Source of the DNA: Escherichia phage ECML-4
DNA: 64,000 nucleotides
Sequence record: JX128257
Reading direction: 5' to 3' (one strand)
Part shown: in pieces, positions 1 through 64,000 of the stretch
How positions within the stretch are numbered: the first letter of the stretch is position 1
How the letters are laid out: the number at the start of each line of letters is the position of its first letter
Made by a program: the position numbers and the translations under genes
The notes under the pieces: model-generated
What the model was told of the DNA's origin: nothing
The model's database searches: none
Seen by the model: only the letters and a program-made list of their open reading frames with translations

Positions 1-181
1 TTTGGTTGGATTGAATAAAGTGGTGGGATTTATTCATTTATATGATACAATACTCAAGGAAGATATTTATTGGAATTCTGAGTCGTTCTTATTGAAAAAG
101 ACTAATTCTGTGGTTCCGGATGAAAATACAGAATACACGAAAGGAAAACTCCGTGAGCTAATCCTTGCCCACGGAATTTGA

Positions 182-2122
182 TTACCAATCCCAAAGAATA
201 CGACCTGCGTCAGTACGGTTGGACGGCTCCAGTTGTGAACTGTTGAAGTTGTTTGTCGTACTGACTTTCTTCGAGTTATCAACATTTTGTTGTACAGGCA
301 TTACCACACTGGCTGGTGGGTTGGCGTAGGAAGATTTAACTTCCTCAATGTTGTTAGCCGCTCTCCCCTGAACCGGATATGCCCCACCCAGAGTACCTCC
401 CCCGATCCCAGCATATGCATCTTTCAATTGAGAAGTGCGATCTGTTACGTTCACAGCATCCGAAGAAACCCCAGAAGGCATTGGAGTCAGCGTGCTGATA
501 TCTGCATTAGGTTGTGCTGGCGATTGACTGTTCGGTGGTACAGAGGCATTCTCAGGAGCCTTATCGTCTTGGCTTATCAGCATAGACTGTCTTGCTTCCG
601 CCATCTTATTCCTGGCTGCTTCACCACCCAACGCATCGGGGATAATGCTGACAAACTTATCCACGATATCAAACATCGCATTGGTGATAGCATTCAACAT
701 GTTGAAGAAAGGTTTCTTCACATTTTCAGCAAATCCTTTCTTCATGTCTTCAACGACTTTGTTTGCAGCCGCCATGCCGTCATCTATCAGGCCAGTTATT
801 CCACCCGTTACCCAATCAACCAATTTTATCAATTGGCCTTGCAAGTTATCTGCAAGTTTACCAGGTATTTCGGTCAGTGATGTGCTCTTCCCAATACCCG
901 CAAACAAATCGTTGGTGACCCAATCAACAATCGAGTTCAACCAACGCACGGGCGCTTCGGTCATTTTCAGCACTTGTTCACGGAACGCCTTTCCAAACCC
1001 AGCATTGTTCCATCCGAATATTTCAGCAACCCAATCAGCGAGATCCCCGAAACTACCGACCAGCTCTGTTATCCCTGCCTGAACCCGATCAACGATCGAT
1101 ACTTGCGCTTTACCAAGGATTTCTTTAGCATTAAAGAACCCTTTACCGAATTCAAATACAGATGTTATTAACGCCAGAGGTCCAACTCGAAGCATCTTGG
1201 TTGCTGCTTTCAGGGGCGCAAGCAACCCGCCGATCCCAGCACCAAACCCCATGAATAATTTAATGAAGCCACCAACAAGTTTTAATGGGGACATCAGGAG
1301 TTTTAACGCGCCCAGTCCAAGGAGTGCCCCCAGCGCCGCGCCTAACCCAGAAGATTGACCATCTTGTTTAGGCTCAGACGGAGGGATAGAACCAGCCTCT
1401 GGATTGTTCTTGTTTTCTTTACCTTCTTCACCACGACGGAATTTCTCTTCTTCTCTATATTTTTGATCACTTTCATAGATACGTGTCAGAGTATCATTAA
1501 GATCTTCGTTCATGTATCCCAATTTGTCATCAATGCTGTCGAGGCGGGTAACAGTTTCGTTACTGGCATCTTTATTGAAATCCAGCGTGTCCTTATGCGT
1601 TTGAAGCATTATGTCAGTCAGGTTTACGATCTCCCCTCCGACCAACGCCAGCTTATCCTTTAATCCATCAAGGCGTTCAAGACTATCTTCGTTGGCTGCG
1701 CCCAATTGATCTGATATCATGTCAAGATATTCAACTGACATGTCGTCAACCGGACCATTCGCTGCTTCACCAAATTTTTCGATCTTGGTGGCGATACGCA
1801 TCAGTTCTTCATTGCCATCCTTTGTTAGACTGACGGTGTCTTTCATCCAAGTGCTGTAATCCCTTGTGAAAATAGGACTGACGCGGACGAACCCACCAAC
1901 AATATCATTCACCGATGGGAATTTAATTGGCGGGACTTTCTGCTCCTGATTAGACGCCTGTCGTGTCTTCAGAGATTGCAGTTGTTTGTTGACATCGGCG
2001 AGCTGTTTATTCGTCTCGGATTGGGCGCGCAATTGCTTGCGCTCCATCATTTCTTTTTTGATTTTATCCAAAACCTTGACGATGTCTTGCTGCCCTGGTG
2101 TCGGTTGATTGTTATCTGCCAT
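182..2122 (-). CDS. putative tail tape-measure / baseplate-hub-like virion protein (T4 gp29-like)
   Basis: 646 aa; N-terminal coiled-coil-like charged region, central Gly/Ala-rich hydrophobic segment (GLGAALGALLGLGALKLL...GFGAGIGGLL) typical of tape-measure proteins; sits in a co-directional structural cluster. Confidence 0.4.
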   Translation of the reverse strand: MADNNQPTPGQQDIVKVLDKIKKEMMERKQLRAQSETNKQLADVNKQLQSLKTRQASNQEQKVPPIKFPSVNDIVGGFVRVSPIFTRDYSTWMKDTVSLTKDGNEELMRIATKIEKFGEAANGPVDDMSVEYLDMISDQLGAANEDSLERLDGLKDKLALVGGEIVNLTDIMLQTHKDTLDFNKDASNETVTRLDSIDDKLGYMNEDLNDTLTRIYESDQKYREEEKFRRGEEGKENKNNPEAGSIPPSEPKQDGQSSGLGAALGALLGLGALKLLMSPLKLVGGFIKLFMGFGAGIGGLLAPLKAATKMLRVGPLALITSVFEFGKGFFNAKEILGKAQVSIVDRVQAGITELVGSFGDLADWVAEIFGWNNAGFGKAFREQVLKMTEAPVRWLNSIVDWVTNDLFAGIGKSTSLTEIPGKLADNLQGQLIKLVDWVTGGITGLIDDGMAAANKVVEDMKKGFAENVKKPFFNMLNAITNAMFDIVDKFVSIIPDALGGEAARNKMAEARQSMLISQDDKAPENASVPPNSQSPAQPNADISTLTPMPSGVSSDAVNVTDRTSQLKDAYAGIGGGTLGGAYPVQGRAANNIEEVKSSYANPPASVVMPVQQNVDNSKKVSTTNNFNSSQLEPSNRTDAGRILWDW

Positions 2123-2132
2123 TTGTCACCTC

Positions 2133-3521
2133 TCAGACCTTCTGGGCTTGTCCTTTCTCTATTGGCGTCGGAGTTGGTGTAGAAGCCACAGTTTGACCAG
2201 TCTGAGGCGGTAAGACCTTCTGGATCATACTATCTTTGGCAATCTCAGCGACGCATTGATAATCATTTGTCAGGCGTGAAATCTTGTGGCGTATCTTTGT
2301 GACGATATAATGGCCTGTTGATAACTTACTTAACTCGGCAATGTTTTCATTAGATTTCGGGCGGTTCGACAAATCTTCAATATAATAAACCTGCCCAACA
2401 TTCAGACGGTTATCCCCCACGACCAGCAAACGCATAACCGTTGATGCGAGGCTGAATTCTATAACGCGTCGTGCGTAATCTATTTGTTCGGCACCATCCG
2501 GTTGCGCTTCAATGTACCTAACGTTCTCGCGGTCGAATTGATCAGAGAACAAAGGGAACGGATCAAGGTGAGCAGTGCTGTCAAACCATTCTGAATAAAT
2601 GCGTTGGGTCGCTGTCGTGGATTTTGTACTAAAGTCATACACGCGCTCGTTCACTGCCAAGATATCCCGATAATTCGCCATGTACTGATCACGCGCCAGT
2701 TTCTTTTCAGCCTTGATGATCGTCCGCATAAAACGTTCGGAGTTGAAGTTGTTGTCTTGCATCAACGGGGCATCTTGAGGATCACGGAAGAATTTCTTTT
2801 CCGCGCTTGCCTCTTGTTTCTCTTCAGCAGTCATGGACTGATTGCCCTGGTTGAACAATGTCGTCATGCTCTTGAAGTGATAGCCTGTGAAGTCTTCATA
2901 GAAAACAAATGGCATAAACAATTCGTCGTATGCGCGGCTGGCCATATAATCGATGGAACGAAGTACAGGCCAAAGAGGAGTTGCGAATCGTTCTTGCACA
3001 CCATACGACGGATCTATGTCTTCAAATTTGGTTCGAGAATTTAACTGCTCAAAAATCTTGGCCGCCATTTCTGAATAAGAACCGCTCAGACCGATAGACT
3101 TACGCAGCATGCTGTCACGGTACGCATCTGTTGTCACCAAGTGCAGCCAAAATGCTTTTTTAGATGATGAATTGGATTCATCCGCAACTCTGCCCACCCG
3201 ACTCACGCGCAATGAGAGAGTAGTGTAATCAGAAGCCGCTGGTGATTTGAATGACACCACCACTTCTTCACCGCCAAGTATCGGCATTGTGTCCAATATA
3301 TCCCAACCTTCTTTTATCAAGATATTGGCTGTCAGTGAAGGAGAAGCATTACCTTCCAAACCAAGATCTTGGTAGACGTTGAATTCTTGAAATAAAGAAG
3401 ACAGGTCATATGGTCTTGGCGTACCACCTTCTGGAGTATGTGGTAGGATCGCCATATACTTCAAATCAAATGTGGTGGACGGTGTTAAAATACCGTCTTG
3501 AGATTCTTTATTTTCGATCAT
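2133..3521 (-). CDS. putative baseplate hub/structural protein
   Basis: 462 aa ORF, 4-nt overlap with upstream ORF, 10-nt gap to downstream ORF; context only. Confidence 0.35.
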   Translation of the reverse strand: MIENKESQDGILTPSTTFDLKYMAILPHTPEGGTPRPYDLSSLFQEFNVYQDLGLEGNASPSLTANILIKEGWDILDTMPILGGEEVVVSFKSPAASDYTTLSLRVSRVGRVADESNSSSKKAFWLHLVTTDAYRDSMLRKSIGLSGSYSEMAAKIFEQLNSRTKFEDIDPSYGVQERFATPLWPVLRSIDYMASRAYDELFMPFVFYEDFTGYHFKSMTTLFNQGNQSMTAEEKQEASAEKKFFRDPQDAPLMQDNNFNSERFMRTIIKAEKKLARDQYMANYRDILAVNERVYDFSTKSTTATQRIYSEWFDSTAHLDPFPLFSDQFDRENVRYIEAQPDGAEQIDYARRVIEFSLASTVMRLLVVGDNRLNVGQVYYIEDLSNRPKSNENIAELSKLSTGHYIVTKIRHKISRLTNDYQCVAEIAKDSMIQKVLPPQTGQTVASTPTPTPIEKGQAQKV

Positions 3522-4075
3522 TTGGTCAGCTCCTGTTCCAGCTGATTAACAAAGGAAGAAACATAATCTGGATCGAGCACTTGGATGTTACGTTTGGCTT
3601 CGTTTTTGTTTATTGCATCATCGTGATATGTAATGCCAGTCAGTCCGTAATTCGCGATGATTGTCGCGTCGTCCATAGCGCCAAGGCCATATGCCAAACG
3701 GATAGCGCGGGGATCTGTTTCATTCCCAAATTCGTCAACGTAGTATTTTACGTCCCACATCCCATCGAGACCATAACGAGCAGTTAGCTCTTCAATGATT
3801 CTGCGTTCTGGTTTTGGCCAGTCTTCTGTGATATCCATGATACCATTGATAAGACATGGTATCCAGAACAACTCGAAGGAACCATAGACCCGTTCCGCAA
3901 AAGACCTTGGGGTTTCCCCATCGAAAACAGTATAAGGCAGGAGAAGCCCTTCTATGTCCCGAATTTTCTTAACAACCATAACCCGTCGTGTCAAGTTTTG
4001 CAACAGGACTTGGTCATTTTCTTTGACACCAATTAGTTGATGCCATACGAGTGGAAATTTCTCAAAATATTTCAT
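3518..4075 (-). CDS. hypothetical protein (virion morphogenesis cluster)
   Basis: 185 aa ORF in structural operon; no recognisable motif. Confidence 0.4.
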   Translation of the reverse strand: MKYFEKFPLVWHQLIGVKENDQVLLQNLTRRVMVVKKIRDIEGLLLPYTVFDGETPRSFAERVYGSFELFWIPCLINGIMDITEDWPKPERRIIEELTARYGLDGMWDVKYYVDEFGNETDPRAIRLAYGLGAMDDATIIANYGLTGITYHDDAINKNEAKRNIQVLDPDYVSSFVNQLEQELTK

Positions 4076-4087
4076 GGCATCTTCCCC

Positions 4088-5056
4088 TTAGAAGCTGTCG
4101 CCTTCGGTATCAAAGCGGCCTTTGTGCAACGGTTCCAGTTCAATAAATGTCATGTCAATCTGGGTTGACACGATGCTATCATCTTTGTGGACAGCATATG
4201 AAGAATCCGGCGTCTCGTTGACAAACATGTTTGACAAAACACAAGTCGATATTCGATGTAACCATTTATTGCGTTCCCCCTGCACCATGAACGTGATGTC
4301 AAATGTGGAAGGGTGTAGGTAGAATGCACTGGAATTCTTGTTGTATTTGTATTCAGGGTACATATGCATCTTGAACAGACGAATGATCTCCCTCACCATT
4401 TTCGCCTCTTTTTGAGATCGAGGGGTGAATTTAAAGGTGAATGGAATTTCGCGGTTGCGCACCCCTTGGAATATCATTTCTACATATGGGTTTGTCATTG
4501 TGCCCGTGAACAACTCTAATGTATCGTGAGCATTAATTGTTGGTAAGAACGGAATTGCTTCCGAAGCAGATTGAATCGCCTTTGTGGCAGCAAATCGCCC
4601 CATTTCTTTTCCCACGTTTAATGCATCGCCAAGTTTGAATTGGCTCATATCTTGGGCAGCGCGGGATAAGAATTGGGCACCCATACCAGCTAATCCTAAC
4701 TCAGAGCCGTTCCAACCAACGCCATAGTTGGTTGTAATAGATTCAGGCATGCATAACACTATGGACTCGTTAGAGCGGACATGACGCGCCCAAGCATATT
4801 TGCTGATAGAACCTGATTTAGAACCATAAACCACAGGAGTTTTTCCCAGTGGGTTTTGGATAGGGTTCTCAACGGTTTGAGTCGTTGTGTCGCCGTATGA
4901 CGATCCTGATATGCGGTTAATATTGAATAAAACATAATGACCGAGGGTTTTACCCCCCGTTATATCCAACGGATAGACCAATTGCTTCTGAGACTTGGCC
5001 AAGCCTTTTGTGTTCAGAACTTTGATCTTATCGATGGTCGACTTGAAATTCGCCAT
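4088..5056 (-). CDS. hypothetical virion/baseplate-associated protein
   Basis: 322 aa ORF, first gene of the minus-strand structural operon. Confidence 0.4.
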   Translation of the reverse strand: MANFKSTIDKIKVLNTKGLAKSQKQLVYPLDITGGKTLGHYVLFNINRISGSSYGDTTTQTVENPIQNPLGKTPVVYGSKSGSISKYAWARHVRSNESIVLCMPESITTNYGVGWNGSELGLAGMGAQFLSRAAQDMSQFKLGDALNVGKEMGRFAATKAIQSASEAIPFLPTINAHDTLELFTGTMTNPYVEMIFQGVRNREIPFTFKFTPRSQKEAKMVREIIRLFKMHMYPEYKYNKNSSAFYLHPSTFDITFMVQGERNKWLHRISTCVLSNMFVNETPDSSYAVHKDDSIVSTQIDMTFIELEPLHKGRFDTEGDSF

Positions 5057-5108
5057 GGTCTGAAGCCCTTAATTAGAATAGAGTAATGACACTATTTAGG
5101 ACTAGAAT

Positions 5109-5729
5109 ATGGCTATGTATTTGCAGGGGAAGTATGTTCCCGTAAATCCCAAGAAATATAAAGGCGATGTGAACAAAATAGTTTTTCGTTCATCACTAGA
5201 ACTTGTCGCCTTCAAATTCTGTGATATGAATCCTGCTATTGTTTATTGGTCATCCGAAGAAACCGTAATCCCATATATCTCTCCAGTTGATGGTCGCGCC
5301 CACCGCTATTTTATGGATTTGAAAGTATGGACTCGTCGACAAGACTCTGAAGAGTTACAGATAACTCTTATTGAAATAAAACCCAAAGACCAAATTAAAG
5401 AACCCCGAAAAACAAAAACGATGAAGGAATCAACGTTCAATAATTCGATGCGTACATGGCTGGTGAACCAAGCGAAGTGGACCGCCACCAAAGAGCATTG
5501 TGCTAAAGTTGGTTGGAAATTCATTATTTGGACGGAAGAGCATTTGGTACCAGGAGAAGATCCCGAAGTTAAAAAACAATTTGCGCTACGTTCTAAGAAA
5601 AAGCGCGAGGTCGAAATGGAAGATCGACGCCGCGCTCAAAGAATTAATGCGTTGAAAGAGCAGATGAAAAAGGAAACTTCCAACAAACAAACGACAAAAC
5701 CTGAGGATGACGGTTTGTTGTTACCCTGA
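5109..5729 (+). CDS. PD-(D/E)XK-like protein, possibly head completion (T4 gp4-like)
   Basis: 206 aa; E...D...E-x-K arrangement (SSLE, FMDLKVW, IEIKPK) consistent with a TnsA-N-like nuclease fold; Lys/Arg-rich tail; lone plus-strand gene between minus-strand blocks. Confidence 0.4.
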   Translation: MAMYLQGKYVPVNPKKYKGDVNKIVFRSSLELVAFKFCDMNPAIVYWSSEETVIPYISPVDGRAHRYFMDLKVWTRRQDSEELQITLIEIKPKDQIKEPRKTKTMKESTFNNSMRTWLVNQAKWTATKEHCAKVGWKFIIWTEEHLVPGEDPEVKKQFALRSKKKREVEMEDRRRAQRINALKEQMKKETSNKQTTKPEDDGLLLP

Positions 5730-5939
5730 TTTCCTTGGATGTCCAGGGGCAAAACAAGTTTGTTTGTCCCTGCATATCACCCATCCTTCCGAACGGGCTT
5801 GTCTAGCACAATCAGCCCAAGTTTCACCAGCATAAGACTTCATACCGCATCTTGGGTGGTGCTCTTGCCAAGCCCAATCACAAGATTTGCATTCCACGCA
5901 TTCACAATACAAATCTAATGTGTATCCTGCGGTAATCAT
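5721..5939 (-). CDS. small Cys-rich protein (possible zinc-binding)
   Basis: 72 aa with 8 Cys including CECVECKSC; fills the gap between neighbours. Confidence 0.3.
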   Translation of the reverse strand: MITAGYTLDLYCECVECKSCDWAWQEHHPRCGMKSYAGETWADCARQARSEGWVICRDKQTCFAPGHPRKSG

Positions 5940-6347
5940 TTAATCCGCCAGGCGTTCGTAAATTTTTTGACGGAACTCATTCCCTTTTGCACAACCTGTG
6001 GCCAGCAAACGAGTACCGCCTGTCCCGATGACACTGATCGTTGAAAATCTGAGAATACGGCCTGTAATGGACTGATCCACTTTGATGGTCTCAACTTTAC
6101 CCAGGCGAAGTTCATCAGCATCACGGCGGATAAACCCTCGTTTTACGATAACCCGTTTGTTGGTGACTGCGAATTCCGTGGTCATCACATTCAAGATAGT
6201 TGGGATCAGGAATAACAAACTGAAACCAAATGTTGGAATAATCGTTAAAGCGACGAGAACATAAATCCAGAATCCACTCCACCAAGTCGGACGAGTGAAT
6301 GCAACCACATATTCATTTTCGCTCAGCATACGGTCGACGTAACGCAT
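5940..6347 (-). CDS. membrane protein with bacterial PH-like domain
   Basis: 135 aa; two adjacent hydrophobic helices then a beta-rich domain (VTNKRVIVKRGFIRRD...LRLGKVETIKV). Confidence 0.4.
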   Translation of the reverse strand: MRYVDRMLSENEYVVAFTRPTWWSGFWIYVLVALTIIPTFGFSLLFLIPTILNVMTTEFAVTNKRVIVKRGFIRRDADELRLGKVETIKVDQSITGRILRFSTISVIGTGGTRLLATGCAKGNEFRQKIYERLAD

Positions 6348-6348
6348 T

Positions 6349-6870
6349 TTAATTCCTTACTTTGTCAGGATTAGATAAGATTTGTTCGTATCCGACTTCT
6401 CCTTGATAGTCGAAAACATGCTGAAGAATCGCCATATCTTCTACCATCCGATAAACTTCAATTCCAGCGTTCATCAATTTTTTGATTCCATCCATAATAC
6501 GATATGGCTCACGATAATATACTTTATCGATTTTACCGCTATCTATTATCTTTTGAGTGCAATTAGGGCAAGGACTATGTGTCACAAACATAACCAACCC
6601 TGTGAAATCATCTGCATTTTCGGGGATACGCATTAGAGCATTTTCCTCCGCATGAACGACACACGGGTTTGTAACAATTTGCCCGTGTTGTTCCATCTCA
6701 CAAACATTCGGCATGCCAGGAGGCGTTCCGTTCCATCCTATAGCCACAGGCTGATCAGTTTCAGGGTTTACAATAACACAACCGACTTGCAGACGCCGAG
6801 CATAACTGGTTACACCATATGCTGCAGCTGATCGCATATGAGCAAACATCATACGTGGTTTGATAGCCAT
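6349..6870 (-). CDS. cd: dCMP deaminase (cytidine/deoxycytidylate deaminase family)
   Basis: zinc-binding signatures CVVHAEENA (H-x-E) and HSPCPNC (PC-x2-C); 173 aa. Confidence 0.85.
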   Translation of the reverse strand: MAIKPRMMFAHMRSAAAYGVTSYARRLQVGCVIVNPETDQPVAIGWNGTPPGMPNVCEMEQHGQIVTNPCVVHAEENALMRIPENADDFTGLVMFVTHSPCPNCTQKIIDSGKIDKVYYREPYRIMDGIKKLMNAGIEVYRMVEDMAILQHVFDYQGEVGYEQILSNPDKVRN

Positions 6871-7274
6871 TATTCACCTCTCAGAAGACGAGCGAAGCGT
6901 TCAACAATGCGATTGCGCGGCTTCTCGGGAACGATGTCTTCTACCGTAATGGTCAGTGTGTAGTTTGTAGAAAAATCGCAATCGGACTTTGTGATGATTT
7001 TCCGTTCACCAGGCAGCGGATACATCGTTAAAGCCCTATCGACGGAATCTAGAGAAGAACCGACCAAGTCCACCACCCTTTGGTGCCCGAACGATAATGG
7101 ACCTACGACATCCTTTTCAAAAATTTCAATCACGTCGGTGACTAACACACCCAATGCAAGTCTTAGTCCAAGGTTCTGATTTTTATCCCCTAGTGTGTAC
7201 ACAAACTGCCGACGCCACAACTCTTTCCGGTCTTCAGAACGGACGAGAGAATAATTCAAATGGTATTGTTTCAT
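6870..7274 (-). CDS. hypothetical protein
   Basis: 134 aa ORF, 1-nt overlap with downstream gene. Confidence 0.4.
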   Translation of the reverse strand: MKQYHLNYSLVRSEDRKELWRRQFVYTLGDKNQNLGLRLALGVLVTDVIEIFEKDVVGPLSFGHQRVVDLVGSSLDSVDRALTMYPLPGERKIITKSDCDFSTNYTLTITVEDIVPEKPRNRIVERFARLLRGE

Positions 7275-7603
7275 TTCACCAACACCTTTTCCAGGAAGAA
7301 GATCATGTCATCCTGGTCGGCACGGCCAAAGATCTGACCGAGGGACACCATGGAATGAACCTCTTTGACAATCAGGTCTTTGCCTGTTGCACCGCTGTTG
7401 TCCAATTCGAGAATTGTAGACATGCGCTCAACCATATGAGGTGGATGATTGATATAACGTTGAAGATACTTTTCACGCAACGCAATTTTTTCGATAAGAT
7501 CTGACATTTCTGCATTCTCTTCTGAATACAGACGTTCTTTAGATTTCAGTTCTTCGAGGCGTTCGTACATTTCTTTTAATGAAATCATGTTTGTCTCTCC
7601 CAA
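7271..7603 (-). CDS. hypothetical protein
   Basis: 110 aa ORF, 4-nt overlap with next gene. Confidence 0.4.
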   Translation of the reverse strand: MGETNMISLKEMYERLEELKSKERLYSEENAEMSDLIEKIALREKYLQRYINHPPHMVERMSTILELDNSGATGKDLIVKEVHSMVSLGQIFGRADQDDMIFFLEKVLVK

Positions 7604-7650
7604 TAAATTAAGGGGAAGTATACCTTCCCCTTCTTCAATAAAATAAATTA

Positions 7651-8001
7651 TTATTCAGTACAAGCTCGACCAAGTTCAGTCAGGCGGTAGAATGTTACTT
7701 CTGATTTCGGCCAATGCTTATACTCTTCAGAGTCATCATGAACCATAGTGAACGCAGGTTCGATCAGACCTTTAGATAATAATGATTGCCCTGAACGTGT
7801 ATCCCACGGATCACCTTTTACAGAACGAAACCCACCAGCAATCGGAGGGGCATGGAATGTCCATACTGTCTTGCCCTTTTCATTCGTCCAAGACTTCGGA
7901 TTGAAATACCAATGACAAAGGCGTCGATCATCATGGGTTTCAAAATTCAGCATTCCCAGAAGGACACAGAGTTGATGTCCTGTGATTCTTGGCTTTTTCA
8001 T
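7651..8001 (-). CDS. hypothetical protein
   Basis: 116 aa ORF in a chain of 4-nt overlaps. Confidence 0.4.
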   Translation of the reverse strand: MKKPRITGHQLCVLLGMLNFETHDDRRLCHWYFNPKSWTNEKGKTVWTFHAPPIAGGFRSVKGDPWDTRSGQSLLSKGLIEPAFTMVHDDSEEYKHWPKSEVTFYRLTELGRACTE

Positions 8002-8330
8002 AAGATCCCCAAGTCAGTAAGGTAACGATAAGACAGGACTACAGATAGAAATCCAATTAACATCCAAGACGACAGGATAGGCTTGCAATTTAGCGTAGTC
8101 TTTCCATTGGGTATGTTGGGACTTCCAGTAATAACAACCGAATCCGTTTTAGCTCTCAACGTCATGACAGAACCCATGAGAATGATTGGGCGCACATAAT
8201 GTCCGTCGCGATTGCGCTTTACAATACATGGTGAAGAAAATCGCAGGAACGGATCACCGCTTTTATAACCGAACAACTCGACCTTTTCTATTTCTTCGGG
8301 AACCTTTTGTCCAGGAAAGAATATTCTCAT
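7998..8330 (-). CDS. hypothetical protein
   Basis: 110 aa ORF, translationally coupled chain. Confidence 0.4.
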
Positions 8331-8887
8331 AATATGATTCCTAAATTTGTGTATAACAATTCAGCTAGAGTAACAGGTCGTTTGAATTGTTCCCAGCTGC
8401 AGTTCAGATATTCACGTTCTTCGCGGATCTTTTCGTGAAGATGTCCGTGGATATTATACGCCCAACGATCTAATTGATACGGAACGTGTGTAGTCAGAAT
8501 CCGACCGACAGAAGTATCCCGCTCATACATGGCACCAAAGGATGTAATCCAGCCCTCCAGATACAACCGCATTAACATTTTGAAACTGTCGTGGTTGCCC
8601 TGTGCCACCCTGATGATAAAGTTCGGACGCCATTCATCGGGAACGGGGCGGCGCTTGAACTCATCAATGTTCCGCTTGGCTCCTTCGCGCATCAGGCGTA
8701 TGAACCCCTCAGCGCCGATAAAGCAGATGTCCCCCGCCAGTTCAAGGACATCCCGAGATTTCAGCCCTTGGAATATGCTGTCTATAACCGCAGCATCATG
8801 GGATTCTTGAGTATCGAATCCACGAGGTTTAAAGACTTTTTTATGCCCGAGGTGAGTGTCACCAAGGTACTTGACAATTCCTGCCAT
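8327..8887 (-). CDS. calcineurin-like metallophosphoesterase
   Basis: GDTHLG near N-terminus, GNHD and HGHLH motifs. Confidence 0.7.
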
Positions 8888-9229
8888 TTATGGCCTCCTC
8901 ATCCATTCTAATATTGGGATGCCTACAAACCCTTTATGCCAGCGGTGGGGTTTATGGCCTCTGTTGTGATCCAACAAACAAGTATCTGGAGGAACACTGA
9001 AATGGATACCATCGATATCGTAATAATTCCCGTCGATAAGAGTATACACATGCCCTTCAATCTGGCTGTAATGAATCTCCGCTTGCGGATAAACGTGTTT
9101 GAGAACCAGGGCGACTTGATAGCACTTCCCGTTCTTTCCCACATACTCAACATCCACCTGTTGTGGGAAAATGTCCTTGATCAGATTTATCAATATGGTG
9201 ATATCATTCACTACAACAGATGGTTTCAT
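8888..9229 (-). CDS. hypothetical protein
   Basis: 113 aa ORF, His-rich C-terminus. Confidence 0.35.
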   Translation of the reverse strand: MKPSVVVNDITILINLIKDIFPQQVDVEYVGKNGKCYQVALVLKHVYPQAEIHYSQIEGHVYTLIDGNYYDIDGIHFSVPPDTCLLDHNRGHKPHRWHKGFVGIPILEWMRRP

Positions 9230-9242
9230 CTTCTCATCTCAC

Positions 9243-9905
9243 CTATGATAACTCATAGCGATGGCGGGTACATGCAGGGCAATTACAGTCTTTTCTCAAA
9301 ATTGGCATTTCACACCACGTCATCAAACCATGTATTGGAGACATATGATGATAAAACCATGATTTTTTGAGACTAATCAAAGGATATAAAATTTCAATTG
9401 GCCTTTCCCCGTCTCTTGTCATCATATTGTATCCTTCGATGACCTTATTGAAAGCTGGGATCCAGTGGATCGCGTCGTCCCCGTTGACATATGCCAATAT
9501 GTATGTGGGAGGCAAACTCCGGCCTTTAAATTGTGTGTTTAATAACCATATCGGGGCTTGTGCTAAACACGCACGAAACCCGCCGTCCGGCACGTGAATG
9601 CTACTAATCGGTTCTTGGTGATGAGTCCAACGATGCATAAGAAGCGGAGCATTCTTGTTGATCCAATTATAAATTTTATTTCGCGCCCAATTCTCACGTT
9701 TGGATTTGAAATTATTATTTTCAAGATGGCAATACACAGTATGAACCGAATAACCTTTCGATAATAACCAAACCAACATGTATGTGCTATCCACGCCGCC
9801 TGACCAAAACAATGTCACTTCTTGATTATTTTCCGGCAAAGGTGCATCCCCTTGAAGGACACGGTACACAAATTCACAATCAGATACAGAGACAGCGATT
9901 TCCAT
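9243..9905 (-). CDS. PP-loop ATP pyrophosphatase, QueC-like
   Basis: SGGVDST PP-loop; C-terminal C-x8-C-x-C-x2-C cluster resembling the QueC zinc site; 220 aa. Confidence 0.5.
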   Translation of the reverse strand: MEIAVSVSDCEFVYRVLQGDAPLPENNQEVTLFWSGGVDSTYMLVWLLSKGYSVHTVYCHLENNNFKSKRENWARNKIYNWINKNAPLLMHRWTHHQEPISSIHVPDGGFRACLAQAPIWLLNTQFKGRSLPPTYILAYVNGDDAIHWIPAFNKVIEGYNMMTRDGERPIEILYPLISLKKSWFYHHMSPIHGLMTWCEMPILRKDCNCPACTRHRYELS

Positions 9906-10201
9906 TAAATTATTCCCCTCAAAGAGTCATTGATTCTACGCAATTCATTTTCCACCTTTATCTTCATATTTTTGTCGTCGTTCACGAAAATCATTTTATC
10001 TAAATCTTCGCCATTAATCTTTGTATAAAAATAAATGTCATGCTCAAAGAAAATCGTTTTTCCAACAGAACGCATGGCAAAGAATGTCGCAATAGTTCTC
10101 GATAATGGCTTGAACTTAATAGCATTAAAACGCAAAGCCTGATATAGGGGTTTTAATGTTCCCAATCTGATACAGTGCTGAATGATTTCTTGTTCTTTCA
10201 T
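9905..10201 (-). CDS. hypothetical protein
   Basis: 98 aa ORF. Confidence 0.35.
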   Translation of the reverse strand: MKEQEIIQHCIRLGTLKPLYQALRFNAIKFKPLSRTIATFFAMRSVGKTIFFEHDIYFYTKINGEDLDKMIFVNDDKNMKIKVENELRRINDSLRGII

Positions 10202-10283
10202 CCCATTGTCCGAGTGACGGGGTTTCCGATGAATCCCCCTATGTTTGTTGGTTAAACAATGATACTTTAGTCAAGATATAGAA

Positions 10284-10306
10284 AAGCCCCTTTCGGGGCT
10301 TATTCT
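10284..10306. terminator. hairpin terminator (possibly bidirectional)
   Basis: AGCCCC-TTTC-GGGGCT with T-rich flanks. Confidence 0.5.
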
Positions 10307-10590
10307 TCATCAGATTTGAAAAGGTTCCATCGGCCTATTCCATACCATTCTCCAATATTGTTGGAGTAGCGGGTTGTCCTAACTCCACCGATTTCGTACC
10401 CCCATTTGAAGAAACTCCATCTTTCCTTTAGGGTGGGTGGTTTATTTCCGGTTGCCAAGGAGCAAGCTGTAAGCCAACGTGCGATACTAATGGCTTGAAA
10501 AATTGGATGAATAAACGAATAATACACAACACCCAGAGTTATAATGACGAAGACGCATGTCGTAATCAACCCGACAATTTCAAAGAACAT
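10300..10590 (-). CDS. small membrane protein
   Basis: 96 aa; N-terminal hydrophobic helix (LITTCVFVIITLGVVYY); terminator hairpin just downstream. Confidence 0.4.
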   Translation of the reverse strand: MFFEIVGLITTCVFVIITLGVVYYSFIHPIFQAISIARWLTACSLATGNKPPTLKERWSFFKWGYEIGGVRTTRYSNNIGEWYGIGRWNLFKSDEE

Positions 10591-10664
10591 TTATAACCCC
10601 CAATATTGAACACACACTATGATGAACGTTGTGATCGTGAATACCCAGGAGAAGATAGAAAGTT

Positions 10665-11297
10665 TCATTCTTCTACCTTTAGCCCCATCAGGTCTTCCAT
10701 GGTCTTCTGAATACGAAGCCAATCAAGAGCAGCGTCATAACGAGGATCGTGGTATACCATGCCTTCCAGTTCCCAAGCCTTGATACCAGCATAACGATCC
10801 TGTTGCCCAACGCCTTTCAGCCAGCTCACGATGTCGAAGGTGTGATGGTAATCCCAAGGCTCGTTGGAGTCCTGCTTACATGTCACCTCAATGATATGTT
10901 GGGCCTTGCGGAGATCAAACAAGTTTCGGTCACACCAGTCAACCGAGCGCGGGTCTATCCCAAGACGATGACAACCTTTGCGGATTTCATCGGCCAGCTG
11001 GAAGATAGAGGTGTCCTGATCGGTCGGGTACAGGCTGACAGCGCGAGCAGCATCACACGGGTTTCGCTTACCCGTACCTAACCACCATTCAACAGTCCCC
11101 TGATCCTTGACGCGGCCAAGTTTAGTCTGCTCTTTGACATCCAACTTTATGAACGTCGTTCGCTCTTCAACGAGTTGCTGAAGAGTGTAGCGTTTGGTCA
11201 GGTCGGCGATAGTATGCGCCCAGGATAACATAATAGCATCGTCCCAGCGCCCCAGAGTCTCGCTATCGGCGACAGCCAAGAAATTAGATTTATACAT
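10665..11297 (-). CDS. 3'-5' exonuclease, DEDDh (DnaQ-like; DexA-like)
   Basis: Exo I AVADSETLG, Exo II HHTFDIVSWL, Exo III YHDPRYDAALD. Confidence 0.65.
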   Translation of the reverse strand: MYKSNFLAVADSETLGRWDDAIMLSWAHTIADLTKRYTLQQLVEERTTFIKLDVKEQTKLGRVKDQGTVEWWLGTGKRNPCDAARAVSLYPTDQDTSIFQLADEIRKGCHRLGIDPRSVDWCDRNLFDLRKAQHIIEVTCKQDSNEPWDYHHTFDIVSWLKGVGQQDRYAGIKAWELEGMVYHDPRYDAALDWLRIQKTMEDLMGLKVEE

Positions 11298-11634
11298 CGG
11301 TTTCCCCCGCTTTCTCTAAAAGAAGTTTCAAAGGATATGTCCCACAAGCGGTGGCATATTCAACTCTGAAATATGAATTATCGTTCATGGCGAAATTGCG
11401 ATGAGGAAAATATTCACCATCATCAAAACCACCCATCCCTCCACCGACGCGATATTGTTTCAATTCTACTTCGCCACCGTAACGCAGTTGGGCGTAGAGA
11501 CCGATAGGAGCGCGAACATAATGCTCCAACCACACCCAATTACCGTCATGTAGACGGGTGGGTAAAAACGCAAACCGTACCTTGGGATGAAGAACGGCTT
11601 TAGCCAACATTTCTTCCGTCACTTCAGATTTCAT
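11290..11634 (-). CDS. hypothetical protein
   Basis: 114 aa ORF overlapping neighbours by 8 and 4 nt. Confidence 0.35.
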   Translation of the reverse strand: MKSEVTEEMLAKAVLHPKVRFAFLPTRLHDGNWVWLEHYVRAPIGLYAQLRYGGEVELKQYRVGGGMGGFDDGEYFPHRNFAMNDNSYFRVEYATACGTYPLKLLLEKAGETDV

Positions 11635-12236
11635 CCGATGCTTTCCTCTTCGATGACGTCTTCTTCATTAGGAACAACCGAGATCCCAAAGTCGATCATT
11701 TGAGAGAGTTCTTGTAAATCCTTTTCGAATCCATCCCCTTCCCGAATATAGAATACTGGGACCACGCGACGGCGAGTATCTTCAAAGATGGTTTCGGCGA
11801 TTTTGTTAATCTGGCCCACCACATGTGTGAGATTCAAGCCACCAATACCACAACCGATGGCGGGCAAACCGACATAGACAGTTTCATCAGCTTTGGCTTC
11901 AACGATATCATGAATTTGTTCAAACATGATCTGGACTGAGCTAATGATAGATGGCATGCGAGCATTGGGACCTGGGTAAAATTGAGTATACAAATTGAAT
12001 CCCCAGACACCAGTGTCATGATCAAACGCATAGGACATGTTTCCCAAGCGCTGTTCCGGACCACGTTCATCTAATTGGTCGGCGCGGTAAATCTCTGGGA
12101 AATTCAATCGAACGTGATTGGCGATACCCGCGCCCATTACAGACCAACAATTTGCGCCGTGAGCAAAGGCATTGATAAGATTGAAACTCGTGGCGGCTTT
12201 TAATAAATCGCCATTTGTGATAATATAAGTGGTCAT
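11631..12236 (-). CDS. macro domain protein (ADP-ribose binding/hydrolase)
   Basis: INAFAHGANCWSVMGAGIANHV matches the macrodomain N-x6-GGG-V-x2-AI signature; start moved to the ATG at 12236 forming an ATGA overlap with the upstream stop. Confidence 0.6.
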   Translation of the reverse strand: MTTYIITNGDLLKAATSFNLINAFAHGANCWSVMGAGIANHVRLNFPEIYRADQLDERGPEQRLGNMSYAFDHDTGVWGFNLYTQFYPGPNARMPSIISSVQIMFEQIHDIVEAKADETVYVGLPAIGCGIGGLNLTHVVGQINKIAETIFEDTRRRVVPVFYIREGDGFEKDLQELSQMIDFGISVVPNEEDVIEEESIG

Positions 12237-12469
12237 GCGTAACGTCTCCATTGTATAATTTCGTTGTCGACACAACTGACCTGAATGATACACATATTCT
12301 GGCGATGGTCGGTGAGTGTCATAATAAAACTGTCTGGTTGTGACATGACACGATTAACAGATATCCCGCGCGACATCAAACGAAAGCAAATTTCTTGATA
12401 CAAACGTTGCATATATCCTGAAACAGAAGCCGATTCATATGCGCGTTCAAATTCGTATAATTCGTTCAT
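12233..12469 (-). CDS. hypothetical protein
   Basis: 78 aa ORF, 4-nt overlaps on both sides. Confidence 0.35.
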   Translation of the reverse strand: MNELYEFERAYESASVSGYMQRLYQEICFRLMSRGISVNRVMSQPDSFIMTLTDHRQNMCIIQVSCVDNEIIQWRRYA

Positions 12470-12690
12470 TTATTAAGACCATTAATAGCATTTTCAGAGA
12501 TGTATTCGACGAATTGATTGTCAGCCGCCATTTTTAAAAGTTCAAACAATTCAGTTCCAACTGTACTCCCAAACATTCCTTCCAATACTCCTTGGACATC
12601 TTCATCTATTTCTTCGATGATGAGTCCATAAGATTTCAGGCGTCGCGAAATAGCACGGAACTGGGCAATATCTCCAATTTCATTTGCCAT
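12466..12690 (-). CDS. hypothetical protein
   Basis: 74 aa ORF; TATAAT-containing hairpin upstream. Confidence 0.35.
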   Translation of the reverse strand: MANEIGDIAQFRAISRRLKSYGLIIEEIDEDVQGVLEGMFGSTVGTELFELLKMAADNQFVEYISENAINGLNK

Positions 12691-12738
12691 GGTATTATCT
12701 CAATATGGGGTTAGGCGGCAATTATACCGCCATTTTCT

Positions 12739-13152
12739 TCAATAGAGGTCTTCGGAAAAGAGTTCACGGAAAGGAGTGTTCTTCAAACGAACTTGATTGG
12801 TTTGTCCAGCTTCACGGGCTACAATAGCCGCCTCTTCCCTAGACATCCATTGCCCATAGTTATCGATAAACCCTTGTTCACGCGTGCGGGTGTTTTCGAT
12901 AACACCTGCTTCCTTCAATCGTTTCAGTTGCGCATTCATTAATTTGTCGTGGTGACGGGCGCTTACAACGATGACATCACCATATCTGTTGGCAGCGGCC
13001 ACTACGCGGCGGTCAAATTTAGTTGGGTCTGGTATATCCCGAGCATATAGGGCGATATGGGTGTCGTCAACATCCCCTTTGACTTCAGAATATAACTGGC
13101 CACCATTAGGAGATCCAGTGGGTAAAGAACGAAAATAACCGAGTAATTTCAT
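12739..13152 (-). CDS. hypothetical protein
   Basis: 137 aa ORF. Confidence 0.4.
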   Translation of the reverse strand: MKLLGYFRSLPTGSPNGGQLYSEVKGDVDDTHIALYARDIPDPTKFDRRVVAAANRYGDVIVVSARHHDKLMNAQLKRLKEAGVIENTRTREQGFIDNYGQWMSREEAAIVAREAGQTNQVRLKNTPFRELFSEDLY

Positions 13153-13207
13153 AATCTAGTCTATCCATATTTCAGGTTCGGGGATATCAACCATCTCCAT
13201 TGACATA

Positions 13208-13519
13208 TTACGCCTCCACTTCTTCATCAGGAAAATAAGGGCGTAAATCCCCAATTAATTTAGGGAAGAGGGCAAACCCGAACAGATTAAAAGAACGCAT
13301 GGTCCCAACCATACCAACATCATCCAATTCGGTAACGTCAGAAAGGGCACACAACGGTATCCACACGTCTTCTTGTCCTTCGTAATTTACGAAGGCAACT
13401 TCCTCTTTGATGAATCGAGGACACAGAATATCAAACAGCCAATAGACGTATGCCAGTAATGAGAGACTGCGGAAATATACAAACATGGTGAACCCCTCAC
13501 AGGTTTGGAGGGAATTCAC
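13208..13519 (-). CDS. hypothetical protein
   Basis: 103 aa ORF. Confidence 0.35.
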   Translation of the reverse strand: MNSLQTCEGFTMFVYFRSLSLLAYVYWLFDILCPRFIKEEVAFVNYEGQEDVWIPLCALSDVTELDDVGMVGTMRSFNLFGFALFPKLIGDLRPYFPDEEVEA

Positions 13520-13528
13520 CCTCCAGAT

Positions 13529-14860
13529 TTATAGGCTTAATGCCTTTTCAAGATCATCTAAATCATCATTGTAGAGATCAATGTCTTGTTTGTTATTTAA
13601 TTCTTCTCTTTGTTCTTCCAGATTCTTTATCTGATTCAACAATCGTTCACGTGCGTCTAACGTGATTGATGATAAAGACATCTTGAATAATTCATCAAGA
13701 TCACCATCAAAATCTGGATAATCCGTTTGAAACAACGCTTTCAGTTCTGTAATGCTGCGACGCATATCCGTAACCACAGCCCAACTGATGAATAATGCAC
13801 GGTTGTTCAGGCGATGAATTTTATCAGTCATCTCCTTTAACAGGTATTGACGACGGTCTTCATAACGGATCAAACGATAGTTGAAGAAGGAAAGCAGCAT
13901 CTCCTTCCACCCAGAATAACGTCGGATGACACCATCTTCATCCCATGCCGTCCAGACGGGTTTGTTCGCAGAGTATAGTTTGAACATCTGCTCGATTTGT
14001 GCATCATCCAGCTTAGACAATTCACCACGTTTGAACACGACAGTAATGTCCCAGCCGTCTTCGGTCGTGTCATTGGCGTATTCAGTGAGCAAACCCGCCT
14101 TATACAACGGCAACAGAACTTTGGTCTCATACGATTTAGCGAACCAACCAATTGGGACCTCGGTGATGTGAAGGGTTGTAGCATTGATGCGTTTGAAGAT
14201 GCCGCGACTGTATGCTCTTCCTTCCTCAGTATAGCCTGTCTCTCCTTTATATCCATTCCAGTACGGTTTTAAGTCCGTAGGGTCTTCGCCACGGAGAAGT
14301 GCTCTCAGAGCGCCGAGGACTGATTTAACGCAATGGCATGGGGTGTCCGTTGAGTACCCAGATCCGATACCATTAATTCCGTTCACCAAGAACATGGGAA
14401 TAACAGGCAAAAAGAACTTTGGTTCCAATTGTTCTTCACCCAAGTAGTTGTAATCCAAAATCCCCTCATCTTCCTTACGGAATATTTTACGGATAACATC
14501 GGATACAGAAACAGAAATGTAACGAGCAGACGATGCATCACGTCCCATGATAGAACCAAATTGACCATCACGGTCAAAGTATGGAATATTGTTCGTACCA
14601 GGAAACGCCTGAGCCATGTTCACAATCGTATTGCCCATGTTCTCACCACCGGACTTGTAGTTGGTACGAGCGGCGGCGAACATACCCAGACGATCAACAA
14701 TCTCTTCCTTGCCATATTCCAATGCAGTGAAAAGAATTTTGCGCTGACTTGGTTTCAAACTGTCAATCAACTGAGGTATTTGACGGATGCTGTTGAACAC
14801 AGAAAATGCCTTGTGATCATTATTGACATAATCCGTGACATTGATACTTTGAGCGACCAT
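13529..14860 (-). CDS. DNA topoisomerase II medium subunit (GyrA-like cleavage domain; T4 gp52-like)
   Basis: DGQFGSIMGRDASSARY matches the GyrA active-site tyrosine region; LKPSQRKILF matches the GyrA N-terminal box; start set to ATG 14860 (GAGGGAGAA SD, abuts upstream stop). Confidence 0.8.
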   Translation of the reverse strand: MVAQSINVTDYVNNDHKAFSVFNSIRQIPQLIDSLKPSQRKILFTALEYGKEEIVDRLGMFAAARTNYKSGGENMGNTIVNMAQAFPGTNNIPYFDRDGQFGSIMGRDASSARYISVSVSDVIRKIFRKEDEGILDYNYLGEEQLEPKFFLPVIPMFLVNGINGIGSGYSTDTPCHCVKSVLGALRALLRGEDPTDLKPYWNGYKGETGYTEEGRAYSRGIFKRINATTLHITEVPIGWFAKSYETKVLLPLYKAGLLTEYANDTTEDGWDITVVFKRGELSKLDDAQIEQMFKLYSANKPVWTAWDEDGVIRRYSGWKEMLLSFFNYRLIRYEDRRQYLLKEMTDKIHRLNNRALFISWAVVTDMRRSITELKALFQTDYPDFDGDLDELFKMSLSSITLDARERLLNQIKNLEEQREELNNKQDIDLYNDDLDDLEKALSL

Positions 14861-14861
14861 C

Positions 14862-16772
14862 TTATTCTCCCTCTGTTTCAAACAAACAAACATCACTAAA
14901 CCAGGTTTTGCGGTAATCGGCGGCCTCATCACCGAAGCCGTTCTTCAGTGATTCTTTGTAGTTGTCATCCAACGTGACCGTCGTAGTATACGCATCCAGA
15001 TTGTTTAGAATACGTTTGAAGTCTTCAGTGCTGTTACCACCAAGACCTTTCAGATATTTCTTCTTCGTAATCTTCTTGGCGTCAGGGGTTTTTAAAAATT
15101 CTTCATATTCCGTATTGCTCATAAACTCATACATCGTTTTACCACACCAAATACGCATGTATGGTGTGCGCAGGAGTTTCAGCCTACCCTGACGGACGTA
15201 CTCCGGCCAATATGTGCAATACAGAGTAATCAACAAACCACGGATGTGAATGCCATCATCGTCCGCATCGGTGGCTACAACAGTCTGTGGGTAGCGGGTG
15301 ATATCAATCGGCTGACCTGGGACTGCGCCTCCATGAATCGTGCAAAGATTCTTGAACTCCTCATTATTCATTACCTTTGATCGCGGATTGTTTAAACAAT
15401 TGATGAATTTACCACGCAAAGGGAATAATCCAATCTTTTTAGTATCACGGGCGTTCAGGATAGGATTGGACGCGCTGTCACCTTCAGTCAATAACAGAGA
15501 GCACCCACTGCGATCACCACGGGCGGTCGCCGGATAATACTTCTCTATCTCACGATAATCCCGTTTGCTAATATCCTTCTTGGCCTTTTCAAATTCAGCA
15601 TCATCTTGGTCGTTACGCAAGGCGGCCAATTCTTTGCTCAGGCCAGCTGTGACAAACTCCAGAGCCTTCCGGATTAGTTTATCGCTGGGTTTATAGGTCG
15701 TACCAAACTGGCTAACAGGAGTCGTCATACGCTCCTTGGTTTGGCTATCAAAACGAGGGTTGTTGATATCAGCCGAGATGAAAAGCATCATATGGTTTTT
15801 AATCATAGAAGGCTTCAGATCAGTCTTAAACTTTTTCACCAATTGTGGGCGAATCGCATTCACGATCTGGTCAGCAACGTAATCCACATGAGGACCACCG
15901 ATATGGGTGGCAATGCTGTTCACATATGATGCATGAATAAACGTCCCTTGTGAAGGAGCAACAGCAACAGACCACTCCTCTGTTTCATCAACAGAAGAAC
16001 CTTGGCAAAAGTAATCCACAAAATGGCCAAATCGGTCGATACGGATTTGTTTCCCGTTCAGAATGACTTTCAGGCGCGGGTTACAAGCAGCCACTTCAAA
16101 TGCGCGGCGATAGATCATCAACAAGTTATTTTGATCAAGACCTTTGACACCCAGACGCGCATAATCAGGTATCCATGCGATAGACGTCCCAGGGGCATTC
16201 AAATTACTGATCACCGGATTAGAACGTTTGCTCAAATTGTCTTCAAATGTTTGAGTGTAAGACTTCTTCCCGTCATTTGTCGTGACACGGAACCATTTTG
16301 AAAATACGTTGACCAGTGAAGCCCCTTCACCGTTCTGACCACCTGATTTTTTGTTATTGTATTCTTCATCGTCGTCGTTGAAGTTGCTACCCGCATAGAG
16401 GGAGCCAAATAACATTTCAGGGAGCCATTCCTTTGTCTCCCCGTGTTTAACAACCGGAATACCCCCATTGTCAGCCACGATGATCTGACCATTCATAGGA
16501 GAAACGGTAATGGTGATTTCTGTGAGGCTTTTACCTTCTGGCGTTTTGCTATGATCTACAGAGTTGGTGATAATTTCATCAAACTGTTTAATCAATGCAG
16601 GAGAATATTCAAAATTATCCTTGAATATAACTTGATCTTTTATTGGATCATATATCCAAGTTGTTCCAACGGCTGAACGGATACTACCCAGATGACGCTC
16701 TGGGCGAAGAAGGATATGCTCTATGTGAGTGAGCTTTTTGTATTTTCGTTCAATATCAATCATATTAGACAT
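14862..16772 (-). CDS. DNA topoisomerase II large subunit (GyrB-like GHKL ATPase + toprim; T4 gp39/gp60-like)
   Basis: LRPERHLGS, GHKL N-box EIITNSVDH, G1 box DNGGIPV; 636 aa. Confidence 0.85.
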   Translation of the reverse strand: MSNMIDIERKYKKLTHIEHILLRPERHLGSIRSAVGTTWIYDPIKDQVIFKDNFEYSPALIKQFDEIITNSVDHSKTPEGKSLTEITITVSPMNGQIIVADNGGIPVVKHGETKEWLPEMLFGSLYAGSNFNDDDEEYNNKKSGGQNGEGASLVNVFSKWFRVTTNDGKKSYTQTFEDNLSKRSNPVISNLNAPGTSIAWIPDYARLGVKGLDQNNLLMIYRRAFEVAACNPRLKVILNGKQIRIDRFGHFVDYFCQGSSVDETEEWSVAVAPSQGTFIHASYVNSIATHIGGPHVDYVADQIVNAIRPQLVKKFKTDLKPSMIKNHMMLFISADINNPRFDSQTKERMTTPVSQFGTTYKPSDKLIRKALEFVTAGLSKELAALRNDQDDAEFEKAKKDISKRDYREIEKYYPATARGDRSGCSLLLTEGDSASNPILNARDTKKIGLFPLRGKFINCLNNPRSKVMNNEEFKNLCTIHGGAVPGQPIDITRYPQTVVATDADDDGIHIRGLLITLYCTYWPEYVRQGRLKLLRTPYMRIWCGKTMYEFMSNTEYEEFLKTPDAKKITKKKYLKGLGGNSTEDFKRILNNLDAYTTTVTLDDNYKESLKNGFGDEAADYRKTWFSDVCLFETEGE

Positions 16773-16819
16773 CGGCCTATCCCGTCAATGGTAAACACAA
16801 GATTATGTATGGGGTCGGC

Positions 16820-17398
16820 TTATAGACCAAATTTACCGCGCCATTTCTGTACTTTGTGTTCAACAGCGCGTTCTACGTCAGGGATCGTACTCTTGAGATT
16901 GCAATGGCAGTCACAAGCCAGTTTAGCCGTGTGGCGAATAACACCGTTGATCAGATCAAAGATTTGGTCATTTGAACGCTGCGGCTGGTTCAGAAGTCGG
17001 GTGATGCGGCCTTTGTAATGATTGATCCTAGCCAACTGCCTATCCACCGGATCTACACCACCACAGAACCAGTAATCTTCCAAGGTATGCTCTGATAAGT
17101 TTGTTGTGTGGTTGGCCTGAGCCAACGCATAAATGACAGAATCGAATATTTCTTCTTTTGTCATGGAACCATGTTGTTGGATATGCTGATATTCACAAAC
17201 ATACAACAAATCCAGAGCCGAGATGATAACATCCGCCACTTCCCCATTCAAAGGTTCCGACGCAGCAATCCCGTAGAACACGTCCGATAGTTCACATGTT
17301 TCTTCTACAAGTTTACAGAACACAAATACAGATGGACGATCCGGTTCGTTCTGGCTGAGTTCATAAGATGTTTCTAAGATGCGACGAATAAATTTCAT
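16820..17398 (-). CDS. MazG-like nucleoside triphosphate pyrophosphohydrolase (T4 gp56 dCTPase-like)
   Basis: EETCELSD ... EVADVIISALDL resembles the MazG E-x2-E ... E-x2-D metal-binding helices. Confidence 0.55.
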   Translation of the reverse strand: MKFIRRILETSYELSQNEPDRPSVFVFCKLVEETCELSDVFYGIAASEPLNGEVADVIISALDLLYVCEYQHIQQHGSMTKEEIFDSVIYALAQANHTTNLSEHTLEDYWFCGGVDPVDRQLARINHYKGRITRLLNQPQRSNDQIFDLINGVIRHTAKLACDCHCNLKSTIPDVERAVEHKVQKWRGKFGL

Positions 17399-17895
17399 TT
17401 CAAATATCCTTCTAAGCGAAAGCGGTTGATATGTTGTATGATAAAGTCCATAGAGTTTTGAAAACTATATTTCCCCTGATGCTCATATGCATGAATAAGG
17501 GGAAGTCGGCTGTGAGCCAATTGGAATCGCAGTCTTGGTGGCATAGACAACAACTTGGCTGATGTCGCCGCGATAATACGAGAACGCAATATGGGGGAAT
17601 CTGAATCAACGAGAGGGATTTGTATTTTACCCAAATCCAATCCATACTTCTTGGCTTCATAACCACTCAGATGCCGAAGAGCATCATCGCGATATTTTAT
17701 CCAGTACCAATAACCCTCGATAGAATCGAAGTGCCCGTCCAGGGTTTCAATCGGATGATGGGTAAAATGCGATAGGAATTTTCCCAGATCAGTCCGGCTT
17801 TGGCTGTATATGTTGTAATGATTGACACCCTCAGTTATAGGCGTCATCGCTTTCTTTGAAACATTCAGTAATATAAGCATGATATAGAGTCTCAA
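17395..17895 (-). CDS. NADAR (YbiA-like) domain protein
   Basis: VNHYNIYS ... GKFLSHF ... PIETLDGHFDSIEGYWYWIKY ... ATSAKL aligns by eye to YbiA INFYS ... GDFSNFA ... PIKVDG ... TSEHYFQAQKF ... ATAPAKL; true start may be the internal Met (MTPITEG). Confidence 0.5.
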   Translation of the reverse strand: MRLYIMLILLNVSKKAMTPITEGVNHYNIYSQSRTDLGKFLSHFTHHPIETLDGHFDSIEGYWYWIKYRDDALRHLSGYEAKKYGLDLGKIQIPLVDSDSPILRSRIIAATSAKLLSMPPRLRFQLAHSRLPLIHAYEHQGKYSFQNSMDFIIQHINRFRLEGYLK

Positions 17896-18159
17896 ATCAA
17901 AATTGCTGTGTGTAATCAGGTCAAATCTTTTTATATGCTTTCAGGGTACAGATAATAGAGACGCCGCCAAATAGAACGAGCAATATGAATCGTTCCATCC
18001 TAAAATCAGGAAGGGAAAGCAGTCCCACAAGGCTGTCTAAAGCAATCATGAACGTTACTCCAGTCAGCATGCCCAACTTAAAGGAGTTGGAACCTCTTTT
18101 GCAACGTAGCATAAATCACCTCCGATTCAAATGGGGAGTTTCCTCCCCATACAAATTAT

Positions 18160-18663
18160 CTAGCCCAGAAACACTACTAAAGTCAAATTTGTAAAGCAGC
18201 TGCGATTATCTTTTAACATTTGATGGGCAGCGGAAAGGCGCTTAGCATCATGCAGAGTATCTGAAAACACGATGATATTGGCCTTGTCGATTTTGGTCCC
18301 CATAAAATTGGCCATGGTCGACGTTTTCTCTTTTCGATCAAATTTTTCATACTGCTCCCCTGTGGTTACATTTTTCGATTGAGTGAAAAACGTATCACGT
18401 TCACGAGCAGTGTGAAATACACCGAATACGTCGATTTCATTTTCAATTTGGAATTTTTCAGAAAGGAGTTTCTTTAACGCCGCAGTGTGACCAGTCTGGC
18501 GAAGCATTCGATAGTAGAGCATGCTCCCACTGCCTGCGGGATCAAGGTCGTAACGAATCCGGCGGTCTTTTTGAATTTCATACGCATCTAGAACCAATTG
18601 TTGTAGCATTTCAATATGCGCATTAAGGGATACTTCTACTTTTCGTTTAACTAAAGATTTCAT
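18160..18663 (-). CDS. hypothetical protein
   Basis: 167 aa ORF. Confidence 0.4.
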   Translation of the reverse strand: MKSLVKRKVEVSLNAHIEMLQQLVLDAYEIQKDRRIRYDLDPAGSGSMLYYRMLRQTGHTAALKKLLSEKFQIENEIDVFGVFHTARERDTFFTQSKNVTTGEQYEKFDRKEKTSTMANFMGTKIDKANIIVFSDTLHDAKRLSAAHQMLKDNRSCFTNLTLVVFLG

Positions 18664-18729
18664 TGTTGGAGCCTCGAATTTACGTTCCGCTCATGGGGAA
18701 CATAAAAATTATACCCTTAGACACAACAA

Positions 18730-18751
18730 TGAAAAAGAGGCCGAAGCCTCT
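18730..18751 (-). terminator. rho-independent terminator
   Basis: minus strand AGAGGC-TTCG-GCCTCT followed by TTTTT. Confidence 0.6.
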
Positions 18752-18973
18752 TTAATCGTCATATTTGCCTGTCCTGAAATTCCATTTCCTGGCCTTGGAT
18801 AGGTCAAGATCTTTGAATATATTACCGAAGATCTTTTTAAACCCTGACTCTTCTTCAAGATCTTTCGGTCTCTTGACAGGTTCTTGAACCATACCGCCTT
18901 CGGGTTTCCCCACATCAGCGGTAGTGGTGGCCGGAGCAGAAGAGTCTTCGAGGTAATCCTGGAAGCTCTTCAT
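18752..18973 (-). CDS. hypothetical small protein
   Basis: 73 aa ORF followed by a strong terminator hairpin. Confidence 0.35.
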   Translation of the reverse strand: MKSFQDYLEDSSAPATTTADVGKPEGGMVQEPVKRPKDLEEESGFKKIFGNIFKDLDLSKARKWNFRTGKYDD

Positions 18974-18976
18974 AGA

Positions 18977-19798
18977 TTACACCACAGCCAGTTCACAACG
19001 GGCGGAAGTTACAGAATGGCCGTCCGCGTCTTCTACAACACACCAGTACTCACCCTCAGAAGCAGCGGTGACAGCGTGGTTGACCAGAGACGCAGTCGCT
19101 GCTGTTGGGTTAACACCAGCATCAATCACCACACCTTCGCCGCCAGGGGTGTCAGAGTAATACCACGCATAAGAGTACGGCGTGGTGCCGCCAGCAGCAA
19201 CGATAGTGAATGTCGCATCAGCGCCGTCGGCCACGTCCTGAGAAGCAGCCAGATCGGTTGTCAACGACAACAGTCCTGCGATGGTAATGACGGTAGAATC
19301 GGTGTGATTTCCTTCTACAGTAACACCATAAACTGTAACAGAACCAGACTGAAGCAGTTTGAATTTACCACCGCCGATATGGATCGCCTTCGTCAGGTCG
19401 CCAGAATACCAGTTCACTCCTTGATATGTTGCGTTCACAGGAGCAACAGTGGCCAGCAATTCAACGATTTGGCCTATTTCCCCGCTGGCCGTAGCCGGAG
19501 TAATGGTCAGACCTGTGGTAAGAACAGCAGTCGGATCATGGATTTCATAAGAAACCTGGAAACCTACTGGCTTGGTCGGATCAACTTTGGTGACACCGTC
19601 CGCTTGCAGATTACTTTTGGTCAGCAACGCATCAAGACCTTTACATTCGGTCAGGATCTCATCAGGATCTTGATTTAGGCTGGTTTTTTGCCAACCCTTT
19701 GCAACACCCGTCACGACATGATTGCGTTCGGTTTCCGGTTTGTTGCGGACAACTTCCGGCGCGACTAATACTGTGATTGTTGGCATGGTTTCCTCCAC
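18977..19798 (-). CDS. Ig-like domain protein
   Basis: Thr/Val/Gly-rich beta-strand repeats and C-terminal YWCVVEDADGHSVTSARCELAV resembling Ig-like/Big_2 domains. Confidence 0.4.
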   Translation of the reverse strand: MEETMPTITVLVAPEVVRNKPETERNHVVTGVAKGWQKTSLNQDPDEILTECKGLDALLTKSNLQADGVTKVDPTKPVGFQVSYEIHDPTAVLTTGLTITPATASGEIGQIVELLATVAPVNATYQGVNWYSGDLTKAIHIGGGKFKLLQSGSVTVYGVTVEGNHTDSTVITIAGLLSLTTDLAASQDVADGADATFTIVAAGGTTPYSYAWYYSDTPGGEGVVIDAGVNPTAATASLVNHAVTAASEGEYWCVVEDADGHSVTSARCELAVV

Positions 19799-20157
19799 TC
19801 ATCCAAATCGTTGTTCAGAGCCATCATCAGCTCGTTATCTGGTTCGTATGAACCGGAACATAAATCATCTCTCCAAACTCCTAACGTCAACAGCGCTGCC
19901 TTTAGACGAGGATGTTGGTTCTTATCCGTTTTCAACACCAGCATTCGACACACAGCTTCAGTTTCGAAAGTATTGAAAAGAATAATCAATTGATTGATAA
20001 GCACACGAGGACTTTTCCCTGGCACAAATCTCTTCAATGATTGATTAATTAGCGAAATTCGCTGAATGTCTACCATCAAATCATCCCGTGAGACACCAGC
20101 AGTGATATAGTGTCTCAGGGCATATTCCATCAAATTGCTTTCGTCAACGATAGCCAT
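19765..20157 (-). CDS. hypothetical protein
   Basis: 130 aa ORF. Confidence 0.35.
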   Translation of the reverse strand: MAIVDESNLMEYALRHYITAGVSRDDLMVDIQRISLINQSLKRFVPGKSPRVLINQLIILFNTFETEAVCRMLVLKTDKNQHPRLKAALLTLGVWRDDLCSGSYEPDNELMMALNNDLDEWRKPCQQSQY

Positions 20158-20189
20158 ATTGAATTATAATCAGCAGTTATACACTGGGA

Positions 20190-20603
20190 TTATTTAATCT
20201 GGAGTTTTTCAGTCAATTGAGCAATAATTTCATTCCGGTCGGTAGAAACAATTCCCAAAGGTTCGGCCAATGTTTTAAGATCATTGATGTCAAGCAAGAG
20301 AAGGACTTCAACCGTAATATCGGTGGATACCACAGTGCCTGGTTTCATAGGCTTACCGAACTTGTCTAACCCATATCGACGTAAAGTACCCGCCAGCCCC
20401 GTAAGTTCCGCGAGAAGCTCCTTCGTGCCGTCTTTGTATTCACAGACCCAACCGTAGTCACCAGCATAAACGACGCCACCGTCGCCCCCCTGAGGGATGT
20501 TATCCACCACACGCTGGAGATAACTTGGGAGTTTGTTTTCTTCCTGGGCGGTGATTTCCTGGGAAGTTTGGGTATTTTCAATTTTCTTTGGTGTCTTCGC
20601 CAT
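20190..20603 (-). CDS. hypothetical protein
   Basis: start moved to the internal Met (MAKTPKK) to remove overlap with the upstream gene. Confidence 0.35.
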   Translation of the reverse strand: MAKTPKKIENTQTSQEITAQEENKLPSYLQRVVDNIPQGGDGGVVYAGDYGWVCEYKDGTKELLAELTGLAGTLRRYGLDKFGKPMKPGTVVSTDITVEVLLLLDINDLKTLAEPLGIVSTDRNEIIAQLTEKLQIK

Positions 20604-20877
20604 GATCAGTTCTCCTATAGACTGTAATGTATTTACCACAGCAATTGCAGCAATAAACGTGCATGGAATATCCGTCGTCATTGAAATCACACCCACCACA
20701 ACGACAGAACAATTTCACAAACTGGTCACCACTGACTTCTCTTGGAGGAAAATTCTTAAACGAGTATTCTCTGAGTTCACCCTCAAATTGGAATGAATCA
20801 ACAAGGAACTTTGTTTTTCGGCGCAGTGATCCAAATGCCTGTTGCTCATACACGAAGTAAACATCTCTGGTTTCCAT
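20578..20877 (-). CDS. Cys-rich zinc-ribbon-like protein
   Basis: 99 aa; CRCGGC ... CCNCCGKY cluster. Confidence 0.35.
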   Translation of the reverse strand: METRDVYFVYEQQAFGSLRRKTKFLVDSFQFEGELREYSFKNFPPREVSGDQFVKLFCRCGGCDFNDDGYSMHVYCCNCCGKYITVYRRTDHGEDTKEN

Positions 20878-20889
20878 ATTAACCTCAAA

Positions 20890-20912
20890 GAAAAGGAGGC
20901 CGAAGCCCCCTC
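20890..20912 (-). terminator. rho-independent terminator after rIIB candidate
   Basis: minus strand GGGGGC-TTCG-GCCTCC (one G-U pair) followed by TTTTCTTT. Confidence 0.5.
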
Positions 20913-20930
20913 TTTTATGTCAGTTCGCGG

Positions 20931-22514
20931 TTACTTGTACAGACCGTCAACGTCAATAGATTTATGTTGGCGGTTGTATTCCGTGGTATAGTCATCCAAC
21001 ACGAGATATTCACAGCAGCGGATTTTACTAGAACCGTAATCATCAGTGATAGACACGATGTCTTTCGGGTTCAGTTTACAACGCACAACCCGCTGGCCCA
21101 GGCTACCGAAACATTGTTTCAGATACGCCAGAGAACAAACGTGAAGACCATAGGAGCACAGGTCTTTGTTGTTATCGTTCACGAATGAGCGAGCCATCCG
21201 GACGATAGTGCCAGGTGCGTTGCTGACTTTACCTGTGCGCTTATCCATATAATTTCCGCGAACGGATTTGTATAGAATAATGTCGCCGTCTTCATGAATC
21301 TCAATGTCTGAGTATGCCATGAATTCATAGATCCGACCAGACTGAACCAGAGCAGCGCTCGGGTTTTGGAACATCTTGTCAAGGAAACGGCCCAAGCGTT
21401 CCAAGTTCGGATAATCGCCTTTTAATGCCAAAGCCAAAATGCGTTTGGCAACGGAAGTTCCGGTGATATCATATCCACCCCAGCGAACACGGTTGTCTGA
21501 AAGATCAACCATGCCTGTAGTGAATTGTTTGATGGCTTCACGCGGTTTCATCAGAGTGTAAGCTGTTTTGACGTCACGATTTTTAATCGCTTCAACAATA
21601 CGGTCATACGCCTGGTGGCTCGTTGTGATCGTTTCCGGTTTACCATCGACCACAATCACGATACTTTCCGGCAAAATCATGATCTGGTGTTCGTTCAGGA
21701 ACACAGACAGTTCTTTTTCATTAAATGAATTCTGAGTTTGCTTGTCGCCTGTTTCTTCAACAACTGCAACCGTCTTGACCACGAATAATACGGATGACAA
21801 TGCCAGACGAAGTGTACGGCCTAAAATTGCATCAAAGTAACCCACGCGCCGACGGGCATCAAGGGAACCGCGCATCGGATATGTTTCACCGTCATGCTGT
21901 ACGCTGATTTTCACACCATCATTGACTTTAACCACACCATCAACCAATGCAGTAGCCAGTTCTGCTAACGGCGAAATATTTTCTTCATTGAAGCGGCTTG
22001 ACCGAGTTTCTAACGGTTTCAGTTCTTCGCTTCTGAAAAGTTTGGCCTGAATAGCAGCAGAGCTATCATAACGCATACAGATAAACACTGTTTGGTTTTC
22101 CAGGAAACGGCCAACATACCATTCTTCGTCTTCAGAATCGACAGACACCGAACCTTCCAGAACTTCATAGGTGTCGGGGATTTTCCCTTCTTCAGTCAAT
22201 TCTTTAATTGGCGAAATCACGACCACGTTATTAGATTCTTTGATGATACGAACCATCAGGGCGCGGGCAATTGTTTTGGCACTGACACCATAAACTGATG
22301 CCAGAGAAGAATTGCTTTCACCTTTGCTGCTCTTGGTTTGTATTTCTTGAATCTGTTCAGTGGTCAGAGACTTAATCGAAGCCGGATCCACTCCCAGTTC
22401 TTTATCCGACACGCGTTGTATCATTGAGCGCGGTACGCCCAATTCACTGGCTATTGAACTTTGACTTCTGTTCTCATTCAACAGCTTGAGAATACGTTTT
22501 TCTATAGCATTCAT
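20931..22514 (-). CDS. rIIB: putative rIIB-like protein
   Basis: immediately downstream of the rIIA-like gene (T4-like synteny); N-terminal HTH-like segment (SIASELGVPRSMIQRV); 527 aa. Confidence 0.45.
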   Translation of the reverse strand: MNAIEKRILKLLNENRSQSSIASELGVPRSMIQRVSDKELGVDPASIKSLTTEQIQEIQTKSSKGESNSSLASVYGVSAKTIARALMVRIIKESNNVVVISPIKELTEEGKIPDTYEVLEGSVSVDSEDEEWYVGRFLENQTVFICMRYDSSAAIQAKLFRSEELKPLETRSSRFNEENISPLAELATALVDGVVKVNDGVKISVQHDGETYPMRGSLDARRRVGYFDAILGRTLRLALSSVLFVVKTVAVVEETGDKQTQNSFNEKELSVFLNEHQIMILPESIVIVVDGKPETITTSHQAYDRIVEAIKNRDVKTAYTLMKPREAIKQFTTGMVDLSDNRVRWGGYDITGTSVAKRILALALKGDYPNLERLGRFLDKMFQNPSAALVQSGRIYEFMAYSDIEIHEDGDIILYKSVRGNYMDKRTGKVSNAPGTIVRMARSFVNDNNKDLCSYGLHVCSLAYLKQCFGSLGQRVVRCKLNPKDIVSITDDYGSSKIRCCEYLVLDDYTTEYNRQHKSIDVDGLYK

Positions 22515-22546
22515 CTTGTAGTTCTCACTGTGGGGTAATGGGGCTA

Positions 22547-25288
22547 TTATGCCCCGAGAATACGTTTTGAAATAGCCTTCACAAATCTAGTGGCATCTTC
22601 AATCGCATTATGCGCCGTTGGCTGATATTTTGACATCATGAATTTCACCAAACGATGACATTCAACTCGGTATCGGTTTTTGGCCTTTTGCTTTTGAGAT
22701 ATAGTGCTAGTGACCTTTATCTCATCAAATCCTTCAGCAGTTAATTTTTCATTCAATAAATCAACAACTTGAGTTAACTGGTTACAGGCGCGGAAAAATC
22801 TCGTAGTTGAGAAAGGCATTTCTATACGATAATGTAATTCCTCAACAGCCTTGCGGAAATAACCGTACCCCGATCCAGACGGGTTTCGTTTGGCCAGCAT
22901 ACGAACAACCTTCCATTCTTCTTCAGTGATTTGTTGTTTCGCATAACCGATGATTGCTTTTGCCCTGTGTTGATGATGAGCATAGCCATCCGTAACTTCT
23001 CCATGGGAATCAATCAACAGCTTGGCACCATAATCAATGCGATGAGACATGATGTTTATGCCCTTGCGAAGTTTCAGGAGTTTCTTAGATTCAAGCGCCT
23101 GAAATTCATCTTTATAATGCTCAAGCAACATATCAAACACTGCGTCAATGGGGATGAATACTTCTGGGAATTTCTTCATCATCGGAACAGATTTACGACG
23201 CGCAAGAACGATTGTTGGATGCGCTCCCAGCAAATCAAACATGTTTTCGTTTCCATTCTCGCCGAACTTCGTTCTTTCCATCGCTTCACGCAAATGTCCA
23301 GCCGTGGATTGTCGTAAGGTATTACCATGAATTTTATGGATACCTTCTCGGCCAGATACTTCGATATATACGATCTTTTTGCCTGAATCAATAATATCTG
23401 AAACGGTTTTTCCATCCAATTCATAAACGCTGTCGAAGTTAAATGAATTGTAATGGAAACTAAACATCCCAGGATCTTTTTCAACGGTCGGGCGAACATA
23501 TTCCATTTCATGCATGAAATAAACTTCATCCGGATTGAATAAATCGCCAAAAACCTCGATCAGTTTATCGGCAAAGACCAGGTAGTCCGGTGTTGTTTCT
23601 TGTACACCGATCCATGATTCAAAATAAGACTTCAATTCCTCATGGTTGGTGAATGATTCTTTATGTGCCGCCAGCTGATTCCGATTACTGAAATAATTTT
23701 CATTCGGTTTGACGACGATAACGACATTGAAGTTATTACGTGCTGTTTGTATCTTCAGGTTTCGAGCACGATTCGAGTTATCAATAATAACAGCAATTTT
23801 TGATTTAGATTTCAACCAATTTCCGACAGAGTTCACATAAATGCTGTCGTGTACTACACCGTCGTCGTGTACTTCAATTTCGTAAGGACTACCAATAGAC
23901 CGGAAAGGTGCATCCACAGAGTAATCGCGCACGACGTCCGGCGCTCCGATATAACGGAACGTGCCTTTGTAGAAACGGTTATCTGCAGGAAATTCTCGCT
24001 CCACTAATTTACGGAAACCGCTACCGAACATATCGGTCAATTGAGCCTTCTTCATATAAAGCATAAGAGGACCCATAGATTCGGCCTGGCGAAGTTCATA
24101 CATCTTCGCCTGCATAATATTGTCAGCCACATATTTGAACACTCGGTTCAGGCTTTCACGGGTGAACTCGTCATATGACAAGTCTTCACGTGATGGAGGA
24201 ACATTCAATTCTCCAAGTTCAAAGAATGTATAGGAACTCGGGAATTTCTCCAGCACCGAACGTATTTCAGAATCCAATTGCTCAAGATCTATCGGATAAG
24301 AAACCCCGCCCATAACAGCATAGTGGGTATTATCAGAATCAGACTTCGGCTGAATATACGTGTTGCCCACACGGTTTTCAAAATTGATGTCCTGCCAGCG
24401 GAAAGAATAACTGGCATTTTCAACCTTCGGGCGCATTGATGGGCGCATAACTCGACCCAGACGGACCAGTTCTTGTTCAAATGCAGTAAATCGCTGATTC
24501 TTTACAGGCACTTTAACAGTCAGACCATTGAACTCATCAGTGTCTTCTGGTTTCGGATCACGGGTGTCCAAATCCTTGGTGATCAGGTCCACAGTAGGAA
24601 TCCTGTCCGCATTCAGATACATAAGGAAGCGATACAGTTTACCTTCATAACGACTTTCTACAGTAAATGAGTCCGACACTGCAAATGGGGATTTAGAACC
24701 CAGCCCGAACGCGCCGATCTGCCCGTCGTCGTCCTCTTTGGTGCTATGGAAGAGTGTTGTGTACAAACCAGGTCCACGGATGATCTCGCCGTCCTCAGCG
24801 CGGAATACCAACACCCCATTGTAATAACCAGGCGTCCCAATAACAGCAGTGCTGTCAGGGATTTCATCTTCCTTCACAACAATGTTGCCTTCGACAAGCA
24901 CTTCATCTTCCCGCGCTGCGATAGGTTCACCGATAATCATTTCTAACGGAAGGCCAATCCCATAATCCTTGATTTCCAGCCATGGTTCCATAACATCAGG
25001 TAAATGGACCACAACGGGCGTCCCTTTGGGAGCAAGATGCTTGCTGTATCTTTGGGGCATAGGGGTAAGAGGGGCATAATGGGACGGCAACCAACGCTGT
25101 TGGCGATCACGCATATTATGCGAGTCTATACCGTTACATAACGTCTCACGCAAAGATGCGGCCTCTTTATATTTGTAGAGACTTGAGAACAATGTTTCAA
25201 ATAATTTATCCGTCATCTTGACATTAAATGTCTGTCCGACGATAGTGGAAGAAGAGCGCACGAAATGCTCAGACTTGCGCATTTTCAT
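22547..25288 (-). CDS. rIIA: rIIA-like protein with N-terminal GHKL ATPase domain
   Basis: GHKL N-box ETLCNGIDSH, G1 box KDYGIGL, G2 box GAFGLGSKS; 913 aa; adjacent rIIB candidate. Confidence 0.6.
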   Translation of the reverse strand: MKMRKSEHFVRSSSTIVGQTFNVKMTDKLFETLFSSLYKYKEAASLRETLCNGIDSHNMRDRQQRWLPSHYAPLTPMPQRYSKHLAPKGTPVVVHLPDVMEPWLEIKDYGIGLPLEMIIGEPIAAREDEVLVEGNIVVKEDEIPDSTAVIGTPGYYNGVLVFRAEDGEIIRGPGLYTTLFHSTKEDDDGQIGAFGLGSKSPFAVSDSFTVESRYEGKLYRFLMYLNADRIPTVDLITKDLDTRDPKPEDTDEFNGLTVKVPVKNQRFTAFEQELVRLGRVMRPSMRPKVENASYSFRWQDINFENRVGNTYIQPKSDSDNTHYAVMGGVSYPIDLEQLDSEIRSVLEKFPSSYTFFELGELNVPPSREDLSYDEFTRESLNRVFKYVADNIMQAKMYELRQAESMGPLMLYMKKAQLTDMFGSGFRKLVEREFPADNRFYKGTFRYIGAPDVVRDYSVDAPFRSIGSPYEIEVHDDGVVHDSIYVNSVGNWLKSKSKIAVIIDNSNRARNLKIQTARNNFNVVIVVKPNENYFSNRNQLAAHKESFTNHEELKSYFESWIGVQETTPDYLVFADKLIEVFGDLFNPDEVYFMHEMEYVRPTVEKDPGMFSFHYNSFNFDSVYELDGKTVSDIIDSGKKIVYIEVSGREGIHKIHGNTLRQSTAGHLREAMERTKFGENGNENMFDLLGAHPTIVLARRKSVPMMKKFPEVFIPIDAVFDMLLEHYKDEFQALESKKLLKLRKGINIMSHRIDYGAKLLIDSHGEVTDGYAHHQHRAKAIIGYAKQQITEEEWKVVRMLAKRNPSGSGYGYFRKAVEELHYRIEMPFSTTRFFRACNQLTQVVDLLNEKLTAEGFDEIKVTSTISQKQKAKNRYRVECHRLVKFMMSKYQPTAHNAIEDATRFVKAISKRILGA

Positions 25289-25364
25289 AGTATAGAATTC
25301 CTATTCAGTTTCAAAGGGAACACATTATTGGGGTATGGGTATGATACTAGCGGGGGACTCAATA

Positions 25365-25388
25365 GAAAAAAGCCTCCAAAAGGAGGCT
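25365..25388 (-). terminator. rho-independent terminator upstream of rIIA
   Basis: minus strand AGCCTCC-TTTT-GGAGGCT followed by TTTTTT. Confidence 0.6.
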
Positions 25389-25397
25389 TAATCAGGT

Positions 25398-25751
25398 TTA
25401 ACTCTGGTCTACATTTACAACGGCAGCGTTAAAGTTGAATGTCGGATGGGTAGCGCCTGGCTCTAACGTTTCTTCCAGATAACCCGCGATATTCCGCACC
25501 ACGGTTTTAGGCTCAGAACGTGAAGGCTTCGTTGCTCCAAGTTCAATGATACTGGAAGTAACTTGTTCGACTTGGGTGTGAGCCACAACAAAATGGTAAC
25601 GACTACCAAACGCCGCCACTTCAACTTCTGTAATTTCCAAACCACTCAATTCAGAGCTGCTCAACTGCTTCACATTCAGTTGTGAACGAAGGTGTTCCAC
25701 AATGTTGCTATAAACATATTGTGGCGTGATCAGCTGTTCAATAGAACTCAT
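25398..25751 (-). CDS. hypothetical protein
   Basis: 117 aa ORF; terminator hairpin downstream. Confidence 0.4.
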   Translation of the reverse strand: MSSIEQLITPQYVYSNIVEHLRSQLNVKQLSSSELSGLEITEVEVAAFGSRYHFVVAHTQVEQVTSSIIELGATKPSRSEPKTVVRNIAGYLEETLEPGATHPTFNFNAAVVNVDQS

Positions 25752-26038
25752 GACATATCCTCATTTCTTTGGGGGTTATTGTTACTTAACCGGACGACCT
25801 CTGCTCGAAGGAAAAGGATTTCATCGGCCATTATCTTTCCCTCTTCAAACATCACATGGCAACGTGATAATCTGGGTTCGCCTTCAGATAATGCGTGAAG
25901 ACGATATTCAGGGATGACATCATTTACGACGTTTCTTTTTGTTCTTTCCATGGATCTTGGCCTTTTTAGGACGACTAACGGAAGGACGGGCATGCCCAGG
26001 CTCCCCAGGGGTACAACCTTGGGCATAACGTTGGTCAT
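25748..26038 (-). CDS. hypothetical protein (frame and start uncertain)
   Basis: 96 aa ORF; a second frame (25920-26126) competes. Confidence 0.25.
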   Translation of the reverse strand: MTNVMPKVVPLGSLGMPVLPLVVLKRPRSMERTKRNVVNDVIPEYRLHALSEGEPRLSRCHVMFEEGKIMADEILFLRAEVVRLSNNNPQRNEDMS

Positions 26039-26118
26039 CCCAGAGGCGTCCTTTGTGAGACATATCTTCAGCCATCGCGGACAAGGCGAGGGTTGCTACA
26101 GCCGCAGCAGATAATGGT

Positions 26119-26565
26119 TTAGACATCTGTTTCTCCTTTTGCTGCATATGCCAGTGCTTTTACAATCATCACGGCCAATCCGATTGGGTCGCACGTACCT
26201 TCGAATTCTTGTTCTAAAATCTCACGTATTTCATCAGAAGATTGTACTTCGGAGCAGTTCTTGCTCTGTCGACGTTGTTCTTGCTCAACGAGGTCTTTGA
26301 ACAGAAGGTCTTTGAAAGAATACTCATCGAAGTTTTCCAGATACTGCTGGATACTTGGTTGTTTCGCATCCATCGTTCTACGCAGATTGCTGATAGTTGT
26401 ACTCGCCTGTTCGCGGTGTTTGTTCATAACGGAAAAGTTCACGGGTTTTCCCCAAGCGTTCGTCACTGTGTTGGAACATACTTGTCCGAAGAGATCTTGG
26501 AAGGCGTCATCCAGATGAATCAGCGCGGCGGCCAGTTCATCATAAGTTGGTTTTTGAGCAGTCAT
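26119..26565 (-). CDS. hypothetical protein
   Basis: 148 aa ORF. Confidence 0.4.
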   Translation of the reverse strand: MTAQKPTYDELAAALIHLDDAFQDLFGQVCSNTVTNAWGKPVNFSVMNKHREQASTTISNLRRTMDAKQPSIQQYLENFDEYSFKDLLFKDLVEQEQRRQSKNCSEVQSSDEIREILEQEFEGTCDPIGLAVMIVKALAYAAKGETDV

Positions 26566-26945
26566 TTTCGTTTATTCCTATTTTTAGATTTCTTGGCTTG
26601 ACGTTTATGCTGAGCGGCTCCATACAAGCGCGGAGGCTTTTGATAACGCTGTGAGGCAATTATATCCCTGTAGTCGGCTTCGGCTTCACAGCAAGAAACA
26701 TCCGTTCTTCGTAATTGCGCGACCGCTTGTGACACCAGCATTTTACGTTCGCTTTCTACCAGGTCATCACAAATTATCATGCGCTCGCCTGGTTCACAAC
26801 GACGTTTGGGAATGTCGTCAACACTGATGCATTCCACCTCAACGCCTTTCAATTTTTCTTGAAGGATGATGGCCATAGTACGAGCGCCCACCCCTCCTCC
26901 AATAATTGCAATCTTTCTTGGCTTGTCAGACATAATACATTCCAT
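26562..26945 (-). CDS. small protein with Rossmann-like dinucleotide-binding motif
   Basis: KIAIIGGGVGARTMAII (G-x-G-x2-G/A) near N-terminus; 127 aa with Lys/Arg-rich tail. Confidence 0.3.
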   Translation of the reverse strand: MECIMSDKPRKIAIIGGGVGARTMAIILQEKLKGVEVECISVDDIPKRRCEPGERMIICDDLVESERKMLVSQAVAQLRRTDVSCCEAEADYRDIIASQRYQKPPRLYGAAQHKRQAKKSKNRNKRK

Positions 26946-26953
26946 AAAAAAGA

Positions 26954-26994
26954 GGATAGAGCAATAATACCCTATCCCCCTTTATTGAAGAACG
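26954..26994 (-). terminator. terminator hairpin within a repeated intergenic element
   Basis: GGATAG...CTATCC hairpin plus shared 14-mer TTTATTGAAGAACG (plus-strand reading), also present at 29792-29805. Confidence 0.45.
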
Positions 26995-26995
26995 A

Positions 26996-27421
26996 TTAGT
27001 CTTTGGATTCTACTTTATCACCACGCAGATCCTGGACGGGTTTGCCATCCGGCGACATGATGTAGATGGTGTTAATTGTTTCAAACCAAGACAGTTCATC
27101 AACTCCTTCAGTGTATGGAGTTACCGGAACTGAAGTTTTGATATGATCACCAACGTTATTTGGGGCACCATCAGACTTCAGCACTGGCTCCAGGAAGGCG
27201 AAACGACCATTTGGATAAATCACCCCGCCTTTGAACATGCGAATCTTCTTGCGAGGGTTGTTAGCCTCACCAAGACACACCACCAGATGATGAATCATCT
27301 CAGGGCGGGTGAGCAACGTGTCGTCACGGATGATCCCCTGTTTGATAGCAGAGATCACCACTTCATCCAACAAAGCCTGTTGCTGTTCCAGAGTCAAAGA
27401 TTCAGTAAGTTTCACGCTCAT
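26996..27421 (-). CDS. hypothetical protein
   Basis: 141 aa ORF. Confidence 0.4.
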   Translation of the reverse strand: MSVKLTESLTLEQQQALLDEVVISAIKQGIIRDDTLLTRPEMIHHLVVCLGEANNPRKKIRMFKGGVIYPNGRFAFLEPVLKSDGAPNNVGDHIKTSVPVTPYTEGVDELSWFETINTIYIMSPDGKPVQDLRGDKVESKD

Positions 27422-27424
27422 GGT

Positions 27425-27994
27425 CTAACCTTTGAAATTAATTGGGTTCTGAACCCCAGAGTCAAACGCGGCCTGGGTACGGGTATCGCTCACCACCTGA
27501 CAGGTCTTTTCGAGATCGATGCGAGGGTATCCAAAGATGCCAGCAATGACAGATCCAGGGAACTGGCCGAGTTTGGTTTCATAGATAGCACACGCATCTA
27601 ATTTCTTTGTCTGGCTGATACGGAATTCATCACGTCCTGAACTGATGACCACCTGAATTTCTTTGTACAGGCTTGAATCAAACTGGATGTTCTGTTCCTG
27701 GATCCATTGCATAACCGCCTTTGAACCATCAGCACCATAACGACCCTGGAAAGTATCTTTGATCACTTCTTTCAGACCGTCTTTGTACAGGCCAGGTATC
27801 TGAGCCGTCTCTTGTACTTTGTTTGTATAGTTGCTCAGATGGTTTTCAGAATCTTTATTGAACTTTTTGACTTGCTGTTCAATACGATTGAAATCATTGA
27901 AATAACTGACGAAACTACCAACACCGATTACAACAAAAGCCAGAATCGCCAAACCGATGATCCAACCAATTGAAATACCTTTACGCTGCGACAT
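27425..27994 (-). CDS. LemA family membrane protein
   Basis: N-terminal TM helix; C-terminal YETKLGQFPGSVIAGIFGY matches the LemA Y-N-x-FPGS-x2-A-x2-FGF signature. Confidence 0.6.
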   Translation of the reverse strand: MSQRKGISIGWIIGLAILAFVVIGVGSFVSYFNDFNRIEQQVKKFNKDSENHLSNYTNKVQETAQIPGLYKDGLKEVIKDTFQGRYGADGSKAVMQWIQEQNIQFDSSLYKEIQVVISSGRDEFRISQTKKLDACAIYETKLGQFPGSVIAGIFGYPRIDLEKTCQVVSDTRTQAAFDSGVQNPINFKG

Positions 27995-28009
27995 CTTTAC
28001 TTCCTCTTG

Positions 28010-29119
28010 TTAAAACAAACGTTTGTAAGTGCGACCATTGTACTGCATATGGCCTAATATGAAAATTGCGGTAAACGGAACACAACCTAATAAAACGACG
28101 ATAATCACTTCCCATGTCTTGAGGTCACGCCATTTCAGATACTCCATTTCCTTCATTTCAACACGGTTATAGCCTTTGCTGATATTGACTGCAACTTCTT
28201 GGAATACTGATATCCCCATGGGTTTGCCAGTCAATGAAAGACCGTTTCGGGAATGAAGTTCCATGTTATTCATCCCATCAGCAAATGACGTGGATTTACC
28301 CCAATTGATTTTCATATCCTTCGATATGTCAGTAACCACAATGACATCGTTCTTTTTACCACCAGACCATGCATATAGCAGCCCCTGAAAATATTCCACA
28401 GGCTGGCCAGAAGTCACTACCCACACGATATTGACCTGACGTGATGCCCCCAATGTTTTCAAAGTGTTGTTCAGATAATCATTCCAATAATCAACGGGAA
28501 TATCCATCCCTGACATATTCAGAACACGAGTCACCCGATAATAATCATACACCCTTGGATATGACGGGATATGGTCTTTGAACTTCTCAGCGAATTGTTG
28601 GTCAGATTTGGAGAATAAAGAATCCTTGTTCCCTAGAACATAGTTCATATATGCATGTTCACGCGCTGCAGGTTCTCCGATTTTAACTTGCGCCCAACGC
28701 GGGGGCTCTGTAGTACCCTGACGATCAATACGGTCAATGCTCAGATCACCGACGGATGTTAATACGTCCCAATCAACGTCATAAGAGTGCTCATAGCACG
28801 TGCTGCAATGACGCGTTTGTGTACAAGATCGGTTATTTCCTGAACCAGAGCAAGAAGTTGTGTAATAGCACATACATTCATAAGAATGGCTACAACCCAC
28901 CTTATTTCGTTGCTTGTCAGTAACGTATCCATTCAAAATTTCAACATCTCCCGAACTACCCAGGGAAAATGCAGCGTATGCTCCCGCCTGGATAAGACAG
29001 GATAATACAACCACTATCGCAGTAGCAATTAGCGTTTCTTTTGGTTCATGGGTTTTGCGATGGTAAACCACGAACAATATGGCTAAAATAATAGGGACCA
29101 CAAACAGAAGGTAAATCAT
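28010..29119 (-). CDS. membrane protein (two N-terminal TM helices, Cys-rich ectodomain, C-terminal TM)
   Basis: 369 aa; hydrophobic helices at both termini; Cys cluster (CSHSYECMCYYTTSCSG...CTQTRHCSTC). Confidence 0.45.
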   Translation of the reverse strand: MIYLLFVVPIILAILFVVYHRKTHEPKETLIATAIVVVLSCLIQAGAYAAFSLGSSGDVEILNGYVTDKQRNKVGCSHSYECMCYYTTSCSGSGNNRSCTQTRHCSTCYEHSYDVDWDVLTSVGDLSIDRIDRQGTTEPPRWAQVKIGEPAAREHAYMNYVLGNKDSLFSKSDQQFAEKFKDHIPSYPRVYDYYRVTRVLNMSGMDIPVDYWNDYLNNTLKTLGASRQVNIVWVVTSGQPVEYFQGLLYAWSGGKKNDVIVVTDISKDMKINWGKSTSFADGMNNMELHSRNGLSLTGKPMGISVFQEVAVNISKGYNRVEMKEMEYLKWRDLKTWEVIIVVLLGCVPFTAIFILGHMQYNGRTYKRLF

Positions 29120-29502
29120 AACACACCATCCACGAGTTGTTCCTTCGTCATACCAAGAAGTTGATTTTTATGACCTGATTCAGCTCCATTTTTCAACAAC
29201 AGATCCCAACGTTCTTCATGATACTGTGGAGTCATTGCATCGTCAAAAGAAACATGGTGGCGATGCATAATTGTTGCAACGGTATGAAGAACGATTGCTG
29301 TCGCTCTTTTTAAAGCACGTGTATCAGTGATATGGTCTTCATATTCAATACCCATCAAATCGAGTTCTTTCCGAATATATGCAATAGACAAATCACCTTC
29401 AGAATGCAATTTAACAATAGTCGCTTTCTTAGGATGTAACACGCCGTCTGTTTCTTTCATGAACAGATCGTACAAATATTGTTTGTATTCGGGGCGCATC
29501 AT
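29116..29502 (-). CDS. hypothetical protein
   Basis: 128 aa ORF, 4-nt overlaps. Confidence 0.4.
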   Translation of the reverse strand: MMRPEYKQYLYDLFMKETDGVLHPKKATIVKLHSEGDLSIAYIRKELDLMGIEYEDHITDTRALKRATAIVLHTVATIMHRHHVSFDDAMTPQYHEERWDLLLKNGAESGHKNQLLGMTKEQLVDGVL

Positions 29503-29738
29503 CTCGTAATCCCTCCGGCACAGATAATATTCAGTTCACCGCGACGGAAACCGCCTTGCCCATCGTCCAACTTAGTCAGAGGTGTATGTGCATCTCGAAC
29601 TTTCTGAGCGAACTCTTCCGACACCACCAGATGACCCATCAGAGGAGTCTTTTCTTGTTTTGGGGTGGATTCAAAATAGTCACCGAACGTCGCTTCCATA
29701 TCCAGCACAGACATATCTTCAATTCGTTGCATTGCCAT
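29499..29738 (-). CDS. hypothetical protein
   Basis: 79 aa; ATG at 29738 preceded by AAGGAAATACATC, the same initiation context as gene 38210. Confidence 0.4.
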   Translation of the reverse strand: MAMQRIEDMSVLDMEATFGDYFESTPKQEKTPLMGHLVVSEEFAQKVRDAHTPLTKLDDGQGGFRRGELNIICAGGITR

Positions 29739-29819
29739 GATGTATTTCCTTGTAAAAGAAAGGGGAACGGGCTAATAATAACCCATTCCCCTTTATTGAA
29801 GAACGCAATCGCAGTCAGA

Positions 29820-29996
29820 TTACTTTTTCTTCAGCTCTTCCAGCTTGGCTTCAATTTGGTCCAGAATCTCTTTACCTTTCTGGACGATGGCTTCACCGTC
29901 TTGCGCGTGTTTACGAAAAACCAGAGCGCCAGCAATGAAACCAACAACCACGCCTGGGAGCGCATACACCAACAGATCTTGTAACATGATTTATAT
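29820..29996 (-). CDS. small single-pass membrane protein (58 aa; not in ORF track)
   Basis: hand translation MLQDLLVYALPGVVVGFIAGALVFRKHAQDGEAIVQKGKEILDQIEAKLEELKKK; GAGGA SD 8 nt upstream of ATG; terminator downstream. Confidence 0.4.
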
Positions 29997-30025
29997 CCTC
30001 ACTTTTATAAGCAAGGATATTTATA

Positions 30026-31261
30026 TCATCGTTTCAACAAAGACATGAGGTTTACACTGGTCGACTTCGGATTGTCATCTATCTTCCGGACGGGCATTTT
30101 CAGATTAGTGTAAACCTCAGATGGTTCCCAACGCGTACCCTGCTGCAGGTGCCAAATATGAAGAGGAACACCCGTCTCAAAGAACACAGGCATCTTCCAC
30201 TTCTGGACGCCAGGAACGTGCCCTGCAGGAGCTTTTTCGCATAACAAGGTATCTGGTAGCCAGAGGGAACGGGCTTCCCATAATGCCTTACAGGAGTACT
30301 CAGGCCAGATGCGTTCCATGTAGTCGATCTCATCCCAAGTACGCTCAGCATCCCACCCGATGTAACGAGTGTTTTTCAGACGGAAGAATTTCTTAAGCCA
30401 ACAAGCACCGGAAGTCTCAAAGTTCAAACGATTGATGAACGTGATGTGACCAAACTCGGCGACACAATCTTTGAATGCCTGTTCAAGATCAGCCTCAAGG
30501 ATGTCGCATTCTTCATCGGTGATAGGACAGCCGTTGATCTTTTTCTTTCCGTGCTTGGTCACCCAGTCGTCACGGTTTGACAAGAATGCCGCGCCGTTGC
30601 GGTTGGACTCACTACCATCACGGTCACGCAACATGAACCCAGGGACGTCGATCTGATACATGTTGCCGAATACCATGTTCAGGGCTTCCAGGAAGTTCCA
30701 GGCGCTCAGGCGACCGAAGTATTTCCATCCCATAGCCGTGTCCCATAGCTTAACGAATTGATCACTTTGCAGTTTAGTCTCCAACAACGGACGGAAAGCA
30801 TCCATCTGAGTACGACCAGCTAGCCAATCAATGTAGGACTGAACACACGGGATCATCTTCGATTTGCGATAGCGGCAATCAGTATCGAATCGCATACGCT
30901 CGAAGTTCAGGTTATACCAATCACAGAATCGCTTGAACTCTTGTGGTGACTGAGGCGGTACAGGAAACTCACTATAAATCGTCCATGGGCCAATCCCATT
31001 ATAACAACAGCCCCAAAGGAACGCCATCCAGATCTTGCGCTCGATCTTCTCAAGCTGTGTAATGCCTTCAGTGACTTCAATCGCATAATCCATCAGACGA
31101 ACTTGTTGGTTGTGTTCTTCCGTATACGACAGCGCCTCCACCCATGCTTTGAGCAGATACATCCGATTCTCTGGCTTACGATAATCGATTGACAAATCAA
31201 TTGGGTACTTCCATTCAGCCGGAGGCGTATAACCTGTCGGCATTTTAGATAGATGCGTCAT
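30026..31261 (-). CDS. hypothetical enzyme-sized protein (candidate DNA-modification enzyme)
   Basis: 411 aa, Trp/Cys-rich, no motif recognised; lies beside the P-loop kinase and HAD genes. Confidence 0.3.
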   Translation of the reverse strand: MTHLSKMPTGYTPPAEWKYPIDLSIDYRKPENRMYLLKAWVEALSYTEEHNQQVRLMDYAIEVTEGITQLEKIERKIWMAFLWGCCYNGIGPWTIYSEFPVPPQSPQEFKRFCDWYNLNFERMRFDTDCRYRKSKMIPCVQSYIDWLAGRTQMDAFRPLLETKLQSDQFVKLWDTAMGWKYFGRLSAWNFLEALNMVFGNMYQIDVPGFMLRDRDGSESNRNGAAFLSNRDDWVTKHGKKKINGCPITDEECDILEADLEQAFKDCVAEFGHITFINRLNFETSGACWLKKFFRLKNTRYIGWDAERTWDEIDYMERIWPEYSCKALWEARSLWLPDTLLCEKAPAGHVPGVQKWKMPVFFETGVPLHIWHLQQGTRWEPSEVYTNLKMPVRKIDDNPKSTSVNLMSLLKR

Positions 31262-31595
31262 CCTTCACCTCGGCTTCGAGTTGGATATCTTCAGGGTTTA
31301 AAACGGGCTGGCCCAAAGACCAAATTGGAAGGAACCGACGGTCATTGGATACTACCCAGATTTGCTTGGCGGTTTTCGTTTTTTCAGAAATATAATGCTG
31401 GGCATTAACCTGAGTCCGTGCCAGCCCAATTTGCCGCCATGCACCGAAATCTTTAGAAGATGGATTGGTGTTCAGCTGGAATTGGGGAATGATTTTATTC
31501 TGTTCCGGATAATATCGGACAGCGTTAATCATATTGGCATCGCCACGATAGTCAACAGCAATAGCAATGGCATTGCGTGGAATAAGAATTTTCAT
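31245..31595 (-). CDS. hypothetical protein
   Basis: start moved to the internal Met to abut the upstream stop. Confidence 0.35.
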   Translation of the reverse strand: MKILIPRNAIAIAVDYRGDANMINAVRYYPEQNKIIPQFQLNTNPSSKDFGAWRQIGLARTQVNAQHYISEKTKTAKQIWVVSNDRRFLPIWSLGQPVLNPEDIQLEAEVKDDASI

Positions 31596-31596
31596 T

Positions 31597-31800
31597 TTAA
31601 TTCCTTTTGAAACTTTCAATTATGTTGTAAACGAACGGCGTTAATAAAGCAACACCGCCCGAATAATATAACGCGTAAACATTCAATATTTCGGTTGAGT
31701 CTAATTCAACGATGCCCAAATATTTCATAACACCGACAAGCATAGCTGAAAAGCACATCACCAGACCGACGAACACAAAATATTTAGACATCTTTTTCAT
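31597..31800 (-). CDS. small membrane protein
   Basis: 67 aa, two hydrophobic helices. Confidence 0.35.
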   Translation of the reverse strand: MKKMSKYFVFVGLVMCFSAMLVGVMKYLGIVELDSTEILNVYALYYSGGVALLTPFVYNIIESFKRN

Positions 31801-31803
31801 TAT

Positions 31804-32718
31804 CTACGCCTTACGCATTAGCCCCAGAAGGGACACGGATGAGGTCTTTGGTTCTTCCTTGGCGACGGCCTTGTTTTTAGTTTTGGATGCCTTCTGCGGC
31901 TTCTCAGGCACTCTGTGAGCCAAAGGATCCTGACCGCCGACTTCACGCGTCATCGGATTGGTTTCGCAATAGCCGTAGAAGTCTTTCGACATCAGATTGT
32001 TAGCGCGGCAAACTGTGCCAAGCTGATGATAGATAGCATTACCCACCACCCACAACGGGGCGTCGAACGGCAACATAGCCAATTCGCTATCATTCCCAGT
32101 CTTGAATTCTTGGGTGTTCGTAGCCGTTTGGTGGTACAAAACGTCTTGCCCACTGTAATCATCCACGGCAACATTCCAGCCAAGCGCCAGCATTTCAGCC
32201 TTGGACTTCTCGAACTCCTTGGAGTAAGATTCGTTGCGCGACCAGCCGGAATCCCCCGCTTCTTTACCAGAGCGTCCACGGATGCGGGCATCGTACTGAT
32301 AGCGGTCTGGATATGCAAAGTACAGCAGCGCCAAAGAATCAATCGGATAGTTCTTGAACATCCATTCAGGACGCCACTTGTCCGACAGCATCAGGGGTTC
32401 GCCCTCACACACCAGGGTATATCCCTGAGCCAGCCAACCCTTGACGAGGTCGCGAGCAATATCCCCAGAGCCTGTGGCAGCATGAATGGCGTCCATAGAG
32501 GTCCAAGACGCCAGGCCGGATTTATTGGACACTGTGTATTGGCCGACGAAGATTAACTTCAGCTCTTCAAATTTCAGGCCGAAGGGGCGCGTCTTATCCC
32601 CAACAGTGTACGACAATTCAGTCGGCTTCAGCTTAGTGCGGAGCCACTCGATGAACTGTACGACACGAGTGCCTTTACCCGTGCCGCTGGTTCCTTTGAT
32701 TACGATGATCTTTGCCAT
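31804..32718 (-). CDS. P-loop nucleotide kinase-like protein
   Basis: N-terminal IVIKGTSGTGKGT, an NMP-kinase-style G-x-G-K-G-T P-loop; 304 aa. Confidence 0.5.
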   Translation of the reverse strand: MAKIIVIKGTSGTGKGTRVVQFIEWLRTKLKPTELSYTVGDKTRPFGLKFEELKLIFVGQYTVSNKSGLASWTSMDAIHAATGSGDIARDLVKGWLAQGYTLVCEGEPLMLSDKWRPEWMFKNYPIDSLALLYFAYPDRYQYDARIRGRSGKEAGDSGWSRNESYSKEFEKSKAEMLALGWNVAVDDYSGQDVLYHQTATNTQEFKTGNDSELAMLPFDAPLWVVGNAIYHQLGTVCRANNLMSKDFYGYCETNPMTREVGGQDPLAHRVPEKPQKASKTKNKAVAKEEPKTSSVSLLGLMRKA

Positions 32719-33023
32719 TATGCAGCATCCTCAATGCGCCAACTCACTCCACCCAACCAAGGTGCCCAAAACACGGCAACTTGCGGATGACCATTCTCAA
32801 CAAACTTCACTTTATACTGGTCATCAAAGTTATAGAAAATTTCGTCGTCATCAGGTGCCATACCGTTTTCAATCAGAACTCGTTTTAATTCCAACGCTGC
32901 GCCAACGGAAGTTGGTGGATTCTGATTACGGATGAAGTTGTTTACATGGATAATGATACCATCCATATCACTGTCACCGGAACGCTTGTCAGGGCTTTCT
33001 ACAACTTTATTTTGTTCTTGCAC
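32718..33023 (-). CDS. hypothetical protein
   Basis: 101 aa ORF, 1-nt overlap. Confidence 0.35.
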   Translation of the reverse strand: MQEQNKVVESPDKRSGDSDMDGIIIHVNNFIRNQNPPTSVGAALELKRVLIENGMAPDDDEIFYNFDDQYKVKFVENGHPQVAVFWAPWLGGVSWRIEDAA

Positions 33024-33032
33024 GATGTGCTC

Positions 33033-33875
33033 CTATCGGACATATTGATAATGAGAAACCAGGCGATTCACCACTTCATCGAGGTTACGATTTAAGAAGT
33101 CAAAGTGGTTTTGGCCTTCTACATGCTTAATATAAAGCATATCCTCGCAATTCGAAAGATCCAGTTTTTCATAATTGCCCTGAGGGACGAAGATGACGAA
33201 GATGTTATTCAGGGCACACGGCTCAACATACTTCGGATTGTCGTCGATCAGGACATCGCCAGCAAGCAGATGCTTTTCATCCGTGCTCACGAACCCATTA
33301 ATCAACGATTCAAAGTGATGGTATATGAACTGACGCTTGCTGCGTTCGTGTTCCGGTTCGCATTTTGTAACTGCCACCATTTCCACTTGCTCAAACTTCT
33401 GAAGGAGAGCGGCCTTTAAATTCGTAAGGAATTCAACAGCCCCTGGCAGTGGTGACATTCTGGAATACAGATCAGGCATACGCCACCAATCCATCGGATC
33501 ACGTCCTGTTGGCGAATCCATCCACTGACCAGCAACGAATACACGGCGCGTTAACCAGGCCGGATGCGCGCGTTCACGCATGAGGATCGCCAGATCACCA
33601 GCGTGTGACATATAACACTCTTTGGTGATTGGTTGAAATTCAGATGGGTAGTCGTGACATCCCATATTTTCCGCAGCGGCTTTAGAATTAGAAATATTGA
33701 ACCATTCAACCCACGGCGATAGGGAATCAACCAGAGTCAAATCCACATCCACCAGAACGCGATATAACCCGCCAATTTTAGAACATGCGTCATACAGACC
33801 AACGTGATTATTCATCAGATTTCTCCACATTGTCATAACCCGTTGCGGTGCATTGTTCTTCAGTGCAATCGGCAT
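33033..33875 (-). CDS. HAD-superfamily hydrolase (5'(3')-deoxyribonucleotidase-like)
   Basis: HAD motif I in LVDVDLTLVDS (DxDxT), late DVLIDD; start probably an internal Met because the ORF 5' end overlaps the upstream gene. Confidence 0.5.
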   Translation of the reverse strand: MPIALKNNAPQRVMTMWRNLMNNHVGLYDACSKIGGLYRVLVDVDLTLVDSLSPWVEWFNISNSKAAAENMGCHDYPSEFQPITKECYMSHAGDLAILMRERAHPAWLTRRVFVAGQWMDSPTGRDPMDWWRMPDLYSRMSPLPGAVEFLTNLKAALLQKFEQVEMVAVTKCEPEHERSKRQFIYHHFESLINGFVSTDEKHLLAGDVLIDDNPKYVEPCALNNIFVIFVPQGNYEKLDLSNCEDMLYIKHVEGQNHFDFLNRNLDEVVNRLVSHYQYVR

Positions 33876-34170
33876 ACAGAACCACAGAAGATTCCTTCAC
33901 GTAAGTGGTACAGTGATAGGTTTCATCTTCCTGGATGGAATCATCATAATTGCAAACAGTTTGCAACGGACCAGGAGTGGTGTTGTCCAAAGCTGCATGT
34001 GCCTTGATGGTGTCTTCCATCTTATTCACCGCTTGCTGATTGGTGAACGTCGGCGCATCGAGGTCAACAGTAGACGCAACGTCCAGAAGGGTAGAGCATG
34101 CAGTGGTAGAGAAAGCCAGAGCACACACCAGAAGAATCTTATTGAGTTTCATAACAATACCTGTTGTCAA
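33808..34170 (-). CDS. putative secreted/lipoprotein
   Basis: signal-peptide-like MKLNKILLVCALAFSTTACSTLL with Cys after the hydrophobic core; several further Cys. Confidence 0.4.
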   Translation of the reverse strand: MTTGIVMKLNKILLVCALAFSTTACSTLLDVASTVDLDAPTFTNQQAVNKMEDTIKAHAALDNTTPGPLQTVCNYDDSIQEDETYHCTTYVKESSVVLYADCTEEQCTATGYDNVEKSDE

Positions 34171-34212
34171 AGGGATAACAGGGGGAATTATATCCCCCTT
34201 TGTTTTATTGAA

Positions 34213-37209
34213 TCAACCTTTCTTGCCCATCATGGACAACAGATTAACTCGACGTTTGTGAGACCAACCAACCACGTCTAGAATAGACTGAATCGGCTCT
34301 ATGAAGGTCTTTTCAAACGTGGTGTGGTAATCTACCCACTTATCCAGCCCCAACTCCGGAGGGAGGAAGTCAGGGAAGGCTATGCGGTCGTTCCCCACAG
34401 GGTTCCCAGGTTTCAGGTTAATGATTTTAACCTTATCGCCAGATTCTATCGGCGGGAGACCGAGGTCTTCATGCTTGTCTATCAGCTTGTTGTACATAAT
34501 ACAAGCCTTGGCAGCAAAGTGTGTGCCACTGATATAATTTCCGTTGCCGTCTAACCACTTCTCAATATCACTAACGCCAGAGGCTTGAGCAATATCATCC
34601 ACGGTTAATTCCATATATTCCTTCTTATAACCCGCGATCAATTCCTGAACTTCAGCCTCCGTCCCCAGCAGAACTTTCTCATAGCATTTAACCAGACGCT
34701 CACGACACCATTCCGGCGTTGTAGATTTACGCGCTTCCAGACCTTTGAATTTTATCTTTGGCTTCTCATACTTGATGCCTTCGCTATCGTATACTGCCAT
34801 GCAATACATCTTCTTGGCTCGCCATACAGCAGACGATGCGATGACCTCACGTTCCCAGACCATGCGCTGCTCAAACCCGTTCATGGTATTACACAACAAC
34901 TGCGCCCATTCACTGGTTTTTGGCTGGTAATTCTCTTTGATCCATTGGTCAATGTTATCAACGAGTTTGTGATGATCCTTTTCTTCAGGCCACAATTGCT
35001 TGACCAGACGTTCAATGCAAATGTAGTTGGAGTCAGTATCACCCGCGATAACAAAATCCTGACCAGTAGTGCCGCAAAGTTTGTTCAGATAATCATCGGT
35101 GTGGCGTTTGTTCCATTTGTTGATCAGCTGGCCGGAAGTGGTGATTGCTTCAGCGATGTTGATGTTGAAGTATTCTTTAAACCAGACGTTGGAGATTGCG
35201 CCATAACCTGCGTTCATCAAGATCTTCAGACCTTGTTGTAACGTGTCTTGAGCAACCCCCAGATCTTCCCACTTGTGCATGACTTCAGTCAGGTGATCAA
35301 GATCGATGTGCTTGTGTTCTTCATACCATTCAGGATCGTAGAAACGAGACTTCATGGCGGATTCAAGGTGGAAATCACCTTTAGACATTTCCTTACACCA
35401 ACCAGCCCATTGCTCATACTTCAGGCCAGTTGCTTTCTCTCCTTTACGGTCAGCGTATATGCCTCGCATAATTTCGGAAAGGAAGGACATCTTCTCATTA
35501 CTGAAGAACTGAACGTTCGGGGTAAACGAAACGTTATATCGGCGTAGTGTTTCAAAATGGAATTCGCCCAGCGCGACCAATTCATCAACAACTTGTATGC
35601 GTTCATCAATAGCACGCTGCAACTTGTCGTGAAGATTTTTGAGATGACGACGTTTATTCATCGGCGTTGTCATATCATTCATCGCTTTGGTCAATTCCTC
35701 ACACATGGCCTCAATAATATCACGGCGGGTGTGCTTATCAGAAACGATAGTCTCTGGACCAAGGTTGTATTGCTGTATGATGTGGGGATACAGGGAGTTT
35801 AAGTCCTCAGAGAAGACCCAGAAATATATCCCTGGTGCAACCTCCATGACATATGCGCCTTCAAAATCTGTTGGCCCATCATAGACGCGCTGGATTTTCG
35901 GGACAATCCCCTTCTCATAAAGACGATAATAACACATCGCCAGCCACGGCGCTACAGTGCCGAGACCGTCTTCATAGTTGGATTTAGTGCGATAAGCCAA
36001 TACAAACATCAGCTGTATCAAACGCAGTTTTTGTTCTAAGCGCCACACCAGCTTGACGTCTTTGATACCATATCGCGTATGCTTGCAATAATCATTGAAA
36101 TAAAGGTCATACAATGATTTGCTTTCACTATAATCCAACTTCTTCTCACCGAGTTCACAATAAGCGATCCAGTCCAGTGAGTATTTTTCACGGGTGGTGT
36201 AAGTGTGTTTCTTGTACACTTGCATGTAGTCCATCATTGGACAACCCACAAACTGATAAGACGTGACGTCGCCTTTACGGTCTTTGATGAAACGTTTCTT
36301 CAGTTTACCCCAAGGACTGAGACGTTGGGCTTCAGATTCACCAAGAACCTGCGTAATTCGTTCAACCAAATAGGGGCTATCGAACGTTTCAATGTTCCAC
36401 CCAGTCCAACCGTCAAATTGACGCTGCGACCAGTAATCCAAGAAGGCGCGAAGCAGATCTTGTTCCGTCGTATATTCTTTATATTCAACCTCAAGACCGC
36501 CGACTTCTTCATCATTGGGGTCATATTTGAATTTATGGCGATCCTTGGAACACGGCATGCCCCAGACATAGAATTTATTGGTATTCATATCTTGGAGCTG
36601 TATCAGCGTAATAGGGAACGCCGCATTCATGTTCTGTGTGATTTTACCGTTACTGTCAATTATAGGGAATTGGTCAGTCACGTTGTTGGAAATAAAGGAA
36701 CCAGGGAAATGCTCCCGAACGAAATCATGGTTGGCCAGTACTTGCTTATGGAAACGACGAACCCGCGCCTCGCTGCCTTTAAACGTGTGAGATTCAATCG
36801 TTGCGTGTGGGAATGGACCTTTAGTCATTTCTCCGTCACGCCAACCAGCCGAGAACACTTCGATATCCACGTTGGCGATGTGGATATTTGAATAATCAGG
36901 TGTGATCATCCCAGGAAAACTATGGGCGATGAATTGATATGCATAATCCGTTTGTCCATACACCGCAGCCCCTTCGACCTCCTTGTACTCCTCAAGATAG
37001 TTGTCAGCGTCGCGCATTGATGCAAACTTTTTAGACACCAACGGTTCGTTGAGGAGGCCAATCTTTTCAACTTTGGAATAATCAGCTGTGGGTAAATACA
37101 AGGTGGGTTCGAATTTCTTACGCAACATGCGGCGATTGCCGTTGTCGTCTGCGATACGAATCAGAAGGTCGTTACCCTGTCGGGCAACGTTCGTATAGAA
37201 AACAGTCAT
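34213..37209 (-). CDS. family B DNA polymerase (T4 gp43-like)
   Basis: Exo I NVDIEVF, motif A DLNSLYPHI, motif C AGDTDS; start set to ATG 37209 (MTVFYTN) preceded by GGAGA SD. Confidence 0.9.
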   Translation of the reverse strand: MTVFYTNVARQGNDLLIRIADDNGNRRMLRKKFEPTLYLPTADYSKVEKIGLLNEPLVSKKFASMRDADNYLEEYKEVEGAAVYGQTDYAYQFIAHSFPGMITPDYSNIHIANVDIEVFSAGWRDGEMTKGPFPHATIESHTFKGSEARVRRFHKQVLANHDFVREHFPGSFISNNVTDQFPIIDSNGKITQNMNAAFPITLIQLQDMNTNKFYVWGMPCSKDRHKFKYDPNDEEVGGLEVEYKEYTTEQDLLRAFLDYWSQRQFDGWTGWNIETFDSPYLVERITQVLGESEAQRLSPWGKLKKRFIKDRKGDVTSYQFVGCPMMDYMQVYKKHTYTTREKYSLDWIAYCELGEKKLDYSESKSLYDLYFNDYCKHTRYGIKDVKLVWRLEQKLRLIQLMFVLAYRTKSNYEDGLGTVAPWLAMCYYRLYEKGIVPKIQRVYDGPTDFEGAYVMEVAPGIYFWVFSEDLNSLYPHIIQQYNLGPETIVSDKHTRRDIIEAMCEELTKAMNDMTTPMNKRRHLKNLHDKLQRAIDERIQVVDELVALGEFHFETLRRYNVSFTPNVQFFSNEKMSFLSEIMRGIYADRKGEKATGLKYEQWAGWCKEMSKGDFHLESAMKSRFYDPEWYEEHKHIDLDHLTEVMHKWEDLGVAQDTLQQGLKILMNAGYGAISNVWFKEYFNINIAEAITTSGQLINKWNKRHTDDYLNKLCGTTGQDFVIAGDTDSNYICIERLVKQLWPEEKDHHKLVDNIDQWIKENYQPKTSEWAQLLCNTMNGFEQRMVWEREVIASSAVWRAKKMYCMAVYDSEGIKYEKPKIKFKGLEARKSTTPEWCRERLVKCYEKVLLGTEAEVQELIAGYKKEYMELTVDDIAQASGVSDIEKWLDGNGNYISGTHFAAKACIMYNKLIDKHEDLGLPPIESGDKVKIINLKPGNPVGNDRIAFPDFLPPELGLDKWVDYHTTFEKTFIEPIQSILDVVGWSHKRRVNLLSMMGKKG

Positions 37210-37270
37210 TGTTTGTCTCCGGTTAACCGTGCCGTCAGCACGTCCCCGTAATTTAACCGAGGAACGTTCA

Positions 37271-37861
37271 ATGACCAAGGAGTTTAAAATGGCAATCCCC
37301 TTTGTGAGCATGATTCCAGGGGCGCTAAAGCAACTCTGGAATCTTGGGACTGATTTGGTGCAATATAAGCGGGAAATTGTTCAGGCTAAACACGATGTTA
37401 AACTGGAGGCAATAAAGTCTTCTTCAGAATGGGAACTTTCTAAGATTACCGAAGTCGGCGGATCTTGGAAAGATGAATTCTGGACAATCGTTTTGGCTGT
37501 TCCCGCTATCCTTGTTATGATCGCTCCGGTTGTGGAACTTCTAATGTTCCCCACCGAGTATCATAAAGGGGATTTCATCAAAGCAGTAATTGATGGTATG
37601 CAAGCCCTTGAAACAGCGCCTGATTGGTATACTGCTTCGCTATTGACAGCAATTAGTGCATCATTCGGTATCAAGGGGTACAACCATTACAAAAGCAATA
37701 GCCGGAAGGCGCAAGCTGTGGATGCTCTCAAACAGTTTGGGGTCAAAGTGGTTAACAAAGATCCCACTGTTGTTACTCAGTCGGGTTCTCCCGATCTTGA
37801 GTCTGCTCCCCCAGCTGGGTCTACTGCGACCTCTGGTGCGTGGCCTGATCTGAAGAAATAA
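37271..37861 (+). CDS. membrane protein
   Basis: start at ATG 37271 (GAGGA SD); TM helix FWTIVLAVPAILVMIAPVVELLMF; terminator at 37868. Confidence 0.45.
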   Translation: MTKEFKMAIPFVSMIPGALKQLWNLGTDLVQYKREIVQAKHDVKLEAIKSSSEWELSKITEVGGSWKDEFWTIVLAVPAILVMIAPVVELLMFPTEYHKGDFIKAVIDGMQALETAPDWYTASLLTAISASFGIKGYNHYKSNSRKAQAVDALKQFGVKVVNKDPTVVTQSGSPDLESAPPAGSTATSGAWPDLKK

Positions 37862-37867
37862 GTTCAA

Positions 37868-37890
37868 GGGGAGGAAACTCCCCTTCTTTT
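37868..37890 (+). terminator. rho-independent terminator
   Basis: GGGGAGGAAACTCCCC hairpin followed by TTCTTTT. Confidence 0.6.
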
Positions 37891-37901
37891 GGTGTTAGGG
37901 A

Positions 37902-38114
37902 ATGAAAGTGGTAAACAAGAGATTGCTCGTCACCCAAGGCGGGGCGACGATAGTACGTGGACGGATATATGAACAAACCAAGCTGGGTGATCATAAGACT
38001 CGTCTGACGGTTAAAGCCCCCGACGGCGGTTGGCCAACAAAGGTGATTGTCCCAGACGGCCTCATAGAACGAGGGACGGCGACGTATAAGGGTGCAGAGT
38101 TCAAAATTTATTAA
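37902..38114 (+). CDS. hypothetical small protein
   Basis: 70 aa ORF. Confidence 0.35.
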   Translation: MKVVNKRLLVTQGGATIVRGRIYEQTKLGDHKTRLTVKAPDGGWPTKVIVPDGLIERGTATYKGAEFKIY

Positions 38115-38131
38115 AATATTTATTGAATAAA

Positions 38132-38160
38132 GTTTACTTCTTCAATAACTGGCGTATACT
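38132..38160 (+). promoter_or_regulatory. candidate sigma70-type early promoter
   Basis: GTTTAC (38132-38137), 17-bp spacer, TATACT (38155-38160); about 50 nt upstream of ATG 38210. Confidence 0.3.
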
Positions 38161-38209
38161 TCTAATTGTAGTACGAACAAACAACAATCTGAAGAGAAGG
38201 AAATACATC

Positions 38210-38767
38210 ATGGCAATCGAAATTATCGCTCAATCAAAATCAGGCAAGACTGTAATGTACGGCACTGAAGAAGGCCGCTGTATCATCAACTACGGCACTA
38301 TCACTGGCGAGTCTCCAGAGAAAGGTGGTCGCTATCTGGTTGAGTACGGTTCACGCCTGCTAATGGTAAGCAAAGTCGATGGTCGTGAAATCATGATTCC
38401 TCGTAAAGAATACTTTGACTCACGCTCTGCCGCGATGACTTTCTTCCTCTTCCAGAAACGCCACGAACTCTTCGTTGAAGCGAAAGACGCAGGTCTGGAC
38501 GACGCGACGGCTGAGCTGATTGCCGAAGGTAAAATGACTCTCGAAGCTGCTCTCGGAGACATGGATTGCGAAGCCGAAGCACATTATATTGAATATTCCG
38601 CATATCAGAACGAATGTGAAGATGATCCGGAAGACGACGGATTCGACCCTGACCTCCACGGCGGCGAAGACGATAACACCCCTTCCTTAGAAGTTCTGAT
38701 GGCTGGCGGCCAGGCCGCTTGGGAATGGCAGAACGAGAAGAACGCCTGGCTGGATTCCCGTATCTAA
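38210..38767 (+). CDS. hypothetical protein with acidic C-terminus
   Basis: start at ATG 38210 preceded by AAGGAAATACATC; C-terminal ECEDDPEDDGFDPDLHGGEDD. Confidence 0.45.
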   Translation: MAIEIIAQSKSGKTVMYGTEEGRCIINYGTITGESPEKGGRYLVEYGSRLLMVSKVDGREIMIPRKEYFDSRSAAMTFFLFQKRHELFVEAKDAGLDDATAELIAEGKMTLEAALGDMDCEAEAHYIEYSAYQNECEDDPEDDGFDPDLHGGEDDNTPSLEVLMAGGQAAWEWQNEKNAWLDSRI

Positions 38768-38815
38768 TTGACTGAAGCCCCTTCGGGGGCTTACTTTGAA
38801 CTGAAGGACTATATC

Positions 38816-38968
38816 ATGATTTTAATCTTATGGTTTGTATTCACATTTCTGGCCATGGCCGACATCGGCAAGTATCACGTTCTCCCAAGCGACCTGACCG
38901 TCCTACTATACGGCATAGTTTCGTTTGTGCTGGGTTCCTTGCGCGCCCATATGAGGACTATATCATGA
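38816..38968 (+). CDS. small membrane protein (50 aa)
   Basis: MILILWFVFTFLAMADIGKYHVLPSDLTVLLYGIVSFVLGSL; initiation context AGGACTATATCATGA. Confidence 0.35.
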   Translation: MILILWFVFTFLAMADIGKYHVLPSDLTVLLYGIVSFVLGSLRAHMRTIS

Positions 38969-39510
38969 GCACCCCAAAAACTCCTGTCCGTATCGCTGTT
39001 GAGCCTCTGCTGGTTGATGCTGAGAATGCTGCTGAGCAGTACGCGAACAAAGTCATCAAGAACATAATGGACGATCTGGCCTCCAACGACTGGGACGTCG
39101 AGAAGTGCGCTCCGTGGCCGTCTTCGGTTGGCGTCAAGTTTGGTGATCCAGATTACCAACGAATGAAATCAAAACACGCACTCTACCGTTCTTTGACCCA
39201 GGCAGTGAATCCTTCTTACACACCTGGGAAGCCGGATATTGTCAAAGCTGATCCTGAGCGCCATGCTCTGTTTGTCAAGGAAGCACGTCGAAACGCCGCG
39301 ATGCAGTATGAGTCTTTCATTTGTAAACTGGAAAACAAAATTGGTGGTCACAGCGCGGCTGTACTGAATGGTTCCCATGTATGGGGTTATTCAATCCTGA
39401 CCGTGACTACACCAGAGGGGATCGAGCGCTGGAAGACTCAGACGATTATCAATGTGTCCAAGCTGGGCAAACTCTTTAACCAATATCCAACGAGGAAGGT
39501 GAAGGAGTAA
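38965..39510 (+). CDS. hypothetical protein
   Basis: start at ATG 38965 with the same AGGACTATATCATGA context; ATGA overlap with upstream stop. Confidence 0.45.
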   Translation: MSTPKTPVRIAVEPLLVDAENAAEQYANKVIKNIMDDLASNDWDVEKCAPWPSSVGVKFGDPDYQRMKSKHALYRSLTQAVNPSYTPGKPDIVKADPERHALFVKEARRNAAMQYESFICKLENKIGGHSAAVLNGSHVWGYSILTVTTPEGIERWKTQTIINVSKLGKLFNQYPTRKVKE

Positions 39511-39521
39511 AATTAGAACAA

Positions 39522-39544
39522 CAAAGGGGCTTAATGCCCCTTTG
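39522..39544. terminator. bidirectional terminator between convergent genes
   Basis: CAAAGGGG-CTTAATG-CCCCTTTG hairpin with T-rich flanks on both strands. Confidence 0.5.
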
Positions 39545-39545
39545 T

Positions 39546-40004
39546 TTATTTCCCATCCCAAAAGTCGTCTTCATCGTCTACTTCATCAAACGCAGAATCC
39601 AATTCTGCGTCAGAGTACTCTGGTAGACGACCATTCTGTTTCAGATATTCAATTTCGTCATCTTCCAATTGAAGATCCGTTGCTATAAACAGCGCTCCGG
39701 TCTCTTCATCATGTTCAATGCTATAAGACGTATATTCAGAACCCTGAACTGTAATGATGATAGATGTTGGATCTTCTGGATCCACGTGAGCTTCAAACGG
39801 GATACCGTCAATTGGGGCGTCTTCTAAGAATGTTGCAAGGGCTACGGCAGCGCGGACAACATCCGTACCCTGTACCGATGCATAAATTTCTTCTGCGCCC
39901 GTTTCCCCGCGCTCAAAGAATTCAATCGTAGTTCCGTCTTGAACCCCAGTCCAGATAGGCATATCTGCTGGTGTATCGGCTTCAAATAATTTTGAAATTG
40001 GCAT
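39546..40004 (-). CDS. highly acidic protein
   Basis: 152 aa, very Asp/Glu-rich with few Lys/Arg. Confidence 0.45.
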   Translation of the reverse strand: MPISKLFEADTPADMPIWTGVQDGTTIEFFERGETGAEEIYASVQGTDVVRAAVALATFLEDAPIDGIPFEAHVDPEDPTSIIITVQGSEYTSYSIEHDEETGALFIATDLQLEDDEIEYLKQNGRLPEYSDAELDSAFDEVDDEDDFWDGK

Positions 40005-40039
40005 GTTCGTTTCCTCTATGGATAAACCTTATGGGATAT

Positions 40040-40489
40040 TTAGGCTTCTCTCTTCGCCAGCCCTGGTTTGAATACCACCATTTCTTCTACGTTATTGGCA
40101 CTCATAGAGGCTATGGAATCGAATCCTTTATTGATAAGTTCCTTCACATTATCGTGAATCTTACCAGGTTCTATCCCCAACTCACGCATTTTGTTTTCCC
40201 AAACAGAAACGTTATTAGAATCTATTACCAGAGTCTTCTTGGCCTTAACACGAAATGCCATGACAACAGGTTCACCAGATTGACGATAGCGAACGGCGTT
40301 TTCCGCGTAGATCTGCGCTTTTTCTGGATCCCCTGTCAGGTAAAATCCAGCACCCATCGTACCAGAGTCAGTCTGGCCAAATTTTTCAAAATCAAAGACG
40401 TCGAATTCAACATTCGACCCATGATATAAAACAATATCCGTAAAATCGGGCAATGTTGATTCACGATAGAATTCTAGGAAGGTTTTCAT
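40040..40489 (-). CDS. ADP-ribosyltransferase-fold protein (PARP-like H-Y-E class candidate)
   Basis: LYHGSN (H-G-S), GAGFYLTGD (G-x-G-x-Y-F/L), IYAEN, later NNVEEMVVF resembling the PARP catalytic-Glu strand; 149 aa. Confidence 0.4.
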   Translation of the reverse strand: MKTFLEFYRESTLPDFTDIVLYHGSNVEFDVFDFEKFGQTDSGTMGAGFYLTGDPEKAQIYAENAVRYRQSGEPVVMAFRVKAKKTLVIDSNNVSVWENKMRELGIEPGKIHDNVKELINKGFDSIASMSANNVEEMVVFKPGLAKREA

Positions 40490-40528
40490 GGATACCCCAC
40501 ACTTGCTGTATGGGGTATTTAGGAGGGA

Positions 40529-41722
40529 TCAATCAGGGGTAAACTCGTTCACAGGAACTTGTTCCGGCATAGACAATTCGGGGCATGCTGCCTTCATTGG
40601 CTCAATATACGGCTTGCTACCAACAATCCAGAACAGAGCGTTTTCGTTGAGCAGTTCTGGCTTATGCTGTTGGATCCAGGTCATGACCTTGCCTTCATAG
40701 CGAGGATGCAGCTCAATATCACCCCACTGATAATCCATCAGGTCATTATAGCGAACCCAATTCGTTGTATGCAAATCCCAATGGTGTACTGCAAAGCGTG
40801 GGAGCGTTATCTCCGGCTCTCCCTTCTCGCGGATACCCATCAGGAGGCCAGCCAGCGAAACGCTCTTAGAGGCATGCTGAAGATCCTTCTTACCATACAC
40901 ATAATCTGGGTTGTCGTGATAGCAACGAGTGAAATCCGTTATGTGCGGAAGATTAGCTTGTTTTCCAATAATACGCAAACGGCTTTCAATAAAGTCCAGA
41001 CGGTTGGGACCAATCCCGATCAGATATACATTTTTCAGATTTGGTTTCGGGTGCATTGCCAGCCCTGTCAAAATGCTGGTACAAGAATTACATGAACCAG
41101 CAGGAATGATCAGATCTGTGATATGGTCCGGAATGTTAGCAACCTGCTCGCCGCCCAGCATATGAAATCCTGCAATCCTCTCCGGAGAATGCAACGTATG
41201 ATCCAGAGTGATCCCATACTCTAGATAATATGCTTTTGGATTCTGCTGCTCAATCAATTTCTTGCAGCGCGGCTGGATAGTGCTGTTGTAACCCGAACCG
41301 ACAAAGTTGAATTCGCTGCCGAACCAGGCGCTCATCTTCACCATGTCATGGTTCATACACGTGGTGGGTTTGGTAGCGCCCAGGACTGTAGTTGTCTTGC
41401 CGCCGAAATGCCGTGAGACTGCCGTCGCCATAGGGGACTGCGGACTACCAACGACTGTACCATGGATAAGGTCTGGGGAGCCTCCGGCCTTTAAATGCTC
41501 AACCATCAGCCAGATGGCCTGACGAAGTTTACTGCCGTTGATGCCCTGCTTGCCATCTGTATAGTTGGACAGCGGCGCGAAGTAATCTTCACGCTTGAAC
41601 CAGACCTGTTGATTGGTTTCAGGGTTGGCAACGAGTTCACACGGGGTGTGCTTGTAGAGGTAGTCTTCCCAGTGGACCAGGTTGCGGTCGAGGGAAAGTG
41701 TATCGAAGATGGACTTGTTCAT
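40529..41722 (-). CDS. PLP-dependent enzyme, fold type II (ACC-deaminase/D-cysteine-desulfhydrase-like)
   Basis: GINGSKLRQAIWL resembles the G-N-K-x-R-K-L PLP-lysine motif; Gly-rich loop VGSGYNST; 397 aa. Confidence 0.5.
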   Translation of the reverse strand: MNKSIFDTLSLDRNLVHWEDYLYKHTPCELVANPETNQQVWFKREDYFAPLSNYTDGKQGINGSKLRQAIWLMVEHLKAGGSPDLIHGTVVGSPQSPMATAVSRHFGGKTTTVLGATKPTTCMNHDMVKMSAWFGSEFNFVGSGYNSTIQPRCKKLIEQQNPKAYYLEYGITLDHTLHSPERIAGFHMLGGEQVANIPDHITDLIIPAGSCNSCTSILTGLAMHPKPNLKNVYLIGIGPNRLDFIESRLRIIGKQANLPHITDFTRCYHDNPDYVYGKKDLQHASKSVSLAGLLMGIREKGEPEITLPRFAVHHWDLHTTNWVRYNDLMDYQWGDIELHPRYEGKVMTWIQQHKPELLNENALFWIVGSKPYIEPMKAACPELSMPEQVPVNEFTPD

Positions 41723-41791
41723 TCTATTTCTCCTGTAGACATTGGCTTATCATAGCGTATCTACAGGAGTATAGAAAAGGAGAATCTCGGG

Positions 41792-42475
41792 TTACTTGGT
41801 CAGAAAATCCATCAGGCGGCGGAAAAACGATTTGCGTGAGTCACTCACCTTCGGAGGATACTGAAGGATGGGTGGAAGTTCAGGATCCACACCAACAGGC
41901 GCTCCCTGATCGTTCAGAACACGACTGGCTGGTGGAGTCGGTGGAGTCGGCTTCAAAGATTTGATCGCCTGATTCAGATCGGAATTGTCCACAACACTCG
42001 CTTCTTCAGCCACAGAAACACACGGCTTGATTAAAACAGATTTCTTGGACTGCTCATACTGATGAGCGATATCTAGATATTTCTTGCGCTCAGCGTAGAA
42101 ATCTACGTTCTTAACTTTACGGCGGCGAGCAGTAGAACTCTCTTCACCATAAAAGTCATATCCATTTTTGAACATCCAATTCACTGCTTGCTCAAATGAA
42201 TTGAATACCATATACAGGCCGCGCCGCCCGTTGACCATATCGTCTTCGCTGGAATAACCGATGAACACCGCTTGGCCTTTCTTGTTCAGATCAAATGGGG
42301 TGCAGACGCCCGTATCATCTAGGGAACGCGGTGCTAGGTGCCCGTCTCTGTAAATGTAAGCCGGATACAAGAACTCATTCAGAGTGCGCTTGTTGCCTTT
42401 ATATGTGTACAGACGAGCAAATGGAGGCAGATCACAAACAACATCATTGTAATCCCAAATTGTTACATTGCGCAT
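41792..42475 (-). CDS. hypothetical protein
   Basis: 227 aa ORF; Pro-rich C-terminal segment. Confidence 0.4.
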   Translation of the reverse strand: MRNVTIWDYNDVVCDLPPFARLYTYKGNKRTLNEFLYPAYIYRDGHLAPRSLDDTGVCTPFDLNKKGQAVFIGYSSEDDMVNGRRGLYMVFNSFEQAVNWMFKNGYDFYGEESSTARRRKVKNVDFYAERKKYLDIAHQYEQSKKSVLIKPCVSVAEEASVVDNSDLNQAIKSLKPTPPTPPASRVLNDQGAPVGVDPELPPILQYPPKVSDSRKSFFRRLMDFLTK

Positions 42476-42546
42476 GGTGTTTCCTCAAATCAATGAAGGG
42501 GTTTATAAACGGTTAAATTTTAAACCCCTTATTGTCATTGAACAAA

Positions 42547-43065
42547 TCAAATACTGGTCATATAGAGTGGGACAACCTGCTCGGCAATCAACACGACCTC
42601 AGTAATAGTGAAGTCACCGCCATAAGAGTACAGTTTGATTTGCGCCCCGTTTGTCGCCAGATTCCCATCCTTGTCAACACTGAAGAACGTAATGAAAGAC
42701 AGGGTGTCCGGCGGCGGTACGCTAGCATCACGACTTCTTGATAACTGGTTCCCAAGAGAGCCAACAAAGTCAACAATCATGGTTCTGTTTGAAGTGGATC
42801 CAGACCATGAACCGACGATATTGACCTTCACCGGAAGAATAGAATCATAAGGAAACGCGTGAAATTTGTGATCTGATAATTTAAAGAACGGAGCCAAACC
42901 AGTAGGAGAAGAAGGGTTCGGAGTCTTCCCATCCAACACAGTTAACAAATCTATTCCAGTTGCCCCAGAAGTTAGAAGTTGTGACAAACCGGAAAATCTG
43001 ACTTCTGTTTTGATGCGATGGGTCTGAAGCATATTCCCCAAATAGGGAGATATCAAAATGGCCAT
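42547..43065 (-). CDS. hypothetical protein
   Basis: 172 aa ORF. Confidence 0.4.
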   Translation of the reverse strand: MAILISPYLGNMLQTHRIKTEVRFSGLSQLLTSGATGIDLLTVLDGKTPNPSSPTGLAPFFKLSDHKFHAFPYDSILPVKVNIVGSWSGSTSNRTMIVDFVGSLGNQLSRSRDASVPPPDTLSFITFFSVDKDGNLATNGAQIKLYSYGGDFTITEVVLIAEQVVPLYMTSI

Positions 43066-43074
43066 ACTCCCTCC

Positions 43075-43308
43075 TTAAGAAACGATAACCGTCGCATCAG
43101 AATTAATTGCCTTAACCCATCCCACCGTCGGCGGGGTTAAAACGACCATATTTCCTTGATATATGATATGCGCGTTGTTGCCCGTTGGAGCGCTGGGGCT
43201 ATCACACAGATACACAGAACCGTGAGTCACTTGAAGAGTTTTCAAAGATGTGCCGTCTGAGACTTGCGTCCATGTACTTGCGTTTGGTGTGATCTTAGCA
43301 GTTGCCAT
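43075..43308 (-). CDS. hypothetical small protein
   Basis: 77 aa ORF just downstream of the tRNA-cluster terminator. Confidence 0.35.
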   Translation of the reverse strand: MATAKITPNASTWTQVSDGTSLKTLQVTHGSVYLCDSPSAPTGNNAHIIYQGNMVVLTPPTVGWVKAINSDATVIVS

Positions 43309-43355
43309 AATAGACCTCCTTTACAAGTCAGATCTATTTATTACAGACAAAAAGA

Positions 43356-43378
43356 AGCCCGATCGTCCTGATCGGGCT
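43356..43378 (-). terminator. terminator downstream of tRNA cluster
   Basis: AGCCCGATC-GTCCT-GATCGGGCT hairpin; minus strand followed by TTCTTTTT. Confidence 0.5.
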
Positions 43379-43599
43379 ATATTAAACCATCGTGGGGATG
43401 GAAAGACTACTCACAGCAATTTCTGATAATGGGCGTTGGGAGAGTGCGTCGGGAATCGAACCCGAAACCGTCAGGACAATGAAAAGCTATTGCATTTCAC
43501 TTTGCATATCCTCCGGCTTTCTTAACTTCCTTAACCCCAGATTGTTATGAAGTCGGCATGCACACCTTCTTCATCTTCAGGAAGTCACACTCATTGTTC

Positions 43600-43675
43600 T
43601 GGTTGCTTCAACTGGATTCGAACCAGTGACCTCTCCCTTATCAGGGGAACGCTCTACCTACTGAGCTATGAAGCA
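43600..43675 (-). tRNA. tRNA-Ile (anticodon GAT)
   Basis: hand-folded cloverleaf: acceptor TGCTTCA/TGAAGCA, D stem GCTC/GAGC, anticodon stem TTCCC/GGGAG with loop CTGATAA, T arm ACTGG-TTCGAAT-CCAGT, CCA encoded. Confidence 0.8.
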
Positions 43676-43678
43676 ATT

Positions 43679-43767
43679 TGGCGGAAGGTGAAGGATTCGA
43701 ACCTTCGGGGGCTAAAAGCCCCACTCGATTAGCAGTCGAGTCCCTTAAACCTCTCGGGCAACCTTCC
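43679..43767 (-). tRNA. tRNA-Ser (anticodon GCT), type II
   Basis: acceptor GGAAGGT/ACCTTCC, anticodon stem CTCGA/TCGAG with loop CTGCTAA, long variable arm, T arm GAAGG-TTCGAAT-CCTTC, CCA encoded. Confidence 0.8.
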
Positions 43768-44052
43768 GTATACTGCGCCTCGGTCAAGAATTTTCCAAGC
43801 CATGACCTAAATCTGGGTTCTTGACCTGACCGAGCGTAATTTGGACGGGCTTCACACCCGATTGTGCATTTGATCTGCCGTAGCCCAACTCCCCGCGCCG
43901 AAGCGCCGATTGGTTAACTGGCACCAGTGCCTTCTGGTTCGATCTCCTGTAACTTTACAGGCTTTGCGCCCGACCATTTCTGGAAGTTGAGGCATCGTTC
44001 CCGATGTGGAGTCCCCTCATTTTACACAGCTGGCTGCAACGCTTACTGTGTT

Positions 44053-44136
44053 TGGTGTGAGTGGATGGATTCGAACCACCGCGCTGTTACGGGGAGATTT
44101 ACAGTCTCCTGCATTCGACCGCTCTGCCACACTCAC
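44053..44136 (-). tRNA. tRNA-Tyr (anticodon GTA), type II
   Basis: acceptor GTGAGTG/CACTCAC, anticodon stem GGAGA/TCTCC with loop CTGTAAA, 12-nt variable region, T arm GGTGG-TTCGAAT-CCATC, CCA encoded. Confidence 0.75.
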
Positions 44137-44392
44137 ATTTGGTCTACCACCACGTGCTGGGCCACGCTCGAGGACATCGGCCATCCTTCCTCAGCTAATC
44201 CACGCGGCGGTAGATTTAGATCAGAGTGTACGGTGTAGCATTCCGCAGGGGTGCACCTACTGTAGCCCTTTCACTCTGAAATTGTATGAAGTAGGTCTCA
44301 CTCCCCTGGGTATCTGTATCCTGCAGCCTTACATTGGCAGCTATCGCGCGATTCGCACTTCCGAAGGCGCTTCGAGATACTCTACTTCAATT

Positions 44393-44468
44393 TGGCGACG
44401 ATGGCAGGACTTGAACCTGCGACATATGGATTAACAGTCCACCGTTCTACCGACTGAACTACATCGTC
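44393..44468 (-). tRNA. tRNA-Asn (anticodon GTT)
   Basis: acceptor GACGATG/CATCGTC, D stem GTTC/GAAC, anticodon stem GTGGA/TCCAT with loop CTGTTAA, T arm GCAGG-TTCAAGT-CCTGC, CCA encoded. Confidence 0.8.
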
Positions 44469-44469
44469 A

Positions 44470-44670
44470 TTATCCGTGCTTGTTTGCTTCAATTGCCCTT
44501 AATTGAGCATCAGCGTCAGCTTTGGTGTCATGTGTCCCAAGAACCTTCGTCTTGGTGTGGTCAAGGACAACCCACTTGTCGCCTCGCTTTTCAACAAACT
44601 CAACAATCTCTTTGTTGTCGGTAGCGAGGCCATCCCACTCAGCAAGAAACTCACCGAACGTTTTCATCAT
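44470..44670 (-). CDS. small hypothetical protein embedded in tRNA cluster (66 aa)
   Basis: track ORF begins with TTG; more likely start is the ATG-ATG pair at 44670 preceded by GGTGAG. Confidence 0.35.
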   Translation of the reverse strand: MMKTFGEFLAEWDGLATDNKEIVEFVEKRGDKWVVLDHTKTKVLGTHDTKADADAQLRAIEANKHG

Positions 44671-44787
44671 ACTCACCAATTGTTTATTGAACAACTGGTT
44701 TATTTAGGTGCTCCCGAGGCGGTATTTTAATCCCGCGATCCCATCTCGCCTGCCGTAGACCAGAGCATGCTGACAGTCCAACATATT

Positions 44788-44863
44788 TGGTGACCCTGGC
44801 TGGACTTGAACCAGCGACCAATCGATTATGAGTCGACTGCTCTAACCACTGAGCTACGGGGCC
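44788..44863 (-). tRNA. tRNA-Met (anticodon CAT)
   Basis: acceptor GGCCCCG/CAGGGTC (one C-A mismatch), D stem GCTC/GAGC, anticodon stem GTCGA/TCGAT with loop CTCATAA, T arm GCTGG-TTCAAGT-CCAGC, CCA encoded. Confidence 0.7.
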
Positions 44864-44971
44864 AAAATTGGCGGGGTCTGAGGCTTTTCACCTCACCTGC
44901 TGGATTGGCCTCCAGCTGTTCTCTCTGGGGACTCGCTGTCCGGACAGCTATCCCTTAAACTATCGCCCCTT

Positions 44972-45086
44972 AATTCATATTGCTGTGGGTAATACCAAAG
45001 CGGAGGTTTGGAATCTCTCGCCCTATAGCGACCTTTAAACCGTTTGATCAGTCCGATCCAAAGGACTACCCACAGCAATATGAATT
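44972..45086. repeat. 20-bp perfect inverted repeat flanking a 75-nt loop
   Basis: AATTCATATTGCTGTGGGTA (44972-44991) and its exact reverse complement (45067-45086); a 14-bp palindrome GCTGTCCGGACAGC lies just upstream (44935-44948). Confidence 0.8.
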
Positions 45087-45293
45087 TGTTGTGTCCAATC
45101 AAGGACTGTCAACCTTTTATCCCGTTTGTGCATGATCAGTTCATGCAGGCCTCTTTGTGCGCCTCACGGCAACGCGCTTCTGTAGGTCATTGACTTGCAC
45201 CGTAGTCTCACCACAGGCGTTTATTTTTCCAGGGCTTTCCACTTACAAGTCTTAACCAGATCGGGATACGGGCTTGTAAGATCAGATTGGACA

Positions 45294-45371
45294 CAACTTT
45301 GATGGCTCTAGGACTAAAGATCCCGCGTCACCCATAGACTTGGTTTATAAAATCTAGAGCCATCAAAGTTG
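45294..45371. repeat. 18-bp perfect inverted repeat flanking a 42-nt loop
   Basis: CAACTTTGATGGCTCTAG (45294-45311) and CTAGAGCCATCAAAGTTG (45354-45371); an 8-bp hairpin CTTACAAG/CTTGTAAG lies upstream (45242-45280). Confidence 0.8.
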
Positions 45372-45750
45372 CAACCAATGTCGCAACTCGCACTTCAGCG
45401 TCTTCGTCTCGCTTCAGCACTTGTCCTCTACGCTCGGACCAAACGAGGCTGGCCGACAGAAACATGACACCACTCATCACTAGAGCGAGGATGTGGTTGA
45501 TAGCCACGATGCTATATCTCTGTCGCAGAGTGATCACACTTGTCAGGATGATCACTGTTTTGCGAACTTGAAAATACTGCGCCTGTCTCGGGTTTCCCCT
45601 TAGTTCGGCCTCTCATTGTTCGTCTAGTCAGGGAGCTACCCTTGATGACCAGCTTATTTTGAGATCTTCGCCAGCACCCACTAGTGTCTAGAATATGTAG
45701 GTGTCGAGGTCTGCAAGGCATTGCCCTATTTCATACAACGCTCTCTCAAG

Positions 45751-45888
45751 TACGCAAATCGAAGTTCTCTGGGCTTAACAGGTTCGACCCAACATGTTGT
45801 ATATCGCCTAACTTGCTCATGGGACGGACACATCTGTGTACAGACCTTGAGGGTTAAAAGATATACCCAGAGAACTTCGATTTGCGTA
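45751..45888. repeat. 23-bp perfect inverted repeat flanking a 92-nt loop
   Basis: TACGCAAATCGAAGTTCTCTGGG (45751-45773) and CCCAGAGAACTTCGATTTGCGTA (45866-45888); loop contains a T-loop-like GGTTCGACC. Confidence 0.8.
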
Positions 45889-46477
45889 GCCCTTCACTTG
45901 CCAAAGATCAGGGCTAATAACAAGACTTCGCTCACATCTTTGAGGGCACTCAGTGTACAACAGGCTCCGATATTTCATAGGGCATTACTGCCTCGGATTT
46001 AAGTTGCCTTTCTCCTGAAACTCCATGCAGTCTCGCGTCTGACGCGGAATGCCCTCAAAGATGTGGAGCCGTTTTAGGGAGTCGAACCCAAATGCTTGGC
46101 CAGCGCTGACCTTACATCCCATCTGACTTAGGCAACCCACCTCTGCTTACTCAGGAGCTTATCCCCTTTGGACAGTCAGATATAACGGCTTTGGGATTGG
46201 AGGAAGGACTCGAACCTTCTCATGTACGCTCCTGATTTCTCAGAAGTAGCCTGCTCCCATCGACCTATTAAGTACACGCTCCGCTCATTGTTCGGCGGGA
46301 GCTTATTAATCACACCCTCCCGCCTATTGTTAGTGCGCCGAATTTTGTTATGAGGAATCGGAAGACCTCACTGGTGTATGGCTATTAAGCTACTGCCAGG
46401 AACGTGTTATCATTAGCGATTATTTTTGTGGTCAGTTTCTAAAAACCCGCAAAGTCACGCACAACGAAAACGAAAAC

Positions 46478-46542
46478 CTGTTTGAGTCCTAAACCTACCT
46501 GTCTTGGTCTCACATCGCTATGAGTGGCCAGGACTCAAACAG
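46478..46542. repeat. 13-bp perfect inverted repeat flanking a 39-nt loop
   Basis: CTGTTTGAGTCCT (46478-46490) and AGGACTCAAACAG (46530-46542). Confidence 0.7.
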
Positions 46543-46617
46543 CTTGCCGTTCAGTGAGTTAACTATACTTTGTAACCCGTTATTGATAAAACCTTTTATT
46601 TTTGTTGACGAGGGTGT

Positions 46618-46718
46618 GGAATCGAACCACACTTCTGAGCGCTGCCCCGTGTCACCAATGCACCACCTCACCATCGATTTGCCGGAACTTACGCATCCGG
46701 CCTCGTCCTGTCGGTGTT
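46618..46718 (-). ncRNA. tRNA-like element (perfect 7-bp acceptor stem plus canonical T-arm, non-canonical 101-nt body)
   Basis: GACGAGG (46618-46624) pairs perfectly with CCTCGTC (46712-46718); T-arm-like GTGTGG-AATCGAA-CCACAC at 46625-46643; no standard anticodon arm could be folded. Confidence 0.3.
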
Positions 46719-47332
46719 CTTCTGAATCCGGGAAGATCAGCAGGAACTATGAATCAAGTTAATTCAACCAACAGGAATCCTCGTGTTGCCCTTTGACGCA
46801 ACATTATGAACCCTCTATGAAGACTCATAATGTTGTCGGCGTGATGGAGATTAGCGCCCCCGACCTCCCCTTATATGTTGGTGTCGACTTGCCAACAGGG
46901 TGCTCTCTGATTCTGAGCTAATCACGCTACAACAGGGAGTTTCGTTCTCCGACGGTCAAGTGCGTCCACTGACACCAGCGAGGTGGATATTATGCCTCTA
47001 TTCACACAAGCCCCAGAGACTAGGGGTTCACTGTTTTCGGTTTCAAGCCTACTCACACTGTGCTGTTTCCCTCATGTTTGATACTTTACTGCAAGCCAGC
47101 CAATTTGAAAAATCCTCTCCCCTTTGAATTACACTGCCCACAGCAGTGCGGACGAACCTTCATTCAAAACCGGATGCGCCGAAATGGGCGACTGTGTACC
47201 GGACTGATCAGGTCGACCCAGGAGAGAGCAGGTAATCCCGATCAGGAGGATGAGGAGTAACATCATGTAAAACATAGTGTTCCCTCCCTTCCATGCAACT
47301 AACTTTACCGCATTTATTTATTGAATAAAGCG

Positions 47333-47902
47333 TTATTTTATCAATTCTAACTTCACAACGCGGCGCAGAAGGTAAACATATTCGCCAGCAGCTTCATGCG
47401 TCATATAATGGGTAGAAGGTGTGGAATGATTGTTCTGGGTTTCTTTTAATCCAACACGTTCTGCCCAACCATTAATCGAATTCCCATAGAATCCGATGAT
47501 CGCGCCGAAATAAATGCGCTGGCTCTCTGGTTCTAAAATATAGTTGACAGTGAAGCAGATGTCAGAACGAATAGATTCCAACTTTATACCGACCCGACCT
47601 TCAGAGAATTCGTTGCGAACATACAAATGACGAAAACGATCGCGTCGCGCTTGTGATGACTCTTCCAATTCTTGGCGAAGTGAGGATGTTGCATCGATAT
47701 TAAATGAAAATGTCGGGTTTTGCAAATCGGTACGGGCTAACTCTAATGCTGATTCAACAACACGGCGGAAATTGATACTTTTACCTGTCAGACGTTTCAC
47801 TTCATCTGTGATTGTTCCAAAAGGGATTTTCGTGGCGCGTTCTCCTTCGTATTTCGCCAATAAAGGAATAATGTGTTTCATGATTGCTGTGTTAATGTGC
47901 AT
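47333..47902 (-). CDS. hypothetical protein
   Basis: 189 aa ORF; first minus-strand gene next to the divergent switch region. Confidence 0.45.
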   Translation of the reverse strand: MHINTAIMKHIIPLLAKYEGERATKIPFGTITDEVKRLTGKSINFRRVVESALELARTDLQNPTFSFNIDATSSLRQELEESSQARRDRFRHLYVRNEFSEGRVGIKLESIRSDICFTVNYILEPESQRIYFGAIIGFYGNSINGWAERVGLKETQNNHSTPSTHYMTHEAAGEYVYLLRRVVKLELIK

Positions 47903-48265
47903 TTCCTGAGCCTCGTCAAATTAATTAAATGTCCCCACTATTATATTGGGAATATGTTTATTGAATATAACCCCAAGAAAGGCCAATAAAATAATGACAG
48001 CGATTATTAATAGGTAAAAACTACTTTTCTACAACATCAAGAAACTGTATCTTAACGCGGTGCCCTTCGAGTTGTGAGTGTTAACGAACAACGAGAAGCA
48101 GCCTCCATGGCTGCGGAATGGGACTGCCTGTCAAGGCGGTGTTACGAGCGAGGGCGTCAGCCCCCTCGCGAGTATATTCGAATAAATTAACGCGCGAGAG
48201 CGTTTTGATTCCCTTTGGCTAAATATCTTCAACACCATATTCAAACTCAGGTGATGGAGATTATC

Positions 48266-50047
48266 ATGGCCACGCAAACAGTTCCTTCACTCGACGTCAG
48301 AGCCTTTGAGTACATTATCAAACAGCGAATGAAAGCTGATCCCACCTTTAAAGATTATGACTTTGAAGGTTCCGGTCTTAGTGCTATTATTCGTTTGTTG
48401 GCATCTGATGCGAACGCCATAGCCTTTATGCAGAACATGCTTAATGGTGAAGGCCATTTAAAAACAGCAAATCAACGTTCTAATGTTGGTTTGTCTGCTG
48501 CTTTTCTTTCTTACACCCCCGACAACTATCGGGCGGCATACATGTATGCCAACATCAAAGTAACGCCGTATGACGCTAGCACAGCTCCTAATGAGATCAT
48601 TATGGACCGCCGTGTGATGTTCGTTGGTGCAAAAGATGGTAGTTCCTACAACTTTACTGTTGAGAACCCCGTGTCCGCCACGTTGACTGCAGACGGTTAT
48701 TACATGTTCAACAATGTAAAGCTGATTCAGGGTAACTGGTTGTACAAGACTTATGATGTTGAAGGAAGCGCGATTTCGACTTATACGATACCTTCGGAAA
48801 ATGTTGATATCAATCATCTGGTCGTACAGGTACAGGAATCAGAGTCCTCTGATGTTTCAACGACATACCAGAGATACAACAGTCCATTTGACCTGAGCCA
48901 ATATGCCTACCTGTATTTCGTAGAATTAGGCATTGACGGTCTGTATGTGTTTGAATTCGGAGATGGTTATCTTTCGCGTCGAGTAGAAGATGGCAACGTC
49001 ATATTCCTTCAATACTTGGAAACTTCTGGTGCTGATGGAAATGACATCACAAGCCTGTCGTCAGCGTCTTCCATAGGCGGGTTTAACCAAGTTGATGTAG
49101 AATTAGTTTCCGAACGTAGCGCGGGCGGGGACAATCCGGAATCCATTGAAGACACCAAACGGTTGGCTCCTTTAGCTTATCAGGCTGATGGTGCTGCGGT
49201 TACAGAAACCGATTATGGCGTATTGACCGAAAGGTTATTCTCCAACGTCGCCCGTGCTAAATCATATGGCGGTGATACGCTTTCCCCTCCGGATTCTGGT
49301 TACGTTTATATCGCTGTGATACCATCTGTTGGGGAGACTCTTTCAGACGCAGAGAAGGCTGATATCGTTGCCGCGTTGGACAAATACAACGTTGGGTCCA
49401 TCACCCCCAAAGTAGTAGATTCTGAGATCACATATATCCAAGTCGCCACGACTATATTTTGGGATCCGACTTCAACGGTTTATGTTGAAGAACAAATGAA
49501 AGTGGTGGTGGGTAATAGTATCACCAAATGGGGTGAAAACAATCTCGGCGGTTTTGATCAGTTATTCGACAAAGAGATATTGCAGGAAGCAATTACGAAA
49601 ATGGAACGTTCCATTAACTCAAATATCACGTCTGTCGGTTATAAACGTCATTTCAAACCTGATTATGGTGTGTTGGATAGCTTTACTTTCAGTTATGGGA
49701 GAAGCATTAAACCTGGTTCTGTGAAAATAACAGGGTTTAAACCGCTTCCGGCCGAAGTTGATTTCACATATTATATGCGCGATGACAATGGCGATTTGAA
49801 CATGTATAAAGTGAACAACAACGACACCACTAAAGAATTTTTGGTTCAAAAGACTGGTGTTGTGGATTACGCCAACGGCGTCGTAGATCTTCAGCAGATT
49901 ACGGTTTCAAACTATAATACTGAAGGAGTAACGATCGTTGTGCTACCAGATGGCCTGAATCAGAATATACAGGCTTCACAAAACCAGGTATTCAAAATCG
50001 GTGATGTGGTTGTTACGCCAGAGGTGCGCTATGTCCAAAGATCTTAA
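48266..50047 (+). CDS. putative baseplate wedge protein (gp6/J-like)
   Basis: start at ATG 48266 (GGAG SD); about 594 aa; first gene of the plus-strand late module, upstream of fiber and tailspike genes. Confidence 0.4.
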   Translation: MATQTVPSLDVRAFEYIIKQRMKADPTFKDYDFEGSGLSAIIRLLASDANAIAFMQNMLNGEGHLKTANQRSNVGLSAAFLSYTPDNYRAAYMYANIKVTPYDASTAPNEIIMDRRVMFVGAKDGSSYNFTVENPVSATLTADGYYMFNNVKLIQGNWLYKTYDVEGSAISTYTIPSENVDINHLVVQVQESESSDVSTTYQRYNSPFDLSQYAYLYFVELGIDGLYVFEFGDGYLSRRVEDGNVIFLQYLETSGADGNDITSLSSASSIGGFNQVDVELVSERSAGGDNPESIEDTKRLAPLAYQADGAAVTETDYGVLTERLFSNVARAKSYGGDTLSPPDSGYVYIAVIPSVGETLSDAEKADIVAALDKYNVGSITPKVVDSEITYIQVATTIFWDPTSTVYVEEQMKVVVGNSITKWGENNLGGFDQLFDKEILQEAITKMERSINSNITSVGYKRHFKPDYGVLDSFTFSYGRSIKPGSVKITGFKPLPAEVDFTYYMRDDNGDLNMYKVNNNDTTKEFLVQKTGVVDYANGVVDLQQITVSNYNTEGVTIVVLPDGLNQNIQASQNQVFKIGDVVVTPEVRYVQRS

Positions 50048-50885
50048 TAATGGTCACAATGGGGTTAAGTATGAAACCCCGTTGTTTTACCAAAACGATT
50101 TTCCTCTGTTCATCGAGTTCATGGACACGTTCTTTAATTGGCTGTATCGGCAGCAGGGCTTCACTCAAGAAGAAATTTTGGCATATCTGGCAGACACTTC
50201 GAGTTGGATGAATCCTGAGAGTGAAGATTCACCTGTTAAACAACTCATAGATTTAAAGGCCGACAAAACGCCAGGTTCTGAAGCCAAAGATTATTTGTCA
50301 GATAAATTTTTGGTCAGAACATTTGAGAACATGATGGCTCTTGATGCCGAGATGCTGCTAGACGCTGATGGAAGGCCGTTGCTTTCTATTGAAGACAAGA
50401 ACAAGCAGATAGACGACTGGTATAATGATTTTGGGTTTCAACGAACTGTCGATAAATCATTTCAAGAATTTGGACATTTTATTCCAGTCGGTTCGGATTC
50501 TTTATTGACGGCCACGGGCGATACGTTCTCTGTTTATATTGAAGGAACTAAACGAAGAACTCTGGATCATCCGCGTTGGCTGAAATTGTTGAAACACATC
50601 TATAAAATACGTGGAACAAAGAAAGCGATTGAATTGTTCTTTTGGATATATTTCGGTTGTCCAGTCAGCGTCTATTTTACGAAAGAAGACATAGGCGGAC
50701 TGGACGGAAATTTTGAATGTGACGGCACGACAGGGATGCGTGATGATTACTATTATGATGAATACACTTATGTTATAGGAGTCCCAGGCGACGTATCTGA
50801 TTTTGAAGGTGTGTTTGAGCGCGTCTTCCGTCAGCATTTCCATCCTGCTGGATTTACTGTATTCCTAGAAAGCACAAGGAGCTAA
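50030..50885 (+). CDS. hypothetical virion protein
   Basis: start taken as ATG 50030 (MSKDLNN), overlapping the upstream gene end by 18 nt. Confidence 0.35.
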
Positions 50886-50887
50886 AA

Positions 50888-52078
50888 ATGGCCGATTTCC
50901 TGAGTCAATATACAGGTCAGCAGATAGATCAGATATTGGGTTCTGTTGATGACAAAGTAAGTAAAAATGACGTTATTAACGATTTTGAAGTTAACGACCC
51001 GTTGTTTCCACCATCTGCTCGCCTGACTTATGAGTTGAAAAGGTCTGTGGATACGATTAATGATACCCTGACCAACAAAGTTATAAGAACGGATAGTGGC
51101 GAACAGACAATCAACGGTAAGAAGACATTTAATGCGCTGTTGGTTACTAACGGGGGAATCCAAGTCCCCACTGGGAAATCTGTTTCAATCGCGGACGAAC
51201 CAACCAACTCAACAGACGGTGTCAACCTGAGTATGTTGAGGAAACATGGTGTCAGTGAAGACACCGCGCCAGATGGGTCTGGTTTGGCTGGGGAATTATT
51301 GACTTCCGGATATTACAAATTCAAACTGGATTTTAACAGATTGGCTGCGTATACGGAATTAACTCTCCCAACATCAGTTCCCGTGCAAACAGATTCTGGA
51401 GTTCGCACATGGTCAATGACTGCATTTTTTAATGCGTTATTTGCCGACGACCGTTTTAACGGTTATGTAACGACGACCACGTATGATGCCGACATGTTGA
51501 GTCTGGAGTCTCAGCTTAACAATATCAACACGACGTTGAACGGCAAAGTCAACACGTCAACTTACAACACAAAAATGGCTTCGTTGGATTTGAGTATATC
51601 CAACATTAACACATCTTTGAGCAACAAGGTTGAGGTCAGCACATATAATACGAAGATGACTTCCTTGGACGGCAGTATCAGTTCTCTCACGACTGGTAAG
51701 GTCGATGTATCAACGTATAATGCCAAAATGACCACAATTGATAACAGTTTGGGGAACGCTGTTTATCGCACCAAAACAAACTTGTCATCACTGACAGTAT
51801 CGGCTTCTGGAACAACAGCTCTGCCAGACTTTGATTTGGTGAAACTTTGCCAGATATTGGTAACAGCACAATGGGGTACAGGAGATGTCGTAGACACATA
51901 TCGTGTCACCATAACTCGAGACGGGACGATTAAGTCTGAGCTGCTGATCCAGAAAAGTACGAGCGGAACTGTGACGTTTACGGGTTCTGTAGTTGGTGGG
52001 AAACTGAGGATTTCTGTTGTCAATGCCAATACGACAACACCTTGCTCAGTCGATTATTCTATTACAGCATCTTTCTAA
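50888..52078 (+). CDS. tail fiber-like protein with tandem peptide repeats
   Basis: AGGAG SD; repeated units VNTSTYNTKMASLD / VEVSTYNTKMTSLD / VDVSTYNAKMTTID; Ser/Thr/Asn-rich. Confidence 0.5.
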   Translation: MADFLSQYTGQQIDQILGSVDDKVSKNDVINDFEVNDPLFPPSARLTYELKRSVDTINDTLTNKVIRTDSGEQTINGKKTFNALLVTNGGIQVPTGKSVSIADEPTNSTDGVNLSMLRKHGVSEDTAPDGSGLAGELLTSGYYKFKLDFNRLAAYTELTLPTSVPVQTDSGVRTWSMTAFFNALFADDRFNGYVTTTTYDADMLSLESQLNNINTTLNGKVNTSTYNTKMASLDLSISNINTSLSNKVEVSTYNTKMTSLDGSISSLTTGKVDVSTYNAKMTTIDNSLGNAVYRTKTNLSSLTVSASGTTALPDFDLVKLCQILVTAQWGTGDVVDTYRVTITRDGTIKSELLIQKSTSGTVTFTGSVVGGKLRISVVNANTTTPCSVDYSITASF

Positions 52079-52082
52079 AACT

Positions 52083-52120
52083 AAATACCCCTAGATGACA
52101 TGAATACATTTAGGGGTATT
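52083..52120 (+). promoter_or_regulatory. conserved ATACCCC/GGGGTAT hairpin immediately upstream of a tailspike start codon
   Basis: AATACCCCTA (52083-52092) pairs with TAGGGGTATT (52111-52120), 4 nt before ATG 52125. Confidence 0.5.
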
Positions 52121-52124
52121 ACAA

Positions 52125-55100
52125 ATGGCCAACAAACCAACACAGCCTCTTTTCCCTTTGGGTTTAGAAACTTCGGAGTCTTCGAACATAAAAGGCTTCA
52201 ACAACTCCGGCACCATAGAGCATTCCCCTGGTGCAATATTGACGTTCCCTGAAGATACTGATGTTGCGGGTCTCCCATCTTCTGTGCGTTACAATCCTGA
52301 TAGTGATGAATTCGAAGGTTATTACGAAAATGGCGGGTGGTTGTCTTTGGGCGGCGGTGGAATACGCTGGGAAACGCTCCCATACGCTCCCTCCAGCAAT
52401 CTGTTAGAAGGGCGCGGCTATCTCATTAATAACTCCACTGGGACTTCTACGGTGGTTCTTCCTTCCCCTACGCGCGTTGGTGACTCGGTTACAATTTGTG
52501 ATGCCTATGGTAAATTCGCGACGTATCCATTGACCGTATCTCCAGCGGGAAATAACCTGTACGGCTCCACCGAAGATATGACGATATCCACCGATAACGT
52601 GTCGGCGACTTTCACTTGGTCTGGTGCTGAGCAGGGTTGGGTTGTTACATCTGGTGTTGGCCTCGGTCAAGGTCGTGTGTACAGTCGAGAGATTTTCACT
52701 CAAATTTTAGCATCTGATACAAATGAAGTGACTCTCAACATCCCTCCGACAATTGTGGACGTGTACACTGATGGGAAACGCCTTACAGAATCCAAATATT
52801 CTTTAAATGGAAACGTAATCACTTTCGACCCTTCTTTACCTGCTGGCACTGAATTGCAGGTAATAGAATATACTCCGATTCAGTTAGGTACTGGCGGCGG
52901 GGGTTCGGGCGCTTCTGCAATCACCTGGATTTACAATGGCGGATCCGCTATCGGCGGCGAAACCGAAATAACGCTAGACATCGTTGTAGATGATGTTCCG
53001 GCTATTGATATAAACGGGTCTCGTCAGTACAAAAATCTTGGATTCACGTTCGACCCATTGACGAGTAAAATCACTCTGACGCAAGAACTGGAACCAGAAG
53101 ATGAAGTTGTTGTGGTTATAAATGGGACACCAAACATCTATAACCAGATCGATCGTTCTTTACAGGAAGTTGCTCGCGCCTACAATTTTACAAATGCTCA
53201 AGTTATTTTGAGCAACGATTATACTTCTGTGCTGGATAATAAAGTCGTTATTTATGATACGACATCCCAACGTTCTTGGGGGATTCCATCTGGAATTCCA
53301 GCAGGTTCTACAGTGGTTTCCGTCAATGGGGATCAACTGAAATACAAAAATGGATCAACTGAAACCACTGTTACATTGGTGAGCGTACCAGGTAGTGCAG
53401 AGAAGTTGAAGAACGATCTGGCGTCGAACTCTGGCGCGGGTATGTTGAAAACTTCTAGAGGTGATACCGTAGAAGAAGAATTGACTTTTATTAATCAGAA
53501 TATGGTCGTTCAAATTTCAGATTTCGCGAGCCTTAGAACTTTAGTGCCAGCCACAGCGGGCATCCGAGTCAAATTGAAAGGTTATTATTCTGGTTCTGAA
53601 ATTGGTGGCGGAGAATTCATTTCCGTCGCTGGTGATGCTGTTGATGATGCTGGGATGATTGCTCGAGTGTCAAGCAGCTTCTATTGGAAGAGAATTATCG
53701 ACAAACATATTACTCCTGGTATGTATGGCATCAAAGGGAATCTTCCAGAAGATCCGGCAGTGAAACTGAACGCTATGTTTGCGGCTGCGGCTGCGGCTAA
53801 CGCTTATGTCTTACTGAACGATGTCGATACTCTGGTCTGTAAAAGCCCTGTCGTGATCCCAGCACATTCATTAGTGTACGGCAACAAGCGGACCATATTG
53901 AAACGTGATGCATCGTTGTCATATGCTAATGATTTCTTGACAATTATGAATGATTCATATGTCAAGGGGATCTATGTTGATGGTAGCCGTTTAGATTCTC
54001 AGACTCCGCTAGAAGCAGTTTTGGTGCGCATCGCTGGGAATGTGACTATCCATAAGAGCGAGATCCGAAACAATGCTGGCTATGGCGTTGTTGGTAACGC
54101 AGTCCCTGGCATTCGTATCACCAAGAACATTTTTTCCAACTTCGCCAAAGGTTGTGTGGCTATGTTTGGTGACGGAACGGCGACGAGTGATGATCTGCAA
54201 ATTAATGATAACAGATTCTTTAACCTGGGCGCGGGAACCATTTATGTTGGCGGTTACTCAAACTTCCTTGTCGACAAAAACGTCGGAAGAGGCACTTACG
54301 TGGGTTCTCCAGGAAACCGTCTGTATGTTGTGACCAATACCAACGGGACTATCACCCAAAGCGCTGGGCCAGATTTTGGGGCGCTGAAAACGGGTATGTT
54401 CTTTGTATTGCCTGGTGGTTCTGAACATATGATAACGGCAGTCAACAGCCTTACAAGTGTGACAGTAACCCCAGCACCTCCGTCGAATGCAACGGTTCGT
54501 GCAATTGCTGGGACAGGGGATCTTCTGGGCATCCAATCATGCTCCTACGGCACCATCAGCCGTAACAACCTGACCGATTGTGTGACTTACGGAACTGGTG
54601 GAGGCACGATGGAGGGGAGCACTCTGGGGTGCAATTATGTCACATGGGAAGACAACTTCATCCGCAACACAGGTAAGAACGGAATCAACGTCGGGCAATC
54701 AGGCGCTGGGGTCGCCACGTGTTCAATCCTGAGGAACACTCTGATACAGGTTGGTAACGGCGGTCAGGGTGTTGGCCCAGCGTATCTTCTGCCTTGGTTC
54801 GATACGGTAGGTATTGCTCTGTATCAGGGAAACCCAGGTTATATGGCGAATATGGACGTCAGTGATAACAACGTCTCTACATGGTCTGGCGATCTGAATG
54901 ACGGCGCTGCTTGGTTTGGTATGAGCGGTTGTACGGAAGCCACTGTGACTTGTACAGGCAACAAATCTTCTGGTTATTCCGACGGCTATGTTCGTGGAGA
55001 TATATTAGAAGTCACGTTGACAGGTTATGGTACAGGGGCGGCTGCGACTTCATTCGTTAGTGATGGTGAGTCTATACAGATAACTGTTCAAACAGGTACT

Positions 55101-55298
55101 TCACCAACAGCTTCTCCTTATTTTTCAGTGCGGAAGGCGATCCGCACCCGCCATCAACCGATGATAACGGCGCAGATCGTCACCACAACTGGGAACATGT
55201 CTCATTGTTGGGGTATGCAATCTAGTACAGCAGGAAATTGGATGGTGGGTCAGAATACAACTCCTTCAGGGGTCACGACGTATTACGCAAAAGGGTAA
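52125..55298 (+). CDS. tailspike protein (1057 aa) with beta-helix region
   Basis: internal module IDRSLQEVARAYNFTNAQVILS...VVIYDTTSQRSWGIP homologous to the other three tailspikes; C-terminal Gly/Asn/Thr-rich repeats typical of right-handed beta-helix. Confidence 0.75.
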   Translation: MANKPTQPLFPLGLETSESSNIKGFNNSGTIEHSPGAILTFPEDTDVAGLPSSVRYNPDSDEFEGYYENGGWLSLGGGGIRWETLPYAPSSNLLEGRGYLINNSTGTSTVVLPSPTRVGDSVTICDAYGKFATYPLTVSPAGNNLYGSTEDMTISTDNVSATFTWSGAEQGWVVTSGVGLGQGRVYSREIFTQILASDTNEVTLNIPPTIVDVYTDGKRLTESKYSLNGNVITFDPSLPAGTELQVIEYTPIQLGTGGGGSGASAITWIYNGGSAIGGETEITLDIVVDDVPAIDINGSRQYKNLGFTFDPLTSKITLTQELEPEDEVVVVINGTPNIYNQIDRSLQEVARAYNFTNAQVILSNDYTSVLDNKVVIYDTTSQRSWGIPSGIPAGSTVVSVNGDQLKYKNGSTETTVTLVSVPGSAEKLKNDLASNSGAGMLKTSRGDTVEEELTFINQNMVVQISDFASLRTLVPATAGIRVKLKGYYSGSEIGGGEFISVAGDAVDDAGMIARVSSSFYWKRIIDKHITPGMYGIKGNLPEDPAVKLNAMFAAAAAANAYVLLNDVDTLVCKSPVVIPAHSLVYGNKRTILKRDASLSYANDFLTIMNDSYVKGIYVDGSRLDSQTPLEAVLVRIAGNVTIHKSEIRNNAGYGVVGNAVPGIRITKNIFSNFAKGCVAMFGDGTATSDDLQINDNRFFNLGAGTIYVGGYSNFLVDKNVGRGTYVGSPGNRLYVVTNTNGTITQSAGPDFGALKTGMFFVLPGGSEHMITAVNSLTSVTVTPAPPSNATVRAIAGTGDLLGIQSCSYGTISRNNLTDCVTYGTGGGTMEGSTLGCNYVTWEDNFIRNTGKNGINVGQSGAGVATCSILRNTLIQVGNGGQGVGPAYLLPWFDTVGIALYQGNPGYMANMDVSDNNVSTWSGDLNDGAAWFGMSGCTEATVTCTGNKSSGYSDGYVRGDILEVTLTGYGTGAAATSFVSDGESIQITVQTGTSPTASPYFSVRKAIRTRHQPMITAQIVTTTGNMSHCWGMQSSTAGNWMVGQNTTPSGVTTYYAKG

Positions 55299-55310
55299 TA
55301 TTGAATGCCT

Positions 55311-55345
55311 AAATACCCCATATTGGTCATCCTTTATGGGGTATT
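55311..55345 (+). promoter_or_regulatory. conserved ATACCCC/GGGGTAT hairpin upstream of a tailspike start codon
   Basis: AATACCCCATA pairs with TATGGGGTATT, ending 4 nt before ATG 55349; near-identical copy at 57847-57881. Confidence 0.5.
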
Positions 55346-55348
55346 ATC

Positions 55349-57232
55349 ATGATTTCTCAATTCAATCAACCACGCGGCTCCACTTCCATAGAAGTTAACA
55401 AACAATCTATCGCTCGAAATTTCGGTGTCAAAGAAGACGAAGTCATTTATTTCACTGCTGGTATTGATCTCAGTGGATTTAAAGTAATTTATGATGAGTC
55501 TACCCAACGGGCTTATTCTCTCCCTTTCGGTATTGTTTCAGGGACAACTGCAATTAGTCTGGATGAAAGAGCTATCCTCACTCATTCCGCTGGCTCTGTT
55601 GACCTTGGGGAATTAGCAGTAAGCCGCGAAGAATATGTGACTTTACCTGGTTCTTTTAATTTCGGCCATACCATTAATGTGAAAAATGAACTTCTTGTTC
55701 ACGATGATAAAAAATATCGATGGGATGGCACATTACCTAAAGTTGTTCCTGTTGGATCAACTCCTACAACAACTGGGGGAATTGGGGTTGGTGCATGGTT
55801 GAGTGTTGGTGATGCATCGCTACGTGGTGAATTATTTTCAGAATACATCTTATACAAAACACCTCAGGCATTTGGTGCTATTGGTGATGGAGTTGCTGAT
55901 GACACTTTATCACTGCAAGATGCAATGGATTACTGTCAGGTTCACAACGAGAAACTTGTTATCCCATCAGGACGCTATCGAATCACCAAGCCACTGCTAT
56001 ATCGCAACCAGGGTTTTTATAACTATGAGATTGAAGGGCAGGGAGGTGCTGCTGTAATCATCATGGATTCTCTGGAAAAAACTGGAATTACTGCTCCTGA
56101 TGCCTTTGGCGATGATTTTAACGTTAACGCAGCGATGGTAGTTCTGAATGACACTAACCAGAGTAAGTATTGCCGCATTAGTGGATTGCGTTTCGAATCA
56201 CCAGTTGGTGCTGAATATGCTATTTATGTTGGTCAGGCAGAAAATACGTATATCCATGACTGCTTCTGGACTGGTTTCACCTTTGGGTGGTATGACCTTG
56301 GATCATGGGTTACACGCGTAGAACGCTGTATTGCCAGGGATATTGTAGATACTGGGTTCTTTAAGAAAAATGGCACCAGTACCTACATAGCTGAGTGTTA
56401 TGCAGACAGGATGATGCGAGGGTATTACCTCGGGGGTGGGTATTCGGCTATCATAAATTGTGCTTGCGATTTAACCACTCGCTGGGGGTTCTATCTATAT
56501 GGTGGTAGGACTGGTTCTGATTTAGCAACATTCTCTATTAAAGGTTGTGGTTCAGAGCAGTCTGGAACTGATTCTGTATTTTATGTTGACGGGCTAGTTG
56601 CGCTGTCTATAGAGGACCACAACGCAGGTAATGACCCAACTGTTCAACCAGCACCTGCTGCGTTGCTTAGCATGGCTTCGAATACATCATATTCACAAGT
56701 GGTGCTGAAAAATATTAGGACAGTAAATGTGGATACATTAATTTTGGATTCTGCTGACCATAATTATTTTGATTTAACAAATGTCACATGCCGCAGCGAG
56801 ATGTCGAAAGAATTTTATCTCGGTACGAATTCAAGAGTTTTAAAAAGGTCATATGATGGTGAAAGATTCATTACTAGCAACGACCAAGTTGGCATTGGCT
56901 TTGCGGAGTCTGATATTGTTGATGGATGGACAGATCTCACTTTGTCTGGACTAAGAAATGGACAATTTATAATTAGGAGGACTGTAAGCATACCCAGAAC
57001 TTCAGGGGATGCTGGGGCGGTAACTATCACGATGCCATTAAATATGGATACGAATTATACCGTAGCTGCCACTCTGGAGGGTGAATTTAGTCAACTGCAA
57101 TCCATTTGCCCTGTGTTCAGTGTTACAGATAAAACATCATCTAGTTTTTCTTTGTGTGCATCGTCTGCAAAGAATAATACAACATGGTCAGCTATAGATG
57201 TTGAGGTGATTATATATGGGCTGAAATCGTAA
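55349..57232 (+). CDS. tailspike protein (627 aa), pectate-lyase-like beta-helix
   Basis: N-terminal anchor shared with the 60707 gene (KVIYDESTQRAYSLP...HSAGSVDLGELA...LPGSF); FGAIGDGVADDTLSLQDA resembles the Pectate_lyase_3 signature. Confidence 0.8.
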   Translation: MISQFNQPRGSTSIEVNKQSIARNFGVKEDEVIYFTAGIDLSGFKVIYDESTQRAYSLPFGIVSGTTAISLDERAILTHSAGSVDLGELAVSREEYVTLPGSFNFGHTINVKNELLVHDDKKYRWDGTLPKVVPVGSTPTTTGGIGVGAWLSVGDASLRGELFSEYILYKTPQAFGAIGDGVADDTLSLQDAMDYCQVHNEKLVIPSGRYRITKPLLYRNQGFYNYEIEGQGGAAVIIMDSLEKTGITAPDAFGDDFNVNAAMVVLNDTNQSKYCRISGLRFESPVGAEYAIYVGQAENTYIHDCFWTGFTFGWYDLGSWVTRVERCIARDIVDTGFFKKNGTSTYIAECYADRMMRGYYLGGGYSAIINCACDLTTRWGFYLYGGRTGSDLATFSIKGCGSEQSGTDSVFYVDGLVALSIEDHNAGNDPTVQPAPAALLSMASNTSYSQVVLKNIRTVNVDTLILDSADHNYFDLTNVTCRSEMSKEFYLGTNSRVLKRSYDGERFITSNDQVGIGFAESDIVDGWTDLTLSGLRNGQFIIRRTVSIPRTSGDAGAVTITMPLNMDTNYTVAATLEGEFSQLQSICPVFSVTDKTSSSFSLCASSAKNNTTWSAIDVEVIIYGLKS

Positions 57233-57269
57233 TTATTGTATTAAATAAATAACTTATCTTTTATTAAAA

Positions 57270-57296
57270 AACCCCGCTTCGGTGGGGTTAGTTTTT
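57270..57296 (+). terminator. rho-independent terminator
   Basis: AACCCCGCTTCGGTGGGGTT hairpin followed by GTTTTT. Confidence 0.6.
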
Positions 57297-57846
57297 AGAA
57301 GTTGTTGATGGTAATCGGCGATGATTGCTCATTTTGTTTTGGGTAATTCTTCGATCTTCAGTCGTTAAACGCCATCATTGCTGCTTCCCATCCCAGCGCC
57401 ACACACACACACACTATGCATCCGGCATTTAAAGATGCGGAAAGGTAATCAATCTGGCCTTCCTCCCAATCGCTAATTGTGTGGTCTTTCCTCTTGCTTC
57501 TGGTGTTTCTTTGTCCGGCGCTGGGAATTATATGGTAATTTCGGGAAACACGTTGATGGCTAATAACCCATCTGCGCCTGAAAATATAACTTTGTATCAG
57601 GTCACAGGTGCGCAGAGTTGGGTGGCCCATTATGAAACTATCAGATGTGTTCGAAATGATTTCAAATCTGCGCTGTTGGCGATTAATGCAACAGGGACAG
57701 CACAATCTGGTTTGAGTACTACCAATAAATTCTGGTTCGGGGATAACGCGACGATCAATACCACGGTTGTTTGTACTTATCCTGCTGGCAACAAAGCCAA
57801 CACCGATATCACTCAGACAGTTTCAGTTTAAATTGAATTGAGCCTA

Positions 57847-57881
57847 AATACCCCATATTGGCAAATCCTTTATGGGGTATT
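57847..57881 (+). promoter_or_regulatory. conserved ATACCCC/GGGGTAT hairpin upstream of a tailspike start codon
   Basis: AATACCCCATA ... TATGGGGTATT, about 35/40 identical to the 55311 copy; track ORF starts at an ATG inside the 3' arm. Confidence 0.5.
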
Positions 57882-57886
57882 TTCAA

Positions 57887-60652
57887 ATGACCAGAAATGT
57901 AGAAGAATTATTCGGCGGCGTAGTCACAGCTCCCCACCAGATTCCTTTCACTTATAAATCAAGTGTCGGTGGAGAAACTTTCTTTTCTCTACCTTTCTAT
58001 CCTGTCACTGGTGTTGTCACAATCAACGGTGGTATGCAAGTTCCGTTAGAGAACTTCGAGATAGACGGGAATACGTTGAATCTCGGGCGCGCATTGTCCA
58101 AAGGCGATGTTGTGTATTGCTTATTCGATAAAATTCTTTCACCAGAAGACACTGCCAAAGGCATCCGCATATACAAATTTCAAGCCGTGGGTGGAGAAAC
58201 CGAATTCACGCCTGACTTTACTTCTTATGGTGTACAGTCTCTTTATATCGGTGGCGAATACAAAACTCCTGATATAGAATATTCATACAACAGTACGACT
58301 GGGAAAGTGTCTTTGCAAACTGCATTGACTGCAGGCGTTTGGGTAGTCGCTGAAATCTCTGTTAAACAACCGAATATCAGTCCGGCGTTTGACCGCAGTA
58401 TTCAAGAAATTGCCCGTTCTGCTAATGTGAAAGACTCTGAAGTCATCGTTAGTACGGACACCATATCTTTGTTGGATGGGAAGAAAGTTGTTTATGACAT
58501 AGCGGCACAAACCAGTTATGGTTTACCAACCATTCCTGATGGTTCTGTCATTTCTACGATCTCAGACGGGAAATTGAATTACAACCCAGGTGATGTGCAG
58601 GTTGATTTGTTGCCTTTAGAAGATTCATTTATTAATGTGATAAACACTCTGGGGCGCAATGATGGTGCCAAGTATATCGGAGAATGCCATTCTGTTGCTG
58701 ATCTCAGGAATACTGAACCCACTATGGATGGACAACGCATTATTCTTAAGCAACACACTGCGGGTACTCTTCTTGGTGGAGGGGTATTCCGTGCGTTAAT
58801 TGATGGTACAGGAAAGACTGATGATAACGGTACTGTGATCAAAACTGTTGGCGGCGCAGCCTGGTTACGTGTTAATGCTGATAGAGTTAACCCATTCATG
58901 TTTGGTGCTTTGGGTGGTTCTAATGATGATACTATTCCAGTACAATCTTGTGTGGACAGTGGTAAGGCCACACAATTAACTGGTATACATTACGTTAGCA
59001 ATATCCAGTTAAAATATAATACGTCGTCTATTTATGGGTCTGGATTACATTACTCCAGGTTGCATCAGTTGCCTTCTGCTACTGGGAATTGTATTACCAT
59101 AAAAGATACATGCTCCCTTATTGTATTAGACTCCTTTGGGGTATATGGCACAGGTGCACAACAAGGCACATCATTTACTGCGGGTACAACAGGTATCTAT
59201 ATAGAAACTCCTTCAGGTCTCTCAGCCGATTATCCGTTCCACACTACCGCAGACCCAAGACGCGACTTGTGTATTTCTAAGGTCCATATAGCAGGTTTTG
59301 ATGAATATGGGTTAAATATTGATAGTGGTAACTTTAGTGTTACTACAGATTCTCTTTTAGTCAACCACATCAATCAGGTGGGCGTCCGTTGTGCTACTAC
59401 TGATTGGACTTGGACAAATATCCAGGTTAATACCTGCGGTAAACAATGTCTGGTTCTTGATGGTTGTGGTAATGGTCGTATTATTGGTGGTAAATTCATT
59501 TGGGCTAACTGGCAACCTTATGGTACAGTAGGACAGTTCCCAGGCATTACTATTAATAATAGCCAGAATATGGTTATTAATGGTATTGAGGTACAAGATT
59601 GTGGCGGGAATGGCATTGAGATTAGCGATTCATATTCAATTTCCATGAACGGATTGAACACCAATCGTAACGGCATCAACGCTAACAACACTTTCTACAA
59701 CATCGTATTTAACAAAAGTGATGCAGTTATCAACGGATTCGTAGGACTCAATTATGCCGCGAATAGTGGTTCAGGTGCTAACTCTAGTGCGGGCAATTTT
59801 CAGTTCCTGTCTAATGATTGCAGCGTCACCATTAATGGTGTGGTTGAGACTGGTTATATGGGCATTAACTTTATTGGTGATAACAATATTATCAACCCCA
59901 CAAATTCCGACCTGAGCATTAACGGATTGGTTAATTATTCCAAGACTGGTTTGCAAACCATGAACGAGACCCCTACATTTGATGGTGTTAGCACTACACC
60001 TGTTTATGTAAGTGTCCCATCTTCTGTAGGGCAAGTAAATGGTCTGAGACTATCACAAGCCAACAAAGATAAATTACTGTACTCAAGAACAGCAGGTCCA
60101 GAAGGTATTACCATGGCTGCTGTTGTAGTACCTACCATATCTGGAGCTGAAGTATTTAACTTCATGGCCATTGGTTCAGGGTTTAGTGATACATCCAACA
60201 GTCTTCATCTTCAATTAGTTATAGACGCTTCCGGAAAACAAACAATTGCTTTGCTATTGGGGGGCGATGGTACAACCCAAATTTTATCTGGGGATTTACC
60301 TAACGACCTTAAACTACAAAGTGGTGTGCCATATCATATAGCTATTGGTGCTAAACCTGGATATTTCTGGTGGAGTATTCTTAATATTCAGACGGGTAAG
60401 AGAATCAGACGGTCATTCCGAGGCGCTTATTTAGCTGTACCATTTAATTCTATATTCGGATTAACTTCTTCATTAACATTCTTCTCGGATAGCAATGCTG
60501 GTGGGGATGCCTGTTCTGGTGTAGGTGCTAAAGTGTATGTTGGTATGTTCTCTTCTGAGAATGATTATGTAGCTTCACGGTACTACAACCTGATTAATCC
60601 TGTAGACCCTAATAAGTTAATTAGTTACCGTATATTGGATTCTTCTATTTAA
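57887..60652 (+). CDS. tailspike protein (about 921 aa) with beta-helix region
   Basis: start set to ATG 57887 by analogy with the other tailspikes; module FDRSIQEIARSANVKDSEVIVS...VVYDIAAQTSYGLP homologous to the 52125 gene; Gly/Asn-rich repeats. Confidence 0.75.
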   Translation: MTRNVEELFGGVVTAPHQIPFTYKSSVGGETFFSLPFYPVTGVVTINGGMQVPLENFEIDGNTLNLGRALSKGDVVYCLFDKILSPEDTAKGIRIYKFQAVGGETEFTPDFTSYGVQSLYIGGEYKTPDIEYSYNSTTGKVSLQTALTAGVWVVAEISVKQPNISPAFDRSIQEIARSANVKDSEVIVSTDTISLLDGKKVVYDIAAQTSYGLPTIPDGSVISTISDGKLNYNPGDVQVDLLPLEDSFINVINTLGRNDGAKYIGECHSVADLRNTEPTMDGQRIILKQHTAGTLLGGGVFRALIDGTGKTDDNGTVIKTVGGAAWLRVNADRVNPFMFGALGGSNDDTIPVQSCVDSGKATQLTGIHYVSNIQLKYNTSSIYGSGLHYSRLHQLPSATGNCITIKDTCSLIVLDSFGVYGTGAQQGTSFTAGTTGIYIETPSGLSADYPFHTTADPRRDLCISKVHIAGFDEYGLNIDSGNFSVTTDSLLVNHINQVGVRCATTDWTWTNIQVNTCGKQCLVLDGCGNGRIIGGKFIWANWQPYGTVGQFPGITINNSQNMVINGIEVQDCGGNGIEISDSYSISMNGLNTNRNGINANNTFYNIVFNKSDAVINGFVGLNYAANSGSGANSSAGNFQFLSNDCSVTINGVVETGYMGINFIGDNNIINPTNSDLSINGLVNYSKTGLQTMNETPTFDGVSTTPVYVSVPSSVGQVNGLRLSQANKDKLLYSRTAGPEGITMAAVVVPTISGAEVFNFMAIGSGFSDTSNSLHLQLVIDASGKQTIALLLGGDGTTQILSGDLPNDLKLQSGVPYHIAIGAKPGYFWWSILNIQTGKRIRRSFRGAYLAVPFNSIFGLTSSLTFFSDSNAGGDACSGVGAKVYVGMFSSENDYVASRYYNLINPVDPNKLISYRILDSSI

Positions 60653-60653
60653 A

Positions 60654-60677
60654 AATATACCCCTCTTCGGAGGGTAT
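60654..60677 (+). promoter_or_regulatory. ATACCC hairpin with TTCG tetraloop upstream of fourth tailspike
   Basis: ATACCCTC-TTCG-GAGGGTAT followed by T-run; AGGAGA SD then ATG 60707. Confidence 0.5.
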
Positions 60678-60706
60678 TTACTAGAGAAAAACAGGAGATT
60701 CTTATT

Positions 60707-62941
60707 ATGAATCCGCAATTTGCTCAACCAAAAGGTTCTACTTCAAAAGAATCGAACAAAGACAGTATTGCTCGTAAATTTGGGTGTAAAAAGTCGGAAG
60801 TCGTTTATGCGAAATCAGGACAGTCCTTGTCTGGATATAAGGTTATTTATGACAAGGAAACACAGAGAGCGTATTCCTTGCCTGTAGATATTCCAGCAGG
60901 AACCACGGCTATTAGCCTTAGCGCCAGTGCTCTGCTTGTACACTCTGGGGGTTCTGTAGACCTGGGCGAACTAGCTTCCCAACGCAATGAATATAATGTA
61001 TTACCTGGTTCTTTTACTACTGGTGCAATAGTATCCACAAAGAATGATGTACTTACCCACAATGGTATCCAGTATCGTTGGAATGGTTCATTACCTAAAG
61101 TTGTACCTCAGAACTCTTTACCATCCAGTGATGATAATTGGATTGGCTTGGGTGCTTCTTATCTGAAGGAACAGCTTAACAGTACCAGTGGTGCATCCAT
61201 GGTAGTACTGGCTAATGGCAAAACCATTGAAGAAGAATTTGCCGAAGAAGCTGCATGGCAGAACCAAGAGAATATGGTGAGAACCGTTATTCCTAATGTT
61301 TATCACCATATCCGTGGCGTTCAGCGTCACTCTGGTAAAAACTTAGCATGGTCTGCTCCAGACGTTGCTATTGATAAACTTAACCCTACGGATACCGTCT
61401 TCTACCGTATGCCCCAGATTGTTAAAACTGGTGATGGTACTCTGATGATTTTCTGTAATGAGTTGCATGGTAACAATACAGATATTGGTGCTACTCCAGA
61501 TCAGCAATGTAATATCGTTATGAAATACTCCATTGATAATGGGTGGTCTTGGTCGGCTAAGGTAGTGGTAGCTAACTTTGGGGCTACGTATCAGAACGGT
61601 GAGATTGCTGCTGTGTATAACCCAGTAGATGGTCGGGTATACTGTTACTTTACTTCCTGCAAAGGCCAGTTGGGTTGGGGATACTCACAGCCAGGCAATG
61701 ACCCTAATACATCATCCCAGATATATGTTACCTACTGTGATGCGGAAGCTCCTACTATATGGCGTACACCAGCTAACATTACTGCTACCCTTAAGCCAGC
61801 AACGGCAGATTTTATCTGGACTTCACCAACTAAACCAGTTGTTTTACCGGATGGTAAGATGGCAATGATTGTGTCTACCGTCACTGGTTCACGGGTTGAT
61901 TCTTTCCTTACCATCATGAAGTATGACATTAAGTACAGCATGGACTACGTACTTAGTTCCGAAGAATCTGGTGGGGAAGTCGGACTGAACCTTTTGCCGG
62001 ATGGTCGTATGGTGATGAACTCTCGTGCTTACCACACCACAGACCTTAAAGGGCTTCAGAAATTCTATATCAGTGATCATCAGTTTAAGAACTGGCAGCA
62101 CTTATCTGATTTAGTTACATCGGATAGTAAGGGTGACCTGGTTCCTATTTTTGATGGGGTTAATGGTGTTCTTACTTGGGCGTTTACTTGTGCTAATGGT
62201 GTAGGTGATAATTCTATTGGTCGTACTAACTACCGAGTATGGATTAGTCGTGACCTAGTTACTTGGGGGTTAGCTCCTACTGGGGATATCAACACAAGTG
62301 ATTCTGTTGGGTACATCGCATCAATGCCTGGTGGTGATGATGGTTATGTAATCTCTACATCTGAATCAGGTGGTTTTGGTGGTATTTGGTTTACTCAATG
62401 GAATGCTAAGTATATCCAGAACAGAAACTACAACCGCTATCACAAAGAGTTGCGAGAATTAGAGTCAGTAGATGAAACAGCAATGCTCGCATCCGGCGCT
62501 ATTCCTAACTACTCTTTTTACGTAAACAAAGACTCCAACCTAATTAACTTCAACCGCAACGGTACTCCAGTTAAGATTCAGCAATTGGGGGTTAGTCAGA
62601 ATGCTGTTGATAAGTACACTACAACTCAGACCCTAGCATCTATTCCTGTAGATGGTGTTGATATTGTATTAGTCACTGGTTCCGGTATTACTCTTACCCT
62701 TAGTGGGTTTAGCGGTGGATATATGGGCCAGCGTGTGACAGTTATCTCTGATTCATCTGGTGGTGGGGTAGTGCTTAAACGTGCTGATACAACATTGCCT
62801 ACTGTAACGGACAGATTCCACTTTAATGTGGCAGGAGCCTTTACTGCTTTGAGGGTAGACTATGCAACTAAGATGATGGTTACTTTAGTTAAGACTCCAT
62901 CTGGTTGGTTCACGGAAAGTATTGCTAACGTAACAATCTAA
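60707..62941 (+). CDS. tailspike protein (744 aa) with Asp-box (BNR) beta-propeller-like domain
   Basis: N-terminal anchor KVIYDKETQRAYSLP...HSGGSVDLGELA...LPGSF; Asp-box-like SIDNGWSWS and SRDLVTWG in the C-terminal half. Confidence 0.75.
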   Translation: MNPQFAQPKGSTSKESNKDSIARKFGCKKSEVVYAKSGQSLSGYKVIYDKETQRAYSLPVDIPAGTTAISLSASALLVHSGGSVDLGELASQRNEYNVLPGSFTTGAIVSTKNDVLTHNGIQYRWNGSLPKVVPQNSLPSSDDNWIGLGASYLKEQLNSTSGASMVVLANGKTIEEEFAEEAAWQNQENMVRTVIPNVYHHIRGVQRHSGKNLAWSAPDVAIDKLNPTDTVFYRMPQIVKTGDGTLMIFCNELHGNNTDIGATPDQQCNIVMKYSIDNGWSWSAKVVVANFGATYQNGEIAAVYNPVDGRVYCYFTSCKGQLGWGYSQPGNDPNTSSQIYVTYCDAEAPTIWRTPANITATLKPATADFIWTSPTKPVVLPDGKMAMIVSTVTGSRVDSFLTIMKYDIKYSMDYVLSSEESGGEVGLNLLPDGRMVMNSRAYHTTDLKGLQKFYISDHQFKNWQHLSDLVTSDSKGDLVPIFDGVNGVLTWAFTCANGVGDNSIGRTNYRVWISRDLVTWGLAPTGDINTSDSVGYIASMPGGDDGYVISTSESGGFGGIWFTQWNAKYIQNRNYNRYHKELRELESVDETAMLASGAIPNYSFYVNKDSNLINFNRNGTPVKIQQLGVSQNAVDKYTTTQTLASIPVDGVDIVLVTGSGITLTLSGFSGGYMGQRVTVISDSSGGGVVLKRADTTLPTVTDRFHFNVAGAFTALRVDYATKMMVTLVKTPSGWFTESIANVTI

Positions 62942-62948
62942 AATACAA

Positions 62949-62974
62949 GCCCCCAATAAGGGGGCTTTCTTTTG
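62949..62974 (+). terminator. rho-independent terminator
   Basis: AGCCCCCAATAAGGGGGCT hairpin followed by TTCTTTT. Confidence 0.6.
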
Positions 62975-63105
62975 CTATGTCTCGTTAACCTGACAGGAAC
63001 TGGAAGTTCAAAACTATCAGGTGGAGGAACTGGGTTTTTATTTCTATCTGTTTGTTGGCTGTATACTAAATATCTCTATAAAATGGCACTAGATGGAGCA
63101 TCAAA

Positions 63106-64000
63106 ATGCAATCTACAAATTTAAACCGTCGCCCGTATTGGGATGACTGGAATCCTGGGAAACGTTTTTCACGGATTCTTTTTCGTCCGATGCCTATCAA
63201 GGTTCAGACTCGCGAACTGAACCAGATGCAGACTATTCTTCAGGATCAAATTGAAAAACTGGGCAACCATCTGTTCAAAGATGGTTCTATGGTTATCCCT
63301 GGCGGTCTGACGATCACCAATGCCGCAGTCTCTTTGAAATTCACTTTGGCGGGTGGTACTGAATTCACCGATCTGGAAGGTATTTCTGAACTCTACGTTT
63401 TGGGGAAAGACAATAACGCCAAAGCGCGTGTGTTGTCTCTTGAACGTGATCTGTCTGCTCCTGATACGATGTTGGCCATCCTTGAGATGACTGAAGCGGG
63501 TAATGCTGACGGATTCCATGTTAACGATAATCTGTATTTCCAGACTTACGACGTGAATGATAATTTCATTCGTATTGGTTATGGGATCGCGGCTGCTGTA
63601 ACTGGTTCTATCGTTGCTCGTATGACGAAAGGCGTTTACTTCATTCGTGGGATGTTCCTTGATGTTGATGACGCGACTCTCATCGTCGATAAAACTTCAA
63701 ACACTTCTTCCCATCGCGTCGGGTTTAAAGTCACCGAAACCATCGTGACTGAATCTGAAGACGAATCCCTTTATTCAAACGCTCAGGGAACGATTAACTC
63801 CAAAGCCCCAGGCGCTCATCGTCTTCGAATAGATCTGGTCTTATCTCGATTTGATTATGATGCTGTGGTTGAAGACTTTGTTGAACTGGCCAAAGTTCGT
63901 GATGGTAAAATCCAGTCTATGGTGACTCAGTCCACCTATAATATTCTGGAAGACACGTTGGCTCAACGGACGTATGAAACCAACGGCGATTACAACGTTT
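63106..64000 (+). CDS. virion structural protein, 5' partial (runs off window end)
   Basis: open frame from ATG 63106 (GATGGAG SD) to the window end with no stop; part of late module. Confidence 0.5.
   Translation, partial: MQSTNLNRRPYWDDWNPGKRFSRILFRPMPIKVQTRELNQMQTILQDQIEKLGNHLFKDGSMVIPGGLTITNAAVSLKFTLAGGTEFTDLEGISELYVLGKDNNAKARVLSLERDLSAPDTMLAILEMTEAGNADGFHVNDNLYFQTYDVNDNFIRIGYGIAAAVTGSIVARMTKGVYFIRGMFLDVDDATLIVDKTSNTSSHRVGFKVTETIVTESEDESLYSNAQGTINSKAPGAHRLRIDLVLSRFDYDAVVEDFVELAKVRDGKIQSMVTQSTYNILEDTLAQRTYETNGDYNV

Follow-up and report, generated by a model that had tools for sequence, protein, structure and literature searches.

A solo ADP-ribosyltransferase-fold protein of Escherichia phage ECML-4 with a T4 internal-protein-type N-terminus, a probable injected host-modifying enzyme

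[quoted passage not shown] The same phage injects the internal proteins IPI, IPII and IPIII, and IPI* is known to inhibit the GmrSD restriction enzyme. The capsid targeting sequence (CTS) is the sole conserved feature of diverse injected anti-defence proteins (PMC3012670), and mutational data from T4 assign its residues 4 and 7 to targeting and its residues 8 and 10 to processing (PMC9026906). Polyvalent proteins were likewise predicted to be packaged and injected by Iyer, Burroughs, Anand, de Souza and Aravind in 2017 (PMC5512222; PMC9503650). According to these authors, ART-PolyVal domains are the commonest predicted protein-modifying enzymes in the polyvalent effectors of phages and plasmids; they belong to another clade than Alt and have a triad of His in strand 1, Tyr in strand 2 and Asp in strand 5, i.e., H-Y-D (PMC5512222).

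We analyzed a stretch of 64,000 nucleotides of Escherichia phage ECML-4 (JX128257; hereafter the window), a Kuttervirus (Vi01-like) phage, in which a reading of the sequence alone had proposed a small ART with a PARP-like signature, an interpretation that our analysis supports in part. The gene is the open reading frame 40040..40489 on the minus strand, which starts with ATG, encodes 149 residues and is the ortholog of Vi01_183 (YP_004327554.1), Sajous1 gp116, LIMEstone1 ORF173 and CBA120 orf229. The three motifs that had been pointed out are all present, LYHGS at residues 21–25, GAGFYLTGD at residues 46–54 and NVEEMVVF at residues 133–140, and the signature is real, far beyond chance: Pfam ART-PolyVal (PF18760) matches with 43.1 bits against a gathering cutoff of 31.2 (E 9e-11), with residues 19–143 aligned on positions 7–128 of the 140 in the profile, and PHROG 4700 matches with an E-value of 7e-95. 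Orthologs are found in 224 phage records; the same precomputed Pfam assignment, ART-PolyVal, recurs in all 20 ortholog clusters, one of which UniRef names 'ART-PolyVal-like domain-containing protein'. On these matches the protein is a genuine member of the known ART-PolyVal family. DUF3990 (PF13151), which comprises ARTs of toxin–antitoxin systems and polymorphic toxins, barely passes its threshold (32.7 versus 32.2 bits) and covers only residues 20–89, on positions 2–68 of 152; in PADLOC, the related models PDC-M13A/B for candidate defences likewise cover this N-terminal half. By profile comparison, DUF3990 is more likely a sister family than the home family of the protein. A plus-strand open reading frame that overlaps the gene (39971..40429) is unsupported, and the label 'putative N-acetyltransferase', carried by the orthologs of phages Guerrero and Gloob, is without any backing match and was rejected.

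The assignment to the ART fold held up, with structural matches to PARPs, diphtheria toxin and exotoxin A. At the sequence level, a profile of the family matched PARP4 (E 0.001), exotoxin A (0.002) and diphtheria toxin (0.012) among PDB sequences; such matches, with E-values of 0.001–0.02, were obtained with the family profile only and required a diverse family alignment, as searches of PDB sequences with the single sequence or with an ortholog profile returned noise alone. The protein shares with these enzymes, in the same order, an H-G-[ST] motif, a G-x-G-x-Y motif, a second Tyr 11 residues further on, a [YF]-D-S strand and a strand with Glu followed by hydrophobic residues, and the profile alignment places H23, Y50, Y61 and E136 on the motifs of exotoxin A and PARP4, in the canonical order of an H-Y-E core. 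Nevertheless, the Pfam families PARP, Diphtheria_C and Exotox-A_cataly gave no match to it even at E ≤ 1. It is also much smaller, a solo product that lacks accessory domains, as had been noticed, and has an insert of about 35 residues with two helices (residues 94–120) instead of the PARP helical and regulatory domains. Poly-ADP-ribosylation is not expected of such a protein, and a mono-type activity would be the likelier one.

The residues that would bind NAD+ are conserved at two depths, among 20 ortholog clusters with 60–99% identity and among some 300 distant domains. In the orthologs H23-G24-S25, G46, G48-F-Y50-L-T-G53, Y61, D124 and E136 are invariant, and H23, G24, S/T25, Y50, Y61, D124 and E136 are also kept in the distant domains. 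The strand 1 NAD+-binding motif H23-G24-S25 (40415..40423, minus strand, like all features below) aligns with YHGT of exotoxin A, and its positions hold H in 297/298, G in 283/298 and S/T in 294/297 of the distant domains. Strand 2, G46-A-G48-F-Y50-L-T-G53 (40331..40354), aligns with GFYIAG of exotoxin A and GSGIYF of PARP4 and contains the nicotinamide-stacking Tyr, at a position that is aromatic in 292 of 299 distant domains. The second conserved Tyr, Y61 (40307..40309), lies 11 residues beyond Y50, falls on the second Tyr in 'AYGYA' of exotoxin A and is Y in 261/294. Two conserved acidic residues could correspond to the Asp described for strand 5 of the family: D124 (40118..40120), in a G-[FY]-D-[SG] strand that aligns with 'GYDSV' of PARP4, is D in 91 of the 95 distant domains aligning there, and E136 (40082..40084), in the strand E-M-V-V-F, lines up with the Glu in 'DDEFVVY' of PARP4 and is E in 47 of 55. 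The orthologs vary at E135, the first glutamate of NVEEMVVF, and conserve only the second, E136. We consider E136 the putative catalytic residue, going by the profile alignment and its position in the secondary structure; in contrast to the published H-Y-D description, the residue of this protein that aligns with the PARP catalytic position is a Glu. The protein is apparently enzymatically active, a view drawn purely from residue conservation, because in the literature that we searched neither ART-PolyVal nor DUF3990 has a biochemically characterized member, and for ART-PolyVal we found no demonstrated activity or target.

The N-terminus, in turn, resembles that of the T4 internal proteins. 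Codons 1–10 (40460..40489) read MKTFLEFYRE, a T4 internal-protein-type CTS with a putative prohead-protease site of the hydrophobic-x-Glu type (Y8-R9-E10), at which cleavage would follow E10. In T4 (NC_000866), IPI starts with MKTFKEF, equal to MKTFLEF in 6/7 positions, and IPII and IPIII start with MKTYQEFIAE. Thus the gene product has in common with these proteins the M-K-T-[FY]-x-E-F start, the hydrophobic-x-Glu site, a small size, a gene located away from the main head module and an occurrence of a handful per genome, and it fits the T4 determinants at positions 4 and 7 and at positions 8 and 10. Among 21 ortholog sequences M1-K2-T3-F4 is invariant, position 7 is F/Y in 20, position 8 is L/Y/F throughout and E10 is present in 15, which means that some orthologs may escape cleavage. 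The pattern is rare: it was found at 3 of the 647 Met-starts in the window and in none of 100 shuffles, it picks exactly ipI, ipII and ipIII in a T4 control region, and in the whole Sajous1 genome it retrieves gp82 and gp116 only. The machinery that would act on it is present in this phage group, with a T4-type prohead protease and scaffold represented in Sajous1 by gp155 (Peptidase_S77, 97 bits, of the gp21 family) and gp156 (T4_CASP). To our reading, the match of MKTFLEFYRE on this ART to a T4-type CTS is a new observation. However, ART-PolyVal copies embedded in polyvalent proteins begin with a leader 'F-K-x-W-F-G-x-S' ('FKxWFGxSKVVD'), which the tag replaces here and with which it shares F4, the aromatic residues 7–8 and S11; because of this partial resemblance, the CTS-like start may be partly an ancestral element of the domain and not purely a signal.

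The gene belongs to a unit with the hallmarks of late expression. A late-promoter-type motif, CTAAATACCCC (40512..40522), lies 22 nt upstream of the start codon and corresponds to the regulatory motif described for Ackermannviridae (PMC7283392); the same sequence is found at an annotated 'putative late promoter' of LIMEstone1. There are five such motifs in the window against 0.75 expected, a number that no shuffle reached, and the remaining full matches are upstream of tailspike genes. A second motif of this type, CTAAATATCCC (40033..40043), overlaps the stop codon and precedes the co-oriented gene of a very acidic virion protein of 152 residues (39546..40004; pI 4.05, 40 D+E versus 6 K+R), and in LIMEstone1 a late promoter is annotated at the corresponding position. 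An intrinsic terminator hairpin follows (39520..39546; 11-bp stem, 6 GC pairs, T-rich tail), again with a LIMEstone1 terminator at the same place. The promoter motif and the terminator delimit a unit of the ART gene and the acidic-protein gene.

Published proteomes place the orthologs in the virion, although the evidence is modest, as it comes from whole-virion mass spectrometry with low counts. Sajous1 gp116 was detected with 10 spectra in CsCl-purified virions, LIMEstone1 ORF173 was confirmed as a structural protein on a single peptide, and the downstream neighbor was detected in both phages. The Sajous1 list also contains RegB, a non-structural protein, with 31 spectra and a ParB-domain protein with 11. 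The other CTS-like product of that phage, gp82, is absent from its virion proteome, and the phiD3 proteome, which lists 10 proteins, is uninformative on the ART. These data have to be weighed against the possibility that the enzyme is active and made late but acts in the producing cell, as T4 ModA and ModB do after their expression, with an adventitious presence in virions and a CTS likeness inherited with the domain. The promoter motif proves late synthesis only and would suit this alternative equally, as would the low counts, the non-structural proteins in the Sajous1 list, the single LIMEstone1 peptide and the related F..WF..S leader of the embedded copies. Yet the protein turns up together with its neighbor in two independent virion proteomes, and an invariant MKTF start within a stretch that equals IPI in 6/7 positions, in a pattern that marks just 2–3 open reading frames per genome, and exactly the ip genes in T4, speaks against this alternative. 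A search with a narrow alignment of standalone homologs gave eight short metagenomic loci, and homologs lie inside head and tail gene clusters. In a metagenomic locus (L009) from an unrelated T4-like phage, the homolog and three unrelated adjoining small open reading frames all start with MKSFKQF or MKSFKEY, and the genes for scaffold, major head protein and tail tube lie beside them. All in all, we regard action confined to the producing cell as unlikely.

Since the protein bears the same tag as the injected internal proteins of T4, it most likely enters the cell together with the phage DNA and modifies the host, and we consider it probable, if far from certain, that it is a late-made, head-packaged and injected mono-ART of the H-Y-E type in the ART-PolyVal family, functionally like T4 Alt. 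Its own CTAAATACCCC promoter would drive late transcription of the gene, and the CTS would bring the product to the prohead scaffolding core, where the Peptidase_S77 protease probably cuts it after Glu10. The enzyme would then stay in the mature head, enter the next host with the DNA and, at the very onset of infection and ahead of all phage gene expression, use host NAD+ to mono-ADP-ribosylate at least one host macromolecule. Its likely purpose would be to take over or disarm the host, the candidate targets being a defence protein or the apparatus of transcription or translation.

A target of another kind would be nucleic acid, with the ART acting on host DNA or RNA in the manner of DarT, pierisin or Tpt1; alternatively, the adjoining upstream gene, which encodes a PLP enzyme, the counterpart of the characterized ViI gp226 O-SerT decarboxylase of DNA hypermodification, would suggest a part in the processing of the phage's own hypermodified DNA. 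Nevertheless, 5-NeOmdU synthesis has been reconstituted from gp67/gp243, gp160, gp247 and gp226 alone (PMC8989533), and a separate promoter for the ART gene lies between it and the gp226 gene. Because of this reconstitution and this promoter, we rejected a role in thymidine hypermodification as the main explanation. The adjacency is moreover loose, as LIMEstone1 has a homing endonuclease in the gp226/ART neighborhood, and in two metagenomic loci (L009 and L010) the homolog is located away from any hypermodification gene. DarT models gave no match in PADLOC or Pfam, and in both structure and sequence the protein is best matched by ARTs that modify proteins. We therefore find a nucleic-acid target quite improbable. 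It is very unlikely that the enzyme instead degrades NAD+, as an NADase or NAD+ phosphorylase directed, for example, against NAD+-dependent defence signaling of the host, given that such enzymes lack the H-Y-E arrangement and the closer matches are transferases, that the family relatives are part of polyvalent proteins with several effectors, for which a modification of macromolecules is predicted, and that an injected destroyer of NAD+ would presumably mimic abortive infection and harm the phage. Least credible of all is a catalytically dead, purely structural or scaffolding head component, since NAD-site residues that are invariant across genera and conserved in hundreds of distant domains are the opposite of the pattern of a pseudo-enzyme.

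The parallel with T4 Alt, ModA and ModB drawn by the sequence-only reading thus stands as one of function and not of descent. As proposed here in the likeness of Alt, the protein would be made late, enter the prohead, be processed by a gp21-family protease, be injected along with the DNA and modify host proteins with the use of NAD+. However, Alt is far larger and belongs to the R-S-E (Alt/VIP2) clade, whereas our protein belongs to the H-Y-E/D clade and has no R-S-E motif; Alt-type families gave no Pfam or PHROG match to it, no sequence relationship to Alt could be detected, and in its N-terminal tag it resembles IPI, IPII and IPIII. None of the T4 internal proteins, on the other hand, is an ART-fold enzyme, and beyond the tag they are unrelated to our protein, which in its mature form would be acidic (pI about 5.1) and whose packaging and cleavage are predictions. 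The phage anti-CRISPR AcrIF11 (PDB 6kyf), a minimal protein with an ART fold, mono-ADP-ribosylates Cas8f and is expressed after entry from an anti-CRISPR locus; it is not known to be packaged in virions. It differs from our protein in sub-clade and triad context, and no sequence similarity between the two was detected. The pre-ejectosome protein gp28 of cyanopodophage A4 (PDB 9k3a_B) is a multi-domain podovirus ejection protein of 1071 residues, of which the aligned part is probably an unassigned alpha+beta domain, and the ART family profile found no sequence-level match in it.

The suggestion that the ART forms part of a writer/eraser toolkit with macro and NADAR genes survived by half. A gene for a DarG-type macrodomain, at 11631–12293, does lie 28 kb from the ART gene, but no NADAR was found among the 40 open reading frames of the window scanned with Pfam or the 10 scanned with PHROGs. 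The open reading frame 17395–17895, in which a NADAR-like motif is visible by eye, matched nothing in Pfam (E ≤ 10), PDB (E ≤ 10) or PADLOC.

[quoted passage not shown] In its closest relatives outside the orthologs, the domain occurs in several copies within proteins of 1000–7000 residues: 81 of 148 non-orthologous relatives exceed 1000 residues and hold several domain copies, with up to 10 matched stretches per long relative. The ECML-4 protein, on the contrary, stands alone at 149 residues, outside any polyvalent polypeptide, in a myovirus with a T4-like head. A wider and more tentative reading, to which we give somewhat less than even credence, is that Ackermannviridae and some uncultured T4-like phages have unbundled their polyvalent proteins, i.e., that they package individually CTS-tagged mini-effectors, released by the protease, through the T4 internal-protein pathway. 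One giant multi-effector polypeptide would then be replaced by a small separate set, here the H-Y-E ART and one or two tiny proteins, in the L009 phage the ART and three unrelated open reading frames. The ART would be the first enzymatic internal-protein cargo outside T4, with a CTS exapted from the domain's own N-terminal leader, and would act as an injected pre-emptive weapon that, seconds into the infection, ADP-ribosylates a target in host defence or takeover. If the CTS is functional, the internal-protein packaging pathway would extend beyond Straboviridae, an enzyme cargo of that pathway would be identified, and a natural tag to load foreign proteins into Ackermannviridae heads would be at hand. 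The injected cargo of such phages would also bear on the prediction of host range against NAD+- or ADP-ribose-based defences. Furthermore, this solo ART occurs in a well-studied and genetically tractable group (ViI, CBA120, Kuttervirus) with uses in biocontrol and diagnostics, and it is therefore a convenient entry to the first biochemistry of its clade. As to the family at large, the polyvalent setting is an architectural habit of ART-PolyVal and not a requirement of the Pfam domain.

The sequence-only reading had assigned an ADP-ribosyltransferase catalytic core to the 149-aa product of the minus-strand open reading frame at 40040..40489 (ATG start), hereafter ART, and this fold, together with the family placement given next, is almost certainly correct. 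The motifs it had named, L21-Y-H23-G-S25, G46-A-G-F-Y50-L-T-G-D54 and N133-V-E-E136-M-V-V-F140, are all present, and the protein matches the Pfam family ART-PolyVal (PF18760) with 43.1 bits against a cutoff of 31.2 bits (E 9e-11), the sister family DUF3990 being a marginal second match to the N-terminal half only. ART falls into PHROGs family 4700, listed there with unknown function, and one orthologue is named 'ART-PolyVal-like domain-containing protein' in UniRef, so the family assignment already exists in databases. A family profile built from 35 diverse members reached, by sequence alone, PARP4 (E 0.001), exotoxin A (0.002) and diphtheria toxin (0.012), and likewise PARP12/14 and the tankyrases. 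In these alignments, the family YHG[ST] lies opposite exotoxin A YHGT, GxGFY...A..YA opposite GFYIAGDPALAYGYA, and 'GYDg....E-v-v-v-F' opposite PARP4 'GYDSV....DDE-F-V-V-Y'. In such enzymes, the aligned positions hold the His that binds NAD+, two Tyr that stack on the nicotinamide and the catalytic Glu, so we read E136 as the putative catalytic residue. An overlapping plus-strand frame at 39971..40429 is without support.

Conservation follows the proposed active site. Across 20 clusters of orthologues, H23-G24-S25, G46, G48-F-Y50-L-T-G53, Y61, D124 and E136 are invariant, while E135, unlike E136, varies. When 1.84 billion representatives were searched exhaustively with a profile, 1,327 relatives came up, and in about 300 domain copies from the best 148 non-orthologous proteins we found His at H23 (297/298), Gly at G24 (283/298), Ser or Thr at position 25 (294/297), an aromatic residue at Y50 (292/299) and Tyr at Y61 (261/294); among the copies aligned that far, D124 is Asp in 91 of 95 and E136 is Glu in 47 of 55. 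Iyer et al. gave the family triad as H-Y-D, with the 'D in strand 5' (PMC5512222), whereas in ART both the Asp (D124) and the Glu (E136) are conserved. The conservation pattern bears no signs of a pseudo-enzyme, and ART is very likely to be active. As had been claimed, there is no accessory domain; every PARP accessory element is absent, and therefore mono-ADP-ribosylation would be expected by default.

Relatives of ART are mostly found in much larger proteins. Among the 148 nearest non-orthologous relatives, 81 exceed 1000 aa (the longest reaches 7,334 aa) and carry the domain as many as ten times, and only 15 have 200 aa or fewer, a pattern characteristic of the 'polyvalent proteins' that phages and conjugative elements encode. 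Iyer et al. (PMC5512222) argued that such proteins are packaged, that they enter along with the invading DNA and that their ART domains modify host proteins 'like T4 Alt', and a follow-up survey argued that the ARTs of myoviruses are often virion-packaged (PMC9503650). Since packaged phage ARTs were already predicted, ours is not categorically new; it is a concrete, small and testable example, a member of ART-PolyVal by sequence but a variant in being solo, tagged with a putative capsid targeting sequence and carrying Glu at the predicted catalytic position. We propose T4 Alt as its functional analogue, although the two differ in size and clade (H-Y-E in ART, R-S-E in Alt), and family profile tests (Pfam, PADLOC) did not place ART in the PARP, diphtheria-toxin, DarT or Alt families. 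We found no biochemical characterization in the literature on 'ART-PolyVal' and 'DUF3990', and a 2024 review of the Ackermannviridae nowhere mentions ADP-ribosylation.

The window belongs to a Kuttervirus (Vi01-like, Ackermannviridae) Salmonella phage, with 99.4% identity to vB_Hercules_SET across the ART region. Orthologues (60-100% identity) occur in 224 phage records, from Ackermannviridae infecting Salmonella, Escherichia, Klebsiella, Dickeya, Enterobacter and Shigella. They are nearly always labeled 'hypothetical', sometimes 'structural protein' and twice 'N-acetyltransferase' (Guerrero_190, at 12001-12450 of record L001, and Gloob, OL615011.1); the last label looks like a misannotation, as no search here supports an acetyltransferase.

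The gene is part of a short minus-strand run that begins with the tail needle knob (42547-43065, Pfam Phage_tail_NK), followed by a 227-aa ORF, a PLP enzyme (40529-41722), ART and an acidic 152-aa protein (39546-40004, pI 4.05), and is closed by a strong terminator hairpin at 39520-39546. The motif CTAAATACCCC, cited as a regulatory motif of Ackermannviridae (PMC7283392), is located 22 nt upstream of the ART start; a copy with one mismatch overlaps the ART stop codon, ahead of the acidic-protein gene, and three further exact copies each precede tailspike genes. The window thus holds five matches against 0.75 expected, a number reached in no shuffle. In the Dickeya phage LIMEstone1 the motif is annotated as 'putative late promoter' at the equivalent position, and T4-type late transcription factors are present in this phage group, so ART is predicted to be expressed late, from a promoter of its own. 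An inverted repeat, ATACCCCA-N11-TGGGGTAT (40491-40522, minus strand), covers the promoter motif as well as the Shine-Dalgarno region immediately before the ART start; LIMEstone1 keeps its arms with a different loop, and it could be a 5′-UTR hairpin or a DNA-level element.

The PLP neighbor is the orthologue of ViI gp226 (YP_004327553), the O-serinyl-thymidine decarboxylase of the 5-NeOmdU DNA hypermodification pathway (PMC8989533), whose amino acid:DNA transferase (30026-31261, Pfam ADDT, E 3e-58) and 5-hmdU DNA kinase (31804-32718, HMUD2, E 6e-169) are also encoded on the minus strand. We treat the adjacency as incidental because no ART-like protein was needed to reconstitute the pathway in vitro (PMC8989533). 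The gp226 orthologue has 397 aa here vs 424 aa in Vi01 and Sajous1, its N-terminus being shorter. The extremely acidic protein has 40 D+E vs 6 K+R, and its acidic tail is disordered; it is found in Ackermannviridae only, always next to ART and with its own late-promoter motif. Its AF2 model (pLDDT 75) gave no convincing fold match; candidate roles are DNA mimic, ART partner or ART inhibitor.

Virion proteomics of relatives link the protein to the phage particle. LIMEstone1 ORF173 (63% identity to ART) and its neighbor ORF174 are 'confirmed structural proteins' by mass spectrometry, with one peptide each. In CsCl-purified Sajous1, a Salmonella phage nearly identical to the window, 10 spectra came from gp116, the orthologue mapping to the same place, 31 from its acidic neighbor gp115 and 16 from gp119, the needle knob. 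For most enzymes that are clearly non-structural the count was 1-5, with RegB (31) and a ParB-domain protein (11) as exceptions. These detections are moderate, independent evidence from two genera, and we consider it highly probable that ART is a virion protein.

A possible route into the head is suggested by the ART N-terminus, MKTFLEFYRE, which resembles the capsid targeting sequence (CTS) of the T4 internal proteins (MKTYQEFIAE in IPII and IPIII, MKTFKEF in IPI; T4 genome record). The N-terminal ten residues of IPIII are enough to direct a foreign protein into the head, with targeting information in residues 4 and 7 and processing information for the gp21 protease in residues 8 and 10 (PMC9026906, a review of L. 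Black's work), and the CTS is the sole conserved feature among otherwise diverse injected proteins (PMC9026906, PMC3012670). Among ART orthologues M1-K2-T3-F4 is invariant, position 5 is Leu in 20/21, position 6 E/D/Q, position 7 F/Y in 20/21, position 8 L/Y/F and position 10 Glu in 15/21; the N-terminus is thus conserved beyond the protein average (72%). Of the 647 Met-starts in the window, 3 fit a loose pattern, ^MK[TS][FY].[EDQ][FYW], against none across 100 shuffles, and in a 16-kb T4 region, our positive control, the pattern retrieved exactly ipI, ipII and ipIII. In Sajous1 only gp82 and gp116 matched (1,864 Met-starts in ~144 kb of the 157-kb genome, the remaining 81.5-95 kb corresponding to the scanned window). 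Sajous1 also encodes a Peptidase_S77 of the T4 gp21 family (gp155, 97 bits), itself in the virion list, and a T4-type scaffold (gp156), so that the predicted machinery for reading such a signal is present in the group. The other two matches in the window, both on the minus strand, are a 65-aa ORF (MKTFGEFLAE, 44470-44667) between tRNA-Asn and tRNA-Met and a 73-aa ORF (MKSFQDYLED, 18752-18973) equivalent to gp82, which was not detected in the Sajous1 virion list; both products are candidate internal head proteins. The former is conserved in 408 phage records, and in the T4-like phages among them the mature part alone aligns.

In metagenomic T4-like contigs, the genes for scaffold, major head and tail tube are directly followed by a standalone ART homologue. 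It shares an MKSFKQF or MKSFKEY start with three neighboring small ORFs that are unrelated to one another. In L009 (3631-5385; also L008, L006 and L007) two paralogous DUF6934-like ORFs come after the homologue, together with a further small ORF; this arrangement resembles an array of CTS-tagged cargo genes. Embedded polyvalent copies have a related leader, F-K-x-W-F-G-x-S-K-V-V-D, so the pattern may in part be an inherited element that was exapted. CTS-dependent packaging of ART is nevertheless rather likely, and the link appears new for the Ackermannviridae, as capsid targeting came up in none of the top-ranked papers on this phage group.

In the mechanism we propose, ART would be transcribed late and enter the scaffolding core through its CTS, the prohead protease would probably trim it after Glu10 (which is not universal), and it would stay in the DNA-filled head to be ejected along with the genome, performing NAD+-dependent mono-ADP-ribosylation of one or more host targets before phage gene expression begins. 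We lean somewhat toward this picture of a packaged, injected host-modifying enzyme as a whole. By analogy, it might act on the machinery of transcription or translation (Alt-like) or on a defense protein (AcrIF11-like).

The sequence-only reading had further proposed a 'writer/eraser toolkit' with macro and NADAR genes, of which only the macro gene stands. FLSHFTHHPIETLDGHFDSIEGYWYW, in a 166-aa ORF at 17395-17895 (minus strand), is NADAR-like by eye and probably the source of that call, but the ORF has no Pfam (E<=10), PDB or PADLOC match, and its PHROG annotation lends no support either. No NADAR turned up among the 40 ORFs scanned with Pfam or the 10 compared with PHROGs. The DarG-type macro ORF (11631-12293, minus strand) matches PDB 5m3i (E 3.7e-5), the M. 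tuberculosis DarG macrodomain deposited as 'RNase III inhibitor', and the PADLOC DarG model (E 2.1e-10), with a marginal Pfam Macro match (E 0.14); PHROG 335 labels it 'phosphatase', and the Vi01 annotation in this region reads 'ADP-ribose binding protein'. It lies 28 kb from ART, amid early genes. That it counters host DarT or ADP-ribose signaling is at least as likely as that it reverses ART products, and a role as a phage counter to DarT-type DNA ADP-ribosylation is plausible.

Follow-up and report, generated by a model that had tools for sequence, protein, structure and literature searches.

The RNA island and its tRNA cluster

The window, i.e., the whole 64-kb stretch of DNA that was analyzed, belongs to a Vi01-like Salmonella phage (Kuttervirus) and is 99% identical to STML-13-1. 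Its minus strand carries an RNA island of about 4 kb (43356-47332, or 43.36-47.33 kb) that is non-protein-coding except for a small ORF in the tRNA cluster. The five tRNA genes make up only the 3' third of this island, which further comprises tRNA-like remnants, long hairpins, cassette-like tRNA units, and an unannotated tmRNA-like element. As a whole, the locus is quite probably best explained as a Kuttervirus tRNA cluster within an RNA island that includes a tmRNA-derived module. The genes of the cluster are the following:

43600-43675, minus strand: tRNA-Ile(GAT), anticodon GAU (ARAGORN; Rfam 72.7 bits; CCA)
43679-43767, minus strand: tRNA-Ser(GCT), anticodon GCU (ARAGORN; Rfam 56 bits; CCA), 3 nt upstream of tRNA-Ile
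44053-44136, minus strand: tRNA-Tyr(GTA), anticodon GUA (ARAGORN and Rfam)
44393-44468, minus strand: tRNA-Asn(GTT), anticodon GUU (ARAGORN; Rfam 77 bits; CCA)
44470-44670, minus strand: 66-aa protein gene in the tRNA operon (phrog_3684, weak DUF2188 similarity)
44788-44863, minus strand: tRNA labelled Met(CAT) (ARAGORN and Rfam), probably tRNA-Ile2

The initial annotation had reported five minus-strand tRNAs, and ARAGORN recovers exactly five in the 64-kb window, at the same coordinates. All of them match Rfam RF00005 with 56-77 bits (gathering score 29), and CCA is encoded in five of five genes. The identities Tyr, Asn, Ile, and Ser are confirmed by ARAGORN, whereas Met very probably has to be replaced by Ile2. 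The spacers had been given as 250-320 bp, which fits three of them (285, 256, and 319 nt) but not the 3 nt between tRNA-Ile and tRNA-Ser. All five tRNA genes are genuine and unremarkable for phages of this group, and the cluster as such is already known. Kuttervirus (Vi01-like, Ackermannviridae) tRNA clusters share the same core set and the same place in the genome, between the baseplate and tail modules; the genomes in print carry Asn, Met, Ser, and Tyr tRNAs plus a variable Gln, Pro, Val, or Ile tRNA (PMC9409062, Table 5).

The ORF between the Asn and Met tRNAs was also confirmed (44470-44670, minus strand, 66 aa). It ends 1 nt before tRNA-Asn, matches phrog_3684 with an E-value of 3e-26, and is found in only some relatives. 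Compared with these, substitutions number 17/5/94 at codon positions 1/2/3 and frameshifts zero, a pattern from which it follows that the ORF is a real gene; judged by its sequence, it is under purifying selection.

The CAU tRNA is most likely tRNA-Ile2 (a lysidine-modified AUA reader) and not tRNA-Met, although ARAGORN, too, labels it "Met". Over all 76 nt it shows 92-93% identity to chromosomal tRNA-Ile genes of E. coli (5,425 genomes), which are of the ileX type (CAU, lysidine type), and it shares 83.5% identity with ileZ of Stx phages. As read from the sequence, its acceptor stem GGCCCCG...CAGGGTC has the pairs C4-G69 and C5-G68, which are those used by TilS. Across Kuttervirus records this tRNA is labelled inconsistently as Met or Ile; the Met label should be Ile2, and many deposited Kuttervirus annotations contain the same error. 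Beyond this correction the tRNA cluster alone adds little.

Codon usage and a possible role in counter-defence

Codon usage was compared between 54 long phage ORFs and 37 E. coli genes, E. coli and not Salmonella serving as host proxy. ATA is 5.1 times commoner in the phage ORFs than in the E. coli sample (10.4 versus 2.0 per 1000) and is the most over-used common codon of the phage; this enrichment is sensible only if the CAT tRNA is Ile2 and not Met. Relative to the same sample, Tyr codons reach 1.44x (TAT 1.8x) and Asn codons 1.32x (AAT 1.7x), while AGY (Ser-GCU) stands at 0.9x, ATG at 1.0x, and ATT/ATC at a marginal 1.04-1.11x. The match to codon usage that had been suggested thus holds for three of the five tRNAs (CAU/ATA, Tyr, and Asn) and fails for Ser(GCU) and Ile(GAU). 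The tRNAs would mainly supplement the decoding of the over-used codons AUA, UAU, and AAU, and they may additionally buffer the phage against tRNA-depleting defences.

It had also been proposed that the phage tRNAs act as replacements against anticodon nucleases, which is plausible by analogy. The targets of colicin E5 include Tyr and Asn tRNAs, both queuosine-family tRNAs. The anticodon loops CUGUAAA (tRNA-Tyr) and CUGUUAA (tRNA-Asn) correspond to the presumed canonical E. coli loops, so that evasion by loop mutation leaves no sign here. Simple replenishment of tRNA by the Tyr and Asn copies is possible. In the literature, anticodon-loop variants have been described as a phage tRNA evasion route (PMC10264068), and published precedents for phage tRNAs in counter-defence are the T5 tRNA-Tyr, which counters retron-Eco7 PtuAB, and tRNA-Lys, which acts against PrrC and PARIS (PMC11555353, PMC11464382). 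The tRNA-Tyr and tRNA-Asn of the window are isoacceptors of nuclease targets (the PtuAB target according to PMC11555353).

A stronger version of this idea would make counter-defence the main role, with Tyr and Asn standing in for host tRNAs after cleavage by nucleases of the colicin E5 or PtuAB kind and codon matching being secondary. Besides the precedents, it is favored by the strong divergence of the Tyr and Asn tRNA bodies from the host genes: tRNA-Tyr has no blastn-detectable relative among 5,426 E. coli genomes, and the best full-length identity of tRNA-Asn to E. coli is only 78.9%. The recurrence of Met(CAU)/Asn/Tyr/Ser as the core of the relatives' variable tRNA sets points the same way. 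On the other hand, the anticodon loops equal the presumed host loops, several relatives lack tRNA-Tyr, and AUA, Tyr, and Asn are already explained by codon usage. We consider counter-defence as the main role rather doubtful.

Architecture and modularity of the island

Outside the tRNA genes and the tmRNA-like element (listed below), the island contains the following features:

43356-43378, minus strand: intrinsic terminator, 9-bp stem with 6 GC pairs, then TCTTTTTGTC
43438-43592, minus strand: tRNA-like remnant of 155 nt, downstream of tRNA-Ile
43768-44052, minus strand: structured spacer, MFE -98.3 kcal/mol, z -2.76
44139-44214, minus strand: 14-bp helix whose outer 7 bp and ACCA mimic a tRNA acceptor end
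44864-47332, minus strand: non-coding tract of 2.47 kb without a credible protein gene
44972-45086, minus strand: long hairpin I6, 20-nt perfect arms, 75-nt interior; RNase III-type stem length
45286-45379, minus strand: long hairpin I2, 26-nt arms, 88% complementary
45751-45888, minus strand: long hairpin I1, 23-nt perfect arms, 92-nt interior
45933-46065, minus strand: long hairpin I4, 24-nt arms, 88% complementary
46063-46189, minus strand: tRNA-like unit B (relaxed ARAGORN), acceptor GCCGTTA/AAACGGC, then T and CCA
46190-46260, minus strand: tRNA-like unit A, acceptor ATGGGAG/CTCCAAT (G3:A70), then C and CCA
46469-46551, minus strand: 5' hairpin X1 (I7), 22-nt arms, leading into the tmRNA-like element
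46562-46589, minus strand: sigma-70-like promoter candidate, TTATCA-16-TATAGT (9/12), upstream of hairpin X1
46607-46677, minus strand: pseudo-tRNA (relaxed ARAGORN, "Pro ggg"), without CCA

The tract at 44864-47332 is 75-98% conserved across Ackermannviridae genera, and parts of it reach at least 90% identity between genera, while the flanking protein shares only 63-68% between the same genera. At least six candidate ORFs, among them 45328-45555 (a phrog_23307 match) and a 48-aa ORF at 47129-47275, lack a third-position bias, and in relatives most of them are interrupted by frameshifts or stops, so that a protein-coding nature was rejected. In no examined record is the tract annotated as RNA; it is shown as "none" or as short hypothetical proteins. 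Genome ends or a terminal repeat inside it were likewise dismissed: some Kuttervirus records begin within the tract and list a "repeat_region", but this is the annotation of a 21-nt repeat.

The terminator at 43356-43378 closes the island, and the ribosome-binding site of the next gene lies directly downstream of it. The T4-type late promoter motif TATAAATA has one match in the window versus 2.0 expected by chance, and because of this chance-level count and the position of the sole match outside the island it is uninformative. We infer that the island would be transcribed from upstream promoters (candidate at 46589-46562) to the terminator (43378-43356) and that host tRNA-processing enzymes would cut the transcript into units, while the hairpins of about 20 bp probably attract RNase III too.

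The initial annotation had suggested that the spacers hold further RNAs. Within the cluster they contain tRNA-derived remnants; the substantial RNA, which is tmRNA-like, lies outside the coordinates considered there, 1.4 kb upstream of the cluster. The remnant at 43438-43592, read from an MFE fold with a z of only -1.0, combines a 7-bp acceptor-like stem (GAGTGTG/CGCACTC), two inserted hairpins, and a perfect T arm TCGGG TTCGATT CCCGA (43465-43449), without CCA. The spacer at 43768-44052 is a conserved module in relatives, part of which matches a T5-like phage. Within Ackermannviridae, covariation in the spacers and the long hairpins is weak, and the sequences are too similar to give much power to decide. 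Unit B has the T arm GGGTTCGACTCCC, an insertion of about 50 nt, and a 13-nt tmRNA T-loop match in an Rfam search, and it is 96-99% conserved across Ackermannviridae. Unit A has a perfect T arm, and according to its fold the D and anticodon arms are replaced by a 7-bp helix with a GAAA cap; the unit matches tRNA-Sec with 17 bits (Rfam, relaxed threshold). The pseudo-tRNA also has a perfect T arm (GTGTGG TTCGATT CCACAC) and is a variable cassette, deleted in one relative (L009) and replaced in two (L003 and L008).

The island is modular: its units finish in ...ACCA-AA, and it is exactly at these short repeats that complete tRNAs come and go. tRNA-Tyr is a precise cassette between ACCAAA repeats with exact junctions, the upstream repeat being provided by the adjoining 14-bp helix at 44139-44214; it is missing with its flanks joined in four relatives (L003, L004, L010, and L015) and relocated in another (L007). 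Among 13 related genomes the modules are mosaic and the tRNA sets vary from 1 to 7 tRNAs around their recurrent core. Such exact gain and loss bounded by ACCAAA is a concrete mechanism for the turnover of phage tRNA repertoires.

A tmRNA-like element

Upstream of unit A lies the tmRNA-like element, the parts of which are the following:

46292-46479, minus strand: tmRNA-like element, mRNA-like domain and two pseudoknots, without tRNA-like domain
46385-46417, minus strand: tag reading frame, GCT AAT GAT AAC ACG TTC CTG GCA GTA GCT TAA (ANDNTFLAVA, stop)
46399-46396/46374-46371, minus strand: H5-like helix
46370-46366/46355-46351, minus strand: hairpin
46361-46358 with 46341-46338, minus strand: pseudoknot A
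46337-46332/46316-46311, minus strand: helix
46324-46317 with 46301-46294, minus strand: pseudoknot B

The element has a resume-codon context, the 10-codon tag ANDNTFLAVA, and a stop codon in a hairpin loop. In the window the resume context reads ...AAAAATAATC GCT AAT...; the consensus of the family, AAAGATAAAT GCA AAC GAT, agrees with that of tmRNA in Rfam, UAAAUGCaAACGAu. Every sub-threshold Rfam match of the element is to a tmRNA family and falls in the mRNA-like domain, and from the resume codon to the stop codon the profile of the family stays in register with E. coli ssrA. Conventional translation of the tag was rejected: an in-frame TAG stands eight codons upstream of the tag, no ATG, GTG, or TTG lies in frame between the two, and alternative frames are not conserved.

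Both the structure and the tag frame are conserved. In the alignment, 95.7% of cells are paired versus about 40% in slid controls, and double-sided changes number 110 versus 30.7 in shuffles, with none of 500 shuffles as high. The helices are 97-100% paired with compensatory changes; pseudoknot A shows three covarying pair types and pseudoknot B five covarying arm types. Variation in the tag frame is concentrated at third positions (16 versus 6 and 6), and synonymous/non-synonymous codon differences amount to 234/434 in frame 0, compared with 13/715 and 135/578 in the two alternative frames. In the two versions that diverge most, helix 5 is rewritten and a tag-like ending kept (LAVA to LMAA). 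Going by these comparisons, the element at 46479-46292 is a tmRNA-derived RNA that retains the resume context, tag, helix 5, and two pseudoknots.

It was found, unannotated throughout, in 637 phage records (Ackermannviridae, Felixounavirus, and siphoviruses) and in prophages, in their late regions, of 137 of 5,426 E. coli genomes; the fetched loci contain 95 full-length copies. Near-consensus promoters lie just upstream of it in Felixounavirus (TTGACA-17-TATAGT) and in siphoviruses (TTGACA-17-TAGATT), and a tRNA or tRNA-like unit follows within 30-300 nt downstream in every lineage examined. A pattern scan of bacterial genome contigs gave 120 chance matches, none of them confirmed by nhmmer, and is for that reason uninformative on the bacterial distribution. 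Its origin as a remnant of an ssrA integration site was rejected, as the piece is internal and not the 3' end, is also carried by phages that are strictly lytic, and shows no blastn similarity to E. coli ssrA. The full-text literature searched, in which most subscription journals are lacking, does not describe a tmRNA-like RNA for Ackermannviridae, for Felixounavirus, or for the late regions of lambdoid phages; an earlier description may exist.

These data bear on the idea that most of the island, the tmRNA-like piece included, is evolutionary debris kept only as spacers or processing signals for five working tRNAs. Many units are plainly degenerate tRNAs, the content of the tract differs between close relatives through cassette gain and loss, and hairpin covariation is weak. 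Nevertheless, complete copies of the element, with the tag frame intact and with compensatory changes in the helices, occur in phage families unrelated to one another and in prophages, the element has its own promoter in some lineages, and parts of the tract in which it lies are better conserved between genera than the flanking protein, which makes debris a very improbable explanation.

The missing tRNA-like domain and possible functions

Neither in the window nor in 16 other loci does ARAGORN report a tmRNA. The Rfam tmRNA scores of the element (10.5-27.6 bits) remain below the gathering scores of 47-84, and the matches cover only model positions ~56-294. A tRNA-like domain was detected neither by default or relaxed ARAGORN, nor by Rfam at E<=10, nor by inspection of the flanks, and neither a scripted search downstream of the element for an acceptor, T arm, and CCA nor a duplex prediction with the neighboring units gave a consistent partner. 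G3:U70 is absent from the neighboring tRNA-like units in the window; an 82-nt unit in Felixounavirus, with G3:U70, A73, and CCA, is the exception. As there is no charged tRNA-like domain, trans-translation on this RNA is unexplained.

On a far-reaching reading, which we rate as less likely than not, stand-alone viral tmRNA derivatives exist in hundreds of enterobacterial phages and prophages, their tag, (A)ANDxxxLAVA, is translated by ribosomes, and trans-translation is thereby taken over, which would change the fate of the proteins of stalled ribosomes via a new split tmRNA or another way of loading a tag template. Our own view, only weakly held, is that the element supplies trans-translation with an alternative tag template during infection, while a separate partner would provide the alanyl-tRNA-like function.

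Such a partner could be sought in a split, two-piece-like tmRNA, in which the element is the coding piece and the downstream tRNA-like unit the acceptor piece, namely unit A in Kuttervirus, the 82-nt G3:U70/A73/CCA tRNA-like unit in Felixounavirus, and "unit T" in lambdoid phages and siphoviruses. The tRNA or tRNA-like unit after the element in all lineages examined is in line with this, as is the Felixounavirus unit, and unit A lacks an anticodon arm as does the tRNA-like domain of tmRNA. Some 3:70 mispairs, including G:A, have been reported to support alanine acceptance. Yet the downstream partner differs by lineage, and G3:U70 is lacking in most versions. Some relatives have no unit A, and several of these are Kuttervirus genomes that keep the element; duplex prediction finds no significant complementarity between the element and neighboring units (z ~0), and the coding piece comes first, the reverse of the known permuted tmRNA gene order. 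This arrangement seems unlikely.

Alternatively, the element may be a decoy instead of a template: being an unchargeable copy of the mRNA-like and pseudoknot part of tmRNA, it would soak up the factors that attach there (ribosomal protein S1, SmpB, and RNase R) and so damp or redirect host ribosome rescue during infection. The absence of a tRNA-like domain in every test agrees with this, and a precedent of the opposite kind is the partial, TLD-only tmRNA kept by mycobacteriophage DS6A, which on expression in E. coli inhibits tmRNA (PMC4131195, PMC11915505). A decoy, however, would need no conservation of the tag at the amino acid level, whereas the observed variation is third-position and frame-specific, and even the versions with a rewritten helix 5 retain the tag-like ending. 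A decoy appears rather unlikely. The supply of a tag template remains the reading that we prefer, with the reserve stated above.

Comparison with known systems

The 2.5-kb tract that is deemed empty or hypothetical in hundreds of phage genomes consists of RNA modules that move between unrelated phages, and the conserved tmRNA derivative within it escapes standard finders. If functional, the element ties phage infection to ribosome rescue in phages of E. coli, Salmonella, and Klebsiella, several of which serve biocontrol and therapy, and offers a natural test of which tmRNA parts serve what.

Like bacterial tmRNA (ssrA, RF00023; E. coli), the element has an A-rich upstream context followed by a GCN resume codon, a 10-codon tag that opens with A-N-D and closes in small hydrophobic residues, and a stop codon in a helix-5-like hairpin loop followed by H-type pseudoknots. 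Unlike bacterial tmRNA, it has no acceptor stem, T arm, CCA, or G3:U70, contains only two pseudoknots in ~190 nt (versus 363 nt), and ends its tag in AVA or MAA and not in LAA. Its best Rfam matches are the two-piece (permuted) tmRNAs of alpha- and beta-proteobacteria and cyanobacteria (RF01849-51, RF04321), the coding RNA of which likewise stops soon after the tag and pseudoknot(s). The genes of two-piece tmRNAs carry the acceptor piece (T arm, 3' acceptor strand, and CCA) upstream, whereas none is present by the element: hairpin X1, at the corresponding position, has no T arm and a 39-nt loop versus a tRNA-like domain of ~92 nt in the model, and the pseudo-tRNA further upstream (46677-46607) is dispensable in relatives.

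The tRNA region of T4 encodes eight tRNAs and the stable "species 1 and 2" RNAs, which are released by tRNA-processing enzymes. By analogy, the island resembles this region as a tRNA operon with extra small stable RNAs, although those of T4 are not known to be tmRNA-like. In Stx and other lambdoid phages, ileZ-argN-argO lies downstream of Q/PR', and it is in this slot, between tR' and the lysis genes, that the prophage copies of the element are found, in some cases together with CAU, Arg(UCU), and Ser(GCU) tRNAs; the described ileZ-argN-argO set excludes the tmRNA-like element and the neighboring scaffold RNAs. Phage-borne tmRNA derivatives are also found in mycobacteriophages of cluster C (e.g., Bxz1), Bacillus phage G, and DS6A. 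What these phages carry is either a complete tmRNA or its tRNA-like half, whereas the element described here is the complementary half, message and pseudoknots, in enterobacterial phages and prophages.

The tRNA Cluster

ARAGORN called five tRNA genes and no more across the 64 kb of the window, each on the minus strand. The Rfam tRNA model recovered the same five at 56-77 bits (gathering score 29), and both tools thereby reproduced the positions given in the initial annotation:

43600-43675, minus strand, tRNA-Ile(GAT), ARAGORN and Rfam tRNA model
43679-43767, minus strand, tRNA-Ser(GCT), ARAGORN and Rfam tRNA model
44053-44136, minus strand, tRNA-Tyr(GTA), ARAGORN and Rfam tRNA model
44393-44468, minus strand, tRNA-Asn(GTT), ARAGORN and Rfam tRNA model
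44788-44863, minus strand, tRNA called Met(CAT), ARAGORN and Rfam tRNA model

The gaps between the genes measure 3, 285, 256, and 319 nt; spacers of 250-320 bp, as first described, are thus found in three of the four gaps but not between Ile and Ser. The region shares 99.2% identity with Salmonella phage STML-13-1 and 92-97% with Vi01, CBA120-like, and other Kuttervirus genomes (Ackermannviridae). Annotated Kuttervirus records already list tRNA genes at this place, and published genomes contain tRNA-Asn, Met, Ser, and Tyr together with a variable remainder (PMC9409062), so the cluster itself was known before.

ARAGORN agreed with all five labels of the initial annotation, of which Met was revised on other evidence. 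Over its full length, the CAT tRNA is 92-93% identical to E. coli chromosomal genes annotated as tRNA-Ile, its closest counterparts, which are present in 5,425-5,426 of 5,426 complete E. coli genomes; its identity to ileZ of Stx phages is 83.5%. These chromosomal genes are of the ileX/ileY type, whose CAU anticodon decodes AUA once modified to lysidine. The acceptor stem of the phage tRNA contains C4-G69 and C5-G68, which we take to be TilS determinants. When 54 long phage ORFs were compared with 37 E. coli genes, ATA was the top over-used common codon (10.4 versus 2.0 per 1000 codons, 5.1x), while ATG use was equal. Owing to these identities, acceptor-stem pairs, and codon frequencies, the CAT gene is read as very probably tRNA-Ile2 rather than tRNA-Met.

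In the same samples, Tyr codons are 1.44x (TAT 1.8x) and Asn codons 1.32x (AAT 1.7x) commoner in the phage, and the ratios for AGY and ATT/ATC are 0.9x and ~1.1x. The match to codon usage that had been suggested for the cluster therefore fits tRNA-Ile2, Tyr, and Asn, is marginal for Ile(GAU), and fails for Ser(GCU). By analogy with published precedents for counter-defence by phage tRNAs (PMC11555353, PMC11464382, PMC10264068), it is also possible that they replenish host tRNAs against tRNA-cutting defences. The phage tRNA-Tyr has no relative detectable by blastn among 5,426 E. coli genomes, and the best full-length identity of tRNA-Asn in these genomes is 78.9%, to tRNA-Asn genes on ~100-kb plasmids. 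Since the anticodon loops CUGUAAA (Tyr) and CUGUUAA (Asn) are presumably the canonical ones, they give no sign of evasion by loop mutation.

The small ORF predicted between the Asn and Met genes is present (44470-44670) and terminates one base ahead of tRNA-Asn. Its 66-aa product matches phrog_3684 (E 3e-26), a family without assigned function, and weakly DUF2188. It occurs in 6 of 13 related genomes at 69-100% identity, with 17/5/94 substitutions versus relatives at codon positions 1/2/3 and zero frameshifts. By this third-position bias, it is a real accessory gene within the tRNA operon.

A Modular Non-coding Island

Judged from sequence, the tRNA cluster forms one end of a non-coding RNA island of ~4 kb. 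Between 43308 and 47333 there are no ORFs of at least 100 aa except two plus-strand ORFs antisense to the tRNAs. The candidate short ORFs of 44864-47332 have no third-position bias versus relatives, and most contain frameshifting indels or stops there, of which three control genes are free. A tract of 2.5-5.0 kb lies at the same position in 13 of 13 related genomes. Tract conservation is 92-98% within Kuttervirus and 75-92% in other genera, where the flanking 189-aa protein is less conserved (63-68% identity). A strong intrinsic terminator (43378-43356) ends the island.

The tRNA strand of the island contains four further T-arm motifs (GGTTCGAnTCC, perfect or near-perfect, rare by chance), five long hairpins whose arms measure 20-26 nt, and two weak tRNA calls from a relaxed-threshold ARAGORN search. 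The RNA of the Ser-Tyr spacer has a significantly more stable fold than shuffled sequences (z -2.76), a 14-bp helix with an ACCA end lies upstream of tRNA-Tyr, and a 155-nt structure downstream of tRNA-Ile includes an acceptor-like stem and a T arm. The island would be transcribed as one RNA and then processed, and its long hairpins might be used by RNase III.

Relatives contain 1 to 7 tRNAs, in varying combinations of Met/Ile2, Asn, Tyr, Ser, Ile, Trp, Gln, Arg, and Ser-UGA, and alignments of the region between genomes break up into a mosaic of blocks. Gain or loss of tRNA-Tyr is exact: the filled site reads ...GGTAGACCAAAt, followed by the tRNA ending in ...CACTCACACCA and then AACACAG, and the empty site, found in five genomes, reads ...GGTAGACCAAACACAG. 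In another locus (L007), the same tRNA-Tyr follows a different unit, likewise ending ...ACCAAAC. These placements indicate that units end in ACCA-AA. Recombination at such short repeats would insert or delete whole tRNAs and would account for the tRNA-3'-end look of the spacers. In the close relatives Mutine (MG428992) and FrontPhageNews (MW021754), the tract matching 44864-47332 is annotated as interrupted by a gene for an HNH homing endonuclease, which suggests another source of block-wise variation.

Several side observations concern the island and its borders. After tRNA-Ser, in place of the window's tRNA-Ile(GAT), two loci (L009 and L015, each 7499-7587) and phage Hercules (L002, 1601-1689) have an 89-nt 'tRNA-??? 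/ tRNA-Undet'; in L009, a 30-nt module (CAGGAGAGCTTCGGAAGAACAAGGTGCCTG), also found as cargo of 'unit T' (described below) in an E. coli prophage, replaces the anticodon arm. Short island modules (window 45083-45171, 45236-45283, 43923-43994, 44225-44284, and 44333-44364) match unrelated tRNA-rich or large phages, namely T5-like SenALZ1 (90%), Klebsiella phage KP13-26 (94%), T5-like EP_H11 (82%), Salmonella phage 3-29 (82%), and a Pantoea phage (32/32 nt), where they are without annotation or called hypothetical. Directly downstream of the 189-aa gene, a 48-aa ORF (47129-47275, minus strand) begins MFYMMLLLILLIGITCSLLG and has a strong Shine-Dalgarno-like GGGAGGG; its substitutions versus relatives (3/21/9 at codon positions 1/2/3) do not fit coding in that frame and may reflect another frame or RNA-level constraint. 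Just downstream of the island lies the gene of a 172-aa 'tail needle knob' protein (42547-43065, minus strand), with homologues of 39-53% identity in many contigs (L016-L081), mostly 5-50 kb and prophage-like.

A tmRNA-like Element within the Island

In distant BLAST searches of the upstream tract, ~100-140 nt (window 46331-46471) matched unrelated phages at 74-80%. The match belongs to a tmRNA-like element (46292-46479, minus strand). In the orientation of the tRNAs, the window sequence is ...CCACAAAAATAATC GCT AAT GAT AAC ACG TTC CTG GCA GTA GCT TAA TAG..., and E. coli tmRNA reads ...CCGCAAAAAATAGTC GCA AAC GAC GAA AAC TAC GCT TTA GCA GCT TAA TAA.... The tags of the 72 distinct members of the family comprise ANEEMYLAVA, ANDEQFLAVA, ANDNTFLAVA, ANDDQFLAVA, ANDNVFLAVA, ANDNAYLAVA, ANDDVVLMAA, ANDSEVLMAA, and close variants. 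Third codon positions show 16 extra states versus 6 and 6 at the first two, and the tag frame has 234 synonymous and 434 non-synonymous codon differences, compared with 13/715 and 135/578 for the two alternative frames. From the upstream in-frame TAG to the GCN codon there is no in-frame ATG, GTG, or TTG.

A helix-5-like hairpin presents the stop codon of the tag in its loop. The loop of the second hairpin pairs downstream (CCGA:TCGG, n=53; CCAA:TTGG, n=10; CCAG:CTGG, n=9); beyond it lie another helix and a second pseudoknot, in which five distinct complementary arm pairs occur. Overall, 95.7% of alignment cells are paired versus ~40% with slid partners, and double-sided changes number 110 versus 30.7 in shuffles, with 0/500 shuffles as high. 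That element and island are mostly evolutionary remnants is considered improbable. Near the element core, Rfam matches are to tmRNA families alone, at the mRNA-like domain and all sub-threshold (11-28 bits). The family profile likewise aligns with genuine E. coli ssrA at the mRNA-like domain only, in register from the upstream motif to the stop codon (E 0.004, 1.1-kb search).

Within the fetched loci, a search with an nhmmer profile recovered 95 full-length copies, and the element alone matches 637 of 50,697 phage records; no RNA annotation was present among the matches listed, the site being blank or under a hypothetical-protein call. In Felixounavirus, it lies inside the tRNA cluster in the orientation of the tRNAs. 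It also occurs in siphoviruses (45-58 kb) of Klebsiella, Salmonella, Enterobacter, Cronobacter, and Vibrio; the single gene table inspected for them places it immediately upstream of the gene for the major tail protein. Of 5,426 E. coli genomes, 137 carry it in lambdoid prophages, where it lies between tR' and the holin gene, sense to the late operon. Because two loci (L018 and L029) carry it 2-3 kb upstream of a 'tail needle knob' gene on the same strand, linkage of RNA array and tail gene recurs outside Ackermannviridae.

A near-consensus sigma-70 promoter lies directly upstream of the conserved 5' end AGTTTTCG in Felixounavirus (TTGACA-17-TATAGT) and siphoviruses (TTGACA-17-TAGATT); the window has a weaker candidate (46589-46562), then a 5' hairpin. 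Long hairpins flank the element in an E. coli lambdoid prophage (L084, 3907-3985 and 4147-4250), with equivalents in other prophage and siphovirus loci. They consist of GGTAAGAGCA...loop...TGCTCTTTCC, lengthened by CACAAC/GTTGTG; their stems covary between loci (e.g., GGTAATGGCAC/GTGCCATTATC and GATAATTGCA/TGCAATTATC), and their loops of 40-75 nt all differ, that of L084 holding a T-arm-like hairpin.

Downstream Units and the tRNA-like Domain

No tRNA-like domain was found for the element. ARAGORN made no tmRNA call in the window or 16 other loci, and Rfam alignments of the element stop before reaching tRNA-like ends. At the tRNA-like-domain site of the permuted-tmRNA model, a hairpin has a loop of 39 nt versus ~92 nt expected. 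In every lineage examined, the element is followed within 30-300 nt by a tRNA or tRNA-like unit, of a kind that varies among them: a 71-nt unit with T arm, CCA, and G3:A70 and without anticodon arm in Kuttervirus (unit A; window 46190-46260, minus strand), an 82-nt unit with G3:U70, A73, and CCA in most Felixounavirus genomes, and a scaffold RNA with a hypervariable insert ('unit T') in lambdoid and siphovirus genomes. A split tmRNA, made of the element and this downstream unit, is unlikely, as unit A is missing from relatives that retain the element, and predicted pairing between element and neighbour is no better than with shuffled sequences.

The Felixounavirus unit directly follows the element (L105 2116-2194, L196 ~7635-7716, and L159); it has the acceptor CGGGGCG/CGCCTCG (G3:U70) and CTTCTAA as anticodon-like loop but lacks a D arm, and it received 31.7 bits from the Rfam tRNA model and no ARAGORN call. 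VpaE1-type genomes have an ordinary tRNA-Arg(TCT) in its place. 'Unit T', absent from the window, is a second unannotated RNA family, 80-300 nt 3' of the element and on the same strand in 23 of 24 matches (L084 4251-4345, the lambdoid prophage; also L160, L029, L176, L091, L132, L092, L100, L018, L104, L149, L158, and L184). Its conserved tRNA-shaped scaffold, TGTGGTG-AA-TGCGCAGGCTGATGCGC ... GCCGGAG(A/T)TCAGC(G/A)CCGGC-CACCACA, has a ~25-95-nt insert, different in every locus, instead of the anticodon arm. In the window, the 3' end of unit B (46063-46189, minus strand), GGGTTCGACTCCC..CGGCTCCAC, resembles the E. coli tmRNA 3' end GGGTTCAACTCCCGCCAGCTCCACCA, with a 13-nt Rfam match to the tmRNA T loop and 96-99% conservation across genera. 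In canonical register, however, it has acceptor AAACGGC + T + CCA and lacks G3:U70.

Possible Role and Comparison with Known tmRNAs

Any function of the element has to be inferred. Because the tag is kept at the amino-acid level, we weakly favour a role as tag template in ribosome rescue over that of a pure decoy. A decoy that is no template seems rather unlikely given this conservation, although the absence of a chargeable domain counts against a template role.

Ackermannviridae papers name tmRNA only in the ARAGORN citation. No description of the element was found in the full-text literature searched, and because its coverage is incomplete, the element is regarded as probably new. The phage tmRNAs in the 2014 databases came from mycobacteriophages, Bacillus phage G, and the TLD-only DS6A alone, and the 79 phage tmRNA sequences of 2025 were found by tools requiring a tRNA-like domain (PMC4131195, PMC11915505). 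The phage tag ANDNTFLAVA and the E. coli tmRNA tag ANDENYALAA are of equal length.

Follow-up and report, generated by a model that had tools for sequence, protein, structure and literature searches.

The 2.4-kb ORF-poor stretch beside the tRNA genes of Escherichia phage ECML-4 (JX128257) is a conserved array of folded non-coding RNAs, one of which, at 46480-46290 on the minus strand, is an unannotated tmRNA-like element that keeps a translatable-looking 10-codon tag frame (ANDNTFLAVA) but has no recognisable tRNA-like half. To examine this region (44864-47332), we analysed a 64,000-nt window of the phage genome, which is that of a Kuttervirus (Vi01-like, about 99% identical to STML-13-1), and compared it with relatives, among which the region is conserved but mosaic across Ackermannviridae. 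A first-pass annotation made from the sequence alone had reported that the stretch lacks a convincing ORF and is packed with long perfect inverted repeats, and this observation holds. Its interpretation is partly supported: a cluster of structured small RNAs next to the tRNAs is what the evidence favours, whereas its alternatives of decayed tRNA genes or an origin, packaging or recombination element are not supported, and it did not see the tmRNA-like element, the most informative part of the region.

Initially, we verified the repeats. A 20-bp perfect repeat lies at 44972/45067 with a 75-nt loop, an 18-bp perfect repeat at 45294/45354 with a 42-nt loop (26 bp at 88% when extended), a 23-bp perfect repeat at 45751/45866 with a 92-nt loop and a 13-bp repeat at 46478/46530 (22 bp at 86%); the palindrome GCTGTCCGGACAGC is at 44935-44948, and T-arm-like GGTTCGAnTCC motifs are on the minus strand at 46631-46615, 46216-46200 and 46089-46077, all as previously noted. 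We found three more that had been missed: a 24-bp (88%) repeat at 45933/46042 and two long-range helices at 45758-45743/45574-45559 and 45297-45285/45100-45088. Chance does not explain the repeats, because perfect inverted repeats of at least 14 bp with loops up to 200 nt number 4 in the region but 0.00 in 300 dinucleotide-preserving shuffles and 0 in each of 22 other tiles of the same size in the window. A homologous protein-coding frame across the region had been named as an outcome that would overturn the RNA reading, and none was found: of 25 ORFs of at least 35 aa, only 47129-47275 (-) is intact, with no stops, at 87-100% amino acid identity in five relatives (L053, L092, L010, L011 and L051; L numbers are our labels for related phage genomes and loci). 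It encodes a hydrophobic 48-aa peptide (MFYMMLLLILLIGITCSLLGRPDQSG...) with a GGAGGG ribosome-binding site and is annotated as SeLz1_58 in SenALZ1. The other ORFs are fragmented or carry stops in other genera, except for a 35-aa plus-strand frame at 45195-45302, inside the domain B2 described below, that stays open in nine of the ten relatives that matched.

Next, we asked whether the stems are maintained by compensatory change in related phages, the comparison that had been proposed as a check. Four hairpins aligned across 12 Ackermannviridae are 97.4% paired, against 28-42% when the partner is slid, and 26 of 75 pairs have double changes; the covariation score is 0.230 against 0.113, with 0 of 500 shuffles as high. 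The arms were picked with motif-anchored patterns and a pairing filter, which inflates the percentage paired, though not the double changes, and because the sequences are related the number of independent compensatory events is smaller than the cell counts suggest. G·U cells number 64 and A·C cells 8, so that the minus strand, which is the strand of the tRNAs, pairs at 97.4% and the plus strand at 90.0%, indicating that the long stems are selected as RNA on the minus strand. Stem lengths are 15-27 bp in all genera, while loops vary from 4 to 96 nt.

The array can be read in the direction of minus-strand transcription. At its upstream end, 46839-46927 (-) holds a possible degenerate tRNA-like element (GCGUGA...UAGCUCAGAAUCAGAGAGCA...UCACGC), a low-confidence assignment read from the sequence, with a fold z-score of only -1.6 and no call by ARAGORN or Rfam. 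tRNA-like 1 (46606-46707, -) has a 7-bp acceptor stem (GACGAGG/CCUCGUC), a canonical T-arm (GUGUGGUUCGAUUCCACAC), an aberrant centre and no CCA, and in some Kutterviruses a different T-arm element replaces it at the same position. A sigma-70-like promoter (46562-46589, -; TTATCA-16-TATAGT) lies about 10 nt upstream of hairpin I6; this is a consensus match only, although the same site reads TTGTCA...TATAGT in Limestone virus and other Kutterviruses. Hairpin I6 (46469-46551, -; 15-22-bp stem, 35-39-nt loop) is immediately 5′ of the tmRNA-like element, with double changes at 3 of 15 pairs, many G·U-compatible changes and z = -5.1 on the minus strand against -3.4 on the plus strand. Downstream of the tmRNA-like element, tRNA-like 2 (46192-46260, -) is a 69-nt element with no D-arm, having an acceptor stem (AUGGGAG/CUCCAAU with a G3·A70 mismatch), a GAAA-capped hairpin, a T-arm, discriminator C and CCA; it is an insertion present in only some genomes and is absent from L006, L017 and L092, where the tmRNA-like element directly abuts tRNA-like 3. 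tRNA-like 3 (46064-46189, -), the most conserved block in the region (92-99% identity even in Taipeivirus), has an acceptor stem (GCCGUU/AACGGC), a long arm (AUAUCUGACU/AGUCAGAU), a 66-nt insert in place of the anticodon arm, the T-loop GGGUUCGACUCCC, discriminator U and an encoded CCA, and by alignment and by eye it shares collinear motifs with the 3′ part of E. coli ssrA.

The remaining modules are long hairpins and domains closed by long-range helices. Hairpin I3 (45933-46065, -; 19-21-bp stem, double changes at 8 of 19 pairs) has a conserved stem but a swappable loop cassette, 95 nt here and a 51-nt T-arm-containing mini-tRNA-like insert in other Kutterviruses. Hairpin I1 (45748-45891, -) has a 23-27-bp stem, a 90-nt loop, double changes at 9 of 21 pairs and z = -8.0. 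Domain B1 (45559-45758, -), about 200 nt, is closed by a 16-bp long-range helix whose 5′ strand overlaps the 3′ arm of I1; the helix is kept in L001 and L015 with a C-G to U-A change, and in L008 the domain is reduced to a 28-nt loop. A 20-bp hairpin rich in G·U pairs at 45454-45525 (-) forms only on the minus-strand RNA (z = -4.0 against -1.8 on the plus strand) and has a compensated variant in L010 and L011. Hairpin I2 (45286-45379, -; 20-26-bp stem, 42-nt loop) has double changes at 6 of 20 pairs and invariant outer U·G and G·U pairs. Domain B2 (45088-45297, -), 210 nt and highly conserved (89% identity to Dickeya Limestone virus; z = -4.5), is closed by the 13-bp helix GUUGUGUCCAAUC/GAUUGGACACAAC, whose 5′ strand overlaps the 3′ arm of I2 and which shows a compensatory U-A to C-G change. 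A second tag-like frame in B2 (AAAAAUAAAC-GCC...) was rejected because, judged by eye, its differences from Limestone virus are all non-synonymous and fit a stem instead. Hairpin I5 (44972-45086, -; 20-22-bp stem, 71-75-nt loop) varies in presence among genomes, and L001 carries a compensated CU/AG to UC/GA change in it. The 3′ block at 44866-44974 (-) contains the palindrome GCUGUCCGGACAGC and two small hairpins, abuts tRNA-Met (44788-44863), is 94% identical to Limestone virus, against 69-83% for the flanking genes, and has z = -3.7 on the minus strand against -1.6 on the plus strand.

To identify the RNAs, we ran the covariance-model scan that had been suggested as a check. Rfam at gathering thresholds over the whole window, and at lax E-values over five sub-regions, returned only the five tRNAs, weak tmRNA-family hits over the tag and spurious miRNA-precursor hits on the long hairpins. 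Further analysis of the tag region revealed a tmRNA-like mRNA-like-domain RNA (MLD), comprising in order a GUUUUCG...GACUUUGCGGG leader, the A-rich AAAAAUAAUC context, the resume codon GCU at 46417-46415, the tag ANDNTFLAVA with no start codon, stops UAA UAG at 46387-46382 inside helix P5, and pseudoknots PKa (46370-46366/46355-46351 and 46361-46358/46341-46338) and PKb (46336-46333/46315-46312 and 46324-46317/46301-46294). The tag region aligns to E. coli ssrA (AAAAAUAGUCGCAAACGAC... against AAAAAUAAUCGCUAAUGAU...) and to three Rfam tmRNA models. We found 73 distinct homologues across phage families, and the same element, unannotated, occurs in Felixounavirus, T1-like siphophages, lambdoid prophages, and P1-like and pHCM2-like phage-plasmids. 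All 20 distinct tag sequences have exactly 10 codons, codons 1-3 and 10 vary only at the third position, and the peptide pattern is A-N-D/E-x-x-[FYVM]-[LM]-x-x-A. P5, PKa and stem 1 of PKb are 94.1% paired, against 34-44% when slid, and 13 of 22 pairs have double changes; stem 2 of PKb was read by eye, and upstream of the tag we found no convincing PK1, only a small candidate hairpin without covariation, so that the pseudoknot arrangement around the tag neither secures nor excludes a tmRNA assignment. In siphophages and Felixounavirus a TTGACA-17-TAnAnT promoter sits directly upstream of the element, and in Felixounavirus the element lies inside the tRNA array.

By other criteria the element falls short of a tmRNA. 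RF04321 scores 20.6 bits against a gathering threshold of 47, RF01850 scores 14.6 against 84 and RF00023 matches only a T-loop, and ARAGORN finds no tmRNA in the window or in 36 related loci. No acceptor stem, T-arm or CCA belongs to the element, no canonical tRNA-like domain is detectable with it in any of the phage groups above, and no G3·U70 was found nearby; tRNA-like 3 has a T-loop and CCA but C3-G70 and U73, so charging by AlaRS is not expected. Alanylation, SmpB binding and tagging of stalled nascent chains were not assayed. A search for a one-piece topology, with a 5′ acceptor strand upstream of the tag pairing with a T-arm-adjacent 3′ strand downstream, gave no fit, because both downstream T-arm elements close on local 5′ strands. 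A permuted reading with I6 as the acceptor stem also failed: a CCA follows the 5′ arm in the window and in one relative but is not conserved, and no T-arm precedes it. Base pairing of the MLD with E. coli ssrA or with tRNA-like 1-3 was no better than shuffled controls in energy or longest complementary run, leaving physical association of two pieces unsupported, and many phages with the MLD, such as L036 and Felixounavirus, have no obvious counterpart of tRNA-like 3. The tRNA-shaped RNAs that flank the MLD, three or four in number, are not decodable tRNAs: ARAGORN does not call tRNA-like 1-3 in the window or in 11 relatives, no relative carries a bona fide tRNA at any of these positions, and the best RF00005 score, an end-to-end alignment of tRNA-like 3, is 12.6 bits against a threshold of 29. 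The near invariance of tRNA-like 3 across genera fits purifying selection rather than decay.

We therefore interpret the region as the non-tRNA part of a minus-strand RNA operon of at least twelve folded RNA modules, running from the promoter near 46.59 kb, with possible read-through from upstream, to the strong terminator at 43378-43356 beyond the tRNAs. Our analysis shows that the long stems are conserved as base-paired RNA on the tRNA strand, that one module derives from tmRNA and keeps the tag frame and two pseudoknots (one helix of which was read by eye) without a tRNA-like domain of its own, that the tRNA-shaped modules are not decodable tRNAs in any relative, and that the region is dispensable in the laboratory and hence accessory, since the published viable mutant selz_497L lacks the equivalent of window ~47292-45176 (PMC9825161); what follows is inference. 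The 19-26-bp near-perfect hairpins span about two helical turns, the length RNase III needs, and we propose that they act as processing and insulating stems which, together with RNase P acting at the tRNA-like elements, would cut the precursor into stable small RNAs, as in rRNA operons and tRNA-punctuated transcripts; no transcript data exist for this region, and cleavage was not examined. The tmRNA-like RNA would be a tag template used in trans-translation, giving rescued nascent chains the phage-specified tag AANDNTFLAVA in place of the host's AANDENYALAA, with the SspB-binding-like N-terminal part kept and the ClpX-binding C-terminal part changed. The acceptor half would be supplied separately, most likely by the adjacent tRNA-like 3, which would make this a tmRNA split into an acceptor RNA and a template RNA. 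We are highly confident in the structured minus-strand RNA array and nearly as confident in the tmRNA ancestry of the tag element, but consider the RNase III processing and split-tmRNA steps less likely than not; taken as a blend of these, the explanation as a whole is somewhat more likely than not.

Comparison with known systems places the element closest to tmRNA (SsrA), in its one-piece (RF00023) and circularly permuted two-piece forms (alpha-, beta- and cyanobacterial types, RF04321). The shared features are the A-rich UAAAU/UAAUC context before a GCN resume codon, a 10-codon tag beginning A-N-D as in enterobacterial ANDENYALAA, a stop codon in a helix equivalent to P5, downstream H-type pseudoknots and, as in the permuted model, an upstream hairpin followed by a UUCG-containing segment. 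The element differs in having only two pseudoknots after the tag and a tag ending in LAVA or LMAA rather than ALAA; moreover, if the acceptor half is tRNA-like 3, the split differs from the known permuted two-piece genes, in which the coding piece carries the 5′ acceptor strand, because here the tRNA-like piece is complete on its own. Stable small RNAs of the T4 tRNA cluster (species 1 and 2, rnaC/rnaD) are also encoded next to and on the same strand as phage tRNAs, presumably released by tRNA-processing enzymes; no T4 sequence was compared, so that this resemblance is one of genomic context only, and the present array is much larger and contains long two-turn hairpins and a tmRNA-derived element, features that to our knowledge are not described for T4. 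Like RNase III processing stems (rRNA operon spacers, phage T7 R1-R5 sites), the near-perfect helices of about 20-26 bp flank or enclose RNA segments in a polycistronic transcript, and at 19-27 bp, kept near-perfect by compensatory changes, the stems have the continuous two-turn helix of an RNase III substrate, but here the conserved part is the stem and the enclosed loops are variable or exchangeable, whereas in rRNA operons the enclosed RNA is the conserved product. In P1-like plasmids and lambdoid prophages the tmRNA-like element sits in arrays with domains resembling STnc100 (RF02076), of the STnc100/PasD family of prophage-encoded sRNAs, closed by a GUUGUG...CACAAC helix and preceded by long hairpins, and the window uses the same grammar of a hairpin followed by a domain closed by a long-range helix (I2+B2, I1+B1); however, no STnc100 match was found in the window at E up to 10, a hit (37.8 bits) occurs only in the P1-like array, and B1 and B2 are unrelated in sequence. 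GOLLD, ROOL and bacterial Y RNA (YrlA) are structured non-coding RNAs found beside tRNA genes in phages, and YrlA combines a long stem with a tRNA-like module, to which the I3 cassette of some Kutterviruses looks similar, but no Rfam match to any of the three was found in the window.

Among the alternatives, the one that survives best, although we consider it unlikely, is that the tmRNA-like RNA is not translated but is a mimic or decoy of the tmRNA mRNA-like region, titrating a factor that binds that region, such as ribosomal protein S1, RNase R or Hfq, or interfering with host trans-translation, with the rest of the array being unrelated small regulatory RNAs. The absence of an attached tRNA-like domain in any phage family favours this view, as does the presence, in lambdoid and P1-like arrays, of neighbouring elements of the STnc100/PasD family of prophage base-pairing sRNAs (bioRxiv 10.64898/2026.05.13.724894). 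Yet a decoy needs no reading frame, and all 20 variants keep exactly 10 codons, a stop codon in P5 and third-position-only variation in codons 1-3 and 10, as well as the upstream resume-codon context typical of working tmRNAs.

It is very unlikely that the repeats are miniature inverted-repeat mobile elements or hairpin cassettes whose perfection reflects recent insertion into the tRNA region. The mosaic breakpoints at module borders, the variable presence of tRNA-like 2 and I5, the exchanged I3 loop and the homing endonuclease genes inserted here in some relatives would fit, but each repeat is single-copy in the window and unrelated to the others, the segment 44864-46290 has no match in 5,426 E. 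coli genomes, and the stems sit at syntenic positions in different genera with many compensatory and G·U-biased changes, which recent insertions would not show. A graveyard of decayed tRNA and tmRNA genes is less likely still: T-arm elements with aberrant centres, a tmRNA fragment without its acceptor half and laboratory dispensability would agree with it, but blocks of the region are more conserved than the neighbouring protein genes (89-99% against 69-83%), compensatory changes maintain the helices, the tag frame shows purifying selection, and the MLD is maintained in at least five unrelated phage lineages, each with its own promoter, the opposite of the neutral substitution and disruptive indels that decay would leave. 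Least likely, a DNA-level role as cruciforms or protein-binding symmetry elements of a replication origin, packaging site or recombination hotspot, for which the long palindromic arms and ORF-poor setting are typical, is argued against by the strand-asymmetric pairing, which DNA function does not predict, by the absence of a GC-skew switch across the region and by the viable, genetically stable engineered mutant that lacks about 2.25 kb of it, including I6, I3, I1 and I2 (PMC9825161), whose normal replication and packaging already argues against an essential role; several deposited genomes open in this region, but the start is arbitrary and the repeats annotated there, considered as possible genome termini or direct terminal repeats, are only 21 bp. 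An apparent T5-like phage sharing a module turned out to be a genome-reduced Kuttervirus mutant.

A bolder possibility, which we regard as doubtful, is that enterobacterial phages of at least five unrelated lineages (Kuttervirus/Taipeivirus, Felixounavirus, T1-like siphophages, lambdoid prophages, and P1-like and pHCM2-like phage-plasmids) carry a split tmRNA, in which a stand-alone tag-template RNA works with a separately encoded tRNA-shaped acceptor RNA or with the host's tRNA-like domain. Ribosome rescue during infection would then attach a phage-specified tag ending in ...LAVA or ...LMAA that keeps the SspB-binding part of the host tag but changes the ClpX-recognition end, and the long two-turn hairpins would be the processing signals that release these RNAs.

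The element is not rare. A probe spanning it matches 692 of 5,426 complete E. coli genomes and over a thousand plasmid records, although the P1-like plasmid hits cover only its 5′ part, and it is also found in widely used therapeutic and typing phages (Kuttervirus, Felixounavirus). It is annotated in none of the records examined, and literature searches on phage tmRNA-like RNAs, Kuttervirus non-coding RNAs and P1 found no description of it, although the literature covered was incomplete and a prior description elsewhere cannot be excluded. Because a viable deletion mutant already exists, the function is open to direct testing. All known tmRNAs, whether one-piece or two-piece, unite a tRNA-like domain and a tag template in one particle; a tag template that persists under purifying selection without a recognisable tRNA-like half may work by a new route for getting a template into a stalled ribosome, or it may represent a new way for viruses to manipulate ribosome rescue and tag-directed proteolysis. 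The surrounding array also shows that phage tRNA regions can hide kilobases of selected RNA structure, which gene callers either skip or fill with spurious ORFs.

To place the region in context, we compared the window with related phage genomes. The 3.4 kb around the finding is 99% identical to Salmonella phage STML-13-1 and 92-98% identical to many other Vi01-like phages (Kuttervirus, Ackermannviridae), and recognizable but diverged copies occur in Taipeivirus (Klebsiella), Limestonevirus (Dickeya) and Miltonvirus (Serratia). Five tRNA genes (Ile, Ser, Tyr, Asn and Met) lie on the minus strand at 43600-44863, both flanking protein genes are also on the minus strand, and GC skew is uniformly negative across the region. 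The tRNA cluster also holds a 74-aa gene of unknown function between tRNA-Asn and tRNA-Met (44470-44694, minus strand); the DNA is conserved in Limestone virus, where the sequence encodes a similar protein upstream of tRNA-Met. In two Ackermannviridae contigs (L043, 4380-4468, and L051, 6757-6845), ARAGORN reports a tRNA with an undeterminable two-base anticodon ('ag') next to tRNA-Ser, another non-canonical tRNA-like gene in these clusters.

The first-pass annotation had described this region as ORF-poor and packed with long perfect inverted repeats, and this observation held: every inverted repeat that it listed is present at the stated coordinates, as are the 14-bp palindrome and three GGTTCGAnTCC T-arm motifs. 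Perfect inverted repeats of at least 14 bp with loops up to 200 nt number four in the region, compared with zero in 300 dinucleotide-preserving shuffles and zero in 22 other equal-sized tiles of the window, and further long helices exist that had been missed. A convincingly homologous protein-coding frame across the region had been named in advance as an outcome that would count against the annotation; the region is almost ORF-free. Among 25 ORFs of at least 35 aa, only 47129-47275 (minus strand) is intact and conserved in five relatives; it encodes a 48-aa hydrophobic peptide with a good ribosome-binding site, whereas the others break up or acquire stops in other genera. The exception is a 35-aa plus-strand frame at 45195-45302, which stays open in nine of the ten relatives that matched (with a truncated alignment in the relative L003). 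This frame lies inside the highly conserved RNA domain B2 and may therefore be a by-product, but a small antisense protein is not excluded.

Compensatory changes in related phages had been proposed beforehand as a test of whether the stems matter. We extracted the arms of four hairpins (I6, I3, I1 and I2) from 12 Ackermannviridae genomes and counted pairs, which revealed that 97.4% of cells pair, compared with 28-42% when the partner is slid by 1-3 columns. In total, 26 of 75 pairs have changes on both sides, and the covariation score is 0.230, compared with 0.113 in shuffles, with 0 of 500 as high. The arms were found with motif-anchored patterns and a pairing filter, which raises the percentage paired but does not affect the double changes; however, the sequences are related, so independent events are fewer than cells. 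The strand signal is clear, as 64 cells are G·U when read on the minus strand and only 8 are A·C, so that pairing is 97.4% on the minus strand and 90.0% on the plus strand, and one 20-bp hairpin (45525-45454) forms only through G·U pairs. The stems are thus selected as RNA on the tRNA strand. Stem length is held at about 19-27 bp in all genera, while loop length and sequence drift or are replaced outright. The stem of I3 (45933-46065) is conserved, but its loop is exchanged like a cassette among the window and its homologues in the relatives L010, L017, L018, L006, L053, L015, L008 and L092: it encloses 95 nt here, a 51-nt T-arm-containing mini-tRNA-like insert in other Kutterviruses and only 4 nt in one relative. 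Some versions carry a canonical T-arm directly against the 3′ arm, forming a mini tRNA-like RNA with a 19-bp 'acceptor' stem.

On the minus strand, a sigma-70-like promoter (46589-46562), conserved as TTGTCA...TATAGT in other genera, precedes hairpin I6, and a strong intrinsic terminator follows the tRNAs at 43378-43356. Between promoter and terminator the array has a repeated grammar, in which a long hairpin is followed by a 200-nt domain closed by a long-range helix, the 5′ strand of which overlaps the 3′ arm of the hairpin, as in I1 with B1 (45758-45559) and I2 with B2 (45297-45088). The closing helices carry compensatory changes in Taipeivirus and Limestonevirus. The region is mosaic among relatives, with breakpoints at module borders, and HNH homing endonuclease genes are inserted within it in several relatives (Kutterviruses SS3, SS9, SeKF_64, Mutine and FrontPhageNews). 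In one prophage-like contig (L045), the insertion lies immediately after the tmRNA-like pseudoknot PKb. Several blocks are more conserved than the neighbouring protein genes, which are 69-83% identical: tRNA-like 3 is 92-99% identical, B2 is 89% identical to Limestone virus and the 3′ block 44866-44974 is 94% identical to Limestone virus.

A 140-nt stretch (46471-46332, minus strand) is the only part of the region shared with unrelated phages. Read on the minus strand it is ...CACAAAAAUAAUC GCU AAU GAU AAC ACG UUC CUG GCA GUA GCU UAA UAG, which encodes ANDNTFLAVA, compared with ANDENYALAA in E. coli ssrA. The two align over this stretch, and three Rfam tmRNA models hit it weakly. An exact-pattern scan of IMG/VR returned 74 loci, and further searches placed the element in Felixounavirus, inside the tRNA array and behind its own TTGACA-17-TATAGT promoter; in T1-like Klebsiella siphophages, again behind a consensus promoter and upstream of tRNAs; in a lambdoid prophage of E. 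coli 55989, between the antiterminator Q gene and the holin gene; in pHCM2-like and P1-like phage-plasmids; and in 692 of 5,426 complete E. coli genomes. It was annotated in none of the records that we examined. In the 55989 prophage (L082, 3330-3880), the element (tag ANDDVVLMAA) lies in the late-operon leader after a tR′-like terminator, flanked by the same hairpin type and followed by a tRNA-like with a D-arm and a 70-nt insert. In the P1-like plasmid pMS6198C (L098, 2000-3520), it (tag ANDDLMMVAA) lies in a 1.5-kb unannotated RNA array between the dam-type methyltransferase gene and the next gene, together with tRNA-Asn, tRNA-Thr and three or four repeats of a long CACAAC...GUUGUG hairpin plus an STnc100-like domain.

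Twenty distinct tag sequences all have exactly ten codons, and codons 1-3 and 10 vary only at the third position. The peptides fit A-N-D/E-x-x-[FYVM]-[LM]-x-x-A, ending in LAVA, LMAA or VAA, which is the signature of selection on a translated frame. To examine the structure that follows, we tested helix P5 (enclosing the stop codon), an H-type pseudoknot PKa and stem 1 of a second pseudoknot PKb on 26 diverse sequences. This structure is 94.1% paired, compared with 34-44% when slid; 13 of 22 pairs have double changes, and the covariation score is 0.309 against 0.135, with 0 of 500 shuffles as high. What is missing is the tRNA-like domain: ARAGORN finds no tmRNA in the window or in 36 related loci, and no 5′ acceptor strand upstream of the tag pairs with a T-arm-adjacent strand downstream. 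The predicted transcription starts in siphophages and Felixounavirus lie only about 50 nt before the resume codon. The element is therefore tmRNA-derived, but it lacks a defining feature of tmRNA.

In the window the element is followed by two tRNA-shaped RNAs. tRNA-like 2 (46260-46192) is a 69-nt form with no D-arm, ending C-CCA, and is an insertion absent from several relatives. tRNA-like 3 (46189-46064) has a 6-bp acceptor stem, a long arm, a 66-nt insert in place of the anticodon arm, a T-loop and an encoded U-CCA end, and is almost invariant from Kuttervirus to Taipeivirus. In three relatives (L006, L017 and L092), tRNA-like 3 directly abuts the tmRNA-like element. It shares a collinear series of motifs with the 3′ part of E. 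coli ssrA (CUAAG, GGAUGUARG, GGGUUCRACUCCC and GCUCCA), in part recognized by eye, and in the lambdoid prophage a tRNA-like element of analogous design downstream of the tag is hit by the Rfam tmRNA model at E = 5e-6, 20 bits. This makes tRNA-like 3 the best candidate for a separate acceptor half; however, it has C3-G70 rather than G3·U70, and we found no complementarity between the two RNAs, or with host ssrA, above shuffled controls. A possible 10-bp intermolecular helix joins the leader of the tmRNA-like RNA (46457-46448, minus strand; UGACUUUGCG) to tRNA-like 3 (46116-46107, minus strand; UGUAAGGUCA) at positions reminiscent of the two strands of tmRNA helix P2a; it is not above shuffled controls, but Taipeivirus substitutions keep it paired through wobble. 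No relative has a genuine tRNA at any of these positions, so these are not recently decayed tRNA genes.

A deposited genome-reduced Kuttervirus mutant, selz_497L, is deleted for almost exactly this region and is viable and stable, making it a ready-made tool for testing function (records L100, MZ375358, and L101, MH709121, 760-3011; PMC9825161). It lacks 2,250 bp equivalent to window ~47292-45176, which removes I6, the tmRNA-like element, the tRNA-likes, I3, I1, B1, I2 and most of B2, and its burst size is 194, compared with 622 for wild type, with all its deletions combined. Among alternative explanations, a decoy function for the tmRNA-like RNA remains possible, but it does not explain the conserved reading frame. 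MITE-like elements fit the mosaicism, but they fit neither the single-copy, syntenic, covarying, G·U-biased stems nor the absence of any copy in 5,426 E. coli genomes. A DNA-level origin or packaging role fits neither the strand asymmetry nor the viable, stable deletion mutant. The interpretation in the first-pass annotation was partly supported: its reading of structured small RNAs is right, whereas its other two candidates, decayed tRNA genes and an origin, packaging or recombination element, are not supported.

The analysis shows a conserved array of RNA structures on the tRNA strand, a tmRNA-derived tag frame under coding-type selection with covariation in PKa and in stem 1 of PKb, strong conservation of non-decoding tRNA-shaped RNAs and dispensability of the region in the laboratory. 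Beyond these findings, we infer that the array is transcribed as one or two precursors and that cleavage of the two-turn hairpins by RNase III and of the tRNA-like elements by RNase P would release stable RNAs. We further infer that the tag template is used in trans-translation, with the acceptor function supplied by tRNA-like 3 or by the host, so that rescued chains would receive a phage-specific tag that keeps the AAND...[FY] part and alters the C-terminal ClpX determinant. By context the array resembles the stable RNAs of the T4 tRNA cluster, a resemblance that we did not test. In lambdoid and P1-like arrays the neighbours of the element belong to the STnc100/PasD family of prophage sRNAs (bioRxiv 10.64898/2026.05.13.724894, which does not mention tmRNA), whereas no STnc100, YrlA, GOLLD or ROOL match occurs in the window. 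We found no description of the element in the literature that could be searched, which is incomplete. The closest family is tmRNA, which the element matches in the tag and P5, but not in the tRNA-like domain; of the pseudoknots around the tag, PKa and stem 1 of PKb have covariation support, whereas no convincing PK1 was found upstream; if it is two-piece, it is split differently from the known permuted genes. The repeats are highly non-random, and the region contains a widespread, unannotated variant of tmRNA.
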